Positions 1 through 64,000 of a stretch of 64,000 bases of DNA are shown piece by piece. Position 1 is the first letter of the stretch. Each line of letters begins with the position of its first letter. The position numbers were made by a program, and so were the translations under genes. Source of the DNA: Candidatus Lustribacter sp. (GTDB lineage Bacteria > Vulcanimicrobiota > Vulcanimicrobiia > Vulcanimicrobiales > Vulcanimicrobiaceae); contig OZ255842.1 in NCBI GenBank assembly GCA_965277805.1, positions 768,001-832,000 of the forward strand, read 5' to 3'. The notes beneath the pieces are model-generated. The model did no database searches and had not been told where the DNA came from. It saw nothing but the letters and a program-made list of their open reading frames with translations.

Positions 1-308
1 GGCGGATGTCGCGCTGGACGCCCGTGCAGCGGCCCGATGCTTCGCTGACGGCCGGCGAAGTCGCGCAGCAGGCGGCGTGGCTCGCGCGCTGGGGACAGCT
101 GACGCTCGAGGCATCGCTCGGAGCCCCGCGCTTCGTGCTCCAACCGGGCGAAACGATCTGTCTCGACAATTACCGGATGCTCCACGGGCGCACCGGATTC
201 GACGATACGGAACGCACGTTGTGGCGCATCTGGGCCTGGACGACCGAAGCGCTCGCCGTTCCCGAGGGCATGTTGTTTTCGGACAGCCGGTTCGCGGTGG
301 TGAAATAG
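1..308 (+). CDS. TauD/TfdA-family 2OG-Fe(II) dioxygenase, C-terminal part (starts before the window)
   Basis: LQPGETICLDNYRMLHGRTGF...R matches the DNxRxxHGR C-terminal motif. Confidence 0.75.
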   Translation, partial: RMSRWTPVQRPDASLTAGEVAQQAAWLARWGQLTLEASLGAPRFVLQPGETICLDNYRMLHGRTGFDDTERTLWRIWAWTTEALAVPEGMLFSDSRFAVVK

Positions 309-331
309 CACCACCGGCCGCGCTCGCCGAA

Positions 332-1114
332 GTGCCCGTTCACCACGACGCGCCGGCGATCGCCGTTCGCGGTTTGCGTGTCGATTTCACGCTCGAGCGC
401 GGCCGCACGGTCACGGCGCTCGAGAACGTCGATCTCGACGTTGCGGCCGGCAGCTTCCTCGTTGTCATCGGCCCATCGGGCTGCGGTAAGTCGACGTTGC
501 TGCGCGTGATCGCCGGGCTCACCGAACCCACGGCCGGAACGATTCGCGTCGGCGACTCGACGCCGCACGCGCTGGTGGCGGAGCACCGCTTGGGCATCGC
601 CTTCCAGGATCACGCGCTCTTACCGTGGTTGTCGGTGTTCGACAACGTCGCGTTGCCGTTTCGCGTTGCCGGACAGCCGGTCGATGCCGCGCGCGTCGAC
701 GAGCTGCTCGCGCTGGTCGGCATGTCGGAATTCGCGACCGCCCGTCCGCGCCAGCTCTCGGGCGGCATGCGTCAGCGCGTCGCGATCGCGCGGGCGCTCG
801 TCCTTCGCCCGCGCATTCTGTTGCTCGACGAGCCGTTCGGCGCGCTCGACGCCGTCACGCGCCGTCAGCTCAACATCGAGCTGCAACGCATCTGGTCGAC
901 GCAGCGCATCACCACCGTGCTCGTCACGCACTCGATCGACGAAGCGGTGTTTCTCGGCGACCGGGTCGTCGTGATGACGCCGCGACCGGGCCGCATCTGC
1001 CGCGACGCGGCCATTCCGCTCGCGCGCCCGCGCGGGCGCGAGGTGTTGAGCGAGGCGGCTTTTCACGCACTGACCGACGATCTCGCGCGCGCGCTCGACG
1101 ACGTGACGCCCTAA
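332..1114 (+). CDS. ABC transporter ATP-binding protein (TauB/SsuB/NrtD type)
   Basis: Walker A GPSGCGKST, LSGGMRQR signature, LLLDEPFGALD; start GTG 332 chosen, uncertain. Confidence 0.92.
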   Translation: MPVHHDAPAIAVRGLRVDFTLERGRTVTALENVDLDVAAGSFLVVIGPSGCGKSTLLRVIAGLTEPTAGTIRVGDSTPHALVAEHRLGIAFQDHALLPWLSVFDNVALPFRVAGQPVDAARVDELLALVGMSEFATARPRQLSGGMRQRVAIARALVLRPRILLLDEPFGALDAVTRRQLNIELQRIWSTQRITTVLVTHSIDEAVFLGDRVVVMTPRPGRICRDAAIPLARPRGREVLSEAAFHALTDDLARALDDVTP

Positions 1115-1848
1115 TGCGTGCCTTCTCCGTCGTCGCGGGTCTCGTTGCGCTGGCCGCGTTGTGGGAGCTGATCGGCCGCCTGCAGTTGTTCGGAACGACG
1201 TGGCCGCCGTTGAGCGCCGTCGCGGCGTACCTCGCCGTTGCGGATCATCAAACGCTGCTGGCAACGGCTGCGCTGCGCACGGGCAGTGAAGCACTGGCCG
1301 GACTCGCCATCGGCAGCACGGCTGCCATCGTGCTGGCGAGCCTCGGCGTGCTCGTACCGCCGGCGGCGCCCGGCCTCGGCGCGTTGGCCAGCCTCGTGAA
1401 CGGCATCCCGGTCATCTCCATCGCGGGCGTGTGCGTGTTGACGTTGCCGCGCGACGTCACGCCGGTCGTCGTGGCGGCGTTGGCCGTCGCATTCATCGTC
1501 TTCGTGGCCGCGAGCGCGGCGCTCGCCGGTTCGTCGATCACGAACCGCGATCTGTTCACGGTTCTCGGCGCATCGCGCCTGACGACGTTTCTGCGGCTGG
1601 ACGTTCCGGGCGCGATCGTGGGAACGCTCGACGGCCTGCGCACTGCGGCGCCGGTTGCGGTGGTGGGTGCGATCGTCGGCGAATGGTTCGCCGCGGAGCA
1701 CGGTCTGGGACCGTTGATCGTCGCGTCGATGCAAAACTATGCGATCGAACAGCTGTGGGCAACCACGTTGGCCGGTACGCTGCTGTCGGTGCTCTTGTAC
1801 AGCGTGCTCGGCGGAGTGCGCGCCGTCGCCGGCGCGCGCCTGGCCTAA
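1114..1848 (+). CDS. ABC transporter permease (SsuC/TauC type)
   Basis: Hydrophobic helices, VVGAIVGEWF...GLG motif; ATG overlaps upstream TAA. Confidence 0.88.
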   Translation: MRAFSVVAGLVALAALWELIGRLQLFGTTWPPLSAVAAYLAVADHQTLLATAALRTGSEALAGLAIGSTAAIVLASLGVLVPPAAPGLGALASLVNGIPVISIAGVCVLTLPRDVTPVVVAALAVAFIVFVAASAALAGSSITNRDLFTVLGASRLTTFLRLDVPGAIVGTLDGLRTAAPVAVVGAIVGEWFAAEHGLGPLIVASMQNYAIEQLWATTLAGTLLSVLLYSVLGGVRAVAGARLA

Positions 1849-1851
1849 CCG

Positions 1852-2610
1852 GTGAGCGCCGTGCTTCCGCGCCTTTCGCGATTCGCTGCGTTGGCGTGGC
1901 CGGCCGTGCTGCTCGTGCTCCTGTGGCAGATTTGGATCGTCGCCGCGAACGTGCCGGTGATCGTGGCGCCATCGCCGGGGGCCGTGGTGGCGGAATTGGC
2001 GCGCGACCCGCTGCTCTACGCTCACGCTGCGGCTTGGACGATCGGCGTCGCCGTCGCAGGACTCATACTCGGCCTCGCGCTCGGCATCGCGCTCGCGATA
2101 GCGGTGTGGTTGACGCCGTTCGCGGCCGGAGCGATGACGGTGCCGGCGCTGCTCGTGCAATCGACGCCGCTGATCGCGATCTTGCCGGTCATCGCGCGCC
2201 TGCTGGGCTACGGCGAACAGACGGTCGTTGCGGCTGCGGTTGCGATTACGTTTCTGCCGACATTCGTCATCGTCGGCGCCGGTTTGCGCACGTCACCTGC
2301 GGGGGCCGAAGGCGTGTTTGCAGCGCTCGGTGCAACGCGCAGCGCGCGCCTCTTCTTGCTCGCGCTTCCGGCCGCCGTGCCGAGCGCGCTCGTCGCACTG
2401 CGCATCGCCGCGGCGAATAGCATTCTCGCCGCACTGGTTGCCGAATATCTCATCGGCCAGACCGGACTCGGACGGCTCTTTGCCGACGCGCAGAGCCAGT
2501 TTCTCACCTCGCGTTCGTGGGCCGCGAGTCTCGTTGCGACCGTCATCTCCGTCGGCGCCTACGCCGCGGCGCGCTATCTCGAACGTTACGGAAAGCGGTT
2601 TGCCGCGTGA
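1852..2610 (+). CDS. ABC transporter permease (SsuC/TauC type)
   Basis: Hydrophobic, LAALVAEYL...GLG motif. Confidence 0.88.
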   Translation: MSAVLPRLSRFAALAWPAVLLVLLWQIWIVAANVPVIVAPSPGAVVAELARDPLLYAHAAAWTIGVAVAGLILGLALGIALAIAVWLTPFAAGAMTVPALLVQSTPLIAILPVIARLLGYGEQTVVAAAVAITFLPTFVIVGAGLRTSPAGAEGVFAALGATRSARLFLLALPAAVPSALVALRIAAANSILAALVAEYLIGQTGLGRLFADAQSQFLTSRSWAASLVATVISVGAYAAARYLERYGKRFAA

Positions 2611-3599
2611 TGCGCCGGAGCGAATTTCTCGCTGCGGGTGCGGCGGCTGCCGGCGTCACGGCGACCGGGTTGCCGGCGCGCGCTTCGACGACGGTGACGA
2701 CCCAGCTGCAGTGGATCAAGGATTCGCAAAACGCCGGCTGGTGGGTTGCGGACGCCGACGGCTACTTTCGTGCCGCCGGCATCGACTCGACCGTGTTGGC
2801 CGGCGGCCCGAACATGTCGCAGCTCGAGGCCGTCGTCGATGCCGGCCGCGCGGACGTCAGCTTCGATACGCTCGAACGCGTCATCGACGCCAATGCCGCC
2901 GGCACCGATCTCGTGATCATCGGCGCGCTCTATCAGCACAATCCGCTGGCGATTCTGTCGCTGCCCAAGAATCCGATCCGCAGCCCGCGCGATCTGCTCG
3001 GCAAACGGCTCGGTTTGCAGCAGGGCGGCAACGTCTATGTGGATGCGATCTTGGCGCTGAACCACTTGCCGAAGACGTATACCGAAATCGTTGTCGGATC
3101 GACGCCGGATCCGTTACTGCAGGGCGCGTGCGACGGATTTTTGTCGTTCATCACCAACGAACCGCTGGTCTTGGCCGCGCGCGGCATTCCCTACGTTACC
3201 GCGACCTTCGAGCAACTCGGCTACTACACGTATGCGGATTGCCTGTTCTGCCGCCGCGACTACATCCGCGCGAACCGCGATCTGCTGGTGCGCTACTTGC
3301 GCGCACTGCAGCGCGGCTGGGCGGTGAGCGTGCGGGATCCGGAGCTTGCAGCCCGGCTCACCGTAACGACCTACGGCACGGGGCTCGGACTGGACGAGCG
3401 CAAGGAATTACTCACCAGCCGCGCTCAAGCGCCGCTGTTCGTGAGCGACGAGACGCGCGCGCACGGCATGCTGTGGATCGACAAAGAGCGCGTGGCGGGG
3501 CCGGTCTATACGACGTTGCGCGCGACGGGGCGAACGAATCTGCCGCCGGTGGACCGCTTGATCGATACGTCGCTGCTCGTCGAGGCGGCGCGCACCTGA
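2610..3599 (+). CDS. ABC substrate-binding protein, NMT1/THI5-like, Tat-type leader
   Basis: MRRSEFLAAG leader; QLQWI...GYFRAAGID motif. Confidence 0.88.
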   Translation: MRRSEFLAAGAAAAGVTATGLPARASTTVTTQLQWIKDSQNAGWWVADADGYFRAAGIDSTVLAGGPNMSQLEAVVDAGRADVSFDTLERVIDANAAGTDLVIIGALYQHNPLAILSLPKNPIRSPRDLLGKRLGLQQGGNVYVDAILALNHLPKTYTEIVVGSTPDPLLQGACDGFLSFITNEPLVLAARGIPYVTATFEQLGYYTYADCLFCRRDYIRANRDLLVRYLRALQRGWAVSVRDPELAARLTVTTYGTGLGLDERKELLTSRAQAPLFVSDETRAHGMLWIDKERVAGPVYTTLRATGRTNLPPVDRLIDTSLLVEAART

Positions 3600-3600
3600 C

Positions 3601-4935
3601 TTAGGACACCGGCCACGTTCCCGCGATCGGCAGGCCGAACTGTTGTCGCAGGCGTGCAGCGGCCGTACGCGCGCGCGCACGGATGGCGCTTTCATCGGCG
3701 CCGGTGACGCGGCCGTCGCGCACCACGAAGCTGCCGCCGACCATCACGGTTGCGACGTTGCTGCCGTTGGCCGCGAAGACGAGGTTCGAGACGACGTCGT
3801 GAATGGGCGTCGTGTGCGCACGATCGAGGTCGACGAGAACGATATCGGCCAGTTTGCCGGCTTCGAGCGAGCCCAAATCGCGCCCGCGGCCGATGGCGCG
3901 CGCGCTGCCGAGCGTGGCCAGTTCGAGCACCGTTTGCGCCGGCACGGTCGCAGCGCGCCGCCGCATCGCGTTGTGCAAGAGCGTGGCGGTCTTCATCTCC
4001 GCGAACATGTCGTGACTGTTGTTGTTGAGGCCGCCGTCGGTTCCGAGCCCGACGCTGACGCCGGCGGCGAGGGCGTCGGGCAGCGGAAAGATCCCGGTTG
4101 CCATCTTCATGTTGGCGACCGGACTGTGCGCGAGATGCGTACCGGTATCGGCCAGCAAGCGTAGTTCGTCCGGCGTCACGGAGCTGCCGCCGATCAGCAG
4201 AACGTTGGGGCCGAGCACGCCGTTGACGTGCGACCATTGCGCGGGGCGCATGCCGAAGGTGTTGTCCATGTAGTACGAGTCTTCGATTTCGGAACAAAAG
4301 TGATACGTGATCCCGACGCCGAGTTCGCGCGCATCTGCGGCGACGCGGTGGTAGAACTCCGGAAAATAGCCGTCGCCGGGCCGGCGCGGAATCATCAAGC
4401 CGAACCACATCTGCACGCGCCCGGCGCCCGCACCGTTCCAGCGCCGCACGTCGGCGGCTGCGGTCTCGTCGCCGGGCTCGGTCCAGCGTGCGAGCACGGC
4501 CCGGATCCCCAAGCGTTCGATCTCGGCGGTCAAGGCGGCCAGGTCGTCGCGCGGATCGACGTTCGGGCTGACGAAGCACGTCGTTCCGGCGAGCAGCATC
4601 TCGATGGTGCTCAGAGCGTAAGCGGTGAGGGTATCGGCCGGATCCCGCTCGCGCAGATACGGCTCGACGATCTCATCGAGAAAGGGCATCCAATGCCGCT
4701 CGTCGCCGAGGCCGCGCAGCAGTGATTGATCGGCGTGACCGTGCGTATCGATCAGGCCCGGGATCGCGACCATTCCGCCGCCGTCGAAGCGCTCGGCGGC
4801 CGGATAGCGCGCGCGCAGATCGCGTGCTTTGCCGACCTCGGCGATGCGTTCGCCGTCGACGGCGATCGCCGCTTCGGCGACGATCCGCCGCGTTGCATCG
4901 ACGGTCACGGCCGTGACGTTGTCGATCAGGAGCAC
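3601..4935 (-). CDS. Metal-dependent amidohydrolase (MtaD/AtzA-like deaminase family)
   Basis: PGLIDTHGH, HSPVANMK, GLGTDG, GSLEAGKLADIV motifs. Confidence 0.88.
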   Translation of the reverse strand: MLLIDNVTAVTVDATRRIVAEAAIAVDGERIAEVGKARDLRARYPAAERFDGGGMVAIPGLIDTHGHADQSLLRGLGDERHWMPFLDEIVEPYLRERDPADTLTAYALSTIEMLLAGTTCFVSPNVDPRDDLAALTAEIERLGIRAVLARWTEPGDETAAADVRRWNGAGAGRVQMWFGLMIPRRPGDGYFPEFYHRVAADARELGVGITYHFCSEIEDSYYMDNTFGMRPAQWSHVNGVLGPNVLLIGGSSVTPDELRLLADTGTHLAHSPVANMKMATGIFPLPDALAAGVSVGLGTDGGLNNNSHDMFAEMKTATLLHNAMRRRAATVPAQTVLELATLGSARAIGRGRDLGSLEAGKLADIVLVDLDRAHTTPIHDVVSNLVFAANGSNVATVMVGGSFVVRDGRVTGADESAIRARARTAAARLRQQFGLPIAGTWPVS

Positions 4936-4948
4936 CGCGCAACCTCGC

Positions 4949-5953
4949 TCACCGCAGCGAAGGATCTGCGGCGTAGACCTCGTCCAAGGGAGAAAAGTCG
5001 AACAGCCGGTTCGCAGCGATCGTGACGCCGCCGGCGCGCAACAGTTCGAGGTTGTGTTCGATTTGCGCGGGTGTCATCGAGAAGAGCCCGTGCGTGCGCG
5101 TTTGCGCTGATTCCATCAAGGTGCGCTGGATCGTGCTCTGTTGGATTTGATCGGCCAGCGTGAGTCCGAGGTCGCGTCCGTACTCCCCGACCGTCACCTG
5201 TGCGCTCAGCGCCGGCGACGCCAAGCTCGCTTTCCAGCCGCGAATCTCGGAGCGCAGCAGTGCTTTCACGGCTTCGCGCTGCGTGCGCAAGGTCGCATCG
5301 GAGACGATGTAGTTGTTGTTGACCAGCGGATAGCCGAATTCGCCCAGGCCGAACGTGTGCAGCCGAATGCCGGCTGCTGCGAGCTGGTGCGGCACGTTGG
5401 TGACGAATGCCAGCAACCCGTCGACTTGATTGTTGGCGAGCGGCGCCGGCGTCGATCCGACCGTGATCGTCGTGATGCTTGCCGGATCGATCGCGTTGAC
5501 GCGCAAAAACGCCGTCCACGTCAATTCGTTCCCGCCGGGAACGCCGATGCGCTTCCCGATCATGTCGTGCGGCGTGCGCAGCGGGCGCGCGGCGGGCGAG
5601 GCGATGATGTAGGGGCTGGTTTGATATTGCACGCCGATCGTCTTGAGCGGGGCACCCTGCAGCAGGGCGGAGGCCGTGACGGAAAGGCTGCTGATCGAGA
5701 CCAGCGCTTTGCCCGTCATGACCATCACTTCAACCGGTGGCGCGCCCGGGCCGCCGGCCAGCAGCGTGACGCTGGAAAAGCCGGCGTCCCGATAGTAACC
5801 GCGCTTGTCGGCAAGATACTCGCCGGCCCACTCGACGTTCTTGACCCACGGCAGTTGGAAGACGAGCGGCCCGAGATCGGCGCGCGGCGCCGCTCCCAGG
5901 AACGCCGACGCGGCTGCGCCCGCTGAGACGCGGGCGAACGTTTCACGATTCAT
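4949..5953 (-). CDS. ABC substrate-binding protein, NMT1/THI5-like
   Basis: QLPWVKNVEWAGEYLADKRGYY; paralogous to 2610-3599. Confidence 0.87.
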   Translation of the reverse strand: MNRETFARVSAGAAASAFLGAAPRADLGPLVFQLPWVKNVEWAGEYLADKRGYYRDAGFSSVTLLAGGPGAPPVEVMVMTGKALVSISSLSVTASALLQGAPLKTIGVQYQTSPYIIASPAARPLRTPHDMIGKRIGVPGGNELTWTAFLRVNAIDPASITTITVGSTPAPLANNQVDGLLAFVTNVPHQLAAAGIRLHTFGLGEFGYPLVNNNYIVSDATLRTQREAVKALLRSEIRGWKASLASPALSAQVTVGEYGRDLGLTLADQIQQSTIQRTLMESAQTRTHGLFSMTPAQIEHNLELLRAGGVTIAANRLFDFSPLDEVYAADPSLR

Positions 5954-5984
5954 TTCCGTCTTACTCTTTTATCGTGGGGAGTCT

Positions 5985-6000
5985 GTACCATTTGTCCAAA
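5985..6000. promoter_or_regulatory. 16-bp motif GTACCATTTGTCCAAA, copy 1 (candidate operator)
   Basis: Exact copy at 8267-8282; both copies intergenic. Confidence 0.55.
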
Positions 6001-6039
6001 GAGGAGCAATAAGGAAACCTGAATGTTATCGGACTCCCC

Positions 6040-7011
6040 ATGAGCGTGCTGCATGTTGCCGTCGACGCGCGCGATCTTGCCCGCGACTGGCGCGGTATCG
6101 CGCGCTACGTGCGAGCGTTGCTCGCGCGATTCGCTCGGCGCGACGACGTGACCGTCACCCTCGTCGAGCCCAGCCCCTTCGGCCAGCGCGCGCCGCGCAC
6201 GGCCGACGTCGTCTGGCATCCGTGGAACGGCACGTTCTTCAGCGCGCGCGTTCCGTCGGTCGTGACGTTCCACGATGCGGTGCCGTTCCGGTTTCCGGCC
6301 GCCGATTCGCGCAAGCGCCGCAACGACCAGCTGCCCTGGCTGCGTTCGGCCGCGACCGCGTGCGCGTTCATCGCGAACTCGCGTTTCACCGTGGCCGAGG
6401 TCGAACGTTTTCTAGGCGTCGACGCGGCGCGTCAGACGGTGACCTGCTTTGCCGTCGAGCGCGATGTGTTCGCGCCGCAAGGCGACGTTGCGGCGCTGCC
6501 CGACGGACGCCCGTACGTGTTCTTCGCGGGGGCCTCGGAGCCGCGCAAAAACCTGGCGACGTTGCTCGAGGCGCACGCACGCGCGTTTCCCGCGGGCGAG
6601 GTCGCGCTCGTGGTCGCCGGTGCGGCACCACCGCCCGGCGCGCGCGCTCATTCGCTCGGAACGCTGGAGCCGGTCGAGCTCGCGCGCTGGTACCGCGGTG
6701 CGCGGCTGGTAGCCGTGCCCTCCTGGTACGAGGGCTTCGGCTTTCCGCTGCTCGAGGCGATGACGTGCGGCACGCCGGCGCTCGCGTCGCGTACGACCGC
6801 GCTCGTGGAAGTCGGGGGCGACGGCTGCGCCTGGATCGACGATCCGCTTGACGTCGAGGCGTGGTCGGCGGGGATGCTGCAGCTCGCAAGCGACGGCGAA
6901 CTGCGCGTCCGGTTACGCGACGCCGGGATCGCACAGGCGGCAACGTTTTCCTGGGACCGGTGCGCGGCGGAAACCTTGGCCGTGCTGCGCCGGGCAGCGG
7001 AGCACGCCTAA
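6040..7011 (+). CDS. Glycosyltransferase family 4 (MtfB/WbaZ-like)
   Basis: EPRKNL and PSWYEGFGFPLLEAMTCG motifs. Confidence 0.9.
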   Translation: MSVLHVAVDARDLARDWRGIARYVRALLARFARRDDVTVTLVEPSPFGQRAPRTADVVWHPWNGTFFSARVPSVVTFHDAVPFRFPAADSRKRRNDQLPWLRSAATACAFIANSRFTVAEVERFLGVDAARQTVTCFAVERDVFAPQGDVAALPDGRPYVFFAGASEPRKNLATLLEAHARAFPAGEVALVVAGAAPPPGARAHSLGTLEPVELARWYRGARLVAVPSWYEGFGFPLLEAMTCGTPALASRTTALVEVGGDGCAWIDDPLDVEAWSAGMLQLASDGELRVRLRDAGIAQAATFSWDRCAAETLAVLRRAAEHA

Positions 7012-7014
7012 GTA

Positions 7015-8247
7015 GTGGAGGCCCGGCGCAACCTGCCGATGGCCGTAAGCGGCAGCGTCGCGGCGTTCATCGTTTTGTTCGTCTATTTGGGAATACGCCA
7101 GCTCCTCGGATTGCGCATCGGCGGGAACAGCGGCACGTATTTGCAGAGCGCGCTATCGTTTCTGCACCACCTGAACACGCACAATCTCTCCGATCACACC
7201 TCCAGCACGGCGGTGCACGACCAATGGTTGCTGATCGCCCTCTGCCCGTTCGTCGCGCTCTGGCCGCACGTCGAAACGGTCGTGATCGTGCAAGTCGTCA
7301 GCGTCGCGGCGAGCGCGATCGTGCTGTGGTACCTCGTGCGTGCCCTTGGCGGAACGCGTGGCGCAGCGACCGCGCTGAGCATCGCGTGGCTCATCAGCCC
7401 GTCGCTCGAGGGCTTTGCGTTCGGTGATTTCACGCCGGAGCATTTCGTGCCGCTGCTGGCGTTCGCGCTCGCACTCGCGATCGTGCGCCGCGCGCCGGCG
7501 GCGGCGCTGATCCTGGCGCAGCTGCTCTTCGGCGTAAAGGAAGACGTCGTGCTGCTCACGGTCTGGACGTGTACGATCGTGCTCTGGCAGTCGAACCGGC
7601 CGTTGGCCCTGGCGATCGCGGCGCTGGGCGCGGTCAACCTCGGGGGCTACGAGCTCTATGCCGCCGCGCATCACTACCACTCGCTGCTGCCAGGCTACGG
7701 CTTCACCGATCCGCATCCGCTCGAACACGTGCTGTTTCTGCTCGAAGTGCTGACGCCGCTGGCGTTCGCGCCGCTGCGGCTAGGTTGGCGAATGCTGATC
7801 GTGCTTCCGTTCCTGGCCGAGCTCTTTCTCGTGCAGAGCTACGCGGGTGGGCTTCTGGTGCGCAGCGGCAGTTACTACACGACGCCGCTCCTCACGCTGT
7901 TCGGTATCGGTACGGCCGTAGTCGTCGCGCGTTTGCCGCGCACGGCCGATGTCGCGCTCGGCCTGAGCGTCTTATGCGCGTTGACGCTCAATCCGACCGC
8001 GCTGCGTTTCGGCCGGCACCTCTCGGCGCCCGATCCGCTCTACCCGGTCGCGCGCGCGTGGGCCGGTGTCGATGCGCCGGTCGCATTTCCGTGCGCCGAT
8101 CAGGGCGCCTGGGTCGTCGCGGCTACGAACCCGCATGCCGACCTCGTCGGCTGCGATGAAGCCATGACGCGTCAACGGGCAGCGTATCGCGATATCCCGC
8201 TCGGTTCGACCGCCGCGTGGACGCGCGGTCCGGCGGCCATGAAATAA
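7015..8247 (+). CDS. Polytopic membrane protein, DUF2079-like (possible GT-C)
   Basis: Many TM segments, DFTPE and VKED motifs; start may be ATG 7039. Confidence 0.6.
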   Translation: MEARRNLPMAVSGSVAAFIVLFVYLGIRQLLGLRIGGNSGTYLQSALSFLHHLNTHNLSDHTSSTAVHDQWLLIALCPFVALWPHVETVVIVQVVSVAASAIVLWYLVRALGGTRGAATALSIAWLISPSLEGFAFGDFTPEHFVPLLAFALALAIVRRAPAAALILAQLLFGVKEDVVLLTVWTCTIVLWQSNRPLALAIAALGAVNLGGYELYAAAHHYHSLLPGYGFTDPHPLEHVLFLLEVLTPLAFAPLRLGWRMLIVLPFLAELFLVQSYAGGLLVRSGSYYTTPLLTLFGIGTAVVVARLPRTADVALGLSVLCALTLNPTALRFGRHLSAPDPLYPVARAWAGVDAPVAFPCADQGAWVVAATNPHADLVGCDEAMTRQRAAYRDIPLGSTAAWTRGPAAMK

Positions 8248-8266
8248 AGCTCCACGCCGCGAGAAC

Positions 8267-8282
8267 GTACCATTTGTCCAAA
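8267..8282. promoter_or_regulatory. 16-bp motif GTACCATTTGTCCAAA, copy 2 (candidate operator)
   Basis: Exact copy of 5985-6000, about 100 bp upstream of the TonB receptor. Confidence 0.55.
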
Positions 8283-8385
8283 AATATGCAAATGATAAGG
8301 GTTAAGGCCACGCTAACCTTGCGGCATATCGAGCTAGCCTGGTCGCATTTGAGCGCAGGCGGCATTTTCCTAATACAGAGGTTCT

Positions 8386-11178
8386 ATGCATACTCTCAAG
8401 GGGGCGCGTGCGTTCGGCAGCGTAGCTGTCGTTCTGGCACTCCTCTCGACCGTGGTGCCCGTCGCCGCCGCGACGCCCCCGATTGCCGCCCAGGCAACGG
8501 CTCAGGCAACGTTCACCGGCACGGTTCACGACGATACCGGAGCCAGCGTTCCGAACGCGCAGGTCACCGTCAGCGGCCCTTCGACGCAGACGACCACGAC
8601 CGATTCGGACGGCAATTTCTCGGTCAGCCTCCCGCCGGGCATTTATCGCGTATCGATCGCCAAAGGCGGCTACAATCAAGTCGCGCTGCCGGACGTCGTG
8701 GCGACCGCGGGGACGTCGACGCCGCTCACCGTGACGATGTCTCAAACCTCGCTCAACTCACTGCAAACGATCGGCACGGTCACTTCGACCGGCGGTGGCC
8801 GCGGTTCGATCAACGCCGGTCCGGCGCAGACCACCGTCGTTTCCGGACAGGCATTTCAAGATCTCGGCGATCCGCAGATCAACAGCGTGCTGCAACGCAT
8901 TCCCGGTTTGACCGTCCAGCAGATGGGCAGTCAGCAAGACCGCACCATCGTCGTCGGCGGCGTGCAGCCGTACGAAACGCAGGTGCTCATCGACGGTCAT
9001 CCGCTGGCGCAAGGTCAGTACGGCGTGTGGGTCAGCACGTATTTTCCTTCATTTCTGATCGGCAGCGCGGAAGTGCAGTCGGGTCCCGGCAACACGACGC
9101 CGTTCGCCAACCTCGCGGTCGGCGGCACGGCCAACCTCGTCACCCCCGGATTCACGAAGCAAACGCACGTCTCGCTCACCGAGGGCGGCGACAACTACGG
9201 TTCACAGTGGAGCACGTTCTTGGGCACGGGTTCGATCGGCCACTTGGGCTACGTTGTCGATATCGGCACGTTAGGTCAGAATACGCCGTTCACGGGCACG
9301 CAAAAGTGCATCGTGCTGCCCGACGCCAACAAGCCCGGGGCCTCGGTCGTCGGCACGTGCGAATCGGCGGACGGCAATTTCTATCAGCGCGGTCTGGTCG
9401 GGAAACTGCGCTACGACTTCACGCCGACGACGTCGCTCACGGCGAGCTTCGTCGGCGCGTTCGGCGGCTTTGACCCGCAAGGCACGGCGTGGGGAACCGC
9501 CCTTGGGCCGACGACGATCGAAAACTGCGAAGTCGGACTGCCGGCCATCTGCGGCGTGCCCGGAAATCAGTACATCGGTAAAACCATCAACGGCTACGCC
9601 TGGTACACCGGCTCGTCGATCTACAACAATCAAACGATGTACGATGCGGAGCTCCGCACCGCGATCGGTACCGGCACGCTGCTCGTCCGTCCCTACATCG
9701 GGCAGATCGAGCCCGAGATCATCGTCAACAACAAAAACGAAGAAAACGTCAGCTTCTACGGTGCCCCGGGCGTCTTCGCGCCGGGTCTCGTGCCCGGGAC
9801 GGCGCCGCCGCCCGGCTACAATCCGCCCGCCGGCACGACCGAAGCCGACTGCACCGCGTCGTTCGGCAGCATCACGAACCCCGCCGGACTGTACTCCGTA
9901 ACCCCCACCAACCAGTTCGAGTGTTACGACAACCCGTACACCACGTACGAACAAGACAAGCTGTACGGGATGACGACGTCGTTCACGCAACCGCTGAGCG
10001 GCGACAACTTCCTCGAACTGACCTACGACTTTCACGGTCAGAGCACGTTCGCGTATATCGACCAGCCCTCGTTCGTCTCGGTTCCGTTCTCGACCGATCG
10101 CTATTCGACGTTCGCGCTCACCGGCAGCTTCGGTATTGCACCGAATACGACGTTCAACTTCGGCTTGTACAACACGCAGTGGAGCGTCAACGGCAGCAAG
10201 CCCGTCAGCAACGTCGACCCGACGCTGGTGGGCTTCACGCGCCAGATCTCGCACTTCGATCCGCACGGTGCCTTCGTGATCCGTCCGGATGCTTCGGATT
10301 CGATCCGCATCGCGGCCGGAACGTCGACGACGTTCCCGTTCGTCGGACAGGTCAGCGGCTTGGCAACGTTCGAACCGCCGGCCTGTTCGCTCGGCGCGCC
10401 GTACGCCGACGGCGGAACGCTGACCCAAAAGAACCCCAACCTCAACCCTGAGACGAGCATCGCGTATAACGTCGGTGCGGATCACCGGTTCTCGAACGGT
10501 TCCGTGCTGAGCCTCGACTTACAGAACACCGTGGTGCACGGCGTGTTCGAGGAACTCACGACATCGGTGCCGTCGACCAACCCGAATCTGTGCTTGGCGA
10601 CACCGGCACTGGAAGGCATCTACTATCCGGCGAACGTCGCGCGTCTCGTCGCGAAGTCGGCCAACCTCAAGTACACCTACGCTCCGAACAAGGGCTTCGG
10701 CTTCAACCTTGCGGTGTCGGCGGAGAGTTCGGTCGTCTCGGGCTTCACGGCCGCGAATGCACCGACGCTCCCGGCGAACAACGCGCAAGTCTGCGGCCCG
10801 GGCACGACGGTCGGCGCATCGACGTGTATCCCGTATCTGCAAGGGTACGGACAGTTCACGTGGACGCTGCCGAGCGTCGCCTTCCTCGCGCTCGGCGTGC
10901 AGTACTACGGCAACAACAACGCGTTCTTCTCGCCGCCATTCGCGCAGGTCGACTTCGTCGGCCGGCGTTCGGTGACGAAAGCCGTGTCGCTGCAAGTGTC
11001 GGTGCAGAACCTCCTCAACACCAATAACTACGGCCTGTATCTGCCGATCCCGGGCGCCGGCGTGCCGTTGATCACCAATAACGTCGTCGGCAACACGATC
11101 CAGCAAGGCTCGTTCGCGACCTCGCTCGTGCCCGCATCGCCGCGCTACATCCGCTTCGATCTGATGGTTCACATCTGA
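8386..11178 (+). CDS. TonB-dependent receptor with N-terminal carboxypeptidase-regulatory-like domain
   Basis: Signal peptide, GTVHDDTGASVPNAQVTV domain, plug (VLQRIPG...VLIDG), NPNLNPETS, C-terminal VQNLLN...PRYIRFDL. Confidence 0.88.
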   Translation: MHTLKGARAFGSVAVVLALLSTVVPVAAATPPIAAQATAQATFTGTVHDDTGASVPNAQVTVSGPSTQTTTTDSDGNFSVSLPPGIYRVSIAKGGYNQVALPDVVATAGTSTPLTVTMSQTSLNSLQTIGTVTSTGGGRGSINAGPAQTTVVSGQAFQDLGDPQINSVLQRIPGLTVQQMGSQQDRTIVVGGVQPYETQVLIDGHPLAQGQYGVWVSTYFPSFLIGSAEVQSGPGNTTPFANLAVGGTANLVTPGFTKQTHVSLTEGGDNYGSQWSTFLGTGSIGHLGYVVDIGTLGQNTPFTGTQKCIVLPDANKPGASVVGTCESADGNFYQRGLVGKLRYDFTPTTSLTASFVGAFGGFDPQGTAWGTALGPTTIENCEVGLPAICGVPGNQYIGKTINGYAWYTGSSIYNNQTMYDAELRTAIGTGTLLVRPYIGQIEPEIIVNNKNEENVSFYGAPGVFAPGLVPGTAPPPGYNPPAGTTEADCTASFGSITNPAGLYSVTPTNQFECYDNPYTTYEQDKLYGMTTSFTQPLSGDNFLELTYDFHGQSTFAYIDQPSFVSVPFSTDRYSTFALTGSFGIAPNTTFNFGLYNTQWSVNGSKPVSNVDPTLVGFTRQISHFDPHGAFVIRPDASDSIRIAAGTSTTFPFVGQVSGLATFEPPACSLGAPYADGGTLTQKNPNLNPETSIAYNVGADHRFSNGSVLSLDLQNTVVHGVFEELTTSVPSTNPNLCLATPALEGIYYPANVARLVAKSANLKYTYAPNKGFGFNLAVSAESSVVSGFTAANAPTLPANNAQVCGPGTTVGASTCIPYLQGYGQFTWTLPSVAFLALGVQYYGNNNAFFSPPFAQVDFVGRRSVTKAVSLQVSVQNLLNTNNYGLYLPIPGAGVPLITNNVVGNTIQQGSFATSLVPASPRYIRFDLMVHI

Positions 11179-11203
11179 CCGGCGGCGCACGCGCATAAAA
11201 AGC

Positions 11204-11234
11204 AAAGGCCTCACGCTACGGCGTGGGGCCTTTT
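11204..11234 (+). terminator. Rho-independent terminator
   Basis: AAAGGCCTCACGC-TACG-GCGTGGGGCCTTTT hairpin after the receptor stop. Confidence 0.75.
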
Positions 11235-11258
11235 CCTATCGACGCCGAACGCTTGCGC

Positions 11259-12149
11259 ATGGGGCTCACCACCGACGACGTAGCGCGCTATCACAACGAC
11301 GGCTACCTGATTGTCGACGGCTTGTTCGACCGGGCGACCGTCGATGCGTGTCTCGCCGAGGGAACGCGCGTCTGTCGCGGCGAGTACGGTCCGCTCGATG
11401 GTTTGCTGCCGTCCTCGGCCGAGCAGTCCGACGAGGACGTGCTCAGCGCATACATCACCTGCGCGATCGTGCACAAGATCTCACCGCTGTTCGGTACGTT
11501 GATTGCCGACGCGCGCATCGCGCCGATCGTCGAGAAGCTGATCGGCCCCAACGTAAAGGGCTTGCACAGCCAGTTTTTCATCAAGCATGCGGGCATGCCG
11601 GGCAACGCGTGGCATCAAGACGAAGCGTTCGTGCCGACGCGCGACCGCTCGTTGTGCACGGCGTGGGTCGCCCTCGATGAAGCGACGATCGAGAACGGCT
11701 GCCTGCGCTTTCTGCCCGGCTCGCAACGGGCCGGCGTGATCTATCCCCGCCGTCGTCACAACGACCCCTCGCTCGACCGCGAAGAAGAAGCATTCGGCTT
11801 TCCGGAACCGTTGGAGAGCGCCGTTGCCATTCCGCTGAAGCCCGGGTCGGCCGTGTTTTTCAACGGCTATCTCGTGCATGGGTCGTACCAGAACGTACGC
11901 GCCAACGGCTTCCGGCGCGCGCTGCTCTACACATACGCCAGCGCGGAAACGCTGATGGCCTGGAGCCCGCGCAACGATCCGGTGAGCGCCTACGATGACT
12001 ACCGCGACTACACGATGGTCTGCGGCAGCGATCCCTACGCGTGGAAGGGCGTTCGCGATCTGGGCCGGGCCTATCTGCGCAGGCCGGGTCCCACGCCGCA
12101 AGACGAGCAGCTTGCCGCGCTCGGCGAATCGCAACTCGCATTTCAGTGA
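11259..12149 (+). CDS. Phytanoyl-CoA dioxygenase (PhyH) family 2OG-Fe(II) oxygenase
   Basis: WHQD, ENGCL, HGSYQN...RRA motifs. Confidence 0.88.
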   Translation: MGLTTDDVARYHNDGYLIVDGLFDRATVDACLAEGTRVCRGEYGPLDGLLPSSAEQSDEDVLSAYITCAIVHKISPLFGTLIADARIAPIVEKLIGPNVKGLHSQFFIKHAGMPGNAWHQDEAFVPTRDRSLCTAWVALDEATIENGCLRFLPGSQRAGVIYPRRRHNDPSLDREEEAFGFPEPLESAVAIPLKPGSAVFFNGYLVHGSYQNVRANGFRRALLYTYASAETLMAWSPRNDPVSAYDDYRDYTMVCGSDPYAWKGVRDLGRAYLRRPGPTPQDEQLAALGESQLAFQ

Positions 12150-13075
12150 AGCGTATCGCCGTCATCGGCAGCAACATGATGGATCTCGTCACGTACGTGA
12201 CGCGCATGCCCGAGCGCGGCGAGACGCTCGAAGCTCCGCAATTCGCCCTGGCGCATGGCGGTAAGGGCGCGAATCAAGCCGTCGCTGCAGCCAATTTGGG
12301 CAGCGGCATCGTGTTTGTCGGCAAGGTCGGGGACGATGCATTCGGTTCGCTAACGCTCGAGAATTTTCGTCGTTACGGCATCGGTGTCGAGCATGTCGGC
12401 CGCGTTGACGGCGTTGCGAGCGGAGTTGCGCCGATCTTCGTGGAGCCGAGCGGCGAGAACCGGATCCTGATCGTGAAGGGCGCGAACGACTACGTATCGC
12501 CGGCCGACGTGGAACGAGCGCGCGGCGATCTCGCCGCATGTGAGGTGATCTTGTTGCAGTTGGAGGTTCCGTTGGAGACCGTGTACCGGTCGGTGGCGCT
12601 CGGCGTCGAACTCGGTATCCCGGTGCTGCTCAATCCGGCACCTGCGACGCCGCAGCTCGAGCTGGATCGCCTGAGCGGGCTCGCGTTTCTCGTGCCGAAC
12701 CAGAGCGAACTCGCACTGCTCAGCGGCAAGCCGTGTTCGAACGCGGCCGAAGCCGCGATCGCAGCGCGCGCGATCGTCGCAGCCGGCGTGAACACGGTCA
12801 TCGTGACGATGGGCGCCGATGGTGCCCTGCTCGTGCGCGCGGACGAGGAACGGCAGTTTGCCGCAGTGCCGGTGGTGCCGGTCGACACGACCGGTGCCGG
12901 CGATGCGTTCATCGGCAGTTTCGCGCATCATTTCGCCGCCGGTGGCGACGTCGTCGCGGCCATCGAGGCGGCGATTCGTTACGCCGCCCATTCGGTGACC
13001 CGCAAGGGAACGCAGATCTCGTACGCCAGCCGAGCGGAATACGACGCCTTCTGCTCCGCAACGAGGGACGCCTGA
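12146..13075 (+). CDS. rbsK: Ribokinase family, DeoK (deoxyribokinase)-like
   Basis: IAVIGSNMMDL, GGKGANQAVAAA, DTTGAGDAFIG, SVTRKGTQ. Confidence 0.9.
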   Translation: MKRIAVIGSNMMDLVTYVTRMPERGETLEAPQFALAHGGKGANQAVAAANLGSGIVFVGKVGDDAFGSLTLENFRRYGIGVEHVGRVDGVASGVAPIFVEPSGENRILIVKGANDYVSPADVERARGDLAACEVILLQLEVPLETVYRSVALGVELGIPVLLNPAPATPQLELDRLSGLAFLVPNQSELALLSGKPCSNAAEAAIAARAIVAAGVNTVIVTMGADGALLVRADEERQFAAVPVVPVDTTGAGDAFIGSFAHHFAAGGDVVAAIEAAIRYAAHSVTRKGTQISYASRAEYDAFCSATRDA

Positions 13076-13845
13076 TGGCTGCTGCTCGCCCTACACTGAT
13101 CCTCGGTGCGATGCCCTCCGAGGTGCGCGTCATTCAATCGCAGCTGGAACAGCGCCGTAGCGGCAAGCTGGCGTGTTTTCCCTACGATACCGGCATCTTG
13201 CGCGGGCGGCGCGTGATCGTGGCGGTCACCGGCGTCGGCGTGACCAACGGCGCGATGGTGGCGGCGCTGTTCATCGAGCGCTTCGCGCCACGCGAGCTGA
13301 TCGTCAGCGGTACCGGTTCGCGCTTCAACCCACGCATCCGCACCGGTGACACGGTCATCTCCACGAAGACGATCCATCACGCCGCCGGAAGTTTGACCGA
13401 CGGCGGGATGGTGTACCGCAAAGTGCGCGGTCCGCTGCCGGGTCAGATGACGTCGTGGTTTTATCGGCCCGACCCGGACTTGCTCGCGTTGGCGAAGCGC
13501 GCGATCGGGAGCTACGAGCCCGAAGAGATAACCGTCGACGGCGTGCGCTACGCGCCGCGCGTGCTGACCGGTGTGGTGACGGCGAGCGACATGTTCGGCG
13601 TTTCCGACGCCAAGATCGCCGACATGAAGGCCAAGCTCAATCCCGACATCATGGAAATGGAGAGTGCGGCGATCGCGCAGGTTGCGCATCAGCTCGACAC
13701 CCCACACATCGTGTTCCGGGCCGGCAGCAATCGCACGCAGTCGAATCCCGGCAACGACTACCGCAAGCTCGGCCAGATCGCTGCCAGCGCCGCGGCACGC
13801 TGGACCGTGCACTTTGCCGGCGCGCTGGCGGCGAACGCACGGTGA
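13075..13845 (+). CDS. MTA/SAH nucleosidase-family (PNP_UDP_1) enzyme
   Basis: LGAMPSE, TGVGVTN, MEMESAAIAQV, RAGSN. Confidence 0.85.
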   Translation: MAAARPTLILGAMPSEVRVIQSQLEQRRSGKLACFPYDTGILRGRRVIVAVTGVGVTNGAMVAALFIERFAPRELIVSGTGSRFNPRIRTGDTVISTKTIHHAAGSLTDGGMVYRKVRGPLPGQMTSWFYRPDPDLLALAKRAIGSYEPEEITVDGVRYAPRVLTGVVTASDMFGVSDAKIADMKAKLNPDIMEMESAAIAQVAHQLDTPHIVFRAGSNRTQSNPGNDYRKLGQIAASAAARWTVHFAGALAANAR

Positions 13846-14798
13846 TCGATCCGGCTCCGCCGCGCATCGATCTGCACCGTCACCTCGACGGCAACGTGCG
13901 GCTCGAAACGATCCTCGATCTCGGTCGCAAGCACGGCATCGCGCTGCCGGGTGATTCGATCGAAACGCTGCGCCCGCACGTCGTGGTGAGCGGCACCGGG
14001 CTTGGCCTCATGCCGTTTCTCGAACGCCTGCACTGGATGACGGCGGTCATCGCCGATACCGACGCGGTGCGGCGCGTGGCGCGCGAAAACGTCGAGGACG
14101 CGGCGCGCGACGGACTCGATTACGTCGAGCTGCGTTTCAGCCCGTACTTTCAGTCGCTTCCGCACGGTCTCGACCCGGTCGCGGTCGTGGCCGCCGTCGT
14201 GGCCGGTACCGAGGAGGGCCGCGCGGCGACCGGGTTGCCGGTCAACCTGATCGGTATTCTCAGCCGCACGTTCGGCGGCGACGCCTGCATGGCGGAGCTA
14301 GACGCGCTGCTCACCCATCGCGACGACATCGTTGGGCTCGACCTCGCCGGTGATGAAGCAAGGTGGCCGGCGGTAACGTTCGCCACGCACTTCGCACGCG
14401 CGCGCGAAGCGGGCTGGGCGATCACCGTCCACGCCGGCGAGGCCGCGCCCGCGGCGAGTATCTGGAGCGCCTTGCGCGTGCTCGGCGCCGATCGCATCGG
14501 GCACTGCACGCGTGCGATCGACGATCCGGCGCTGATGGAGTATCTTGCCGAGCACCGCATCGGCGTCGAAGTGTGCATTACGAGCAATGTTCAGACGGGT
14601 GCCGTGGCGAGCTACGCCGCGCATCCGCTCAAGACGTTTCTCGCGCAGGGCATCTTGGCGTCGTTGAACACCGACAACCCGATCATCAGCGGCATCGACT
14701 GGCCGCACGAGGTGGAGGTCGCGGCACCCGCCGCCGGTTTGACCGCCGGCGAGATCGCACAAGCGATGCGAAATGCGCGCGAGATCGCGTTCGTATGA
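13842..14798 (+). CDS. add: Adenosine deaminase
   Basis: DLHRHLDG, YVELRFSP, HAGE, RIGH, NTDNP. Confidence 0.92.
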   Translation: MIDPAPPRIDLHRHLDGNVRLETILDLGRKHGIALPGDSIETLRPHVVVSGTGLGLMPFLERLHWMTAVIADTDAVRRVARENVEDAARDGLDYVELRFSPYFQSLPHGLDPVAVVAAVVAGTEEGRAATGLPVNLIGILSRTFGGDACMAELDALLTHRDDIVGLDLAGDEARWPAVTFATHFARAREAGWAITVHAGEAAPAASIWSALRVLGADRIGHCTRAIDDPALMEYLAEHRIGVEVCITSNVQTGAVASYAAHPLKTFLAQGILASLNTDNPIISGIDWPHEVEVAAPAAGLTAGEIAQAMRNAREIAFV

Positions 14799-16006
14799 AG
14801 GCCGGCGTCTCCAAAGCTCCGGCAACGGCGATCGCCATCGCAACCTACATCGTCATGGGCGGCTTCTTCACGCAGAGCGGCGTGATCTTGGATGCGGCAG
14901 CGGCGTATTTCCACGCACCGATCCCCACTACCGCGACGCTGTTCTCGTATCTGACGGGGGGCAACCTCGTCGGCTTGATCGTGTGTTTGTTCGCGTTCAA
15001 CGTGCTGTCGATCCGCAGCGTCTTGTGGGTCGCCTATCTGACGCTTTTTGCCGGCGTCGCTCTGCTCGTCGTTACGCGCTCGTTGCCGGTCGGCGCGCTT
15101 GCAATCGGGTTGTGCGGATTCGGCGCCGGCGTCGGCTTGTCGGCGGGCGCCGTGATTATCGCGAAATCGTACGCGCTGCGGTCGCGCGCCGTCGCGTTCC
15201 TCGGCACCGACTGCACGTTCAGCCTGTCGGGCTACGTCTTTCCGGCTTTTGCCGCGAACGCGATCGCGCTCGGCTGGATGTGGCAGACCGGTTACATCAC
15301 GGTTGCAGCGGTCGCGGCGCTCTTGCTCGTAGCGGCGGCCTTCGTTCGCTTTCCGGTGACCGGCCGCGCGGCGGTTGCACAGCCCGCGGCCGAACGCGGC
15401 CTCGCCTCGCGGCGTTCGCGGATCGGCGTCGGACTGTTCGCGCTCGCGCTCGGGCTGTATCTGTGCGGTCAAGGTGCGTTCTTGATTTGGGCGCCGCAAT
15501 ATTTGCAGACGGTGTTCGGTCTTTCTCAACTGCTCGCTGCGCCGGTCGTCGGTCAGTTTTGGGGACCGTCGATCTTCGGACTGATCACGGCAGCGCTGCT
15601 CGTCACGCGCGTTCCCCCGCGCTGGGTCGTGATCGGTGCCGGGACGTTCTCCGTTGCGAGCCTGGTCGCGTGCATGCTGGCGCCCGATGCCCACACGTTT
15701 TTTATGGCCACGTTCGCGTTCGGGTTCACCTCAACGTGCTTGTTCAAGCTGCTGATTTCGCTCGGATCGGAGCAGATCGCCGGAGCGCCGCCGCAACTCG
15801 TCACGTTTCTTTTGCTGTCGGCGAGCATCGGGGGCACGATCGCACCCGCGCTCAGCGCGTGGTTCGTCAACGTGCGCGGTCCGCAGGCCGGCATTGTGAT
15901 GGCGCTCGTCTGTTACAGCGGGACGCTTCTGGCCGCCATCACCGCCTTGGTGATCGAGCGCGCGGAGAAGATTACTTCAACCGTTGTTCCAGCAAGCGCG
16001 TCATGA
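14795..16006 (+). CDS. MFS transporter (TsgA-like)
   Basis: About 12 hydrophobic segments; coupled to the add stop. Confidence 0.8.
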   Translation: MKAGVSKAPATAIAIATYIVMGGFFTQSGVILDAAAAYFHAPIPTTATLFSYLTGGNLVGLIVCLFAFNVLSIRSVLWVAYLTLFAGVALLVVTRSLPVGALAIGLCGFGAGVGLSAGAVIIAKSYALRSRAVAFLGTDCTFSLSGYVFPAFAANAIALGWMWQTGYITVAAVAALLLVAAAFVRFPVTGRAAVAQPAAERGLASRRSRIGVGLFALALGLYLCGQGAFLIWAPQYLQTVFGLSQLLAAPVVGQFWGPSIFGLITAALLVTRVPPRWVVIGAGTFSVASLVACMLAPDAHTFFMATFAFGFTSTCLFKLLISLGSEQIAGAPPQLVTFLLLSASIGGTIAPALSAWFVNVRGPQAGIVMALVCYSGTLLAAITALVIERAEKITSTVVPASAS

Positions 16007-16994
16007 ACAAGTGGAGCAGCGCGTCGTGGTTCACGTGCAGGCAAACGTTTGCGTTTGCAGCGCCGGTTTGCCGGCGCGTATAGCCTTGGTCATCGACGAC
16101 GACGTGCATGGCTTGGATTGGGCACAGCGCGGGATCGATGACGCGGGCGAGCGCAACGACGTCGTAGAGGGTCGGCGTATTGCCCCACGGATTGAGCTCG
16201 CTCCATAGATGATAGAGCTGTGAGAGCGCATCCGTCAGCGCGGTTCCCTGCGCAACGAGACGGTCGCGCCGGCTTCGATCGAGTGGAATTTGCGTCGAGT
16301 CCAGCGGCATGAGGTCGATGGGTACACCGGACCGGAACACTTTCTGCGCCGCGCGAATGTCTTGAACGATATTGTACTCGGCCACCGGCGGCGGCTTCGC
16401 CGGCCGTCCGAAATCGGAATAGCCGACGCCGATGGAACCGCCCATCAGCACGATCCGTTTGAGTTTCCGAAACGTTGCCGGGTCGCGATCTTCCAAGGCC
16501 GCGACGTTCGTCAGCGGCGCGATGGCGACGAGCGTAATCTCTCCCGGGTGGCGGCGTATCTGATCGAGAACGAACGGCGTCGCTGCGGGCCAACTGCGCG
16601 CAGGCACGGGCGATTCCTCGGCCCAATGCGCTTGCGTGTAGGTGATCGCTTTGCCGGACGGGTCGAATGGCCCGCGCGATGCCGTTCCGATCGCAACGGG
16701 GATGCTGGTTTTGCCTGCCTCGAACAGCAGGCGGTCGACGAGCCGGGCGCGCAAGCGCACGTTCCCCGACGCCGTCGTGATGCCGAGCAGCTGAATATCG
16801 GGACTCGCCAGCGCCAGAGCGATGGCGAATGCGTCATCGATGTCGGTTCCGATATCGGTATCGATGATGACTTTCGCCGCGGCGGAACTGCGAGTGTGGT
16901 GCGGTGCCGCGGCGCCCGCTGGTGAAGAAGACGGCATGACGATACTCGCTATGAGGCTCCACGCGAATAGGCAGCGCGCAAAACGCATCAGCAT
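15972..16994 (-). CDS. Inosine/uridine-preferring nucleoside hydrolase with signal peptide
   Basis: DTDIGTDIDDAFA, PLTNVA, MGGS, AEYNI; N-terminal hydrophobic leader. Confidence 0.9.
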   Translation of the reverse strand: MLMRFARCLFAWSLIASIVMPSSSPAGAAAPHHTRSSAAAKVIIDTDIGTDIDDAFAIALALASPDIQLLGITTASGNVRLRARLVDRLLFEAGKTSIPVAIGTASRGPFDPSGKAITYTQAHWAEESPVPARSWPAATPFVLDQIRRHPGEITLVAIAPLTNVAALEDRDPATFRKLKRIVLMGGSIGVGYSDFGRPAKPPPVAEYNIVQDIRAAQKVFRSGVPIDLMPLDSTQIPLDRSRRDRLVAQGTALTDALSQLYHLWSELNPWGNTPTLYDVVALARVIDPALCPIQAMHVVVDDQGYTRRQTGAANANVCLHVNHDALLHLFMTRLLEQRLK

Positions 16995-17043
16995 TCATAC
17001 GACGAGAAACTCATTGAAGCCCACCCCCTAAAGGATCAGCAAG

Positions 17044-17976
17044 ATGGAAGATATGACGCGCGCTACGGCGATTTCTGCACTGGCCGCCGGATCTGCGGTT
17101 GCCGCGGCGGGGCTGCCGCGTGCGGTGGTGAGTGCGCCGCTCGCGCCTGAGCTGACCGCGCTCCTTGCGACGCTCCAGCCCCGCGGCGGCATGATCGCTG
17201 CCGATCGCGTTCGCGCGAGCGGCATACCGAGGCCGGAACTGATGAACCGGCTGATTCCGTGGGCGAAGACCTTTGCCGACCCGCCGATCTCGCACTTCTT
17301 CGTCGGAGCGGTCATGGAAGGCGCGTCGGGTGCCTTATATGCCGGCATGAATCTCGAATTTCCGGGCGAGACGCTGGCCTTCACGATACACGGTGAAGGC
17401 GCGGCAACGGCCAACGCGTGGATGCACGACGAAACCGGCATCGTCTCACTCGCGGTCGGAGGTGTGCCGTGCGGTTACTGCCGGCAGTATCTCTCCGAAT
17501 TCGTGCAGCCCGAGAAGCTGACGATCTGGCTTCCCGAAGGCGGCAGCGTTACGCTTGCCGAGGCCATGCCGCACGCCTTCCTGCCTGCGGTTTTGGGCAT
17601 CACGGTCGATCCGTTTCACACGCGTAGCGCACTTCGGCTCGCAATGCCAAGTGCCGATCCGCTCGTGCTCGCTGGGCTAAAGGCCGCGATGCGTTCGCAC
17701 GCGCCCTATAGCAAGACGCTCGCCGGTTTCGCGCTGCGCCTGCGCGACGGCAGCATCATCACGGGCCGTCACGCCGAGAACGTTGCCTTCAATCCCGCCA
17801 TGCCCGCGTTGCAATGTGCGCTGATCGCACTGCGTCTTCGTGGATACAGCTATGCCGCTATCACGGCCGCGGCGCTCGTCGAGACCGCCGGCCGCGCATC
17901 GCAGCGAACGGCCACCCAGGCCGTGCTGCGAACGATCTCGCCGGTCGCGCTCACGTATGCGCGCGCGACGACGTGA
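17044..17976 (+). CDS. cdd: Cytidine deaminase (two-domain type) with signal-like leader
   Basis: PISHFFVGA, HGE, PCGYCRQ, SHAPYS, ENVAFNP. Confidence 0.88.
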   Translation: MEDMTRATAISALAAGSAVAAAGLPRAVVSAPLAPELTALLATLQPRGGMIAADRVRASGIPRPELMNRLIPWAKTFADPPISHFFVGAVMEGASGALYAGMNLEFPGETLAFTIHGEGAATANAWMHDETGIVSLAVGGVPCGYCRQYLSEFVQPEKLTIWLPEGGSVTLAEAMPHAFLPAVLGITVDPFHTRSALRLAMPSADPLVLAGLKAAMRSHAPYSKTLAGFALRLRDGSIITGRHAENVAFNPAMPALQCALIALRLRGYSYAAITAAALVETAGRASQRTATQAVLRTISPVALTYARATT

Positions 17977-17998
17977 TCGCGTAGCCGGAGCGGGCAGT

Positions 17999-19009
17999 TT
18001 AGGCGCTCGGCTTCCAGCGCTCGGCGTCGAGCTGGGCGCTTGCCGCACGCAATGGCCGGAAGTCGTAGATCTTGTCGAGCGGCGGGACCTGGTCTTTCGG
18101 CACGTTGTTGAGTGACGTGCGGAGCTCGACGTCGGAACGGATCAAGTCGTCCGAAACAGCGAGATCCGGAGACAACGATTTCAGCATGTTATCGTAGTCG
18201 ATGGACTGCGCGTGCGCATCGGGCGGCGTCTTTTGGTATTTCGCCGTAAAGGCGATCGACTGCGCTTTGAAGGCCCGGAAGTAGCGCGCACCTTTGACGA
18301 GGGCCCGCAACAAACTCCTGAGGACATCCGGGCTGCCGGTGAGGAACTTGCCGGTGACGACCATCCCGTTATACGGCATGTACACTTTGCGGTAGTAGTC
18401 GAAAACGACGTGCGCGTTCTTGAACTGGCCCGAATCCCGCATGCGGTCGCTGTCGGTGGAATCGAGGACCACTGCGGGCAGCGCGTTCGAAACGAGCGCG
18501 GCGGCAATCGTATTGCTGAACCCGAGCGGCGAGTAGCCGACCGAGTCCGGCGGAACGCCGGCGTTCTGCAGCGCGAGTCGCGTGGCGATCTCGAATGTGT
18601 CGCCGCGGGTGGCGATCCCGACCGACTTGCCCTTGAGGTCGCTGAGCCGGCGAATCTCAGGGTTCGCCCACAGCTGGTAGTTCGGCGTGTCTTGGAAGAC
18701 GAGGACGATGCGCAGGTCGGCGCCGCGCAGAATCGCCGACAACGCCGAAGCACTGGACGCGCTCGCATCGACGGTTCCGGAAAGCAGCGCGGGCGTGGCG
18801 GTTCCACCGCCGGCGTACACGAACTCGACGTCGAGCCCCTCGGCAGCAAAATAGCCCTTTTCTTGCGCGATGAAGTATGCGGCCTCGTTCGACTCCGTTG
18901 CCGGCAAGGTGAGCTTGAGTTTCGTCGCCGCGCGCGAAGGCTGCGCGATCATCACGGATGCGGACGCCGCAGCCATCGCCGCGAGTACGTGCCGGCGGGA
19001 GAACATCAC
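17999..19009 (-). CDS. ABC substrate-binding protein (NMT1/SsuA-like), Tat leader
   Basis: SRRHVL leader; AQEKGYFAAEGLDVE; DLKGKSVG. Confidence 0.87.
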   Translation of the reverse strand: MMFSRRHVLAAMAAASASVMIAQPSRAATKLKLTLPATESNEAAYFIAQEKGYFAAEGLDVEFVYAGGGTATPALLSGTVDASASSASALSAILRGADLRIVLVFQDTPNYQLWANPEIRRLSDLKGKSVGIATRGDTFEIATRLALQNAGVPPDSVGYSPLGFSNTIAAALVSNALPAVVLDSTDSDRMRDSGQFKNAHVVFDYYRKVYMPYNGMVVTGKFLTGSPDVLRSLLRALVKGARYFRAFKAQSIAFTAKYQKTPPDAHAQSIDYDNMLKSLSPDLAVSDDLIRSDVELRTSLNNVPKDQVPPLDKIYDFRPLRAASAQLDAERWKPSA

Positions 19010-20374
19010 TCAGGACCTCCAGATCTCGGGAACGGCGCTGCGTTCGGGATGCAGGACGAAAGAATTTCGAGGGCGCGCGAGCCCGAGGTGGTCCCGCAGC
19101 ATCGGGCCGGCATACTCGGTGCGGAATAGGTTGCGCTTCTGCAGAATCGGGACGACGTGCTCGGTAAAGAGCTCAAACCCTCCCGGCAGATACGCGCCCG
19201 AGATCACGAAGCCGTCAACCGCGCGGTTGATGAACCAGGTCTCCAGCGTGTCCGCAGCCTGCTCGGGCGTCCCAACGACGGAAATGCCTAAGCTTTCGTT
19301 CGCGATCTTGACGGCCAGCTGGCGAATCGTTAGACCGTCACGACGCGCTAATGCGAGAAGCTGTGCCTGAGTGGTCTTGATGCGATCGGTCTCGGGCAGG
19401 TCGGGCAGCGGTCCGTCGAGGTCGTAGGGCGAGAGATCGAAGCCGCCGATCCAAAACTCGAGTGCGCGCACGGCATCTGCGGGGTTGATGAGTTCGTCGA
19501 GCGCATCGGCTTTGCGTCGCGCTTCCGCCTCGGTCGAGCCGATAAGAAATCGAGCGGAGTTTAGGATCTTGATGTCGTCCGCGCGCCGGCCCCAGCCGGC
19601 GACTTGTTCTTTGATCTGCTGGTAGAAGAGTTGCGCGCCTTCGTATGACTTCGTCATCGTGAAAAGACAGTCGGCGTAGCGGGTCGCAAAGTTTCTGCCG
19701 GCATCCGATGCGCCGGCCTGAACGAGGATCGGATGCCCTTGCGGGCACCGTGCCATGTCGATCGGACCGGCCGCGTTGTAGTATTCGCCTTTGAAACCGA
19801 TCCCGTGGACTCTTTCCGGATCGATGTAGCGGCCCGTCGCCTTATCCGCCACGGTAGCCGCGTCTTCAATGCCGTCCCAGAGACCGATGGCGAGATTGAG
19901 AAATTCCTCAACTCGAACGTAGCGCTCGTCGTGCGCGTAGTTCTTGTCCATACCGAAGTTATGTGCTTCGTGTGGATAGGATGAGGTGACGATGTTCCAA
20001 CCCGCTCGGCCGTTACTGATGTGGTCGAGGGACGCAAACTGCCGTGCCAGCGTGTAGGGCTGGTTGAGGATGCTGGCCGTTGCGACGAGACCCAAGCGTT
20101 CTGTCGTAGCCGCCAGCGCAGACAGCAAGGTGATCGGCTCGAGGCGCGTAGCGCCGGCTCGGCTAAATGCGTCCTGCCCGCGCGTCGGGCGAAACCCCAA
20201 AGAGTCCGCGAAAAAGACCGCGTCGAACTTTGCCGCTTCGCACGCCGATGCCAGTCGCTTGTAGAGGCTGAAGTCTCGGTGGGCTGCGGCTTCCGGCAGG
20301 CGCCATCCAACCTGGTGCGATCCCTGGCGGATCTGCCCAAATAGATGCATTTGGCGCGCGGCCGTTTCGCTCAT
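19010..20374 (-). CDS. NtaA/DmoA-family FMN-dependent (LLM class) monooxygenase
   Basis: FDAVFFAD, ARQFASLDHISNGRAGWNIVTS, PQGHPILVQAGAS, FRTEYAGPMLRDHLGL. Confidence 0.92.
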   Translation of the reverse strand: MSETAARQMHLFGQIRQGSHQVGWRLPEAAAHRDFSLYKRLASACEAAKFDAVFFADSLGFRPTRGQDAFSRAGATRLEPITLLSALAATTERLGLVATASILNQPYTLARQFASLDHISNGRAGWNIVTSSYPHEAHNFGMDKNYAHDERYVRVEEFLNLAIGLWDGIEDAATVADKATGRYIDPERVHGIGFKGEYYNAAGPIDMARCPQGHPILVQAGASDAGRNFATRYADCLFTMTKSYEGAQLFYQQIKEQVAGWGRRADDIKILNSARFLIGSTEAEARRKADALDELINPADAVRALEFWIGGFDLSPYDLDGPLPDLPETDRIKTTQAQLLALARRDGLTIRQLAVKIANESLGISVVGTPEQAADTLETWFINRAVDGFVISGAYLPGGFELFTEHVVPILQKRNLFRTEYAGPMLRDHLGLARPRNSFVLHPERSAVPEIWRS

Positions 20375-20434
20375 CGCGGTGTCGTACACGCTGCCGACAC
20401 GCGATTCCTCGGCAGCGCAAGGTGCTTGAACCGA

Positions 20435-21421
20435 ATGATTGAAGGCCCGCACGTGATCGATCGCGGGAGTTTTCTAAAAATCGCAGCGGCTGCGCCGCTC
20501 GCAACGTCCGCCGTCAATGCGCCGGCATCGGCGCAAGCGCTGCAGGCATTGCAAGTGCTCACGGTGCCGACCGACGCGGCGAAACAGGTCTTATACGCGC
20601 AGCAAGCGGGGCTGTTTCGCAAGCGCGGCTTCAACGTCGATATCGGCATGCTTGCGAATGGGGCCGCGACGTTCTCCGCCGTCGTAGGCGGTTCGGCCGA
20701 TTTCGCAGCCGGCAGTCTCTTTCCGGTCTTCCAAGCGTACGCGCGCGGGCTCCCGATCCGCATCGTTGCACCGATCTCGATGTACGATACGAATCGGGCC
20801 GACATGTGGCTCGTCGTGCGCAAAGACTCGCCGATCCAAACGGCGCGCGATCTCAATGGCAAGGTCATGGCCGGTGACGCGCCCGACGATATCGGCACGG
20901 TCTCGGTGCGCGCCTGGGTCGACCAGCACGGCGGCGACGGCAACTCCTTGCGCATGACCGAACTCTCGCCGCGCGAGCAGCTCGCAGCGATCGATCAAGG
21001 CCGCATCGACACGGCTGGACTGCGGCCGCCCTATCTCACCGCGGCAATGCAGTCGCAGCGCTTCCGGGTGATCGGGAAACCGCTCGACGCGGTTGCGCCG
21101 CGCTTTCTGTTCTCGTGCTGGATTGCGACGACCGACTACATCGCGAAGAACCCGCAAACGGTAAAGGCGTTCGTTGATTCGTTAACCGAAGCCGGGCACT
21201 ACACAAACGCCCATCAAGCCGAAACGGTCGCGATGGTTTCCAAGTTTTCCGGTCAGAACCCGGCTACGGTGGCTGCCGGCGTCCGCACGATCATCGGTGA
21301 GGAGATCACTGCGACCGACGTTCAAAAACCGCTGGATTTTGCCTACAAACACGGAGTGGTCGACAAGCACTACGATGCCGGTGCGATGCTCTCGCAATTC
21401 TTCCCCGTGCTCAAGGGGTAG
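20435..21421 (+). CDS. ABC substrate-binding protein (SsuA/NMT1-like)
   Basis: DRGSFLK leader; GLFRKRGFNV; DSPIQTARDLNGK. Confidence 0.85.
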   Translation: MIEGPHVIDRGSFLKIAAAAPLATSAVNAPASAQALQALQVLTVPTDAAKQVLYAQQAGLFRKRGFNVDIGMLANGAATFSAVVGGSADFAAGSLFPVFQAYARGLPIRIVAPISMYDTNRADMWLVVRKDSPIQTARDLNGKVMAGDAPDDIGTVSVRAWVDQHGGDGNSLRMTELSPREQLAAIDQGRIDTAGLRPPYLTAAMQSQRFRVIGKPLDAVAPRFLFSCWIATTDYIAKNPQTVKAFVDSLTEAGHYTNAHQAETVAMVSKFSGQNPATVAAGVRTIIGEEITATDVQKPLDFAYKHGVVDKHYDAGAMLSQFFPVLKG

Positions 21422-22379
21422 TGTTCATGAGTCCGATCATCTCCTTCGCGGTGACGGCACGTGGAAGGGCGCCGTATTTATACGCAAGGCTTAGCTGCGT
21501 CGTCAGGTCGGCGGGATCCAGCGACGTCGCGAATTCAATCAGTGCGTTCTTGTTGAACGTCTGAACGTCGACTTTGGCATACTTCGCGAGGATAACCATC
21601 GCCTTGTCGTGATTTGCATTCGCCCAGCGCCCGGCCTGATAGATGGCGTTGGAAAATCGCCGGACGAGATCCGGGTTCTTTTCGGCGAACGCCGCATTGG
21701 TAAACCACGCAGAGCTCAGATAGCGGGGTGCAATCGCTAAGGAGGTGCTGGCTAATTCGCGCACGTGATACGTGGCCTTCGCTTGACTGAGCGAGGGATC
21801 CGTCAGCACGGCGGCGGCGACCGTCCCGCGCGCGAGCGCCGCACCCATCTCCGGAAACGTCAATTCGATGAAGCGAATCTTCGAGAGGTCCGCGTGGCCC
21901 TTGTCTAGCCAGGCCTCCGCGCCGACCTGCGAGATCGTCTTGAGACCGATGACGCCGATCGTGTGTCCCTCCAGATCCTTCGCGACCTGCACACTTGAAT
22001 CGCCGGCAACGCAGAGCGTCGTGGCCGGCGTCGCCGGACTGGTCACGCCCCCGGCGGCCACGATTCGAAACGGTATTCCGTGCGCGATGCCCTGCGCGAT
22101 CGTCAACGCCGATGAGACGCCGAAGTCGCCGGACCCCGATGCGACGACCTCAGCGATGGCCGGTGCGCTTGCAACCGTCGTCAATTCGACGTTCAATCCG
22201 TTCGCCGTAAAGAAACCGTTGTCTTGGGCATAATACGCTTCGGCGTACGCATCGGCCAAGGAGGCCGAGACACGCACCGTCGGGAGTGTCTGTGCGGCGG
22301 AGGGAATCGCGCTAGCGAAGCACGTTGCGGCCAGAATACCGGCGATGATCGCTTTCGCACTTGATCTCAGTATATCCAC
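21411..22379 (-). CDS. ABC substrate-binding protein (SsuA/NMT1-like)
   Basis: Signal peptide; YAQDNGFFTANGLNVE; AKDLEGH. Confidence 0.85.
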   Translation of the reverse strand: MDILRSSAKAIIAGILAATCFASAIPSAAQTLPTVRVSASLADAYAEAYYAQDNGFFTANGLNVELTTVASAPAIAEVVASGSGDFGVSSALTIAQGIAHGIPFRIVAAGGVTSPATPATTLCVAGDSSVQVAKDLEGHTIGVIGLKTISQVGAEAWLDKGHADLSKIRFIELTFPEMGAALARGTVAAAVLTDPSLSQAKATYHVRELASTSLAIAPRYLSSAWFTNAAFAEKNPDLVRRFSNAIYQAGRWANANHDKAMVILAKYAKVDVQTFNKNALIEFATSLDPADLTTQLSLAYKYGALPRAVTAKEMIGLMNTTP

Positions 22380-22477
22380 GATGTCTGCTTTCGTGTCCGA
22401 GCGAAGCTGGTCAAGGATCGCTTGTGACGTGCCCCGTAAACCGTCCTCCTAAAACGTACCAGCGGAGGATGCATCCG

Positions 22478-23566
22478 ATGAAGATTGCACGTTTGCGCAC
22501 GACGCCCATTGAGATGCCGTTCGATCCGCCGGTAGGCATCGCGGGATTTCGGACTGCCGGCCTCGTGCTGGTGTTTCTCGAGTCGGACGAAGGCATCGCC
22601 GGCGAGGGTCTCGTTCTCTCGTTCAATGCAAATCGGTTATCACTAATCAATGAGCTGGTGCGGAGTCTTGAGCCGCTCGTCGTCGGCCTCGAGCTGAGCG
22701 CGAGCGGCGTGGCCAAGACGCGGCTTTGGGACAGCATGCGTGCGTTCGGCTACGGCGGCATCTCGGTATTAGCCGTCGCGGCAGTCGAGTCTGCGCTCTG
22801 GGACCTGCGTGGGAAGAGTCTCGGCCTCAACGTCGCCCACTTGGCCGGCGCGTATCACACCGCGTTGCCCGTCTATCACAGTGCGGGTCTTTGGGTCTCG
22901 GCAACGATCGATGAGCTCCAGCGAACCGCACAGCAGCATCTCGACGCCGGTTTTCGTGCGATGAAGATGCGGCTCGTCTGCGATGCGCGCAATCCCGCGC
23001 AGGACGTTGGGCGCGTTCGTGCCGTACGCGAGGTCGTCGGACCGAACGTCGCCCTCATGGCCGATGCGAACCAAAAGATGGTCTTACCGCAGGCGTTGCG
23101 GTTGGGGCGACTCCTCGAGGAGTTCAATCTCGACTGGCTCGAGGAGCCGGTTGCGGCGCACGATCACGTCGCAGAAGCGGAGATCGTTGCGGCCTTGGAC
23201 ACGCCGATCGCGTGTGGCGAATCGCTCTACACCAGTAGAGAAGTGATGGAAGTCATGCGCCTGCGTTCGGTGGACGTGCTGATGCCGGATCTGCTGCGCA
23301 TGGGCGGACCATCGGAGTTCCTCAAGGCGGCGCAGCTCGCCGATGCCTTCAGCATTCCGGTCTCTTCTCACACTTATCCGGAGATGAGCCTCGCGCTCTT
23401 GGCTGCTTCGCCGAACGCGAACTTCCTCGAGTACATGGACTGGATCTCGCCGATCTACACCGAGCAGATCGAGCTCGACGCAGAGGGCCGTGCGATCGTC
23501 CCCGATCGGCCGGGCTGGGGCTTCAACTTCAATCCCGCGGTCGTTCAACGCTGGTCGTTGAGCTGA
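22478..23566 (+). CDS. Mandelate racemase/muconate lactonizing enzyme family enolase
   Basis: ALWDLRGK, KMR, DANQ, WLEEP, GES, SSH, PGWG; GGAGG RBS. Confidence 0.9.
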   Translation: MKIARLRTTPIEMPFDPPVGIAGFRTAGLVLVFLESDEGIAGEGLVLSFNANRLSLINELVRSLEPLVVGLELSASGVAKTRLWDSMRAFGYGGISVLAVAAVESALWDLRGKSLGLNVAHLAGAYHTALPVYHSAGLWVSATIDELQRTAQQHLDAGFRAMKMRLVCDARNPAQDVGRVRAVREVVGPNVALMADANQKMVLPQALRLGRLLEEFNLDWLEEPVAAHDHVAEAEIVAALDTPIACGESLYTSREVMEVMRLRSVDVLMPDLLRMGGPSEFLKAAQLADAFSIPVSSHTYPEMSLALLAASPNANFLEYMDWISPIYTEQIELDAEGRAIVPDRPGWGFNFNPAVVQRWSLS

Positions 23567-24405
23567 GGATAGAGTCTTAGCGCCGTTCGCGAGAAGATCG
23601 CCGTCTTTTGCGCGTCCGGTAAAAACGCTAGCTCCTGCAGCGCGAAGTCGCGGAGCTCGACGAGCGTGCCGGGCGATTGCGGAAAATTCGAGCCCCAAGC
23701 GATGCGATCGGCCCCGAACGCGCTTATTGTGGCCTCCATAAATGTCCGAATCGTGGACTTGTTTTGCTGCATCGTGCGCAGATTGCTTTCGGTCAACTTC
23801 AGGTAGAGATTGGGATACGCGGAGAGGGCGAAGAATTCGCGTGCCGCCGCATAAGGCGGGCCGTCATCGGAGGGCGGCTGCGCGAAGTGATCGAGAATGA
23901 CGGTGACGTCGGGGAAGCGCTCGAGCAACGTGCGTAGCAGGGGCAAGCGGTTGAACCGGGTTTGAATGCATACCGGAACGCCGAGCTCCTGCGCTCTGAC
24001 CCAGGCTGGGTAGGTGTGCGGATCGGCTAGCCAGCCACCGGAATCTTCGGATAGCAGCAGGCCCGCTGCAAAGATCCGGAAGCCGGCCATCCCGCGCTGC
24101 CGCACCCAATATGCGAGCCGCTCGGCGGCGTCGGCCGCTTGGACGTCGATCGCACCGACGAAGCAAAGGCGATCGGGATGAGCCGCGGCCACATCGGCGG
24201 CATACGAGTTGTCGTACCCGTATGCGGTCGATGCGTGGACGACGACCGCCCGCCCGATCTCGGCTTTGTCCATCCAATCGAGCAGCTGTTCACCGTCGAC
24301 CGGACGTTCGCGCGTCCACACCGACTGGGTGCCGCCCAAAGGGCTGAACGGATATGCAACGGGGTCTTTCGAGATGGCGTGCGCATGGATGTCGATGATG
24401 GTCAC
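23545..24405 (-). CDS. Amidohydrolase_2 family protein (lactonase-like)
   Basis: IDIHAH, ILDHFA, FGADRIAWGSNFP. Confidence 0.87.
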   Translation of the reverse strand: MTIIDIHAHAISKDPVAYPFSPLGGTQSVWTRERPVDGEQLLDWMDKAEIGRAVVVHASTAYGYDNSYAADVAAAHPDRLCFVGAIDVQAADAAERLAYWVRQRGMAGFRIFAAGLLLSEDSGGWLADPHTYPAWVRAQELGVPVCIQTRFNRLPLLRTLLERFPDVTVILDHFAQPPSDDGPPYAAAREFFALSAYPNLYLKLTESNLRTMQQNKSTIRTFMEATISAFGADRIAWGSNFPQSPGTLVELRDFALQELAFLPDAQKTAIFSRTALRLYPQLNDQR

Positions 24406-25355
24406 GCGAGAAACATCTCATGAGCGGGGAATGCCCGCGGGATGTTCTTGTATTTTGCTGCGATGTCGATCAATGGCTGGACGAGCGCGGGGTCGGCGGT
24501 ATCAGGCGTAGCCACTTCGACGCGGACCATTTTGCGAAAGACGTCGATCGGAATTTGCGTTACGCCCGACATCATCGCGACGGTATCGGCGTGGTGCGTG
24601 TTCGTGTAGGCACCAGCCGCCAGAGTGACGCGCACCCAACGTTTGACCACATCGAGATTCTTCGCTACCCAATCGCTGTTGGAAAAGTAATTCGCGATCA
24701 CGAAACGGTCGGCGATCGCGCTAAAGCCTTCGGCCAGCACCCGCACCGTGCCGTCGGTGATAGCGTCGCTCACTTGCGGTTGGACCATCGCCGCGACATC
24801 GACGCGGTGATCATGGAGCGCTTGTGCGGTTGCGGAATTGGGCAGCTCGACATACTTGAGCGTCTTCGAATCACCGCCGTTTTTGTCGACCCAGGCCATG
24901 ATCGAGAGCGAGTTCATATCGTTGAGGCCCGGTGACGCGGCGATCTTTCCGTTGAGGTCGGCCGCGGTCTTGATCGGCGAGTCGGCCGCCACGACGGTGA
25001 GGTTGAACGGATTTTTCGGATCCCACATCGAGGCGTTGGCGATGACGGTGAGCGGCAACCCGCGCAAGTGCGCAAGCATGGAGGCGATCGGGCTGCCTTT
25101 ACCGATTTCGTAGGCGCCTGCAATTACTGCGGTTGTCGCCGCCGAGCCGCTCGAGACCGGTACGATCTCGACGTCGAGGCCCGCTTTGCGGTACATACCG
25201 CTCTTGACGGCCCAGTAGATCGGCGTCATGTCGTCGGTCGCTACGCCGGCCACGCGGATGTGCGGAATCGTTTGCGCTTTTAATGCCAGGGGAGCGCATG
25301 CAAGTGCTGCTGCTCCGCTGCCGGCTAGGAACTGCGAACGGTTGAGAAGTTCCAC
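24402..25355 (-). CDS. ABC substrate-binding protein (SsuA/NMT1-like)
   Basis: NRSQFL leader; GMYRKAGLDVE; DSPIKTAADLNGK. Confidence 0.85.
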   Translation of the reverse strand: MELLNRSQFLAGSGAAALACAPLALKAQTIPHIRVAGVATDDMTPIYWAVKSGMYRKAGLDVEIVPVSSGSAATTAVIAGAYEIGKGSPIASMLAHLRGLPLTVIANASMWDPKNPFNLTVVAADSPIKTAADLNGKIAASPGLNDMNSLSIMAWVDKNGGDSKTLKYVELPNSATAQALHDHRVDVAAMVQPQVSDAITDGTVRVLAEGFSAIADRFVIANYFSNSDWVAKNLDVVKRWVRVTLAAGAYTNTHHADTVAMMSGVTQIPIDVFRKMVRVEVATPDTADPALVQPLIDIAAKYKNIPRAFPAHEMFLA

Positions 25356-25442
25356 TGCAACACCTCGGTAGAAATACCGTACGGAAGGCGGTCATGGCAA
25401 TCCTCGGAGAAAGACTAGAACCGGTCAGGCCGTGGAGGAACG

Positions 25443-26699
25443 ATGCTAACCAAAGAAGAGAACGCGCTCCTTACTCAGACCGGTCGCGGAACGCCGATGG
25501 GCGACCTGCTGCGCCGGTACTGGCAGCCCGTTGCGGCGGCTTCCGAAATGGAAGACAAGTGGACGAAACGCGTCCGCATCATGGGTGAGGACCTCGTCCT
25601 CTTCAAAGATCGTACGGGAAAGCTCGGGTTGATCGAGGAGGCGTGCCCGCACCGGCGCGCGTCGTTGGCGTACGGCATTCCGACGCAGGACGGCATCCGT
25701 TGCCCTTACCATGGCTGGAAGTTCGACGGTGGCGGCCACTGTCTCGAGCAGCCGAACGAGCCCGAAGGCAGCAATTTCAAAGACAAGGTTTCGATCGCAG
25801 GCTATCCGGTGCAAGACCTGGCCGGTTTGATTTTTGCGTACCTCGGTCCGCTGCCGGCTCCCCTGATCACGAAGCTCGACGGCTACGTCGCAACGCCCGC
25901 CATTCGCCTGATCGCGAGTGCGGTTGTTCCGTGTAACTGGCTGCAAATTCAAGAGAACTCGGTCGATCCGATTCACAGCGAGTGGCTTCACGGCCACTTC
26001 GCCGAGTTTGTCGAAGAGCAGCGCGGTAATGAGGTGAAGTGGGCGTTTTCGCAACACCATAGAGCGATTGCGTTCGACGAGAAGCCCTACGGCATCATTA
26101 AGCGCCGTCTCAAAGAAGGCCAGTCCGAAGACTGCAGCGACTGGCGCGTCGGCCACCCGATGGTCTTCCCAAACATTCTCGCGGTCGGCAGCGGCGATAA
26201 GACCTGGAAGACGTATGAGTTCCAGATTCGCGTGCCGCAGGACGACACGCATACCATGCACTGGTGGTTCACGGCATTCGTTCCTGCCGCAGGCGTCGAC
26301 GTCGATGCGAAGCTCCTCGCAAAACCGCACTGCTTCGAGGTGCCGCTCGACACCAACGATCACGGGACGGCCGAGTTTCAAGACATCCTCGCGTGGACCA
26401 CGCAAGGCGGCGTCTGCGATCGGCGCGAGGAACACCTCGGCTCGAGCGATCGCGGCGTCACGATGTTTCGCAACATGCTGCGGCGCGAACTGAAGAAGAT
26501 CGAGAATGGCGACGATCCGATGCTCGTCAATCGCGATCCGGCGCTCGATGTTCCGCTGGAGCTTCCGCTCGAGACCGACAAGTCGCATTACTCCGAAGGC
26601 TTCGCAAGCCTGTTGCAGCGTCGCCATTGGCGCTATGCGGGGATCGACGCGGAATTACTCGCGGCGTTCTCGCGCGCGAAGGAAGTCGTGGGCGTATAA
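25443..26699 (+). CDS. Rieske non-heme iron oxygenase, LigXa/phthalate-dioxygenase-like
   Basis: CPHRRASL...CPYHGW Rieske motif; CNWLQIQENSVDPIHSEWLH iron site; GTPMGDLLRRYW. Confidence 0.9.
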   Translation: MLTKEENALLTQTGRGTPMGDLLRRYWQPVAAASEMEDKWTKRVRIMGEDLVLFKDRTGKLGLIEEACPHRRASLAYGIPTQDGIRCPYHGWKFDGGGHCLEQPNEPEGSNFKDKVSIAGYPVQDLAGLIFAYLGPLPAPLITKLDGYVATPAIRLIASAVVPCNWLQIQENSVDPIHSEWLHGHFAEFVEEQRGNEVKWAFSQHHRAIAFDEKPYGIIKRRLKEGQSEDCSDWRVGHPMVFPNILAVGSGDKTWKTYEFQIRVPQDDTHTMHWWFTAFVPAAGVDVDAKLLAKPHCFEVPLDTNDHGTAEFQDILAWTTQGGVCDRREEHLGSSDRGVTMFRNMLRRELKKIENGDDPMLVNRDPALDVPLELPLETDKSHYSEGFASLLQRRHWRYAGIDAELLAAFSRAKEVVGV

Positions 26700-26701
26700 G
26701 C

Positions 26702-27961
26702 GTGCGGCCTCTCCGCATGGGCGTTGCCGGCTTGGGGCAAGGAGCCGGCGGCGTGATGCCGTCGATGGCGGCGATGCCGGAAATCGACCTCATTGCCGGC
26801 GCCGACCTCAACCCAGAGATGCGCAAAGGCTTCGAAGAGCGCTACCCGGGTACGCGCACATACGACTCCGTTGCGGGACTCGCAAAAGATCCCGATGTCG
26901 AAGCGATCTGGGTTTCAACTCCCAATAAGTATCATTGCGAGCACGCGATCGAAGCGATGCGTCACGGGAAGCATGTTGCCGTTGAGAAGCCGATGGCCAT
27001 CGATCTTGCGGAAGCCGATCGGATGTGCGCGGCGGCCGAAAAATACGGCGTGAAGTTGCTGGCGGGGCACACTTCGAGCTACGGACTCGGCGTGCGCGCC
27101 ATGCGGCGCGTGGCGATCGAGGGCGGCCTGGGTGACGTGCGCGCGATCTTCGTGTGGTCCTACACGGATTGGATGCTTCGGCCGCGCACGGCGGACGAAC
27201 TCGTGTTCGAGCAGGGCGGCGGCTTGATTCACCGGCAGGGACCGCATCAGATCGACACGTTGCGCCTCCTGGGCGGGGGCATGTTGCGCAGCGTGCGCGG
27301 CACGACCGGATCGTGGCAGAAAGAACGCCCGATCCCCGGCTTCTACACAGCTTACATGGAGTTCGAAGACGGCACGCCGGCGACGATACTGCACAACGGG
27401 TACGGCTACTTTTTGACGGCGGAATTGTATCCGTGGGCGCCGTCGATGCACCGCTATCAAGAAGACGACCGCATTCGCTTTCGTAAGGGAATTCGGGCCG
27501 GGGCGCGTGACGAAGAAACCGAGAAGGCCGCTTACCGCATCGGCGGCACGCGTGACAAGACGCTGCAGAAGGCTCCGACCGAGATGCCGCCCTGGACGCC
27601 GTACGACATGGGCATGCTGGTGCTCTCGTGCGATCGCGGCGACGTGCGCCACTCGAAGTACGGGCTTTCGATCTACGGCGACGATGGGCCGCGAGAACTC
27701 GACTTGCGCCCATTCGGCCGGACCGAAGCGGATTTCGAGGGCGGCGTAACGCTGCAGGCGCTCGAGGAGCTGCACGGCGCGATCGTGCTCGGCAAGCCGG
27801 TCTATCACAGCGGTGAGTGGGGGCGCGCGACGCTCGAGGCGGCGCTGGCCATCATCACTTCGGCGCGCGACCGGCGCGAAATCATGCTCGAACGTCAGGT
27901 TCCGATGCCGGCATCCTACGATCTCGATTTCCAGCTGGGGGCGGCCGCGTCAGGGCAGTAG
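26702..27961 (+). CDS. Gfo/Idh/MocA oxidoreductase resembling phthalate cis-dihydrodiol dehydrogenase
   Basis: GVAGLG, VEKPMA, YTDWMLRPRTADEL...GGGLIHRQGPHQID. Confidence 0.85.
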   Translation: MRPLRMGVAGLGQGAGGVMPSMAAMPEIDLIAGADLNPEMRKGFEERYPGTRTYDSVAGLAKDPDVEAIWVSTPNKYHCEHAIEAMRHGKHVAVEKPMAIDLAEADRMCAAAEKYGVKLLAGHTSSYGLGVRAMRRVAIEGGLGDVRAIFVWSYTDWMLRPRTADELVFEQGGGLIHRQGPHQIDTLRLLGGGMLRSVRGTTGSWQKERPIPGFYTAYMEFEDGTPATILHNGYGYFLTAELYPWAPSMHRYQEDDRIRFRKGIRAGARDEETEKAAYRIGGTRDKTLQKAPTEMPPWTPYDMGMLVLSCDRGDVRHSKYGLSIYGDDGPRELDLRPFGRTEADFEGGVTLQALEELHGAIVLGKPVYHSGEWGRATLEAALAIITSARDRREIMLERQVPMPASYDLDFQLGAAASGQ

Positions 27962-28918
27962 CAGCTCTTTCGCCGGAAACGAATTGGGAATAACGCCGAA
28001 GTGCGCCGCCTTTTCGATGAGCGGCTGCAAGTCGGCGGCGGTGAGGCGGGTGCCGGCATACGCGCGCTGCGTCATGTGCTCGAACACGCCGGGCTGCATC
28101 GCGCTGAATTGCCCGATGATCGGGGCGGTTTCGTCAGGGTGCGCGTTGGTATATGCTGCGGCTCGTTGCACCACGTCTTGGAACTTGCGAACGAGCGCCG
28201 GATTTTTCGTCGCCCAGTCGCTCGTCGTGAACCAGGCAGAGAAGAGATAGTGTGATGCGATCGCGGCGTAGGCCGTGCCGAGCATTTTCACTTTGCCCGT
28301 TTGCAGAGCGGCGTCGAGAAACGGTTCGGTCACGCTGGCGGCATAAATCCGGTTCTGCTCGATGGCCGCTCCGGCCGCGCCCATCGGCATCTCTACGAAT
28401 TTCAGACTCTTGGGGTCGCCGCCGTTGGCTTCCATCCACGACATAATGGCGACGGTCGATAGGTCGCCGAGCGTTGCCGACCCGACGATCTTGCCGTTGA
28501 GGTCCTTCGCGGTGGCGATGCCGCCGGCCGTACTCACGAGGAGTCCGGCATACGGATTCTGCGGCTGGAAATAGGCGCCCGGCGCAATCACCACGACGGG
28601 AACGCGATGGATGTGCGCGGTGAACAGCGCGAGCAACCCGGCGTGGCCGATGTCGTACGATCCGCCGACGACCGCGGCAGTCACGGCAGCACCGCCGGTA
28701 CCCTTTGCAATTTGCACATCGAGCCCGGCGCGTTCGAACATACCGGAGGCCTTGGCGTAGAGCACCGGCGTGATCGCATCGTCCGGCGAGGCGATGACGG
28801 TTACCGTCGCTAATTTGCTCTGCGCGAACGCGCTGCTGTTTCCCGTAGCTAGTGCAGTTACCGCAGCCAGCGTAAGGATTGCTGCCACGCGTGCGGCGCG
28901 AACGATCGTAACGAGCAT
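27950..28918 (-). CDS. ABC substrate-binding protein (SsuA/NMT1-like)
   Basis: Signal peptide; GMFERAGLDV; AKDLNGK. Confidence 0.85.
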   Translation of the reverse strand: MLVTIVRAARVAAILTLAAVTALATGNSSAFAQSKLATVTVIASPDDAITPVLYAKASGMFERAGLDVQIAKGTGGAAVTAAVVGGSYDIGHAGLLALFTAHIHRVPVVVIAPGAYFQPQNPYAGLLVSTAGGIATAKDLNGKIVGSATLGDLSTVAIMSWMEANGGDPKSLKFVEMPMGAAGAAIEQNRIYAASVTEPFLDAALQTGKVKMLGTAYAAIASHYLFSAWFTTSDWATKNPALVRKFQDVVQRAAAYTNAHPDETAPIIGQFSAMQPGVFEHMTQRAYAGTRLTAADLQPLIEKAAHFGVIPNSFPAKELLLP

Positions 28919-28927
28919 CGGGTCCTC

Positions 28928-29740
28928 CTACCTCGGCGGCCGTGGTACCGCGTCGGACGTTGCAACGCTTTCGGGCCAACCGGAAACGGTCGACGACGCG
29001 CTGACGTTCTCCTGGATGCCGGCATTCGCTTTCCACAGCGCGCCGATGAAGCGCCGTCCGCTGACGCCGTTCGATTCATCCGAGATCAAGTATCGAATCA
29101 ACGGGGCCATCACGCTCGGCTGGATCAGCTTGCTGCGATCGCGGACGGCGTCTTGGGCGACCATGCGCGTGTCGGCGCCTCCGCCCGGTAAGATGGCGTT
29201 GACGGTAACACCGGTATCGGCGAGGTCTTTTGCCCATATGGTGGTCATCGATTCGAGCGCGGCCTTGGATGGTCCGTACGGATGTTCGCCGCCGCGCGTC
29301 ATCGTGCGATAGCTCGTGACGTGATTGATGATGCGGCCCCAGCCTTGAGCGACGAGTCGCGGTGCGACGGCGCGCGCCATGAAGAATGGACCCGCCGTAT
29401 TGGTCGTCCAGATCGATTGCCATTGCTCGATCGACAGGTCATAGAATCGCTGCGGGTGAGCGCCGCCCGCGTCGTCGCGGGTGGTCGACAGATTCAGCCC
29501 GGCATTATTCACGAGGGCGTCGACCGTTCCGAAGTGCGCGACCGTCGCGGCAACGATCGCTTCGCACTCGGCGGCATCCCTAACGTCGCCGCGCGCGATC
29601 AGCAGCCCGTTGGTCTCGCGCAGCTCGCCGGGTCCGGAGCGGCCCACCGCAACGACGCTATGGCCGGCAGCGAGCAGCGCTTCCACCATGACGCGTCCCA
29701 AGCCGGCGGTGCCGCCGGTAACGATGACGACTCTTTTCAC
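28928..29740 (-). CDS. SDR family oxidoreductase
   Basis: TGGTAGLG, NNAG, YGPSK; start GTG 29740. Confidence 0.9.
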   Translation of the reverse strand: MKRVVIVTGGTAGLGRVMVEALLAAGHSVVAVGRSGPGELRETNGLLIARGDVRDAAECEAIVAATVAHFGTVDALVNNAGLNLSTTRDDAGGAHPQRFYDLSIEQWQSIWTTNTAGPFFMARAVAPRLVAQGWGRIINHVTSYRTMTRGGEHPYGPSKAALESMTTIWAKDLADTGVTVNAILPGGGADTRMVAQDAVRDRSKLIQPSVMAPLIRYLISDESNGVSGRRFIGALWKANAGIQENVSASSTVSGWPESVATSDAVPRPPR

Positions 29741-29765
29741 CGGGGCAAAACGCGTCGGCAGTTCT

Positions 29766-30788
29766 TTACGGGAGCCAAGCGATGGCGCGAACCTCGGGGA
29801 GTCTGCGCGGGGTTGCTGCCCAGGTTTCGCCGCCGTCGACGCTGCGATAAATCTGCCCGAGGTTGGTGACGGCAAAGATGAGCATCGGATCGGCCGGGTT
29901 CGTCGCGAGAAAATACATCGAGCTCTCGGGCTGCACCGGCAATGCGACGTCTTCCCAGGTCGATCCGTAGTCACGACTGCGAAAGAGCCGGCCGTTCGAA
30001 CCCGGCGGCCCGTTGCCGTTTGTGACGAAGACGACGCCAGAGTCGTCCGGGCGCTGGCGAAGCGTGCGAACGTATTGCCATTTCGAATCGAGCGGCTCGA
30101 GCGTCCAGGTTAATCCGGCGTCGCTGCTGCGGTGAATTCCATCGCACGTCGTCGCAAAGAAGACGGCGCACCCGGAGGCATCGCGCACCACGCTATAACC
30201 GTGGATGTCCTCGGTGACGAGGCCGGCAGAGACCTTGCTCCACGTTTGTCCCCCGTCGACGCTTCGCCACGTGCCGTCGATTTCAACGCCGGCGATCACG
30301 ATGTTGGGTTCGTCTGGATGAAAGACGACGTCGGTGACCCGGGCCCAGTGTTTCACATCGCTCGTTTCGGCCGAAGTTGCCTTCGCCGCGTTCTCACCGG
30401 CGTAGAATCCACTCGTGACGTAAGGCCGCATGTCCGTCGCAATGGGTTGCCACGTTTGACCGTCGTCGTCGGAGCGGAAGAGCGCCGCCGGTTGCGTTCC
30501 GGCGATGATCGACTTCGGGTTTGACGGATCGAACGCGAGTGCCGTAACGAGGCCGTTGTCCACCAGGTTGCCCAGGTGCTTCCACTGAGCCGAGTCCGGG
30601 TCGAGCCGGTACACGCCGCTGTTCGTGCCCGCGAGCAGCACGCCGGGTTGCGCCGGATGAACGGCGAGCGACCACACCTGACTGCCGCTATACATATCGC
30701 AGCCACTCGGCATGCGGGCGATCGTCTCGCCCATGTTCGAGCTACTCCAGACCGAAAGGCCGTTGGTTGCCACGTAGAGTGAGGGCAT
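29766..30788 (-). CDS. BNR/Asp-box repeat beta-propeller protein
   Basis: Repeated RSxDxGxTW boxes. Confidence 0.85.
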   Translation of the reverse strand: MPSLYVATNGLSVWSSSNMGETIARMPSGCDMYSGSQVWSLAVHPAQPGVLLAGTNSGVYRLDPDSAQWKHLGNLVDNGLVTALAFDPSNPKSIIAGTQPAALFRSDDDGQTWQPIATDMRPYVTSGFYAGENAAKATSAETSDVKHWARVTDVVFHPDEPNIVIAGVEIDGTWRSVDGGQTWSKVSAGLVTEDIHGYSVVRDASGCAVFFATTCDGIHRSSDAGLTWTLEPLDSKWQYVRTLRQRPDDSGVVFVTNGNGPPGSNGRLFRSRDYGSTWEDVALPVQPESSMYFLATNPADPMLIFAVTNLGQIYRSVDGGETWAATPRRLPEVRAIAWLP

Positions 30789-30859
30789 AGCGTATATCTT
30801 TCCTTTCTCAGGGAAGGAATCATCCTCAACAACGCTAACGCCCGGCCCGAGGAGGGCAA

Positions 30860-31891
30860 GTGATAGAAGCCGATATTCACCACGCGACCTTGCTCGTCGG
30901 AAGTTTTCCGTACCGTGATGCGCGCGAAACCTTGACGGCAAGCGGCCCGGCGCTCGCGGGTGTGGCGAAGCGGCTGAGCGACGGCGAAGCGCAGGGTTGG
31001 ACGATTTTTGCTGCGCGCACCATTCCGGACGGCGATGGAATCGAACCGGACACCGATTTTACGCAGTTGCCGAACCGGCGCGTCCAAAAGTACCGCGTGC
31101 GCAAAGACACGACGGCAGCCGGCGTGCGATTCAACTCGGCCGGTTACGAGGAGATCGTCGCGGCGTCGTACGCGGTGTTTTGCGAGCTGCGCGACGCCGG
31201 AGTGATCGCACCGGGTACCCGGCTTCAGCAGAGCCTGCCGACGCCGCTCGGCGTCGTCGGTCAGCACTTCGGGGCCGCGGATATACCGGTCGTGCTCGAT
31301 GCGTTTCAAGCGGCGCATTTTGCCGACGTGGAGCGGCTTCTCGCGCGGGTGCCGCACGGCGATCTTGCGCTTCAATGGGATGTGGCGGTTGAGGTCGTCT
31401 CTTCGCTCGAACAGCTAGATCCGGTGTTTGCCGACCTCTATCCCCTCGAGAAGGTCGCGAGCCGGATCGCAACGGCTGTCGACCTCATCCCATCCGGCGT
31501 TGAGGTCGGCATTCATTTATGCTATGGCAACCCGGGCGGTCACCACATTATCGAGCCGCGCGATCTTGCGAATGTCGTCGCGCTCGCCAACGCGGTTGCG
31601 AAGAGCGTTCACCGTCAGTTGAATTGGGTACACATGCCCGTCCCGATCGATCGAGATGATCTCGCGTACTTTGCGCCGCTACGGGATCTCATGCTCGATA
31701 GCAAGACGGAACTGTATCTGGGGCTCGTACATCTTGGTGACGGTGTCGAGGGTGGAAGGCGACGGATGCGCGCGGCAAAGGCGGCGCGTTTGAACTTCGG
31801 CATCGCGACCGAGTGCGGGTTCCGCTATGTCCCGGTGGCGGAGGTTCCAAAGCTGCTGGAGTTGCACCGTACGCTGGGCCGGCTGGAATAA
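30860..31891 (+). CDS. Cobalamin-independent methionine synthase II-like Zn TIM-barrel protein
   Basis: LVGSFP, QWD, HLCYG, LYLGLV, TECG. Confidence 0.7.
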   Translation: MIEADIHHATLLVGSFPYRDARETLTASGPALAGVAKRLSDGEAQGWTIFAARTIPDGDGIEPDTDFTQLPNRRVQKYRVRKDTTAAGVRFNSAGYEEIVAASYAVFCELRDAGVIAPGTRLQQSLPTPLGVVGQHFGAADIPVVLDAFQAAHFADVERLLARVPHGDLALQWDVAVEVVSSLEQLDPVFADLYPLEKVASRIATAVDLIPSGVEVGIHLCYGNPGGHHIIEPRDLANVVALANAVAKSVHRQLNWVHMPVPIDRDDLAYFAPLRDLMLDSKTELYLGLVHLGDGVEGGRRRMRAAKAARLNFGIATECGFRYVPVAEVPKLLELHRTLGRLE

Positions 31892-31904
31892 GGAGAAGAT
31901 CGCA

Positions 31905-32822
31905 ATGAGTAGTGCCGCAACGACGGTTTGGAACAAGAACTATACGACACGAAAAGGCGACGTCGAGCTGGCCGTGTACCGGAAGCGGGCCGGTGCTCCG
32001 GCAGGCGACGAGACGCCACTGCCGGTGCTGCTGCTCGTGCACGGATCGTCGATCTCAGCGCTGCCAACCTACGACCTGACCGTCCCCGATGCCGGCCAAT
32101 ACTCCGTGATGGATGTTTTCGCCGGCTATGGCTTCGATGTGTGGGCGGTCGATTGTGAGAATTACGGACGCTCGGCTCGCACGAGCGGAACATCGGATAT
32201 CTCGAGCGGCGCGGACGACATCTTTACGGCCGTCGAACTGATCAAAGCGGAGACCGGCGCGCTGCGCGTCCACCTTTTTGGCGAATCATCGGGCGCGCTG
32301 CGCGTCGCCCTTTTCGCCGCGCGTTATCCCGAACGCGTCGAGCGCATCGTGCTTTCCGCCTACACCTACACCGGCAAAGGGTCGCCGACGCTGTCGAAGC
32401 GTGCTCTCGATGTCGAACGATTTCGCGCGAATCCGCGTCGTACCCGTGACCAATCGATGATCGATAGCATTTTCGAACGCGATAAACCGGGCACGTCCGT
32501 GCCGCAAATCGCTCAGGCGATCGGGGCGATCGAACTGCAATTCGGAGACCAAGTGCCGACCGGCACGTATCTCGATATGGTCGCGAATCTGCCGACGGTC
32601 GAACCGGAGCAACTGCGCAATCCCGTCATGATGATCACCGGGGAGTTCGATGGGATCTCGACGATGGAAGACCTGCTCGAATTTTACGCAAAGTTGCGGG
32701 CAGAAAAGCAATTCATCGTTATGCCGGCAACGGCGCACTCCGTGGTGTGGGCGAAGAACCGCCATCTTTTCTGGCACTGGATGAAGGCGTTCCTCACGGA
32801 GCCCGCCTACGAACCCGTCTAA
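31905..32822 (+). CDS. Alpha/beta hydrolase
   Basis: VHGS, NYGRS, GESSG nucleophile elbow, GEFD, AH. Confidence 0.85.
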   Translation: MSSAATTVWNKNYTTRKGDVELAVYRKRAGAPAGDETPLPVLLLVHGSSISALPTYDLTVPDAGQYSVMDVFAGYGFDVWAVDCENYGRSARTSGTSDISSGADDIFTAVELIKAETGALRVHLFGESSGALRVALFAARYPERVERIVLSAYTYTGKGSPTLSKRALDVERFRANPRRTRDQSMIDSIFERDKPGTSVPQIAQAIGAIELQFGDQVPTGTYLDMVANLPTVEPEQLRNPVMMITGEFDGISTMEDLLEFYAKLRAEKQFIVMPATAHSVVWAKNRHLFWHWMKAFLTEPAYEPV

Positions 32823-32823
32823 T

Positions 32824-33456
32824 GTGCCCAAGCGTCCGCCGGGCCGGCCGCGCGACGACGTCCAACGTACGGCCTTGATCAACGAGACGCTACGCCTATT
32901 GCAAACGACGCCACCGTCGCATTTGACGCGCTTGGATATCGCCCGCGCTGCCGGTGTGGACCCGGCTCTGATTCGCTACTATTTCGGCGATAAGTATAAG
33001 CTATTCGCGGAGGTTATCGCGTTGATCGCAGCCGAAATCGAACGGGGCGGAACGGAGGCGCTCACGAGCGAGGGTACTCCGAAGGAACGAATTGCGCGAT
33101 TGGTGCGTGCAAGCCACGACGTTCATCGCCGCTACCCCCATTATCACCAATTAATCTTAGATCAGATCATTCGCGGGCGTCCGGAGACGGTCCAACGGAT
33201 CCGTGCCGAGATGAGTGCCAGTCTGCGAAAAGGTTTGCTCGAGGTGATGCAGGAGGGCGCGGCGCGCGGAGATCTCCGAGTGGTTGACCCCGGTCATCTC
33301 GGTATTGCGATCATCGGCATGTGTGAGTATTTCAGCTCCGGCTGGGGACCGGTTTCGGCGCTCCTTGGAGAATCGCCGGAAGCTGGACGCGATGAATCCG
33401 CGGAACTCTACGGACAATTCATGGAAGAGCTTATCGTGCGCTCCCTCGCACCGTGA
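32824..33456 (+). CDS. TetR/AcrR family transcriptional regulator
   Basis: PGRP...IARAAGVDPALIRYYFGDK. Confidence 0.92.
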   Translation: MPKRPPGRPRDDVQRTALINETLRLLQTTPPSHLTRLDIARAAGVDPALIRYYFGDKYKLFAEVIALIAAEIERGGTEALTSEGTPKERIARLVRASHDVHRRYPHYHQLILDQIIRGRPETVQRIRAEMSASLRKGLLEVMQEGAARGDLRVVDPGHLGIAIIGMCEYFSSGWGPVSALLGESPEAGRDESAELYGQFMEELIVRSLAP

Positions 33457-33477
33457 TATAGAACATGAACTGCCGCG

Positions 33478-33753
33478 TCAATTGCCTGCTTCGCGCGGGT
33501 GGTCGATCACGACGGCGCGCAGCGCCAGCTCAAGCGCGACCCTCAGGAGCGCGATGCCCGTATCCAAGACCGGTGACGTCTCGGCGAGCCATGCGCGGTT
33601 CTCGCTGAGGTAGATGTCGAGCACAACGCGCGCGATCAAGGCCGGCTCTTCATTTGCGGAAACGCGTCGGGCAGACTGCGCGCTTACGATCAACCCGGTC
33701 AACCGCCTCGGTGTGCTGGAAGACGTCGACGCAATCGGTGCGAACGAGCGCAT
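33478..33753 (-). CDS. Hypothetical protein
   Basis: Short ORF filling the gap downstream of an SBP gene; no motif recognised. Confidence 0.3.
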   Translation of the reverse strand: MRSFAPIASTSSSTPRRLTGLIVSAQSARRVSANEEPALIARVVLDIYLSENRAWLAETSPVLDTGIALLRVALELALRAVVIDHPREAGN

Positions 33754-33820
33754 GATCGACCGCGGCCCGCTGCAAAACGATCTCTCCGCAAAAGCCGCCG
33801 TCGCTCAACTAAGCTTGAGT

Positions 33821-34750
33821 CTAGTGACCGTTCCAAATCATCTGCGCGGCCGGGACGCTTTCATCCATCGCTCCGTACTTTACCGACGCGTCGATACCAG
33901 GCTGTAGCAGGGCAGGGTCCAATGACGTCGCTAACGCCGCGCGCGCCATTGAGTTCGCCACCGCCGGGTCGAGCTTCGAGTAACGCACGAGTATGGCAGC
34001 CGATTCCTTCGGATGCGCGTTGCCCCACGCACTCGCCTTGTTCAGGGCGGAGACGAACTTTCTCGCGAGCTCGGGATTCGCAGCCAGCCACGAATTGCTC
34101 GCCGCATAGGCGACGGCAATAAATTTGGGCGCGATGCCGTCGAGCACGTTGCCCAGAGAGCGCACCGCCGAACTGCAGGTCGTAATGAAGGGTTTGACCG
34201 TCGCACCGGCATCGATGCGTCCGCTCTCAACGGCGGAACACATCTGCGGAAACGGCACCTCGACGAACTTGATCGACTTCGAATCACCACCGTGATGATC
34301 GACCCACGACATCACCGCCACTTGCTGCATCGTCTTGATGCCCGCGATCCCGACCGTCTTGCCGTTGAGATCCGCCGCCGATTTGTACGGCGCGCCGCTC
34401 TTAACGAGAATGACATTGTCCCGCGAAGCCGTGCTTTCCATCCCTCCGGCTGCGATGAGTTTGAGCGGGATGCCGTGCTGATATGCGGTCGCCAGCGATG
34501 AGATCGCGCCGCCCGCAACGTCGACCGAACCACCGGCCAGCGCCGCAACCCCGCTCGCTGCGTTCTGGCCGCCGGTAAATTCAACGGTTATCCCGACGTC
34601 CTTGAAATAGCCGAGGTCCTGTGCATAATACACGTTCCCGATCGTATCGAGCGGCGCCGCCGCCACCCGCACGACGGTCAATTGCTGCGCGCCGGCTTGG
34701 ACCATCGTTCCGGCCAGCAATGCAAATAACGAAACAATGAAGCGCTTCAT
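33821..34750 (-). CDS. ABC substrate-binding protein (SsuA/NMT1-like)
   Basis: MKRFIVSLF signal; YAQDLGYFKDVG; AADLNGKTVG. Confidence 0.87.
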   Translation of the reverse strand: MKRFIVSLFALLAGTMVQAGAQQLTVVRVAAAPLDTIGNVYYAQDLGYFKDVGITVEFTGGQNAASGVAALAGGSVDVAGGAISSLATAYQHGIPLKLIAAGGMESTASRDNVILVKSGAPYKSAADLNGKTVGIAGIKTMQQVAVMSWVDHHGGDSKSIKFVEVPFPQMCSAVESGRIDAGATVKPFITTCSSAVRSLGNVLDGIAPKFIAVAYAASNSWLAANPELARKFVSALNKASAWGNAHPKESAAILVRYSKLDPAVANSMARAALATSLDPALLQPGIDASVKYGAMDESVPAAQMIWNGH

Positions 34751-34869
34751 GGCTGACGGTTTCCCCTCCCGAAGACGTCGCGGAAAACTCCTCGACAATA
34801 CCGAAAATAGTCGTCCGGCGCCAGCCGGTAGCGACCGTAGCCGACGTGGACCGCAGTTCGACCATGCGA

Positions 34870-35287
34870 GGCGAAACCTCGGCATCGCGCGGCTCGAACA
34901 TGCCCGCTCCCGATGTCGCTGCAAGCGCGGCCAAGTGTCCGCCGGCAGAGGAGCCCCCAGAGGCCGTCCGCTCAGGATCGTAACCGTACGACGCGGCGCT
35001 GCGGCGCAACCAGCGGATGCTCATTTTAACATCCTCGATCTGCGCGGGAAAAACCGCCTCGTTTCTCAGACGGTGATCGATGCTTGCCACGGCAAATCCC
35101 GATCGCTCGCAGAACGCCGCCAGATCCGGAGAGAGCGTGCGGTTCCCGTGTCTCCAGCCGCCGCCGTGGATAAAGACGACGAGCGGAACAGGCTCGACAC
35201 GTTGAGCGGGGACGTAGATGTCGAGGCGTAAGTCCGCATGTTCGGGCGAAAGCCGACATCGGGGTATTGCTCGAGCGCCACGTTCAT
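34870..35287 (-). pseudogene. Truncated, frameshifted HSL-family esterase (alpha/beta hydrolase)
   Basis: LDIYVP, IHGGGW, GSSAGGHLA present but no C-terminal half; the likely N-terminus MNVALEQYPDV is in another frame. Confidence 0.7.
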
Positions 35288-35552
35288 AAATTCCTCGTCG
35301 GCCTGGACGCGATCTTATGAGGCAACGTACGTTTTGAAACCATCTCGAGAAGCCCATGCGCTTTCGCTAGCCTGCGAGTCGATCGACGCTTTATCGGCGT
35401 TGCAGCTGTGCTCGCAGAAACCCGGATCGTAAGTGTGGCTCTTTTCATTCGTTCGAGCGCTACGCTGTCCTGATCGAACACACGACGTAACGCATAGCGG
35501 AAGAACGCAGTCGTATGGGCACATTCGCGACTCCCGATATAGAAAAAACCCC

Positions 35553-35572
35553 GCCCCAACGGGATTCGAACC
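35553..35572 (-). repeat. att-site direct repeat (copy of the tRNA-Glu 3' end)
   Basis: GCCCCAACGGGATTCGAACC identical to 39927-39946. Confidence 0.9.
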
Positions 35573-35689
35573 GCTCAACACGGGTCCCGGCCGCTCCCGT
35601 TGGGTCCTCGAAAACCTTGCTACGTGAGGGTTTCTAGCGTCCGGGCGTCCTTTCGAGTCCCCTCGAAATTCGCCTAAAACCGTCGAGTC

Positions 35690-35707
35690 TGTGTCACCGT
35701 TGTGTCA
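35690..35707 (+). repeat. TGTGTCA-N4-TGTGTCA, candidate integrase arm sites (left)
   Basis: Same arrangement at 39846-39863. Confidence 0.7.
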
Positions 35708-36092
35708 CGACTTGGCGCACCGTTGCCTGGTGGCCGAGGCGGTCCTGGACCGTTGTAAGCGGAAGCCAAGCCGCCACCCGTTTGGGGGAGCACTTCCGTG
35801 AAGGAACGCGTTCGGGAATGGGCGGTCGAAGCGGGCCCTGTCGCTATGGGCTTCGGATTGGTAGTGGGCGGCATTATCTTTGTCGTCTGGTTGATTATGG
35901 CGTCGGAACGTCCCCTCGAATTGCTAGGCACATTTTTTCCGACCTTTTTAGGCCCGGCACCTGATGGACGAATTTGCCGCAAAGTGCGCCACCCGCAGTC
36001 CCGTTTATCGTCTTGCCGTTCGCAGTTGTCTTTTTCTGTGGGCTCGCTCGCGGACTTCTTGCGATTCGCAAAGCGCGTGCGATGCCTCCAGA

Positions 36093-36455
36093 ATGAAAAG
36101 CGCACTGGAGCGCCTTGCGGGCGCGCTTTCTAAGATGATAGCGAATGGAGTCGTGGGGATCGTTGGCCTGGCAGTAGTCCTTGCGATCGGTGCTTACGCC
36201 CTCTACGTCTTGTTCAGCGTCATTTACTTCGGTGGCAAATTCCTCATCGACACGGGGAATACGCTCGTTTGGCTGGTGCGTCACCCTCTTGAATTCGTGG
36301 TCGCCGTTGTTACGGGCGTATGGGACTTCGCGTCGACTTATATCATCGGAATGCTAGTACTCGGTCTTTTCTTCGCGGTCGGGTCGTGGCTGTTCGGTCT
36401 TGGCGAGAAGACTGCGGGCCCTATTGTTCAATTTCTGGACCGTCGACTGAAATAG
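36093..36455 (+). CDS. Hypothetical membrane protein
   Basis: Hydrophobic ORF from ATG 36093. Confidence 0.55.
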   Translation: MKSALERLAGALSKMIANGVVGIVGLAVVLAIGAYALYVLFSVIYFGGKFLIDTGNTLVWLVRHPLEFVVAVVTGVWDFASTYIIGMLVLGLFFAVGSWLFGLGEKTAGPIVQFLDRRLK

Positions 36456-36536
36456 TCCACTGTGGCTAGTATTTGTCGCTTTGGACGCGAGGTGCGCGGA
36501 TGACCGGACCGAATTTGCAAGAGGCGAGATCAACGT

Positions 36537-36794
36537 ATGCATCCTGAACTTGACGCACTTGGTAAAACCTACGCTGAGAAGCAAGTCGCGTTTATAGAGG
36601 TTAATCGACTGCTCGACGAATCGTCGGATAAACTTGTGACAACGAGTGTTTTTGATCCGGCCTTCTACGCACTGTCAGACGAACACACAAAGCGATTTGA
36701 AGCGTGGAGCAAGGTTGTCCATGAAATAAATGACGCCGCCCATCGCCTCGGAATCCGTGCACAAGAATTAGCAAATGAACAGCGACGTATGTAG
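36537..36794 (+). CDS. Hypothetical helical protein
   Basis: 85-aa ORF with upstream GAGG. Confidence 0.5.
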   Translation: MHPELDALGKTYAEKQVAFIEVNRLLDESSDKLVTTSVFDPAFYALSDEHTKRFEAWSKVVHEINDAAHRLGIRAQELANEQRRM

Positions 36795-36799
36795 CGCCC

Positions 36800-37304
36800 T
36801 CAATGTGTAAACGGACAACTGCATAGTTCAATAGCGGTGGGCGTCTCAGCGCGTAAATTCACGCCGAGGTTAGCCTCATCTACTCTTTCGAAATCCACGA
36901 GAAACGGCTTGTCTTTGAACCCGATGACTTCAATCCGGGTCTTCCCAGACCGCAACTTCTTGATTGCGCCGACCGCCGCTCTCTCATTGTTGGGCAGTAC
37001 GATGACCCCGTTCATGCAACGGTTCCCACTGAACCCCATCACAAGGGCGTGAAATGCGTTCGCCTTCCCGATCATCGCGTAGTCCGATGTGACGATGCAG
37101 GCCTGCCGCTCGAATGCCAATTGCAAAATGTGCGCGAAGTCCTCGTCTTCGCTGTGCGAGCCTTTGTAGGTGGCCTTCGGCATCGTCGTCTTCGAGTCGA
37201 TCATCATTGCCGGGTAGAACCGACATAAAGGCTTGGGCGTTGAAATTCTTGTCGATCACGAAAAGATGCTGCGGATAGAGTTCGGTCGACTGCCGCTTTC
37301 CCAT
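36800..37304 (-). pseudogene. Probable PIN-like (DUF5615/VapC45-type) protein split by a frameshift
   Basis: FVIDKN in one frame; EDEDFAHILQLAFERQACIVTSD in the adjacent frame. Confidence 0.45.
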
Positions 37305-37840
37305 ACGTAGAAATTCGCTCGAAATACCGGGTAGTCTTTCGGGTCTACCGGTAGACCGTTATGCAAGTCAGGGGTCACTGAAATGAGCATTGAATCACCA
37401 AACCCTGAAACGCAGGCCTGTTCCGCACTAAACTGAGCCTGAACCGACCCACACGAAACCCCAACAAAACAGGCTGATTCACCCAAGCCTGCCCGCATGA
37501 TCCCAGCGTGAAGCCGTTCTATGAGGCGGGTCCTGTATTTTGGACCACTTGTGACCACGAAAGCGGTGTGCGCTTTATGGGTTCCGGCGTTTTCATTGAG
37601 GCCACGTTATCGCCAAAAATGTTGCCCTGTGACGTGTCAATGTTCCTGAGACGGACGAGAACACTCGAACGGGACCTAGCGCCTCACACAGAGCCCGCAA
37701 GGGGCCTCTATGTGGCTCTTGGCGACCTGCCCCCGATCATCTTTGGATCACACGAAGGACGCGATCCAAAACAGGCACAATCGGTTTGTGGCTCATTACT
37801 GCGCGCTATGCGCGCTGGTCGTTGAAGGTGGCGACGCAAA

Positions 37841-39133
37841 ATGACATTTAGAACTCCGAAGATCGATGACTTTATCGCTTGGAAGATCAATGGCGGTCAC
37901 ATTGCCGCGCTAACTGCAGCCGCCTACAAAACGGAACTCGAACGCTTTCAAGAATTTTTGAACGAAAAAGAAGAGCAAAAAGCGATTTGGGCTGCTGATA
38001 AGCACGACGTCAGCCAATTCCTTGCACTAAAGCGCCAAACCAACGCGCCAACGACGACGCATCGGATTTTTGCACCGATTAAAGAGTTCTTCAAATATCT
38101 TCAGCACGAGCAACTTAGATCTGATAATCCTACAACGGGAATAAGACTTGCACGGATCGCGCGCCGGAATGACTCGCGGGTCACGTTGGCTCGCGCGGAC
38201 GTGCAGAAACTCTTGAACGCGCCAACGGGACGGTTGGCAGTGCGCGACAGAGCCATTATTCATTGCTTCTGTTCTGGTTTAAAGCGCAATGAAGTCCAGG
38301 CACTTTTGATCGGCGACGTAGACCTCGAAGCACGTAGGCTCAAGGTCGGCAATCGATTTGTGCCGCTTTCGGAACCAGCATGCGTTGCGCTCGCTGCCCA
38401 TTTGCAGGCGCGGCAAGCGAAGAGGTCGGCGATCTTATTCACTGCCGCTGCGAGGCATGCCGCGACTATGGGCTTGCGGCAATTGTGGCACGTCGTAAAA
38501 TCCAACGCGATGCGAGTCGGCCTCGACGAAGAGACAAGCCCGGAAACGCTAAGAACAACCTTTGTCGTCCACGCCATGGAAGATGGCATCACGTTCTTGG
38601 GCCTAATCGATGCTATCGGAACATATAATGATTTTTGGTTGCGCGACCTTTTAGAAGCCGCAAAGCCGGAATTCGCAAAGCGCAGTGCCGATCTTTCCGT
38701 GGGCGCTTTGGCGCATCGTGCTTATGGGCCGGGAAGAGAATATGATTTCTACATCGATCTCGCCTCGGAGATCGCTAAGGCTCAGGCGAACGTCTTCGTT
38801 ATTGATGCCTACATCGATGAAGATTTGTTTAACTTGTACGTTAGCAAGATTCCGGCTACGGCGAAGACACGGGTTTTGTCGATGAAGTTCGACGACAATG
38901 TCGAGAAAGTTGCATCGATGTTCTCAAGTCAACAGCCAATTCAGTTGCGAAAAACCAAGCATATTCACGATAGGCACATATTCATAGATGATCGTGGCTG
39001 GGCAGTTGGACAATCTATCAAAGAGGCGGGGAAGAAGAAGCCCACTTACCTCATTGAACTATCCGAACCTACGTTAAGCGCCGCGAGAGCCGCTTACGAG
39101 AGCCTCTGGAGCGCTGCTACCGTACTCATTTAG
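37841..39133 (+). CDS. XerC/D-like tyrosine recombinase with degenerate active site, fused to a C-terminal PLD-like domain
   Basis: SAM-like N-domain (TAAAYKTELERF...EFFKYL...NP), RDRAI, SPETLRTTF; C-terminal IDAYID and HDRHIFID...GQSIKEAGKK. Confidence 0.8.
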   Translation: MTFRTPKIDDFIAWKINGGHIAALTAAAYKTELERFQEFLNEKEEQKAIWAADKHDVSQFLALKRQTNAPTTTHRIFAPIKEFFKYLQHEQLRSDNPTTGIRLARIARRNDSRVTLARADVQKLLNAPTGRLAVRDRAIIHCFCSGLKRNEVQALLIGDVDLEARRLKVGNRFVPLSEPACVALAAHLQARQAKRSAILFTAAARHAATMGLRQLWHVVKSNAMRVGLDEETSPETLRTTFVVHAMEDGITFLGLIDAIGTYNDFWLRDLLEAAKPEFAKRSADLSVGALAHRAYGPGREYDFYIDLASEIAKAQANVFVIDAYIDEDLFNLYVSKIPATAKTRVLSMKFDDNVEKVASMFSSQQPIQLRKTKHIHDRHIFIDDRGWAVGQSIKEAGKKKPTYLIELSEPTLSAARAAYESLWSAATVLI

Positions 39134-39269
39134 CGCGACATCCTTTATTGTTTTAAGTTGGCTTTACGGGCGCCGGCTCTTAAATCGGTCACGAAAGCGG
39201 TATAGGCTATGCGTCGAAAGTAAATGGCGTCAGGTCCAATTACAACGGGTGAAGAGTTAGGACTGGGAC

Positions 39270-39839
39270 TTGAAAATAAAAAGCGTTATCGCGCGCAAGT
39301 TTAAACGGTTTGCCGACTTGGAGATCGTTGACTTGCCGGAGTCTGCTAGGCTTGTTGTTCTTGCTGGCCCAAATGGCTTCGGAAAGTCATCGCTATTTGA
39401 CGCATTTTTCACTTTCCATCACTTCTCAAGCGCGGGCAATCTCAACCGTGGGGTTCTTTCCGATGAGCGTGTTGTTGCAGTGATTCTCACTGCCTGTGTC
39501 CTGGTGAAGTGTAGCCCGAACGAGGCTCCGGGCCTTCGTTGGGTCAGCGCCATATGCCGTGGCGCGTTTCGGCTTCGTGATCTTCATGAGCACTTTCGCA
39601 GAATCGAGGGTTGTGCGAATCCGAGCCGGCCAGGTGCCCGTGAACACTTCTCGAAAATCCGGTTGCACGATCTGCGTCATACTCACGCGTCCCTCATGGC
39701 GATGGCCGGGCAATCACTTGACGTGATTTCGAAGCGACTCGGACATTCCAACATCGCGATCACGGCCGAGAGGTACCTGTCCGTCTACACCTCGCGAGAT
39801 GAAGCGGCGTCGGAGGCCTTCGCTACCCTCCTACGCTGA
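39270..39839 (+). pseudogene. Chimeric remnant: ABC/SMC-type AAA ATPase N-terminus joined to an integrase catalytic C-terminus
   Basis: MKIKS...FKRF...GPNGFGKSS, then RLHDLRHTHAS...KRLGHSNIAITAERY. Confidence 0.75.
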
Positions 39840-39845
39840 AGGTTC

Positions 39846-39863
39846 TGTGTCAGGAATGTGTCA
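39846..39863 (+). repeat. TGTGTCA-N4-TGTGTCA, candidate integrase arm sites (right)
   Basis: Matches 35690-35707. Confidence 0.7.
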
Positions 39864-39890
39864 TGGAGGCACATTCTCGACACCGTACAT

Positions 39891-39918
39891 AGAAAAAACC
39901 CCGCCGTAGCGAGGTTTT
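39891..39918 (-). terminator. Terminator downstream of the tRNAs
   Basis: Minus strand AAAACCTCGC-TACG-GCGGGGTTTTTT. Confidence 0.75.
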
Positions 39919-39924
39919 GAGATT

Positions 39925-39997
39925 TAGCCCCAACGGGATTCGAACCCGTGTTACCGCCGTGAGAGGGCGACGTCCTAGGCCTCTAGACGATAGGGCC
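39925..39997 (-). tRNA. tRNA-Glu(CTC)
   Basis: GGCCCTA...TCGCC-CT-CTC-AC-GGCGG...GGTTCGAATCCC...TGGGGCTA cloverleaf; CCA not encoded. Confidence 0.95.
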
Positions 39998-40000
39998 GTT

Positions 40001-40669
40001 TTAAGCTCCCGGTGATGGACTCGAACCACCATAGGCAGAATCAGAACCTGCAGTCCTACCGTTAGACGAACCGGGATCACCATTCGATTTTCGAAGATTT
40101 CTGGCGGCGAAGGTATCAGTTTGACTGTGACAGTTGGGACAGAGCATCCGAAGATTCTCCAGCCGATGGTCGTCACGCACACCGTTGACGTGGTCGATTT
40201 GGATGCTCAGCGGGCGGCCCCTCCATTCACTAAGACCGCACCAGTCGCAACGGTTTACGATTATACCAGCTTTGAGCAAGCGGCGTTTGATGGTTAGCCG
40301 GCTCGTTGAAGTAGCGACGGCCTCCTCGGCCGTCCAGACCTTCGTCGGCTTGGGAACGATGCGTCCAGCCTTCACCGCTTTGGTCCATGAAGCGGATGAG
40401 AAGCCGAAACGGCTCCGGCACTCCCGATAGCTCGCGCCCCGGTAGTAACAAGACTGGATCTCGCCCCAGTCATATCGCCGCCTTGCCGCTTCGGAGAGTG
40501 CAGAGGGCGTCGCGACGACGATGTCGCCAAGCGCGATGGCCTTCTTCCACGTAGCGTGTGCTATCCCGAATCGCCTGTGGCAGCTGAGATAGCCATTCCC
40601 GTCGTCGATATACGCCTGCATCGCCTCCCAGTCGAAAAACTTGCGGCCATATTTCCCGTGCCTTCTCAT
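40001..40669 (-). CDS. HNH endonuclease with duplicated N-terminal helical repeat; 3' end overlaps tRNA-Gln
   Basis: CDWC...IQIDHVNGVRDDHRLENLRMLCPNCHSQT; stop TAA lies 3' of tRNA-Gln. Confidence 0.88.
   Translation of the reverse strand: MRRHGKYGRKFFDWEAMQAYIDDGNGYLSCHRRFGIAHATWKKAIALGDIVVATPSALSEAARRRYDWGEIQSCYYRGASYRECRSRFGFSSASWTKAVKAGRIVPKPTKVWTAEEAVATSTSRLTIKRRLLKAGIIVNRCDWCGLSEWRGRPLSIQIDHVNGVRDDHRLENLRMLCPNCHSQTDTFAARNLRKSNGDPGSSNGRTAGSDSAYGGSSPSPGA
40006..40076 (-). tRNA. tRNA-Gln(CTG)
   Basis: TCCCGGT...GCAGG-TT-CTG-AT-TCTGC...GGTTCGAGTCC...ACCGGGAG cloverleaf. Confidence 0.93.
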
Positions 40670-40683
40670 CGAACATATGTTCG
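40670..40683. promoter_or_regulatory. LexA (SOS) box, GAAC-N4-GTTC type
   Basis: Perfect palindrome CGAACATATGTTCG abutting the HNH ATG. Confidence 0.75.
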
Positions 40684-40690
40684 CATTAAG

Positions 40691-40719
40691 TTGTTACCAG
40701 CTTATTGCCGCAGTGTAAA
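40691..40719 (-). promoter_or_regulatory. Candidate sigma70 promoter of the HNH-tRNA unit
   Basis: Minus strand TTTACA-17 bp-TAACAA with TG extension. Confidence 0.45.
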
Positions 40720-40796
40720 GTTCGCCCGAGGCGGTATGATAGGGAGCCGGTGGGTGTGTGCCCGCCGCGGTCTTTCCGTAAGAGGAGTCGTTTTCG

Positions 40797-41864
40797 GTGC
40801 AGGCAGTCGTGCTGGTCGGTGGTGAGGGGACGCGTCTGCGCCCGCTAACGCTCGAGACCCCCAAACCCATGATCCCCGTCATGAACGTGCCCTTCCTCGA
40901 ACGCACGCTCGTGCGCCTCAAAGAGGCCGGTATCGACGACGTCATCCTCCCCGCCGGCTACCTGCCCGAGGCCATCACGAGCGCCTTCGGCGACGGCAGC
41001 CGCCTCGGCATGAGGGTCCGCTACGTGATCGAGGAGACGCCCCTCGGGACGGCCGGCGCACTCAAGAACGTCGAGCAGTACATCACCGGCCCGTTCTTCG
41101 TGCTCAACGGCGACGTCCTCACGAGCCTCGACCTGCGCGCCATGCTCGCCAACCACCAAGCTAAGGGCGGCGTCGCGAGCCTGCACCTCATTAAGGTCGA
41201 CGACCCGTCGGCCTTCGGCTGCGTCGTCCACGACGCTGACGGCCGCATCAGCGCCTTCGTCGAGAAGCCCAAGCGTGAAGACGCTCCGACGAACGAAGTC
41301 AACGCCGGCACCTACCTTCTTGAGAAGGCAGTCCTCGACGCGATCCCCGCCGGCCGCCCCGTCTCGATCGAGCGCGAAACGTTCCCCGAACTCATCGCGG
41401 CCGGCCAACGGCTCTACGCTTACACCACCGCCGATTACTGGATCGATTTAGGGAAGCCCGAGGCCTATCTCGGCGCTCACCGCGACATTTTCGACGGCAG
41501 AATGCCGCTCGGGCTGCAACCCGGGGTGAACGGGCCGGGTGCTAAGGGAGTACCTTCCTCCGCCATCATCCCGCCGGTCTTCGTCGGTCGCAACGTCCGC
41601 GTTGCCCCGGATGCGAAAATCGGACCATATACGGTTCTCGGTGACGATTGCGAGGTTGGCTCTGGTGCCGTGGTCGCCGACTCGCTCCTCTGGGATAACG
41701 TCGTCGTCGAAGCCGGTGCCAGCCTGGATTGGGCGATCGTCGCCAGCCGGGCGCACATCGGCGCGGGAGCCGTTGTCGGCCGAGGTTCGGTCATCGGTCA
41801 CGGAGCGGACATCGCTCCAAACGCAGCGGTCGGCGAAAACGCCCGCATCCCCGCCCCGGCCTAA
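40797..41864 (+). CDS. NDP-sugar pyrophosphorylase (mannose-1-phosphate guanylyltransferase-like)
   Basis: LVGGEGTRLRPLT...PKP, LNGD, VEKP, C-terminal hexapeptide repeats. Confidence 0.9.
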   Translation: MQAVVLVGGEGTRLRPLTLETPKPMIPVMNVPFLERTLVRLKEAGIDDVILPAGYLPEAITSAFGDGSRLGMRVRYVIEETPLGTAGALKNVEQYITGPFFVLNGDVLTSLDLRAMLANHQAKGGVASLHLIKVDDPSAFGCVVHDADGRISAFVEKPKREDAPTNEVNAGTYLLEKAVLDAIPAGRPVSIERETFPELIAAGQRLYAYTTADYWIDLGKPEAYLGAHRDIFDGRMPLGLQPGVNGPGAKGVPSSAIIPPVFVGRNVRVAPDAKIGPYTVLGDDCEVGSGAVVADSLLWDNVVVEAGASLDWAIVASRAHIGAGAVVGRGSVIGHGADIAPNAAVGENARIPAPA

Positions 41865-42003
41865 AAAGGTCGTTTGCGTCACTATCCGGCGGGGTACCAC
41901 ATAACCAGACGATATCCACACGGTTGCCCTCTCTAAGACCCAGGTAGCGAGGGCGCTCTTTCACATTAGCCGGTCGTACCGGCCGCCACAGGGGGAACCT
42001 CGC

Positions 42004-43176
42004 GTGAACGCTCCTCGGATGCTCTTCCTCGGTTCGTATCCGCCCCGCGAATGCGGAATCGCCACGTTCACCAAAGACGTCGTCGATAGTTACGATCAGC
42101 GGTACGGCCTCCGAAGTGAGATCATCTCGATCGAAGAACCCGGCGCGCCGGAGCGCGAATATCCCGCCACCGTCGTGGCGAGCCTGCAGCAAGACGATCG
42201 CGGCACCTACGGCGCGGTCGCGGAATTCGTCAACACGCATGCGTGCGAAGCGCTGAACGTGCAGCACGAGTACGGTCTTTTCGGCGGCGAGGACGGCGAG
42301 TGGATCGTCGATCTCATCGCACTCGTTCGCAAACCGGTCATCGTGTCGTTGCACACCGTGCTGCCGGAACCGACGCCCAATCATTTGCGCGTAACGCGCA
42401 CGATTTGCGCAACCGCCAGCGGCGTCGTCGTCCTCTCCGCCACCGGCAAAGACATCCTCATCGATCGCTACGGCATCGATCCGAACAAGGTCAGCGTGAT
42501 CCATCACGGCGTGCCCGATGTTCCGTTCCGCGATACCGAAGCGGCGAAAGCATCGCTCGGATTACAGAACCGTCAAGTCGTGTCGACGTTCGGTTTGATC
42601 AATCGCGGCAAGGGTCTCGAGTACGCGATCGAAGCGATGCGCGATGTCGCAACCGCGCATCCCGAAGCGCTCTACTTGATTCTCGGGCAAACGCATCCGG
42701 TCGTGCGCCGGCATGAAGGCGAGATCTATCGCGAGTCGCTGGAAAAGCTGGTCGCGGAATACGGCCTGGCCGACAACGTCCGGCTCGTCGATCGCTATCT
42801 TGGCTTCGACGAGCTCGTGCAGTATCTGCAGGCCACCGACATCTACCTCACGCCCTACCTGAACCCGGTGCAGATTGTCAGCGGCACGCTCGCGTATGCG
42901 ATCGGCCTCGGCAAGGCCGTCGTCTCGACGCCCTATCTGTACGCGGAAGAGCTGCTGGCGCACGGGCGCGGGTTTCTCGTACAGTTCCGCGACGCGCTCT
43001 CGATCGCGAGCACGATGAACGCGCTCTTCGAGGACCGCGATCTGCGCGCGAGCACCGAGCGCCGCGCCTACCGCTTCGGGCGGCAGATGACCTGGCCGCA
43101 CGTCGCGCAAGAATACGGGCGCTTGTTCACCGCGCTGCTGCCCGGCCGCCGTCTGGCGCTGGCCACGTCAGCCTAA
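42004..43176 (+). CDS. Glycosyltransferase family 4
   Basis: YPPRECGIATF, QHEYGLFGG, GKGLE, QIVSGTLAYA. Confidence 0.9.
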   Translation: MNAPRMLFLGSYPPRECGIATFTKDVVDSYDQRYGLRSEIISIEEPGAPEREYPATVVASLQQDDRGTYGAVAEFVNTHACEALNVQHEYGLFGGEDGEWIVDLIALVRKPVIVSLHTVLPEPTPNHLRVTRTICATASGVVVLSATGKDILIDRYGIDPNKVSVIHHGVPDVPFRDTEAAKASLGLQNRQVVSTFGLINRGKGLEYAIEAMRDVATAHPEALYLILGQTHPVVRRHEGEIYRESLEKLVAEYGLADNVRLVDRYLGFDELVQYLQATDIYLTPYLNPVQIVSGTLAYAIGLGKAVVSTPYLYAEELLAHGRGFLVQFRDALSIASTMNALFEDRDLRASTERRAYRFGRQMTWPHVAQEYGRLFTALLPGRRLALATSA

Positions 43177-43181
43177 CGGGA

Positions 43182-44234
43182 ATGCCCACCGCTCGCCGGC
43201 CGGTCCTCGACCATCTGGTCACGATGACCGACGACGTCGGCATGTTCCAGCACGCGCGCTTCGACGTCCCGAACCGCTCGTTCGGCTATTGCACCGACGA
43301 CGTGTCCCGCGCGCTGATGGTCGCGGTCGAAGCGACGCGCGACCGTGCGACCGAGCAGATCGGCGCGAAGCTCGTCACCACCTACCTCGCGTTTCTGCTC
43401 GACGCGCAGCTGCCCGACGGCTGGTTCCACAATTTCATGGGCTACGACCGCCGCTGGCAAGATCAGCGCGGCACCCACGACTCGCTCGGCCGCGCCGTTT
43501 GGGGCCTCGGTCACTGCATCGCGCGCGCGCCGCGCGACGCCTGGCGCCGCGTCGCGCGCGAGCTCTTCGACGCCGCGCTGCCGCACGTCGCCGGGCTGCC
43601 GCATCTGCGCTCGCGGGCGTACGCCGCACTCGGCCTCGTAGCCGTGGCGAGCGCCGAACCGGGCGACGCGCAGATCACCGCGGCCTTGCGCGCGGCGGTC
43701 ACGCCGATCGCGAACGCGTATCACGCTCAGGCGTCGCCCGACTGGCGCTGGTGCGAAGAGACGATGACCTACGACAACGCGCGGCTCTGCGAGGCGCTGA
43801 TCCGGGCGGCCGTGGTGCTCGGCGATCACGCGCTGCTGCGCACCGGCCTCTCGATGCTCGACTTCTACGCGCACATCGTCGTCGAAGACGGCATGTTCGT
43901 GCCGATCGGCAACGACGGCTGGTATCCGCGCGGCGGCGAACGCGCGCGCTTCGGTCAGCAACCGTTGGAAGCTGCCGCACTGGTCGCAGCGGCGCTCGCG
44001 GCGTGCGATGCAACCGGCGACTCGCGCTACCGCGATCTCGCCACGGTGGCCGGCGATTGGTACTTCGGCCGCAACACGCACGGGTTTCTCATGGTCACCA
44101 ACGGCGGCTGCCGCGACGGCATCGACCGCAACGGCGTCAGCCCGAACATGGGCGCCGAGTCGACGCTGGCGTATCTCATGAGCGCGCTCGCGCTCGCCGC
44201 CTCGCAACAACAACCCCTGCGCATCGCGCGCTAG
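43182..44234 (+). CDS. (alpha/alpha) toroid glycoside-hydrolase-like partner of the GT4
   Basis: GMFQHA...GYCTDD, YDNARL, FGQQPLE, GCRDG, NMGAEST. Confidence 0.75.
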   Translation: MPTARRPVLDHLVTMTDDVGMFQHARFDVPNRSFGYCTDDVSRALMVAVEATRDRATEQIGAKLVTTYLAFLLDAQLPDGWFHNFMGYDRRWQDQRGTHDSLGRAVWGLGHCIARAPRDAWRRVARELFDAALPHVAGLPHLRSRAYAALGLVAVASAEPGDAQITAALRAAVTPIANAYHAQASPDWRWCEETMTYDNARLCEALIRAAVVLGDHALLRTGLSMLDFYAHIVVEDGMFVPIGNDGWYPRGGERARFGQQPLEAAALVAAALAACDATGDSRYRDLATVAGDWYFGRNTHGFLMVTNGGCRDGIDRNGVSPNMGAESTLAYLMSALALAASQQQPLRIAR

Positions 44235-44283
44235 TGGAGTGATCGCCTAGGCGAGTGTAGCTCGCGCGGCGAAATTTGTAGGG

Positions 44284-46458
44284 ATGATCGTTGCGTCCGA
44301 GCATCTGAACGATGTTCAACGAGCTGCCGTCGAGTATACGGACGGCCCGTGCCTCATTTTCGCCGGAGCCGGCTCCGGCAAGACGCGCGTGCTCACGCAT
44401 CGCATCGCCTACCTGCTCGAGAAAAAGCGCGTCGCGCCGTGGAATATTCTGGCCGTCACCTTCACGAATAAGGCCGCGGGCGAAATGAAGACGCGTCTGC
44501 AGGAGATGGTCGGCGACGACGCGCGCGACCTGTGGGTCGGGACGTTCCATGCGATGTGCGTGCGCATTTTGCGGCGCGACGGCGCGGCGATCGGCGTCGG
44601 CCGCGGTTTCACGATCATGGATGCCACCGACCAGCGCGCGATCGTGCGCGACATCCTGCACGATCTGGATATCGACGAACGTCAGGTCTCGCCCGGCGGC
44701 GCGCTGGCCGAGATCTCGAAGGCCAAGAACAACCTCTGGCCCCCCGATGAGTACGAAGAGCGCCATCCCTCCTATATCGGCGAACGTTATGCGTCGATCT
44801 ACCGCGAGTACGAGCGCCGCCTCGCCGAGTCCAACGGCCTCGACTTCGACGATCTGATCATGCGCACGATCCACTTGCTGGAACGTGACGAAACCGCCCG
44901 CAACTATTATCAAAATAAGTTCCGCTACGTGCTGGTCGATGAGTACCAGGACGTCAACTTCGCGCAGTACCGGCTGGTCGCGCTCTTTGCGGGCCTGCAC
45001 AAGAACCTCACCGTCGTCGGCGATGACGATCAGTCGATCTACTCGTGGCGCGGCAGCGACTATCGCATGATCCTGCGCTTCGAGGAAGACTTTCCGGGCG
45101 CAAAGATCTTCAAGCTCGAAGAGAACTACCGCTCGACCCAAACGATCCTCGCGGCCGCGAACGAGCTCGTGGTCAACAACGCGAACCGCTCGAACAAGAC
45201 GCTGTTCACGAACCGCAAAGCCGGCGAACCGGTCACCGCGTATCAGGCCGACTCCGACCGCGAAGAAGCGCGCTATGTGCTCGACACGATCCGCAAGCAC
45301 ACGCAAGAGGACGCGTCGTTCAACGACATCCTCGTCCTCTACCGCACCAACGCGCAATCGCGCGTCATCGAAGAGGCGCTGCTGGCGCAGGGCATTCCCT
45401 ATCGCGTCGTAGGCGGCGTCGGCTTCTACGCGCGGGCGGAAGTCAAGGACATGCTCGCCTACCTGCGTTACATCCTCAACCCTTCGGATGCGGTCGCGTT
45501 CCGGCGCATCATCAACGTGCCGCGCCGCTCGATCGGCACGCAGACCGTCAACCAGCTCGACGCCGCCGCGACCAAGGCCGGCATCCCGATCGGCGAAACG
45601 GTGTTCGATGCGGACTTGCTCAAACGCGTGGCGCCGAAGAAGCAGCGCGAACTCGAGCGCTTCGCCGCGCTGATCAAGGATCTGCGCGAGAAAGCGCAGG
45701 TGTTCCCGATTTCGGATTTGCTGATCGCGGTGATGGAAGAGTCCGGCTACCTGCGCGAGATGCAGGCCGACGAAACGAACGAGGGGCGCGCGCGCGTCGA
45801 GAACCTCGAAGAGCTGGTCAGCGTGGCCAAAGAGTTCGAGACGAATCCCGACACCACGTCGACGCTCGAAGACTTCCTCGCCAACATCGCGCTGGTGAGC
45901 GATCTCGACACGCTCGATGAGGGCACGTCGTACGTTACGCTGATGACCTTGCACGGCGCCAAGGGCCTCGAGTATCCGATCGTGTTTCTCACCGGTCTCG
46001 AAGAGGGCGTGTTTCCGCACGTGCGCGCGCAGACCGACGAGACCGAACTCGAAGAGGAGCGGCGCCTCGCGTACGTCGGCATGACGCGCGCGATGGACCA
46101 CATCTACCTCTCATACGCGTCGCGGCGCATGCTCTTCGGCAACATCCAGGCCCACCCGCGCTCGCGTTTCATCGGCGAAATGCGATCGGTCAAGATCATC
46201 GGCAAACCGGTCGACGAAGCCGTTCGCTCGGACCGCCCGGCAAGGGGGCGCTGGTCGGATGTTGCCATTCACGAGAACGCGGGTGCTAGCGTCGGGGTAC
46301 ATTTTGAGCGGGGCGACGCCGTCCGGCACAAAGTCTGGGGTCAGGGCGTCGTTTTCGCGGCTGAAACGGGTGGCGGAGACGGCCTGCTGACGGTTGATTT
46401 CCCCAGCGTCGGACGCAAGATGGTGATGTTGAAATACGCGCCGCTCGAGAAGGTCTAG
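44284..46458 (+). CDS. pcrA: ATP-dependent DNA helicase PcrA/UvrD, copy 1 (canonical)
   Basis: AGAGSGKT, TFTNKAA, DEYQD, GDDDQSIYSWRG, ENYRS, TLHGAKGLE, EERRLAYVGMTRA. Confidence 0.95.
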   Translation: MIVASEHLNDVQRAAVEYTDGPCLIFAGAGSGKTRVLTHRIAYLLEKKRVAPWNILAVTFTNKAAGEMKTRLQEMVGDDARDLWVGTFHAMCVRILRRDGAAIGVGRGFTIMDATDQRAIVRDILHDLDIDERQVSPGGALAEISKAKNNLWPPDEYEERHPSYIGERYASIYREYERRLAESNGLDFDDLIMRTIHLLERDETARNYYQNKFRYVLVDEYQDVNFAQYRLVALFAGLHKNLTVVGDDDQSIYSWRGSDYRMILRFEEDFPGAKIFKLEENYRSTQTILAAANELVVNNANRSNKTLFTNRKAGEPVTAYQADSDREEARYVLDTIRKHTQEDASFNDILVLYRTNAQSRVIEEALLAQGIPYRVVGGVGFYARAEVKDMLAYLRYILNPSDAVAFRRIINVPRRSIGTQTVNQLDAAATKAGIPIGETVFDADLLKRVAPKKQRELERFAALIKDLREKAQVFPISDLLIAVMEESGYLREMQADETNEGRARVENLEELVSVAKEFETNPDTTSTLEDFLANIALVSDLDTLDEGTSYVTLMTLHGAKGLEYPIVFLTGLEEGVFPHVRAQTDETELEEERRLAYVGMTRAMDHIYLSYASRRMLFGNIQAHPRSRFIGEMRSVKIIGKPVDEAVRSDRPARGRWSDVAIHENAGASVGVHFERGDAVRHKVWGQGVVFAAETGGGDGLLTVDFPSVGRKMVMLKYAPLEKV

Positions 46459-46525
46459 ACCCCCCGGGCCCCGGACCAGCTTCGGAGGCTAGGCAAAAAT
46501 GCCACCGTTGGCGAACATTGATTAG

Positions 46526-48688
46526 ATGATTGTCGAGTCGGAAGCCCTTAACGATGTTCAACAGGCCGCTGTCGAACACACCGATGGCCCGTGTTTAATC
46601 TTCGCGGGCGCCGGTTCGGGGAAGACCCGCGTGCTGACCAACCGCATCGCGTATCTCCTCAACGAGAAGAAGGTCTTCCCGGACCGCATCCTAGCCGTCA
46701 CGTTTACGAACAAGGCCGCGGCCGAGATGAAGTCCCGGATCGAAGCGATGGTCGGCGCCCCGGCGCGCGACCTCTGGGTCGGCACCTTCCACGCGATGTG
46801 CGTGCGCATGTTGCGCCGCGACGGCAAAAAGATCGGTATCGCGAGCAATTTCGCGATCATGGACGACACGGATCAAAAGCAGATCATCCGCGACATCCTT
46901 CACGATCTCGACATGGACGAACGCCAGGTGATCCCCGGCGCGGCCCTCGCTGAGATTTCGAAGGCAAAGAACAATCTCTGGTCGCCCGACGTCTACGAAG
47001 AAAAGCACCAGTCGTTCATCGGCGAACGCTATGCCGCGGTCTACCGCGAGTACGAACGCCGCCTGCAAGAATCGAACGGGCTCGACTTCGACGATCTCGT
47101 CTCGCGCACGATCGAGCTGCTGCAGAACGACGAAGAAACGCGCGTCCGCTACCAGTCGAAGTTCCGCTACGTGCTGGTCGACGAGTATCAAGACGTCAAC
47201 TTCGCGCAATACAAACTGGTCGCGCTGCTGGCCGACGAGCACAAGAACATCACGGTCGCCGGCGATGACGATCAGTCGATCGATGCCGCGCGCGGCAGCG
47301 ACTTCCACATGATCTTGAACTTCGAAAAAGACTTCAAGGGCGCGAAAACGTTCAAGTTCGAAGAGAACTTCCGTTCGTCGCAAACGATCCTCGCCGCGGC
47401 GAACGAACTGATCCTCAACAACCCCGACCGCGCGGCCAAGACGCTCGTCACCAAGCGCGGCGAAGGCGAGAAGATCACCGCGTTCCAGGCGGAGTCGGAA
47501 CGCGCCGAAGTCCGCTACGTGATGGAGAAGATCAAGGAACACGTCCGCGAGGGCTCGGCCTATCGCGACTTCCTCGTGCTCTATCGCACCAACGCCCAGT
47601 CGCGGTATTTCGAAGAAGGCTTCCTGGCCGAAGGCATCCCCTACCGCGTAGTGGGCGGCGTCGGCTTCTACGCGCGGACCGAGATCAAAGACATGCTCTC
47701 GTACCTGCGCTACATCGTGAACCCGTCCGACGCCGTGGCTTTCCGCCGCATCGTCAACGTGCCGCGCCGTTCGATCGGCCAGCAGACGCTGACGTCGCTG
47801 CTCGACGCCGCGAATGCCTCGGGTGTGTCCGTGGGCCAGGCGGTCTTTGACTCGTCCTTGCTCAAGCGCGCCGTTCCGAAGAAGCAGCGCGAACTCGAAC
47901 GTTTCGCCGAGCTGATCAACGATCTGCGCGAAAAAGCGAAGACGCTTTCGATCTCGGATCTGCTCACGGCCGTGATGGAAGAGTCGGGCTACCTGCGCGA
48001 GCTGCAGAGCGACGACACCAACGAAGGCCGCGCGCGCGTCGAGAACATGCAAGAGCTCATCGGCGTTGCCAAAGAGTTCGAAGCGAACACGGAAACCGGC
48101 ACGACGCTGGATGACTTCCTGGCCAACATCGCGCTCGTCAGCGACCTCGACACGCTCGATCCCGAGACGTCGTTCGTCACCCTGATGACGATGCAGGCGG
48201 CGAAGGGCCTCGAGTTCCCGATCGTGTTCCTGACCGGCCTCGAAGAAGGCGTCTTCCCGCACACGAAGGCGCTGACCGACAACACGGAGCTCGAAGAAGA
48301 GCGCCGTCTGGCGTACGTCGGCGTGACGCGCGCGATGGACCGGCTCTATCTCTCGTACGCTGCGCGGCGCACGCTGTTCGGCAACACGTTCTCGCATCCG
48401 AAATCACGGTTCATCGATGAGATGCCCTCGATCGAAGCGATCGGCGGTATCGGCATCGGGCCGCGTCCGGGCGGCGGCCGCTGGCGCGAAGTGTCGATCC
48501 ACGAAAACGCCGGCGCGGGCGTGGGCCTCGGCCTCGCTGCGGGCGACCGCGTGCGCCATCCGAAATGGGGCGAAGGGCTCGTCGTCGACATCGCCGGAGC
48601 CGGCGCCGACGGACTGCTGACCATCAACTTCCCGAACGTCGGACAGAAGATGGTCATGCTCAAGTACGCTCCTCTCGAGCGAGTATAA
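46526..48688 (+). CDS. pcrA: PcrA/UvrD helicase paralog, copy 2 (motifs III and V altered)
   Basis: Same architecture; QSIDAARG, ENFRS, TMQAAKGLE. Confidence 0.9.
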   Translation: MIVESEALNDVQQAAVEHTDGPCLIFAGAGSGKTRVLTNRIAYLLNEKKVFPDRILAVTFTNKAAAEMKSRIEAMVGAPARDLWVGTFHAMCVRMLRRDGKKIGIASNFAIMDDTDQKQIIRDILHDLDMDERQVIPGAALAEISKAKNNLWSPDVYEEKHQSFIGERYAAVYREYERRLQESNGLDFDDLVSRTIELLQNDEETRVRYQSKFRYVLVDEYQDVNFAQYKLVALLADEHKNITVAGDDDQSIDAARGSDFHMILNFEKDFKGAKTFKFEENFRSSQTILAAANELILNNPDRAAKTLVTKRGEGEKITAFQAESERAEVRYVMEKIKEHVREGSAYRDFLVLYRTNAQSRYFEEGFLAEGIPYRVVGGVGFYARTEIKDMLSYLRYIVNPSDAVAFRRIVNVPRRSIGQQTLTSLLDAANASGVSVGQAVFDSSLLKRAVPKKQRELERFAELINDLREKAKTLSISDLLTAVMEESGYLRELQSDDTNEGRARVENMQELIGVAKEFEANTETGTTLDDFLANIALVSDLDTLDPETSFVTLMTMQAAKGLEFPIVFLTGLEEGVFPHTKALTDNTELEEERRLAYVGVTRAMDRLYLSYAARRTLFGNTFSHPKSRFIDEMPSIEAIGGIGIGPRPGGGRWREVSIHENAGAGVGLGLAAGDRVRHPKWGEGLVVDIAGAGADGLLTINFPNVGQKMVMLKYAPLERV

Positions 48689-48692
48689 TTCG

Positions 48693-49433
48693 GTGCGCGT
48701 CGGCGTTGCCGGCGCGCTCGGCCGGCTCGGTAGTGTGGCATGCTCTGCGGTCAGCTCGGCCGACGGCCTCGAGCTGGTTGCGGCGTTCGATCGCGACTTT
48801 GCCGGCGAGCGGTTAGCCGCGCGCATCGGCGTCGGCGGCGATGCGCTCATCTTCGATAAGCTCGAGGCGTTCTATGCTACCGGTATGGACGTCGTCGTCG
48901 ACTGCACGATCTATCCGGTCACGGTGGAAGTCGCGCACGTCGCGCTCGCCAAGGGCATCTCGCCCGTGATCGCGGCGACCGGCCGAAGCGACGCCGATAT
49001 CGTCGCGCTCGCGGCGGATTGCGAGGACCGCGGCGTGCCCGGCATGCTCGTCCCCAACTTCTCGGTCGGCGCCGTCTTGATGATGAAGCTGGCCGTCGAA
49101 GCGGCGAAGGTGATGCCGCACGTCGAAATCATCGAGCTGCACCACGAAGCGAAGAAAGATGCGCCCAGCGGTACGGCCAAACTTACTGCCCGGCGCATCG
49201 CCGAGGCGGGCGGACCGGCCGACGTGCCGATCCATAGCGTCCGGCTGCCCGGATACGTCGCGCACCAGGAAGTGCTCTTCGGCGGTCTCGGCGAGACGCT
49301 TACCATTCGTCACGATTCCCTCTCGCGCGATTCGTTCGGGCCGGGGATCGTTCTGGCGGCTAAAACTGTTCGCAAGCTGACGGGCTTGACGATCGGACTT
49401 GAATCCCTACTTTTTCCGGAGGTTATCTCGTGA
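48693..49433 (+). CDS. dapB: 4-hydroxy-tetrahydrodipicolinate reductase
   Basis: GALGRLG, PNFSVG, ELHHEAKKDAPSGTA. Confidence 0.95.
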   Translation: MRVGVAGALGRLGSVACSAVSSADGLELVAAFDRDFAGERLAARIGVGGDALIFDKLEAFYATGMDVVVDCTIYPVTVEVAHVALAKGISPVIAATGRSDADIVALAADCEDRGVPGMLVPNFSVGAVLMMKLAVEAAKVMPHVEIIELHHEAKKDAPSGTAKLTARRIAEAGGPADVPIHSVRLPGYVAHQEVLFGGLGETLTIRHDSLSRDSFGPGIVLAAKTVRKLTGLTIGLESLLFPEVIS

Positions 49434-50431
49434 GGGTCGCGGTTATCGGTGCAACGGGCGTGGTGGGGGAAACGATCCTCCGAGTGCTCGAGGAACGAAA
49501 GGTTCCGGTCGACACGCTCTTAGCCTATGCGTCGCGCGAACGCGACAACGCCGTGATGTTTCACGGTGCGTCGTTGCCCGTTGCGGTGGCAACGTCGGCG
49601 CGCATCATCGCCGACAAACCACACGTGGCGTTCTTCGCATCGAGCGACGACGCGAGCGCGGAGATGGCGAATGCACTAGCCGATGCCGGCATCATCGTGA
49701 TCGACAACTCGTCGACGTTCCGGCTCGATCCGGCCTGCCCGCTGGTCGTGCCCGAGGTCAATCCCGAGTCGATCCATGCGAGCCATCGCATCTTTCCGGT
49801 CGGTAACTGCACGGCGATCGTGCTGTGCGTCGGGCTCGCTCCGATCGAGCGCAAGGTCGGGCTGAAGTCCGTGCGCGTGTCGACGTATCAGGCCGTCAGC
49901 GGCGCGGGCCGCGCCGGACTCGATACGCTGGCCGATGAGGAAGCGGGCAAAGCGCCCAACGGCACGTTCGCCGCGCCGATTCTCCATAACGTCGTGCCGC
50001 AAGTCGGTTCGTTCAGCGGTATCGGGAACAACGGCGAAGAGGACAAGGTCGCGCAAGAGACGCGCAAGACGCTCAACCGTCCGGACCTGCACGTCGCCGC
50101 CACGTGCGTGCGCGTTCCGGTGCGCCGCGCGCACAGCGAAACGGTGTTCTTCGAAACCGAACGTCCGACGAGCCTCGAAGAGCTCGGCGATGCGCTGGCA
50201 TCGGCCAAGGGCGTGGTGTTCCACGACCGCGGCATCGTCACGCCGCTCGACGTCGAGAATACCGACGTCGTGCACGTGGCGCGCCTGCGTCCCGAAACGG
50301 AAAACGATGACACGCGCTTCATGATGTGGGTCGTCGGCGACCAGCTTCGTAAGGGTGCTGCCACGAACGGCGTGCAGATCCTCGAACTGCTGGTCGAGCA
50401 AGGCCGGTTCGCAACGGCGGCAGCGCGATGA
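49430..50431 (+). CDS. asd: Aspartate-semialdehyde dehydrogenase
   Basis: GATGVVG, DNSSTFR, NCT, YQAVSGAG, CVRVP, LRKGAA. Confidence 0.95.
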   Translation: MRVAVIGATGVVGETILRVLEERKVPVDTLLAYASRERDNAVMFHGASLPVAVATSARIIADKPHVAFFASSDDASAEMANALADAGIIVIDNSSTFRLDPACPLVVPEVNPESIHASHRIFPVGNCTAIVLCVGLAPIERKVGLKSVRVSTYQAVSGAGRAGLDTLADEEAGKAPNGTFAAPILHNVVPQVGSFSGIGNNGEEDKVAQETRKTLNRPDLHVAATCVRVPVRRAHSETVFFETERPTSLEELGDALASAKGVVFHDRGIVTPLDVENTDVVHVARLRPETENDDTRFMMWVVGDQLRKGAATNGVQILELLVEQGRFATAAAR

Positions 50432-51645
50432 GCATCGTCGTCCAGAAATTCGGCGGGTCATCCGTCTCCACGCCCGAGCTCCGCGAGATCGCGGCGTCGC
50501 GCGTGCTCGAAAGCGCGCGCAGCGGCAACCAAGTCGTGGTAGTCGTCAGCGCGATGGGCCGTCTGCCCGATCCGTACGCGACCGACACGCTGCTCGGCTT
50601 GATCGGCCCCGTACGCGGCGGACCGAATCGCGATCTGCTGTTGGCGGTCGGTGAGATGATCTCGGCGGCGGTGTTCGCCGAACTGCTCACCTCGCTCGGC
50701 GCACCCGCGCAGGCAATGACCGGTGGCCAAGCCGGCATCCTGACCGACGACAATTACGGCGACGCGCGCATTCTCAGCGTCGACACGACCACCATTCGCA
50801 AGGCGCTCGACGCGGGCGTGATCCCGGTCGTCACCGGCTTCCAAGGGCACACGCGCAGCGGCGGCGTTTCGACGCTCGGCCGCGGCGGCAGCGACCTCAC
50901 TGCCGTCGCGCTCGGCGATGCGCTCAAGGCCGCGTCGGTCGACATCTTCACCGACGTCAGCGGCGTCTTCACCGCCGATCCGCGCCGCGTTGCAGACGCG
51001 CATGCGGTCGACCGCGTGTCGCCGGCCGAAATGGTCGAGCTCGCCGGTAACGGCGCGAAGGTGATGCACCACAAGGCGGCGGAGCTCGCGCACAACACCA
51101 GCACGCCGTACGCGGTGAAGGGTCTGCGCAGCAACGTCGGCACGATGATCGACGACGACGCGCCGGTGGATCCGGGCCGTCCGGTCACCGGCATCGCGGC
51201 ATTGCGCAACGTGGCGTTCTTCCGCGTAATCCAAGGACTCAGCGATGAAGGCGGCCGTGCGACGCTCGATCGCGAGCTCTTCGACCGGCTGGCGGCGAAG
51301 AATATCTCGATCGACATGATCAACGTCAACGACGCCGGCGTGTTCTTCGTCTGCGATGATGAGAACGTCGAGAACGTACGCGCCGAACTGCACAACCTCA
51401 ACCTCGCGCTGCGGGTACGCACGCACTGTGCAAAGCTCTCGATCGTCGGCGCCGGAATGCGCGGCACGCCGGGCGTCATGGCCGGGGTCGTGCGAGCGAT
51501 CACCGACGCGGCGGTCGAGATCATCCATTCGACCGACTCGAATATCACGATCTCGCTGCTCGTCCCCGACGAGATGGCCGGCAAAGCCGAACAGGCGCTG
51601 CACGACTACTTCGCGCTTGGGCCACAAACGGCAGCCGTCTCATGA
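50428..51645 (+). CDS. lysC: Aspartate kinase
   Basis: VQKFGGSS, VVSAMG, TLGRGGSD, ADPR, ACT domains. Confidence 0.93.
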   Translation: MSIVVQKFGGSSVSTPELREIAASRVLESARSGNQVVVVVSAMGRLPDPYATDTLLGLIGPVRGGPNRDLLLAVGEMISAAVFAELLTSLGAPAQAMTGGQAGILTDDNYGDARILSVDTTTIRKALDAGVIPVVTGFQGHTRSGGVSTLGRGGSDLTAVALGDALKAASVDIFTDVSGVFTADPRRVADAHAVDRVSPAEMVELAGNGAKVMHHKAAELAHNTSTPYAVKGLRSNVGTMIDDDAPVDPGRPVTGIAALRNVAFFRVIQGLSDEGGRATLDRELFDRLAAKNISIDMINVNDAGVFFVCDDENVENVRAELHNLNLALRVRTHCAKLSIVGAGMRGTPGVMAGVVRAITDAAVEIIHSTDSNITISLLVPDEMAGKAEQALHDYFALGPQTAAVS

Positions 51646-52529
51646 AGGCGCTCGGGCGCCTTTTCACGGCGATGATCACGCCCTTCGATGCGAAGGGCGC
51701 GGTCAACGTCGGCGAAGCCGTCCGTCTGGCGCAGTTCCTCGTCGATCGCGGGAACGACGGGCTGATCGTCGCCGGCACCACCGGCGAGTCCCCCGCGCTC
51801 GAGACCGATGAGAAGCTGGCGCTCTTCGGCGCGATCAAGTCGGCGCTCGGGAAAAAAGCGACCGTCATCGCCGGGACGACCGGAAACAACACGCACCACT
51901 CGGTCGAACTGACCAAAGAAGCGACGAAAACCGGCGTCGACGGGATCCTCGCCGTCGTTCCGTATTACAGCAAGCCGCCGCAAGACGGGTTGCTCAAACA
52001 TTTCGGCGCGATCGCCGAAGCGACGACGCTGCCGATCGTGCTCTACAACATCCCCGGCCGCACCAACGTCAACATGCTGCCGGAGACCGTGCACGAACTC
52101 GTGCGGCGCCATCCGAACATCGTCGCGATCAAAGAGTCCAGCGGCAACGTCGAGCAGTTCACCTCGCTCGTCCGCGACCGCGTGCGCGAAGACTTCACCG
52201 TCTACTCGGGCGACGATTACTTCTATCTGCCTTCGCTCGCGCTCGGTGCCTACGGCTGCATCAGCGTTGCCGCGCACGTTTGCGCGCGCGAACTGCGCGC
52301 TATGGCCGATGCGTACGATAACGGCGACATCGAAACGGCCGGCCGCCTGCACCGCGACTTGCAGGCGCTCTTCACCGCGCTGTTCGCGCATCCGAGCCCG
52401 ATCCCGGTGAAGTGGGCGATGAACGAATTCGGTTTCGCGGCTGGTGCGTGCCGGCCGCCGATGGGCGAGATGCCGGAGAGCCTCAAGGCCGTAATGCGGC
52501 CGCTCATCGCGCCGTTCCGGCCGGAGTGA
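51642..52529 (+). CDS. dapA: 4-hydroxy-tetrahydrodipicolinate synthase
   Basis: GTTGES, PYYSKP, YNIPGRT, IKES, SGDD. Confidence 0.95.
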   Translation: MKALGRLFTAMITPFDAKGAVNVGEAVRLAQFLVDRGNDGLIVAGTTGESPALETDEKLALFGAIKSALGKKATVIAGTTGNNTHHSVELTKEATKTGVDGILAVVPYYSKPPQDGLLKHFGAIAEATTLPIVLYNIPGRTNVNMLPETVHELVRRHPNIVAIKESSGNVEQFTSLVRDRVREDFTVYSGDDYFYLPSLALGAYGCISVAAHVCARELRAMADAYDNGDIETAGRLHRDLQALFTALFAHPSPIPVKWAMNEFGFAAGACRPPMGEMPESLKAVMRPLIAPFRPE

Positions 52530-52530
52530 T

Positions 52531-53280
52531 CCGACGGAACCTTCCATCCACATCCTCGGCTGCCGCGTCGATGCGCTGACCCGCGACGAAGCGGTTGCGC
52601 GCATCGCGGAACTCGCGCATGGACCGAGCCCCGCGCTGGTCGTGACGCTCGGCGTCGAGATGACGATGTACGCGCAGCGCGACGCGCGCTTTCGTTCGCT
52701 CGTCAACAATTCGGCGCTGTCGTTGTGCGACACGATCGGGATCTTGCTCGCATCGCGCGCGCGTCACGGACCATTGCGCGAGCGCGTGACCGGCGTCGAC
52801 TTGATCGAACCGCTGGCAAAACGTTCGGCCGCGGGTGAGGATTTGCGGTTCTTCTTTTTCGGCGGCGCGTCGGGTGTCGCGGAGCGCGCAGCGATCGCGC
52901 TGCAGCATCGGTTTCCGGGCGTGCAGATCGCCGGCACGCGCGACGGGTACTTCGCGCCCGGACAGAGCCCGACGATTGTCGCATCGATCGTTGCGAGTAA
53001 GGCTAACGTCTTACTGGTGGGGCTGGGAAGTCCGAAGCAAGAATATTGGCTCGAGGATTATCTCGATGCGACGAAGTGCGGCGTCGGCATGGGCGTCGGT
53101 GGTTCATTCGACGTTTTGGCGGGAACGGTACCCCGGGCGCCGCTCCTGTGGCGGCGTCTCGGTCTCGAGTGGCTCTATCGGCTCATTCGCGAACCGTCAC
53201 GGTGGCGACGTCAACTCGCACTTCCACGTTTTGCTTTCGCGGCGACGCGCGAAGCTCTGACCGAGAGAGGAAGTCGTTAA
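52531..53280 (+). CDS. WecB/TagA/CpsF family glycosyltransferase (start uncertain)
   Basis: ILGCRVD, RVTGVDL, GLGSPKQE, GVGGSFD, GLEWLYRL; first in-frame GTG only at 52642. Confidence 0.88.
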   Translation, partial: PTEPSIHILGCRVDALTRDEAVARIAELAHGPSPALVVTLGVEMTMYAQRDARFRSLVNNSALSLCDTIGILLASRARHGPLRERVTGVDLIEPLAKRSAAGEDLRFFFFGGASGVAERAAIALQHRFPGVQIAGTRDGYFAPGQSPTIVASIVASKANVLLVGLGSPKQEYWLEDYLDATKCGVGMGVGGSFDVLAGTVPRAPLLWRRLGLEWLYRLIREPSRWRRQLALPRFAFAATREALTERGSR

Positions 53281-53282
53281 CA

Positions 53283-54317
53283 GTGAACTTAGCAAAAGCG
53301 ATGATACTCGCCGGGGGGATGAGCACACGCCTCTATCCGCTGACGAAACAAGTTCCGAAGCCGCTGGTTCCGGTCGCCGGCGAACCGATCAGCGCGCACA
53401 TCATGCGCTGGCTCGCGTCGTTCGGGTACACCGATGTCGCGATCAACATCCACTACCTCTCCGAACTGATCCGGAGTTCGTTCGGCGACGGGTCGCAATA
53501 CGGCGTGAAACTGAACTATTCGTTCGAGCCCGAGCTCATGGGCAGCGCGGGTGCGGTCAAGCTCTTGCAGACGTTCTTCGACGGCACGTTCGTTGTCGTC
53601 GGCTGTGACGATCTCACCGATGCGAATCTCGAAGCGCTCGTTAGCTTCCACAAAGAGCGCGGCGCGCTCGCGACGATCGGTCTGATCGAGGCCGAAGAAG
53701 TCGATCAGTACGGCGTCGTCATCACGAACGACCGCGGCCGCATCCTCGAGTTTCAGGAGAAGCCGGCGAAGGGCACGGAACGCTCGAAGCTCGTGAACAC
53801 CGGCATCTACGTGTTCGAACCGGAGATTTTCGACTACATTCCGGCCGCGACGTTTTATGATTTCGGTCGCAATGTGTTTCCGGCGATTTTGGAGGCCGGG
53901 CTCGATTTCTACGGGATGCGGCTGGCCGGAGCGTATTGGCGCGACATCGGCACGCCCTCGGAGTACCGTCAGGCGACGACCGACGTTTTGGCCGGACGCG
54001 TCCATCTGCGCGGTGCGCGCGCGACTGGAGTACCGGCCGACGTGCGCCTCGGGAACGACGTGCGCATCGAAGGCGACGTGCGCTTAGGCAGCAACGTGAT
54101 CGTCGGCCGCCGCGTGCGGATCGTCGGGCCGTCGGTCATCGGTGACAACGTGCGCATCGGCGACGAGGCCGTCATCGAGCGCTCGATCATCTGGGATGCG
54201 GTCACCCTCGGCGATCGCACCGACGTCCGCGATTCCATCATCGGCATCGGCTACGACGTTCCGGCCGACACCTCGCTCGTCGATCGCATCGTCGCCAACG
54301 AACCGATCGCAACCTAG
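53283..54317 (+). CDS. NDP-sugar pyrophosphorylase family protein
   Basis: LAGGMSTRLYPLT...PKP, FQEKP, YWRDIG, hexapeptide repeats. Confidence 0.9.
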   Translation: MNLAKAMILAGGMSTRLYPLTKQVPKPLVPVAGEPISAHIMRWLASFGYTDVAINIHYLSELIRSSFGDGSQYGVKLNYSFEPELMGSAGAVKLLQTFFDGTFVVVGCDDLTDANLEALVSFHKERGALATIGLIEAEEVDQYGVVITNDRGRILEFQEKPAKGTERSKLVNTGIYVFEPEIFDYIPAATFYDFGRNVFPAILEAGLDFYGMRLAGAYWRDIGTPSEYRQATTDVLAGRVHLRGARATGVPADVRLGNDVRIEGDVRLGSNVIVGRRVRIVGPSVIGDNVRIGDEAVIERSIIWDAVTLGDRTDVRDSIIGIGYDVPADTSLVDRIVANEPIAT

Positions 54318-54348
54318 CCGCACGCCGAATGCGGCGTGAGGGGACGGC

Positions 54349-54978
54349 ATGTGGGCGGCGATCCGGCCCTGGCTCTTTCCCGTCTGGTGCATCGGCTGCG
54401 GCGAGCCGGATGTCGGACTGTGCCCCGCCTGCGCCGCCATGGCCCGGCCGGTGGCCGTCTCCCTCGACGGTCTGGCGGTCGGCGCGGCCGGCGACTATGA
54501 GGGTGCGGTGCGCGAGGCCATCCTTGCCATGAAGCGCGGCGAGCGGGCTTACCTCGACCCCTTGGCGGCTCTGCTGGCGCCGCTGATCGAGCCGGGCAGC
54601 ATCATCGTGCCGGTCGCCACGACGCGCAAGCGGGCTGCCCAGCGCGGCTTCGATCAAGGGCGCGAGTTGGCGCGGCGCGTCGCGGAGATCCGTTCGGCGA
54701 CGTGCGAGGACGTGCTGGTCAAGCGCGGTGGCGCACAGCGCGGGCTGGGCCGTGGCGAGCGCCTGCAGGCCGAGGGCCGGTTCGCCGTGCGACGCGGCGC
54801 CTTGGTGCCGTCGAGCGCGGTGCTGCTCGACGACGTCGTCACGACCGGCGCGACCCTGCACGACGCAGCCTCCGCGCTGGCAGCCGCCGGCTGCAGCGTC
54901 GACGGGGCGGTCGTCGTGGCGCGGACGCCGCCGGGCCGCGAAACCCAGCGCGGCGGCCGAAGGTTGGGCGGAGCGTGA
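54349..54978 (+). CDS. comF: ComF family phosphoribosyltransferase
   Basis: CIGC...CPAC, RGFDQ, LLDDVVTTGATL. Confidence 0.87.
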   Translation: MWAAIRPWLFPVWCIGCGEPDVGLCPACAAMARPVAVSLDGLAVGAAGDYEGAVREAILAMKRGERAYLDPLAALLAPLIEPGSIIVPVATTRKRAAQRGFDQGRELARRVAEIRSATCEDVLVKRGGAQRGLGRGERLQAEGRFAVRRGALVPSSAVLLDDVVTTGATLHDAASALAAAGCSVDGAVVVARTPPGRETQRGGRRLGGA

Positions 54979-55256
54979 AAGCCATTTGGAACGGCGCCGT
55001 GCTCGCCGAAAGCAACAGCACCGAAGTCGTCGAGGGTAACCAGTACTTCCCGCCCGACTCGATCAAGCGCGAATATTTCAAGCCCAGCGCGACCACGAGC
55101 GTTTGCCCGTGGAAGGGCACCGCGTCGTACTACACCGTCGATGTGAACGGCAAGCAGAATGCCGACGCCGCCTGGTACTATCCGGCGGCCAAAGATGCGG
55201 CCAAGAACATCGAGGGATACGTTGCGTTTTGGAAGGGTGTCGAGGTTCAGCCGTAG
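54975..55256 (+). CDS. DUF427 domain protein
   Basis: AIWNGAVLAES, VEGNQYFP, CPWKGTASYY. Confidence 0.9.
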   Translation: MKAIWNGAVLAESNSTEVVEGNQYFPPDSIKREYFKPSATTSVCPWKGTASYYTVDVNGKQNADAAWYYPAAKDAAKNIEGYVAFWKGVEVQP

Positions 55257-55268
55257 ACCCTCTACCCG

Positions 55269-55922
55269 ATGTTTAGCGGGCTCATCAGCCACCTCGGCCG
55301 CGTCGCGTCGCTGCGCGGCGATCTGCGCAACGGCATGGTTCTCACGGTGGAAGCACCCGACGCCATCGCCGAGGGCGTCGCGGAGAAAGACTCGATCGCC
55401 GTCAACGGCGTTTGCTTGACCGTCGTAAAGTTCGACGCGCGCACGCTGACGTTCGACATCGTGCCGGAGAGCATCATCCGCGCGGGCATCGACGAGCTGC
55501 ATGAAGGCGACCCGGTCAATGTCGAGCTCTCCCTGCGTCTGGGCGACCGGCTAGGCGGCCATCTCGTCTACGGCCACGTCGACGCGAACGCGGCGATCGT
55601 CGGGAAGCCGGTCGAGGGCCAAGGACATCGGCTCACGATCGAACGTCCGGCCGCAATCGAACGTTTCATCGTGGAGAAGGGCTTCATCGCGATCGACGGC
55701 GTCAGCCTCACGATCGCCTCGGTGACGCCGGAGTATTTCACGATTGCACTGATTCCGGAAACCTCACGCCGTACGACGCTCGGAACGAAAGGCGTCGGCG
55801 CGCGCGTGAACATCGAGATCGATCCGGTCGCGCGCTATGCGTTTGCCGCGGTCGATGCGTACCGCAGCGTGGATGATGCCGGCGCGACCGATGCCGAACT
55901 CGCCTGGGCCTACGAAATCTAA
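55269..55922 (+). CDS. ribE: Riboflavin synthase
   Basis: MFSGLI, SIAVNGVCLT, LGGHLVYGHVD, KGFIAIDGVSLT. Confidence 0.95.
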   Translation: MFSGLISHLGRVASLRGDLRNGMVLTVEAPDAIAEGVAEKDSIAVNGVCLTVVKFDARTLTFDIVPESIIRAGIDELHEGDPVNVELSLRLGDRLGGHLVYGHVDANAAIVGKPVEGQGHRLTIERPAAIERFIVEKGFIAIDGVSLTIASVTPEYFTIALIPETSRRTTLGTKGVGARVNIEIDPVARYAFAAVDAYRSVDDAGATDAELAWAYEI

Positions 55923-55937
55923 ACGGAGGAAACACCC

Positions 55938-57029
55938 ATGCCTTTGACTCGCCGCGCCGCTATCGGCGGCGCCTTTGCTGCTGCCGCCGCGACGCAGATC
56001 GGGCCCGCCGGCGCACAGGCCGATGCGTGGAAAGCGCTGATCGCCGCGGCGAAAGCCGAGGGTTCGGTCGTGGTCGACGGGCCGCCGGTCGATCTCGTGC
56101 GCGAACTGTTCACGCAAGGAATGCAGCGCGAGTACGGCATTTCGGTTTCGTACATCCCGAGCGAGAACTCGACCAGCGCCGCGCGTGTGCGCGCCGAGCG
56201 TTCGGCCGGAAAATATTTACTCGACGTGCTCGTCGCCGGCGGAGATACGCCGACCGCAACGTACTTGCCGTCGGGCTGGCTCGACAAACTCGAGCCGTTC
56301 CTGGTCGCGCCCGACGTGATCGACAAACGCAAATGGAAAGACGGCCACATCTGGTGGGAAGAAGATAGCCACTCGATCCTGCGCACGTTGCAGTTCGTCA
56401 CGCCCGAACTCGCGATCAACACCAAACTCGTGAGGCCCGGTGAAATCACGACGTGGAAAGCGCTGCTCGATCCGAAGTGGCAAGGAAAGATCATCGCCAA
56501 GGATCCGGGCACGTCCGGCGCCGGCACCTCGCTGATCGCGATGCTCTACATCACCTTCGGCCCCGATTTCGTGAAGAAGCTCTATCGCGACCAGAAGCCG
56601 GTGATTTCGCGTAACGCGCGCCAAGCGATGGGGTTCCTCGCGCAAGGCGGATACGCGGCGCTGCTCGGCCCTGAGGCGACCGCGATGAATCAGTTTCAGA
56701 AGCAGAATTATCCGATTCAAGCGGTGTTCCCGACCGACGCGCCGAGCATTCTCTCGGGCGGTTACGGGTTGATCTCGCTCGTGAACAAAGCGCCGCATCC
56801 CAACGCCGCGAAGCTGTTCATCAATTGGCTGGCGGGTCCCGGGCCGCAAAAGGCGTTCGCCGAAGCCGTGCAGTCGGTCAGCTTGCGCAACGATATCCAC
56901 TACGAGAATCTGCCGTCGTGGGTGTTTCCGCAAAAGGGCACCAAGTATCTCGATTCCTACGACTGGAAGTTCGTCAACGAGCAGCGCGAGCCCGCGATGG
57001 ACAAAGCGCGCGATCTGCTCGGCGAATAG
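55938..57029 (+). CDS. ABC substrate-binding protein (AfuA/TbpA-like), Tat leader, copy 1
   Basis: TRRAAIG leader; AAKAEGSV; LLDPKWQGK; KAPHPNAAKLFINW. Confidence 0.85.
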   Translation: MPLTRRAAIGGAFAAAAATQIGPAGAQADAWKALIAAAKAEGSVVVDGPPVDLVRELFTQGMQREYGISVSYIPSENSTSAARVRAERSAGKYLLDVLVAGGDTPTATYLPSGWLDKLEPFLVAPDVIDKRKWKDGHIWWEEDSHSILRTLQFVTPELAINTKLVRPGEITTWKALLDPKWQGKIIAKDPGTSGAGTSLIAMLYITFGPDFVKKLYRDQKPVISRNARQAMGFLAQGGYAALLGPEATAMNQFQKQNYPIQAVFPTDAPSILSGGYGLISLVNKAPHPNAAKLFINWLAGPGPQKAFAEAVQSVSLRNDIHYENLPSWVFPQKGTKYLDSYDWKFVNEQREPAMDKARDLLGE

Positions 57030-57038
57030 GAGACGCGC

Positions 57039-58136
57039 ATGCAAGATCACACGCTGAGCCGTCGCGCCGCAATCGCCGGAACGTTGGCGCTGGCTGCCGC
57101 CGCGCAGAGCCCGGTGAGCGCACAGAACGACGCGATGAAAGCGCTCGCCGAAGCGGCCAAGGCCGAAGGGTCGGTGACCGTCGACGGACCGCCGATCGAC
57201 GAGGTGCGCGTCGCGATTACGCAAGGCTTCCAAAGCGCGTACGGCATTCCGGTGACCTACATCAGCAGCGGCAGCTCGGCCAGCGGCGCGCGCGTGCGCG
57301 CCGAACGCGCCGCCGGCAAGTATTTGCTCGACGTGTTCCTGAGCGGCGGCGACACGCCGCCATTGACGTTTCTCCCGTCCGGTTGGCTCGACAAAGTCGA
57401 ACCGGTGCTCGTCGCGCCCGACGTGATCGACAAGCGCAAGTGGAAAGACGGGCATTTGTGGTTCATGGACGACGGCCACTACATCTTGCGCACGCTGCAG
57501 TTCGTCACGCCCGAACTCGTTATCAACACGAAGCTCGCGCCGCCGCGCGAAGTTCGCACGTGGAAGGCGCTGCTCGATCCGAAGTGGCGTGGTAAGATCG
57601 TCGCCAAGGATCCGGGCGTCTCCGGCGCCGGCACGTCGCTGATCTCGATGCTGTACTTGCAATTCGGTCCCGACTTCGTGAAGAAGCTCTACAAGGATCA
57701 GCAGCCCGTGATCTCGCGCGACGGCCGGCAAGCGGCGCAGTTTCTCGCGCAGGGCAGCTACGCGATTCTGCTCGGACCCGACTCAACCGCCGTCGATCAA
57801 TTCCGCCATCAAGGCTATCCGCTCGAGTTCGTCTTCCCGACCGACGCGCCGAGCATTCTCAGCGGCGGCTGGGGCCTGATCTGTCTGATCAACAAAGCGC
57901 CGCACCCGAACGCCGCCAAACTATTCATCAACTGGCTCGCGGGTCGCCAAGGCCAAGAGCCGTTCGCGAAATCCGTGCTCTCCGCGAGCCTGCGCACCGA
58001 CCTGCACTACACCGACATGCCGCCCTGGGTCTTCCCGCAAAAAGGCACCCAATATCTCGACACCTACGACTGGAAATACGTCACCCAAGAACGCGACCCG
58101 GCCCTAGAGAAAGCCCGCGCGCTGTTGGGTGAGTAG
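57039..58136 (+). CDS. ABC substrate-binding protein (AfuA/TbpA-like), Tat leader, copy 2
   Basis: SRRAAIA leader; long blocks identical to copy 1. Confidence 0.85.
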   Translation: MQDHTLSRRAAIAGTLALAAAAQSPVSAQNDAMKALAEAAKAEGSVTVDGPPIDEVRVAITQGFQSAYGIPVTYISSGSSASGARVRAERAAGKYLLDVFLSGGDTPPLTFLPSGWLDKVEPVLVAPDVIDKRKWKDGHLWFMDDGHYILRTLQFVTPELVINTKLAPPREVRTWKALLDPKWRGKIVAKDPGVSGAGTSLISMLYLQFGPDFVKKLYKDQQPVISRDGRQAAQFLAQGSYAILLGPDSTAVDQFRHQGYPLEFVFPTDAPSILSGGWGLICLINKAPHPNAAKLFINWLAGRQGQEPFAKSVLSASLRTDLHYTDMPPWVFPQKGTQYLDTYDWKYVTQERDPALEKARALLGE

Positions 58137-58262
58137 GCTGCGGGCCACCAAAGAGCGGCATATCGTCCTAAGCCGCACACGGCCGCGACGCAGATGCTGG
58201 CCGAGACCCCCTTCCAAAACCCGCGATCTAACCACCCTCACCGCTACGAGCGTGGCATTGGG

Positions 58263-58278
58263 GTTGACAACTGTTAAC
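58263..58278. promoter_or_regulatory. Imperfect palindrome containing TTGACA upstream of HTH-ribBA (candidate operator)
   Basis: GTTGACA-AC-TGTTAAC. Confidence 0.45.
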
Positions 58279-58301
58279 TATTGTGTGGTGTTTATATCCG
58301 T

Positions 58302-59717
58302 ATGGAGAATTTTTCCGCACAACTCCGCACCGCGATGGACGCCGCCGGTCTGTCGGCGGCTGAGCTTGCTTTGAAGACCGGGCTGACCGAAGGCGCGATC
58401 TCCTACCTTCGGGCCGGGCGGCGAGAACCGTCGTTTAAGTCGATCCGCGCGCTCTCGGCGGCCCTGCCGCAACTTGCGGAGCAGTTTTCGGCCCCCCGCA
58501 GCACGATGGATTCGATCGAATCGGCGATCGAGGACATCCGCAACGGCAAGATGGTCATCGTGCTCGACGACGAGGACCGCGAGAACGAAGGCGATGTCGT
58601 GATGGCGGCGGAGAAGGTCACGCCCGAAGCGATCAACTTCATGCGCAAAGAAGCCGGCGGGCTGATCTGCGTTCCGTTGACCGCGGCGCGGCTCGACGAA
58701 CTCCAAATCCCGAACATGGTGCAAGACAACACGGCACCGCTCGGCACCGCGTTCACCGTATCGGTCGAAGCGCGCGGCCGCGTCACCACCGGTATTTCAG
58801 CCGAGGATCGCTCGAATACAATCCTCGCGCTGCTCGATCCCGACGCGACGGCCAAAGATTTCTTGCGTCCCGGCCACACGTTTCCGCTGCGCGCGCGCGA
58901 CGGCGGCGTGCTCGTGCGCATGGGGCAGACCGAAGCATCGGTCGATCTCGCGCGTTTGGCGGGGCTCGCGCCGGCCGGCGTGATCTGCGAGATCATGGAT
59001 GAAGACGGCTCGATGATGCGCTTGCCGCGGCTGCGCGAATTCGCCGCCAAGCATAGCCTCAAGCTCATCACCGTAAAAGATCTGATCGCCTACCGCCTCA
59101 AGCACGAGAAGCTGATCTCGCGCATCGCGGAATTTTCGCTGCCGACGACGTACGGCGAATTCCACGGCGTGGCGTTCCAGTCGCAAGTCGACGAAGTGTG
59201 CCACGTGGCGATGATCATGGGCGATGTCGGCGACGGCAAGGACATCCTCGTTCGCGTGCACAGCGAGTGCTTGACCGGCGATGCGCTGCACTCGATCCGT
59301 TGCGATTGCGCGGCGCAACGTGACGCGGCGCTGGCCGCAATCGCCCAAGAAGGCCGCGGCGTGTTGCTGTATCTGCATCAGGAAGGGCGCGGCATCGGCC
59401 TCGCCAACAAGCTGCGCGCCTACGCGCTGCAAGATCGCGGCGCCGACACGGTCGAAGCGAACATGCTGTTGGGACTGCCGGCCGACAAGCGCGACTACGG
59501 CATCGGCTCGCAGATCCTCGCCGATCTCGGCGTCCGCGAAATGCGGCTGCTCACCAACAACCCGACGAAGATCGCCGGCCTCGAGGGTTTCGGTTTAAAG
59601 ATCGTCGACCGCGTTCCCGTCCATACCGAGCCGACCAAATATAATCTCGCGTACATGAACACGAAGCGCGACAAGATGGGCCATATGTTCACGCCGTCGA
59701 TGTCGGAGCAAGGGTAA
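58302..59717 (+). CDS. ribBA: Bifunctional DHBP synthase/GTP cyclohydrolase II with N-terminal XRE-type HTH
   Basis: GLSAAELALKTGLTEGAISYLRAGRREPS; DDEDRENEGD; RVHSECLTGD...RCDC; QEGRGIG. Confidence 0.93.
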   Translation: MENFSAQLRTAMDAAGLSAAELALKTGLTEGAISYLRAGRREPSFKSIRALSAALPQLAEQFSAPRSTMDSIESAIEDIRNGKMVIVLDDEDRENEGDVVMAAEKVTPEAINFMRKEAGGLICVPLTAARLDELQIPNMVQDNTAPLGTAFTVSVEARGRVTTGISAEDRSNTILALLDPDATAKDFLRPGHTFPLRARDGGVLVRMGQTEASVDLARLAGLAPAGVICEIMDEDGSMMRLPRLREFAAKHSLKLITVKDLIAYRLKHEKLISRIAEFSLPTTYGEFHGVAFQSQVDEVCHVAMIMGDVGDGKDILVRVHSECLTGDALHSIRCDCAAQRDAALAAIAQEGRGVLLYLHQEGRGIGLANKLRAYALQDRGADTVEANMLLGLPADKRDYGIGSQILADLGVREMRLLTNNPTKIAGLEGFGLKIVDRVPVHTEPTKYNLAYMNTKRDKMGHMFTPSMSEQG

Positions 59718-59726
59718 AACGATAGC

Positions 59727-60227
59727 ATGAAGGTCGAGAAGGCGCCGCCTCCGGACGTTTTTCCGGACGCGAAGGGCAAGAAATTCGCCATCATCGTTGC
59801 GACGTTTTATGCCGACCTCGCCGCGTGGCTCGAAGACGGCGCGCGGCGCGGCCTACGCGATTGCGGCGTGGCCGATGATGCGGTGGAGGTCTTCCGGGTT
59901 CCGGGCTGCTTCGAATTGCCGGTGGCCGCGCGGCGCCTGATCCGGGCCGGCGACTACGACGGGATGATCGCGCTCGGCGTCGTGGTGCGCGGCGAAACGC
60001 CCCATTTCGATTACGTTGCCGGCGAGTGTGCCCGCGGGATCATGGATGTCCAGATCGCGAGCGGCGTGCCGATCGGCTTCGGCGTCCTGACCACGGAAAC
60101 GCTCGCACAAGCCGAGGAGCGGGCCGATCCCGCCCGCGGTGACAAAGGCTACGACGCGGCCATCGCAGCCGCCACCGTGGCGGTCATCGAGCCCAAGGTC
60201 GATCGGCCGCGGGTGGGCTTCCGCTAA
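59727..60227 (+). CDS. ribH: 6,7-dimethyl-8-ribityllumazine synthase
   Basis: VPGCFELP, GVVVRGETPHFDYV, FGVLT, KG. Confidence 0.95.
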   Translation: MKVEKAPPPDVFPDAKGKKFAIIVATFYADLAAWLEDGARRGLRDCGVADDAVEVFRVPGCFELPVAARRLIRAGDYDGMIALGVVVRGETPHFDYVAGECARGIMDVQIASGVPIGFGVLTTETLAQAEERADPARGDKGYDAAIAAATVAVIEPKVDRPRVGFR

Positions 60228-60241
60228 TCCCGGCCGACCCG

Positions 60242-60270
60242 TTGTCAAGCGGACCGGCCTAGCATATACT
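60242..60270 (+). promoter_or_regulatory. Sigma70-type promoter
   Basis: TTGTCA-17 bp-TATACT, about 90 bp upstream of the zinc-ribbon gene. Confidence 0.65.
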
Positions 60271-60360
60271 CCGCGTACGGCGGACACCTTAGAGACCGCC
60301 ACATTTCCCCGTTCCGATGGAGGGCTGGGCGCACCAGCTGGGACGTCCGGTCGTAGGCGG

Positions 60361-60660
60361 TTGTACGAAAATAAAACGTTGATTTGCAAAGACTGCGGAG
60401 CTCCGTTCGATTTTACGGTCCGCGATCAGATGTTCTACGCGGAAAAGGGTTTCGAGAACGAACCGCAGCGTTGCCGGGACTGCCGCACGGCGCGAAAATC
60501 GCAGCGTGGTGCCGGAACCGGTGCCGGCGGCCCCCGTGAGATGTTCGATGCGGTCTGCGCCCAGTGTGGCGAGAGCACGACCGTCCCCTTCCGCCCCAGC
60601 GGCGACCGGCCGGTTTATTGCCGAAGCTGCTTCAGCGCCCAAAACGCGGTCCGCGCGTAA
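60361..60660 (+). CDS. Zinc-ribbon / CxxC-x17-CxxC domain protein
   Basis: KTLICKDCG...EPQRCRDCR...CAQCG...VPFRP...PVYCRSCF; TTG start. Confidence 0.9.
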   Translation: MYENKTLICKDCGAPFDFTVRDQMFYAEKGFENEPQRCRDCRTARKSQRGAGTGAGGPREMFDAVCAQCGESTTVPFRPSGDRPVYCRSCFSAQNAVRA

Positions 60661-60690
60661 AGAGAAACCGGATGCCCGGCCGCGAATGCG

Positions 60691-61677
60691 GTGGGAGTGG
60701 AATCGGTTTGGCATGACGGTGACGCCGTCGGGTACCTCGATCAGCGCGCGTTGCCCCAACGGGTCGTGCGCGAGCGAGCGAGCACGGTCGACAAGGTCGT
60801 CGAGGCGATTCGCACCTTGGCCGTGCGCGGCGCGCCGGCGATCGGCATCTTCGGTGCGTACGGGGTCGCCTTAGCGGCGCAGCGGCATTCCGGTGCGGCG
60901 TTCGAGGCTGCCGCGAAGCGCATTCGCGAAGCGCGCCCGACGGCGGTCAACCTCGCGTATGCGGTCGATCGTGTGCTGGCTCGGCCCGATCACGACTATC
61001 TCGCCGAGGCGATCATGATTCACGCCGAACAGCGCGACGTCGATGCGCGCATCGGCCGCTTCGGCGCCGAGGTGCTGCCGCGCAACGGCAACGTGATGAC
61101 GCACTGCAACGCCGGCCCGATCGCGACCGGCGGCGAGGGAACGGCGCTGGCGGCGATCATCGCGGCACACCGCGCCGGCAAGTCGCTGCACGTGTTCGTT
61201 GATGAGACGCGGCCGCTCTTGCAAGGCGCGCGGTTGACGATGTTCGAGCTGCGCGAAGCGGGCGTGCCGTGCACGCTGATCACCGACAGCGCGGCAGCCG
61301 TGACGATGCAGCGCAAGAAGGTCGACGCGGTCGTGGTCGGCGCCGATCGCATCGCGCGCAACGGCGATACGGCCAACAAGATCGGCACCTACGGCGTCGC
61401 GATCATGGCCGCACACCACGGCATTCCCTTCTACGTCGCCGCTCCGCGCACGACGTTCGACTTCGAGATGGCCTCCGGCATGGAAATTCCGATCGAAGAA
61501 CGTTCGCCCGACGAAATTCGCATCACGCCCGACGATCCGGCCTACAATCCGGCCTTCGACGTCACCCCCGGCCGCTTGATCACCGGCATCATCACCGAAT
61601 ACGGCGTCCTGCGGGCGCCGTACGAAGATGCCATCGCCGATCTCGAAACCCGCGCACGTATTCTGTTATCGGCATGA
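60691..61677 (+). CDS. mtnA: S-methyl-5-thioribose-1-phosphate isomerase
   Basis: LDQR, VRGAPAIG, RPTAVNL, THCN, ETRPLLQGARLT, NPAFDVTP. Confidence 0.95.
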   Translation: MGVESVWHDGDAVGYLDQRALPQRVVRERASTVDKVVEAIRTLAVRGAPAIGIFGAYGVALAAQRHSGAAFEAAAKRIREARPTAVNLAYAVDRVLARPDHDYLAEAIMIHAEQRDVDARIGRFGAEVLPRNGNVMTHCNAGPIATGGEGTALAAIIAAHRAGKSLHVFVDETRPLLQGARLTMFELREAGVPCTLITDSAAAVTMQRKKVDAVVVGADRIARNGDTANKIGTYGVAIMAAHHGIPFYVAAPRTTFDFEMASGMEIPIEERSPDEIRITPDDPAYNPAFDVTPGRLITGIITEYGVLRAPYEDAIADLETRARILLSA

Positions 61678-61743
61678 TGATGGAGCGAGCGCAGTCGCAT
61701 TTTGCCCAACCAGTGATGCTCCTTGCGAGCTCGCGTTGGGAGC

Positions 61744-61760
61744 CCCACGCAGAGCGTGGG
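61744..61760. repeat. REP-like intergenic hairpin
   Basis: CCCACGC-AGA-GCGTGGG inside a GC-rich spacer. Confidence 0.4.
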
Positions 61761-61762
61761 CG

Positions 61763-62800
61763 GTGCGGAGCTGGGGGCGGAGCACCTTCAAACTGAAATA
61801 TTACGACTTTCTCGATAAAGAACCGAAGATCGACGGGCTGGTCGTGATCGAGGGGACCGACTCGGTGCTCGCGCAGCGCGCGCTCGATGCGCTGCTCGAC
61901 CGGCTGATGCCGCTCGACATGCGCGCGCTCAACCTCGAGATCATCGACGGGCCGTCGTGCGACGATCTCGCCCGCACGGTGGCCGATTCGGTGGCCGCGA
62001 TGCCGTTTCTCGCCGAGCGGCGCGTCGTGGCCGTGCGCGGCTGCGAGCGGTTGCGCGCGCAGCCGCGGCGCGATCTGTGGGCGGTGGCGGAAGCGGTGCC
62101 GGCCGGCAACACGCTGGTGCTCGAAGATCTGTTTCCGCCCAACAAGAAGACGAAGCCCGAGCCGTTCGGCGTGCTCGCCGGGCGCAAGGCGCTACGCATC
62201 GACACCACGGTCACGGCCGATACGCGCGAGCGGTACATTCACGAAACGCTCGACCGGCTCGGCGCGAAGGCCGAACCGCGCGCGGTCGCCGCGATGGCCG
62301 ACAGCGACGCCGACCTCGGCGCGATCGGCAACGACCTCGAGAAGCTCGCGCTGACCGGCTCGAAGATCACGCTCGCCGACCTCGAGCGTGAATCCCTCGC
62401 GATCGAGGATCCGAAAGCGTGGCACTATGCGAGCGCGCTCGTCGAAGGCCGCGCGGCGGATGCGCTCGCTATCGCGTTCGAACTCTTTGCCAACGATCCG
62501 CGCGGCGCGGCCGTGCCGCTGGTGAGCGCGCTCGCCACCGACTTAGGTCTCATCTGGGAACTCGCCCGGCCCAACGGCAGCCCGCTACCCGGACGCCATC
62601 AGTGGCGCGAACGCACGTTGCGTCCGCTCGCCAAACGCATCGGCGAGCGGCGCGCACGCTATGGCTATACAGCTGCCGTGCGCGGCTTCGAGGCGGTGGT
62701 GACCGGACAAATCGACGATCCGCGCGGCATGATCGAGCTGCTCACCGCCGATATCGCTAGCAAAGTCACGGCGCCGCAACGGCGAACGGTCGCGTCATGA
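61763..62800 (+). CDS. holA: DNA polymerase III delta subunit (start uncertain)
   Basis: LNLEIIDG, AMPFLAERRVVAV, NDLEKLAL...ITLADL. Confidence 0.8.
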   Translation: MRSWGRSTFKLKYYDFLDKEPKIDGLVVIEGTDSVLAQRALDALLDRLMPLDMRALNLEIIDGPSCDDLARTVADSVAAMPFLAERRVVAVRGCERLRAQPRRDLWAVAEAVPAGNTLVLEDLFPPNKKTKPEPFGVLAGRKALRIDTTVTADTRERYIHETLDRLGAKAEPRAVAAMADSDADLGAIGNDLEKLALTGSKITLADLERESLAIEDPKAWHYASALVEGRAADALAIAFELFANDPRGAAVPLVSALATDLGLIWELARPNGSPLPGRHQWRERTLRPLAKRIGERRARYGYTAAVRGFEAVVTGQIDDPRGMIELLTADIASKVTAPQRRTVAS

Positions 62801-64000
62801 ACGAGAAGACGTACGCATCGCCGTACTCCTGGCGATACGGACGCCCCGAACTGCGCGCGCTGTTCTCCGAACACGAGCGCCGCAAACTCTGGCGCGCGGT
62901 CTGGATTGCGCTAGCTGAATCGCAGGCCAAGAGCGGCCTCGTGACGGCGGCGGAAGTCGCCGACCTGCGCGCGCACGGTGAAGACATCGACCTCGAAGCG
63001 GCGCTCGCGATCGAACGCGAAATCGGGCACGACTTGATGGCCGAGATCCGCGTATACGCTTCGCAAGCGACGGTCGGCGGCGGCAAGATCCACCTCGGCG
63101 CGACGTCGATGGACGTCGAAGATACGGTCGAAACGTTCCGCTTGCGCTTGGGCCTGCGCCAGGTGCTTGCGTCGCTCGATGCATTGCTGGCCGCGTTCGT
63201 GCCGCAGATCGAGCGCTATGCCGATCTCGTGTGCATGGGCTACACGCACTTGCAGCCGGCCGAACCGACGACCGTCGGCCATCGTCTCGCGATCTACGCG
63301 CAAGATCTGCTGGTCGATCGCGCGGCGCTGGTGTTCGCCGGCACGCAACTCACGGCGAAGGGCATTCGCGGTGCGGTCGGCACGTCGGCGTCGTACACGC
63401 GGCTGCTTGCCGGCGGCGCGCGCACGGCCGAGATGCAAGAAGCCGAGGTGCTCGGCGCATTCGACCTGGAGGCGCGCGATGTGGCGACGCAGACGTATCC
63501 GCGCAAGCTCGACTACTTGCTGCTCTCGCAACTGGCCGGTGTCGGCGCCTCGCTCTCCAAGTTCGCTTCCGACGTGCGCATCCAGAGTTCGCCCGGGTTC
63601 GGCGAGATGTTCGAGCCGTTCGGTGAGAAGCAAGTCGGCAGCTCGGCGATGCCGTTCAAGCGCAATCCGGTGATGTCGGAGAACATCTGCTCGCTCGCGC
63701 GGTTATTGCCCGCGTTCGCCGACGTCGCTTGGCAGAACGCGGCAACCAACTTTCTCGAACGGACGATCGACGACAGCGGCAACCGGCGCACGATCTTGCC
63801 CGAAGCGATCCTCTGCACGGATCAGATCCTCACGACCGCGCGCAAGATCGTCGAGGGCCTGCGCATCGACGAGCGCAAGGTCGTCGAAAACCTGCGCACC
63901 TACGGCCCGTTTGCCGGCAGCGAGAATGTGCTGATGGAAGCCGCCCGCGCCGGCGGCGACCGCCAGGAACTGCACGAAGCGATTCGCGAGAACGCGATGA
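62797..64000 (+). CDS. purB: Adenylosuccinate lyase (runs off the window)
   Basis: Manual translation from ATG 62797: SPYSWRY...HDLMA...IHLGATSMD...GYTHLQPA...GSSAMPFKRNP. Confidence 0.95.
   Translation, partial: MNEKTYASPYSWRYGRPELRALFSEHERRKLWRAVWIALAESQAKSGLVTAAEVADLRAHGEDIDLEAALAIEREIGHDLMAEIRVYASQATVGGGKIHLGATSMDVEDTVETFRLRLGLRQVLASLDALLAAFVPQIERYADLVCMGYTHLQPAEPTTVGHRLAIYAQDLLVDRAALVFAGTQLTAKGIRGAVGTSASYTRLLAGGARTAEMQEAEVLGAFDLEARDVATQTYPRKLDYLLLSQLAGVGASLSKFASDVRIQSSPGFGEMFEPFGEKQVGSSAMPFKRNPVMSENICSLARLLPAFADVAWQNAATNFLERTIDDSGNRRTILPEAILCTDQILTTARKIVEGLRIDERKVVENLRTYGPFAGSENVLMEAARAGGDRQELHEAIRENAM

Follow-up and report, generated by a model that had tools for sequence, protein, structure and literature searches.

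Homing endonucleases nested among tRNA genes, with messages trimmed by tRNA maturation, are already known from phages T4 and T5. SegB of T4, a GIY-YIG family enzyme whose homing has been demonstrated experimentally, is encoded by a phage gene embedded in a tRNA transcription unit. Passages of one report (PMC2330249) state that maturation of tRNA-Arg cuts between the segB stop codon and the sense codon before it, and propose both that the segB mRNA is impaired by this cut and that expression of the T5 F-Tfl enzymes is lowered when the tRNA precursor is processed. The HNH enzymes of the T5 tRNA region (F-TflI, F-TflII, F-TflIV; T5p073) and the hegA product of an Enterococcus phage combine HTH and HNH domains in ca. 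200–230 amino acids, and their genes are free-standing between tRNA genes of the same strand. The T5 enzymes are reportedly site-specific endonucleases. McrA-like and standalone HNH nucleases (PDB 6ghc, Cap5, phage GVE2 HNH) are built on a beta-beta-alpha-metal core with a CxxC...CxxC zinc site.

The palindrome GAAC-N4-GTTC is the LexA box type of Firmicutes, Actinobacteria and Chloroflexi, and in regulons of this type a 14-bp palindrome of the CGAACRNRYGTTCG type is found in the promoter or at the start of lexA, recA and imuA/imuB/dnaE2-type genes. Searches within one literature library found no account of a LexA regulon in Eremiobacterota and nothing on a LexA-controlled HNH/tRNA arrangement, in this phylum or generally, and a search on free-standing homing endonucleases at tRNA genes found no link to LexA.

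The locus described here lies in a window of 64,000 nucleotides, i.e. the whole stretch of DNA analysed, and consists of an HNH nuclease ORF followed on the same strand by a pair of tRNA genes (Table 1). An earlier, sequence-only reading had an HNH ORF running through the whole of tRNA-Gln, a TAA stop between tRNA-Gln and tRNA-Glu, and a palindrome abutting the ATG, and all of these elements were located as claimed. The third base of codon 198 is nucleotide 1 of tRNA-Gln, the last 24 codons (residues 199–222) are inside the tRNA, and the TAA (40001–40003) stands two bases past the tRNA-Gln discriminator and 74 nt beyond tRNA nucleotide 1. As in segB, the stop codon is beyond the 5′ processing site of a same-strand downstream tRNA; segB, unlike the HNH ORF, has a single-codon overlap and is not SOS-controlled. 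The tRNA-Gln has a U1-A72 pair, G73 and no encoded CCA. Two of the three frames through its sequence are stop-free, so an ORF reaching this tRNA would often run through it by chance. A tmRNA was found in the genome. The principle read from the sequence earlier, that tRNA maturation removes the stop codon of a nuclease, is the one described for SegB, and it is not a new idea: in the passages of PMC2330249 it is put forward for SegB of T4 as well as for the F-Tfl enzymes of T5.

Table 1. Features of the nuclease-tRNA locus, in coordinates of the window.
Feature	Position	Strand	Basis and remarks
Intrinsic-terminator-like hairpin with T-run	39895..39918	-	10 pairs, then T-run; just past tRNA-Glu
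tRNA-Glu(CTC)	39925-39997	-	ARAGORN and Rfam, 56.2 bits; sole copy in genome; 8 nt after tRNA-Gln
tRNA-Gln(CTG)	40005/40006-40076	-	ARAGORN and Rfam, 49.3 bits; sole copy in genome; wholly overlapped by ORF
HTH-HTH-HNH nuclease ORF	40001..40669	-	222 aa, ATG start, intact frame (ORF list)
Putative LexA operator CGAACATATGTTCG	40670..40683	.	Abuts ATG (40667-40669); genome motif and orthologue conservation
Candidate promoter CTGGTA-17 nt-TATGTT	40672..40700	-	-10 inside LexA box; inferred; counterparts in relatives
Second candidate promoter CGGGCA-17 nt-TATCAT	40736..40764	-	Upstream of box; weak, inferred; 8/12 in relaxed scan
Nucleotidyl-transferase (NTP_transferase and hexapeptide repeats)	40797..41864	+	Divergent neighbour; Pfam E 6e-50; conserved left flank

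Residues 1–197 of the ORF represent the conserved protein, and residues 198–222 the tail encoded across tRNA-Gln. The Pfam HNH family PF01844 matched the ORF marginally, at 21.7 bits against a cut-off of 21.4, and two PHROG HNH endonuclease families matched it with E-values of 3.6e-28 and 2.2e-21. The residues H160, N172 and H181 and the cysteines C141/C144/C177/C180 were invariant among 41 aligned relatives (mean column identity 52%). In the AF2 model, two three-helix units and a helical linker precede a beta-beta-alpha core, in which residues 148–181 form short strands and then a helix (block pLDDT 81–90); residues 196–222 had pLDDT values below 50, so that the tail is predicted to be disordered. 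Foldseek of the whole model against PDB returned nothing at E ≤0.001, the top entry being 6ghc (E 0.32). The modelled beta-beta-alpha core and the putative zinc site resemble those of the McrA-like and standalone HNH nucleases, of which the N-terminal domains are unlike those of the ORF, and McrA was not accepted as its name. ZorE, IscB and a cytochrome were rejected as names since they appeared only as sub-threshold NCBIfam matches (ZorE 17 against a 600-bit cut-off, IscB 12 against 175). An anticodon-nuclease role, with the HNH domain acting on tRNA, was set aside for want of any support and because the relatives cut DNA as endonucleases. In some metagenome sources, relatives carry the label ‘McrA’.

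The protein matched 240 phage records. The Enterococcus phage hegA product, annotated with the note F-TflIV, was 38.9% identical over query residues 51–194 (73% of the query) and its gene is located between tRNA-Asn and tRNA-Ser, and T5p073, located 24 nt after tRNA-Ile, was 32.4% identical over residues 119–192. With two HTH units, an HNH domain and homology to phage genes annotated as hegA, F-TflIV or homing endonuclease, the ORF belongs to this homing family. Candidate HTH-HNH clusters are also indicated in Actinomycetota. The ORF differs from the T5 and hegA enzymes in its two N-terminal HTH repeats, its LexA box, the absence of any sign of recent transfer, and its residence on a bacterial chromosome, where an entire family of bacteria has it at the same fixed site. 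Beyond the phage systems, the locus shows such a homologous gene fixed throughout a family of Eremiobacterota, a phylum that has been little studied, with links to DNA-damage operators and a fusion to a tRNA pair that looks essential, at either its promoter or its body.

Judged from the genome's own motifs, CGAACATATGTTCG is very probably a real LexA operator, and the SOS box proposed earlier upstream of the HNH ORF is credible. The window contains 3 copies of the bare core GAAC-N4-GTTC against 1.5 expected, which is no enrichment, and the case for the box is therefore built on the genome. This encodes lexA (226.6 bits) with an own box, CGAACATACGTTTG, of one mismatch, and contains 34 CGAAC-N4-GTTCG sites, those with AT-rich spacers being located 0–90 nt upstream of recA, imuA-like, dnaE2, Y-family polymerase, alkB-like and class II RNR genes. 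The 14-mer stands, unaltered or with a single spacer change, directly upstream of the recA, imuA-like, dnaE2, Y-family polymerase and alkB-like genes, and a box identical to CGAACATATGTTCG precedes an imuA-like gene. The boxes found provide a first sketch of an SOS regulon for the phylum.

Conservation across related loci was assessed from 117 loci in records titled Eremiobacterota (with 80 of 527 genome-locus matches listed), of which 110 were counted; L081, L112, L123, L124, L127, L128 and L129 were left out as having no HNH motif by the pattern used. A damage-type operator was kept in 101 of the 106 loci with a readable upstream stretch. The perfect GAAC-N4-GTTC box, the conservation of which the sequence-only reading had named as a check, was kept in 55 of these 106; for the window's clade, the figure was 13 of 14 readable loci. 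Counted over all 110 loci, 46 had the box alone and 9 the box together with a second palindrome. Unlike in the known GAAC-N4-GTTC regulons, roughly half of the orthologues have a TGCCA-N6-TGGCA palindrome in place of the box. The sequence TGGCAC-N5-TTGC in relatives was not accepted as a sigma-54 site, as its -12 element is not conserved and the left half-site TGCCA is.

The hairpin past tRNA-Glu is likely, from its sequence, to end a transcription unit of HNH gene, tRNA-Gln and tRNA-Glu. The scans detected neither a terminator-like nor a promoter-like site separating the ORF from the tRNAs, and nuclease mRNA and both tRNAs would therefore probably form one transcript ending at 39895–39918. 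The candidate promoter overlapping the LexA box has counterparts at the equivalent position in relatives L094, L098, L022 and L018, as TTGGCA-16-TATGTT or CTGGCA-17-TATGTT, and the TATCAT of the second candidate recurs at equal distance in L028. Public sequencing included eight RNA or possibly RNA runs with only 4–7% of the sampled words, and three runs of unstated kind containing the stretch. In four of these runs, compared at 80% likeness, coverage was nearly all from tRNA-Glu of other organisms; a single low-depth contig covered the HNH core, and nothing bridged ORF and tRNA, which is uninformative on transcription either way.

The position of the gene was highly conserved. The adjacent tRNA-Gln(CTG), proposed earlier as something to check in homologs, was next downstream in 108/110 related loci, and was followed by tRNA-Glu(CTC) in all 98 loci long enough to judge. 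The nucleotidyl-transferase gene was located divergently upstream in 100/110 loci, and also in the HNH-free locus of G145, a genome of the same genus. The tRNA pair is present in each of five genomes with no or a weak HNH match (G145, G161, G036, G203, G141). The G145 flanks are 84% and 91% identical to those of the window, with 161 nt between them versus 721 nt, and homology restarts exactly at tRNA nucleotide 1; this alignment points to an insertion, or else a deletion, with a sharply defined edge.

The 99 directly adjacent loci were divided into 50 with the ORF stop before the tRNA, 38 with the stop inside it, and 11 with the stop after it. The overlap is thus not private to this genome, as the earlier reading had required, since the stop is inside or after tRNA-Gln in 49 of the 99. 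In the long and commoner form, the tRNA pair has a promoter of its own, TTGCAA-N17/18-TAGTAT, and the stop codon of the ORF is inside the TAGTAT -10 element; the same promoter stands directly before the tRNA in HNH-free G161, G036, G203 and G141. The window's clade is without this promoter-and-stop segment of ca. 45 bp. In that clade, 13 of 15 rows overlap the tRNA, and a clade of 44 rows, most members of which overlap the tRNA, has stably kept the short arrangement without the promoter; this stability could equally reflect selection for overlap.

The explanation preferred here, with a probability of roughly 0.6, is an SOS-inducible HTH-HTH-HNH nuclease of the phage tRNA-cluster homing type, a long-term resident before the tRNA pair, with the run-through as a by-product. 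The gene would have settled between the nucleotidyl-transferase gene and tRNA-Gln(CUG)/tRNA-Glu(CUC) in one Eremiobacterota family, and binding of LexA to CGAACATATGTTCG at the gene start, as suggested by the motif, would repress it as long as DNA is undamaged. The commoner form has the ORF ending in the -10 of the tRNA pair's own promoter (TTGCAA, 17–18 nt, TAGTAT). In the window's clade, where this ca. 45-bp segment is absent, the ORF abuts the tRNA and continues to the next stop, which is met only past the end of the tRNA since this allele is open in two of three frames, and the 25-residue tail would be a disordered by-product. Cutting by RNase P at tRNA nucleotide 1 would leave a stop-less nuclease mRNA, and its rescue by tmRNA would lower nuclease output, as proposed for T4 SegB. 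Such lowering through tRNA maturation is seen as a side effect that is tolerated or of mild use, and not as a switch that was selected for. The candidate -10 TATGTT is only 2 nt from the ATG, too close for an ordinary start site, which counts against this explanation.

The sequence-only reading had instead proposed a selected gate, with tRNA maturation and nuclease synthesis mutually exclusive: the nuclease would be made only if the precursor was translated before RNase P acted, and would otherwise be tmRNA-tagged and destroyed. The frequent overlap, both among adjacent loci and in the window's clade, agrees with a gate of this kind, as do the presence of tmRNA, the uninterrupted sequence between ORF and tRNA, and the same logic in the passages on T4 SegB (PMC2330249). 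Its adaptive part was not supported, however, and we consider it quite improbable. On the tree of the family (FastTree only, many loci being near-duplicates from related metagenomes), stop class switched 9 times or more, all three entry frames into the tRNA are used (20/8/13), and most overlaps are only 10–21 nt. The frame without stops in most tRNAs (34/47) is the least used (8/41), and whole-tRNA run-through (11/99) is, if anything, rarer than expected from random frames. In half of the family, the ORF ends before the tRNA, which then has a separate promoter, and the tail is predicted to be disordered. The stop changes, the three frames, the missing promoter segment and the two open frames together indicate that the run-through is best read as a by-product and not as a conserved gate. 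An overlap without any regulatory effect would follow if the tRNAs had a promoter within the 3′ part of the ORF, the nuclease mRNA being separate and rare. Were the tRNAs on the LexA-repressed promoter, the sole tRNA-Gln(CUG) and tRNA-Glu(CUC) would be repressed in normal growth, which is awkward at 64% G+C, where the only CUG and CUC decoders should be needed constitutively, and this suggests an unrecognised promoter. Promoters of the phylum are not characterised, and in the short class synonymous sites are unusually conserved at the codons for IQIDHVN, ca. 125 nt before the tRNA. This block showed no convincing hexamers on either strand, however, and a stricter scan (9/12 matches, sigma-70-like) gave no site in 39800–40900. 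Within 14 short-class loci no internal site recurred at 8/12, the sole recurrent signal overlapping the LexA box, and the final 40 nt 5′ of tRNA-Gln contain no TAnnnT hexamer. Read-through from upstream would moreover still cross the tRNAs. Separate expression is possible, yet doubtful.

Continuing mobility is a further alternative, in which the HNH enzyme cuts HNH-free alleles near the 5′ end of tRNA-Gln and is copied in by recombination, with the SOS response timing its expression to phases of recombination. The suggestion of a tRNA-linked homing element fits the relatives of the protein, as its nearest named relatives are free-standing phage HNH homing endonucleases in tRNA clusters, and its catalytic residues are invariant. 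The gene is polymorphic for presence and absence at one precise genomic site, being missing from G145, G161, G203 and G141, and from G036, where the box is kept and the HNH gene is absent; tandem second copies were found in 9/108 loci (L070 checked directly). Current mobility was, in contrast, not supported. HNH identity tracked flank identity (Spearman 0.54 over 3570 pairs from 85 loci, a crude test without a species tree), and no near-identical HNH genes in divergent flanks were found among these 85 loci. Matches in 400 other sampled genomes of the phylum were almost confined to two families (244/296 and 10/30, only 3 weak ones elsewhere), and no recognisable target interrupted by the insertion was seen. 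The gene looks mostly vertically inherited on this comparison, and active homing is considered unlikely. The opposite possibility, a dead mobile gene with an eroded stop and no functional protein, would agree with the lost stop, the absence of the gene from some close relatives and the marginal Pfam score. It is very hard to reconcile with the intact reading frame, the HNH and zinc-binding residues invariant in 41 relatives, the confidently modelled domains and the operator retained in nearly all readable loci, and is given almost no weight.

Under the preferred by-product reading, a conserved tRNA can silently lengthen a neighbouring ORF, and such extensions are not to be taken as function. 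The junctions with the stop before, inside or after the tRNA represent a natural series for testing effects of tRNA processing on an upstream message. The locus is also a possible case of tRNA genes grown dependent on a damage-controlled promoter. In the window's clade, the tRNA pair may have lost its own promoter and have no source other than the 3′ part of the LexA-controlled nuclease transcript, with tmRNA capping the nuclease dose, a scenario judged improbable. If it holds, DNA damage would raise CAG and GAG decoding capacity, and release of the tRNAs by RNase P would leave stop-less nuclease mRNA with a tmRNA-capped dose. SOS response, tRNA supply and self-limitation of the nuclease would then be coupled through a chromosomal, domesticated relative of the homing endonucleases of phage tRNA clusters. 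The tRNA-Gln/tRNA-Glu pair is carried by L081, L112 and L124 as well, which are among the loci left out of the counts.

The sequence-only reading had described a box, an adjoining ATG, an HNH ORF, two tRNA genes and a stop codon, all of which were present as described. The first nucleotide of tRNA-Gln is the third base of codon 198 of the HNH ORF, translation past this codon reads ...DPGSSNGRTAGSDSAYGGSSPSPGA, and the ORF ends at TAA (40003-40001), two bases beyond the tRNA-Gln discriminator. The Pfam HNH match of the encoded protein was barely above threshold (21.7 vs 21.4 bits), and two PHROG 'HNH endonuclease' families matched strongly (E-values 3.6e-28 and 2.2e-21). The AlphaFold2 model, obtained with a 41-sequence alignment, showed the HNH core, two units of three helices each and a linker that is also helical (block pLDDT ca. 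75-94 in these parts), and fell to pLDDT <50 at residues 196-222.

Features of the nuclease-tRNA locus (window coordinates) and sites of a second palindrome in the window's own genome (G000)
Feature	Position	Strand	Basis or remark
Palindrome CGAACATATGTTCG	40683-40670	read on (-)	ATG immediately next
Start codon ATG of HNH ORF	40669-40667	(-)	directly 3' of palindrome
HNH ORF, 222 aa	40001..40669	(-)	ORF listing, single ORF
tRNA-Gln(CTG)	40006-40076	(-)	ARAGORN and Rfam, 49.3 bits
tRNA-Glu(CTC)	39925-39997	(-)	ARAGORN and Rfam, 56.2 bits
Intrinsic-terminator-like hairpin	39918-39895		just after tRNA-Glu; terminator scan, one found
TGCCA-N6-TGGCA(C) sites	G000:C1:929579 (recA), 3534651, 2480951, 1364572, 915112, and six more		

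Relatives of the HNH protein numbered 1610 at E-value ≤0.001 in a large protein collection, and many of the closest share the tail '...KSNGxPGSSNGRTAxS..AY.GSSP', so that their ORFs likewise read into tRNA-Gln. In total, 117 loci were examined (the best 80 of 527 matching genome stretches, 36 metagenome loci and the window), of which 110 had the HNH motif by the search pattern, the other seven being left out. Within this set, which includes the best 80 of 527, the next downstream gene on the same strand was tRNA-Gln(CTG) in 108 of 110 loci, and a divergent nucleotidyl-transferase gene lay upstream, as in the window, in 100 of 110. The tRNA was directly adjacent in 99 of the 108 and 414-673 nt off in nine, with a second tandem HNH copy between (checked in locus L070); tRNA-Glu(CTC) followed in all 98 loci long enough to judge. 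Among 401 sampled genomes of the phylum, including the window's own, 258 had matches at E-value ≤0.001, a tally that takes in 11 genomes flagged as unpublished and weak non-orthologous hits, e.g. in the same-genus genome G145. Matches occurred in 244 of 296 other genomes of the window's family and in 10 of 30 from one other family in its class, with three weak matches outside these two families (400 other genomes sampled). The nuclease-tRNA linkage is real and ancient, and the arrangement is, as judged from these genomes, common to a bacterial family.

Tandem HNH paralogue pairs precede the tRNA pair in loci L044, L047, L070, L080, L114 and L117-L120, where the tRNA-proximal copy terminates in the tRNA promoter; the ORFs in L070 span about 3010-3603 and 3600-4169. 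The sole close relative lacking a same-strand downstream tRNA was L078, in which a reverse-complement tRNA-Glu-like sequence follows the ORF, suggesting that the tRNA pair was inverted locally.

Stop-codon loss was not private to the window's genome: of the 99 loci with a directly adjacent tRNA, 50 had the stop ahead of the tRNA, 38 within it and 11 beyond it. This spread arises because the locus exists in a long and a short form. The long form has ca. 80-90 nt between HNH motif and tRNA, including the hexamers of a textbook promoter, TTGCAA, 17-18 nt, TAGTAT, and then 12-20 nt to the tRNA, and its last codons coincide with these hexamers, TTGCAA encoding Leu-Gln and the stop TAG lying within TAGTAT. 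Since the same hexamers stand immediately before the tRNA in the HNH-free genomes G161, G036, G203 and G141, they belong to the tRNA pair itself, of which they are the predicted promoter. In the short form, including the window, promoter and stop are absent, 30-61 nt separate motif and tRNA, and the ORF ends where the tRNA sequence gives a stop, mostly TAG at tRNA positions 8-10, otherwise TAA at positions 13-15 or 19-21. Across 41 short-class loci, synonymous sites of the IQIDHVN codons (window ca. 40187-40207) were unusually conserved (CAA 98%, ATC 95%, AAC 93%) with adjacent codons saturated; no promoter-like hexamers were assignable in this block on either strand.

The window's genome (one contig, 5.53 Mb, 64% G+C) has one lexA copy (226.6 bits) and 34 CGAAC-N4-GTTCG sites. 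Boxes with AT-rich spacers (ATAT, ATAC, AAGT, ACAG) mark damage genes, lying just upstream of recA, a RecA-like 254-aa gene (imuA-like), a dnaE2-type polymerase, a Y-family polymerase, an AlkB-like oxygenase and a class II ribonucleotide reductase; the box at lexA is CGAACATACGTTTG, and that of the imuA-like gene is identical to the HNH gene box. As the bare core count in the window alone was not significant (3 vs 1.5 expected), the case for a LexA box depends on regulon-level evidence and conservation. The putative identity of the HNH gene box as the organism's LexA operator is well supported, and the proposed SOS control of the nuclease was strengthened by boxes of the same type at the organism's own recA, lexA and other damage genes and by its retention in orthologues. 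The class II ribonucleotide reductase gene (G000:C1:1457866-1462545) contains an intein with a LAGLIDADG domain and has its box, CGAACAAGTGTTCG, ca. 57 nt upstream.

About half of the HNH orthologues have the palindrome TGCCA-N6-TGGCA(C) in place of the LexA box, in most cases with TAGCAT after it and the ATG ca. 6 nt further on. Across the 110 loci (including the best 80 of 527; upstream stretch not readable in four), 46 had the palindrome, 46 the LexA box, nine both and five neither. The palindrome was found upstream of the HNH gene in relatives L016-L080, and no site lies inside the window. In four of five palindrome-type genomes examined (loci L144-L147) it stands ca. 55 nt before lexA, downstream of the LexA box; the fifth has a broken lexA locus with neither motif. 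In the window's genome the half-sites occurred 11 times at spacing 6 vs 1-2 times at spacings 4, 5, 7 and 8, including at recA (also with a LexA box), an RNase T-type exonuclease and Hsp20. Other sites are at a UPF0047 gene and a GGDEF-EAL gene. These placements of the palindrome support the nuclease as a probable member of a damage or stress response under either operator, and hint at a second regulator of damage or stress genes.

A tRNA gate had been suggested as a possibility from the overlap; as a selected device it was not supported. In a 107-row FastTree phylogeny, the short form fell mostly in one 44-row clade (support 98), and stop class (before vs overlapping the tRNA) changed at least nine times; in the window's own well-supported clade, 13 of 15 rows overlap. 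The 41 ORFs reaching the tRNA are spread over the three possible reading frames (20, 8 and 13), the least used being the frame open through most tRNAs (34/47), and the window's tRNA-Gln allele has two of three frames open end to end. Together, the unstable stop class, the three entry frames and the low tail pLDDT indicate that selection has not kept the C-terminal tail as part of the protein. Loss of the segment bearing promoter and stop best explains the run-through, as a by-product, with full run-through a chance outcome of that loss. The likely effect of the run-through, once the tRNA is processed, is a message lacking its stop: on a shared transcript, RNase P cutting at 40076/40077 would sever the nuclease reading frame from its stop codon, and a tmRNA is present in the genome (120.1 bits). 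Most simply, operator, nuclease, tRNA-Gln, tRNA-Glu and terminator would form a single transcription unit. By scan, no promoter-like site was found between the ATG and the tRNAs in the window. In 14 short-class loci, scanning with relaxed criteria gave one recurrent signal, TTGGCA-16-TATGTT or CTGGCA-17-TATGTT, with the -10 within the LexA box; the window has the candidate CTGGTA-17-TATGTT, whose TATGTT ends merely two bases before the ATG, and a weak CGGGCA-17-TATCAT further upstream. The boldest reading, of low probability, is that in the window's clade the damage-controlled nuclease promoter alone drives the tRNA pair. Such dependence on a promoter under LexA repression would be surprising, since the genome has no other gene for tRNA-Gln(CUG) or tRNA-Glu(CUC), which argues for a promoter of an unrecognised type.

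A tRNA-linked homing element had also been suggested: the tRNA linkage was borne out (108/110 loci), and homing that is active today has a low probability. HNH and flanking transferase identities correlated (Spearman 0.54 in a crude test of 3570 pairs from 85 loci; means 56% and 65%), and no pair combined similar HNH genes with divergent flanks. This pattern is read as that of a gene long in place and inherited mainly vertically, with occasional losses and tandem duplications. Five genomes with no or weak HNH match, searched with the tRNA-pair DNA, all contained the pair. Between G145 and the window, identity is 84% at the nucleotidyl-transferase gene's 5' end and 91% over the two tRNAs, the flank-to-tRNA gap is 161 unrelated bases vs 721, and homology restarts exactly at tRNA nucleotide 1. 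G036 keeps the LexA box and the tRNA promoter with only about 200 nt between, which points to loss of the HNH gene.

Tblastn against phage genomes returned 240 matching records. The best-covering match, hegA of Enterococcus phage vB_OCPT_Bop (note 'H-N-H endonuclease F-TflIV'), shared 38.9% identity over residues 51-194, and its gene is flanked by tRNA-Asn and tRNA-Ser within a run of tRNA genes. T5p073 (HTH plus HNH) is encoded in the tRNA region of phage T5, 24 nt past tRNA-Ile, and the region of gp187 in Streptomyces phage EGole has tRNAs, none adjoining the gene. According to the Discussion of PMC2330249, T4 segB is transcribed within a tRNA precursor, and tRNA-Arg maturation cuts it between the last sense codon and the stop, proposed to impair the message; for the T5 F-Tfl enzymes, too, a comparable reduction in expression had been proposed. 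The stop-less message predicted here resembles the SegB proposal in that text, and removal of the stop by tRNA maturation is thus a known proposal in a new setting. Literature searches turned up no paper that connects LexA with such tRNA-linked nuclease genes, nor any about LexA within the phylum.

In five loci (L053, L057, L062, L082, L107) a short repeat element, in frame (...CHPERSEA/KSRD...), lies between LexA box and start codon and shifts the box 60-130 nt further upstream; a similar element occupies the site of the missing HNH gene in G036 (L139). A degraded integrative element (window 35551-39946) adjoins tRNA-Glu, with a 20/22 repeat of the tRNA 3' end at 35551-35572 (-), 4.35 kb from the tRNA. 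Between the two repeat copies lie a 430-aa tyrosine-recombinase gene (37841-39133) and a chimeric ORF (39270-39839) with a P-loop N-terminus and a C-terminal integrase fragment. In G145, a 22-nt repeat of similar kind is found ca. 10 kb from tRNA-Glu.
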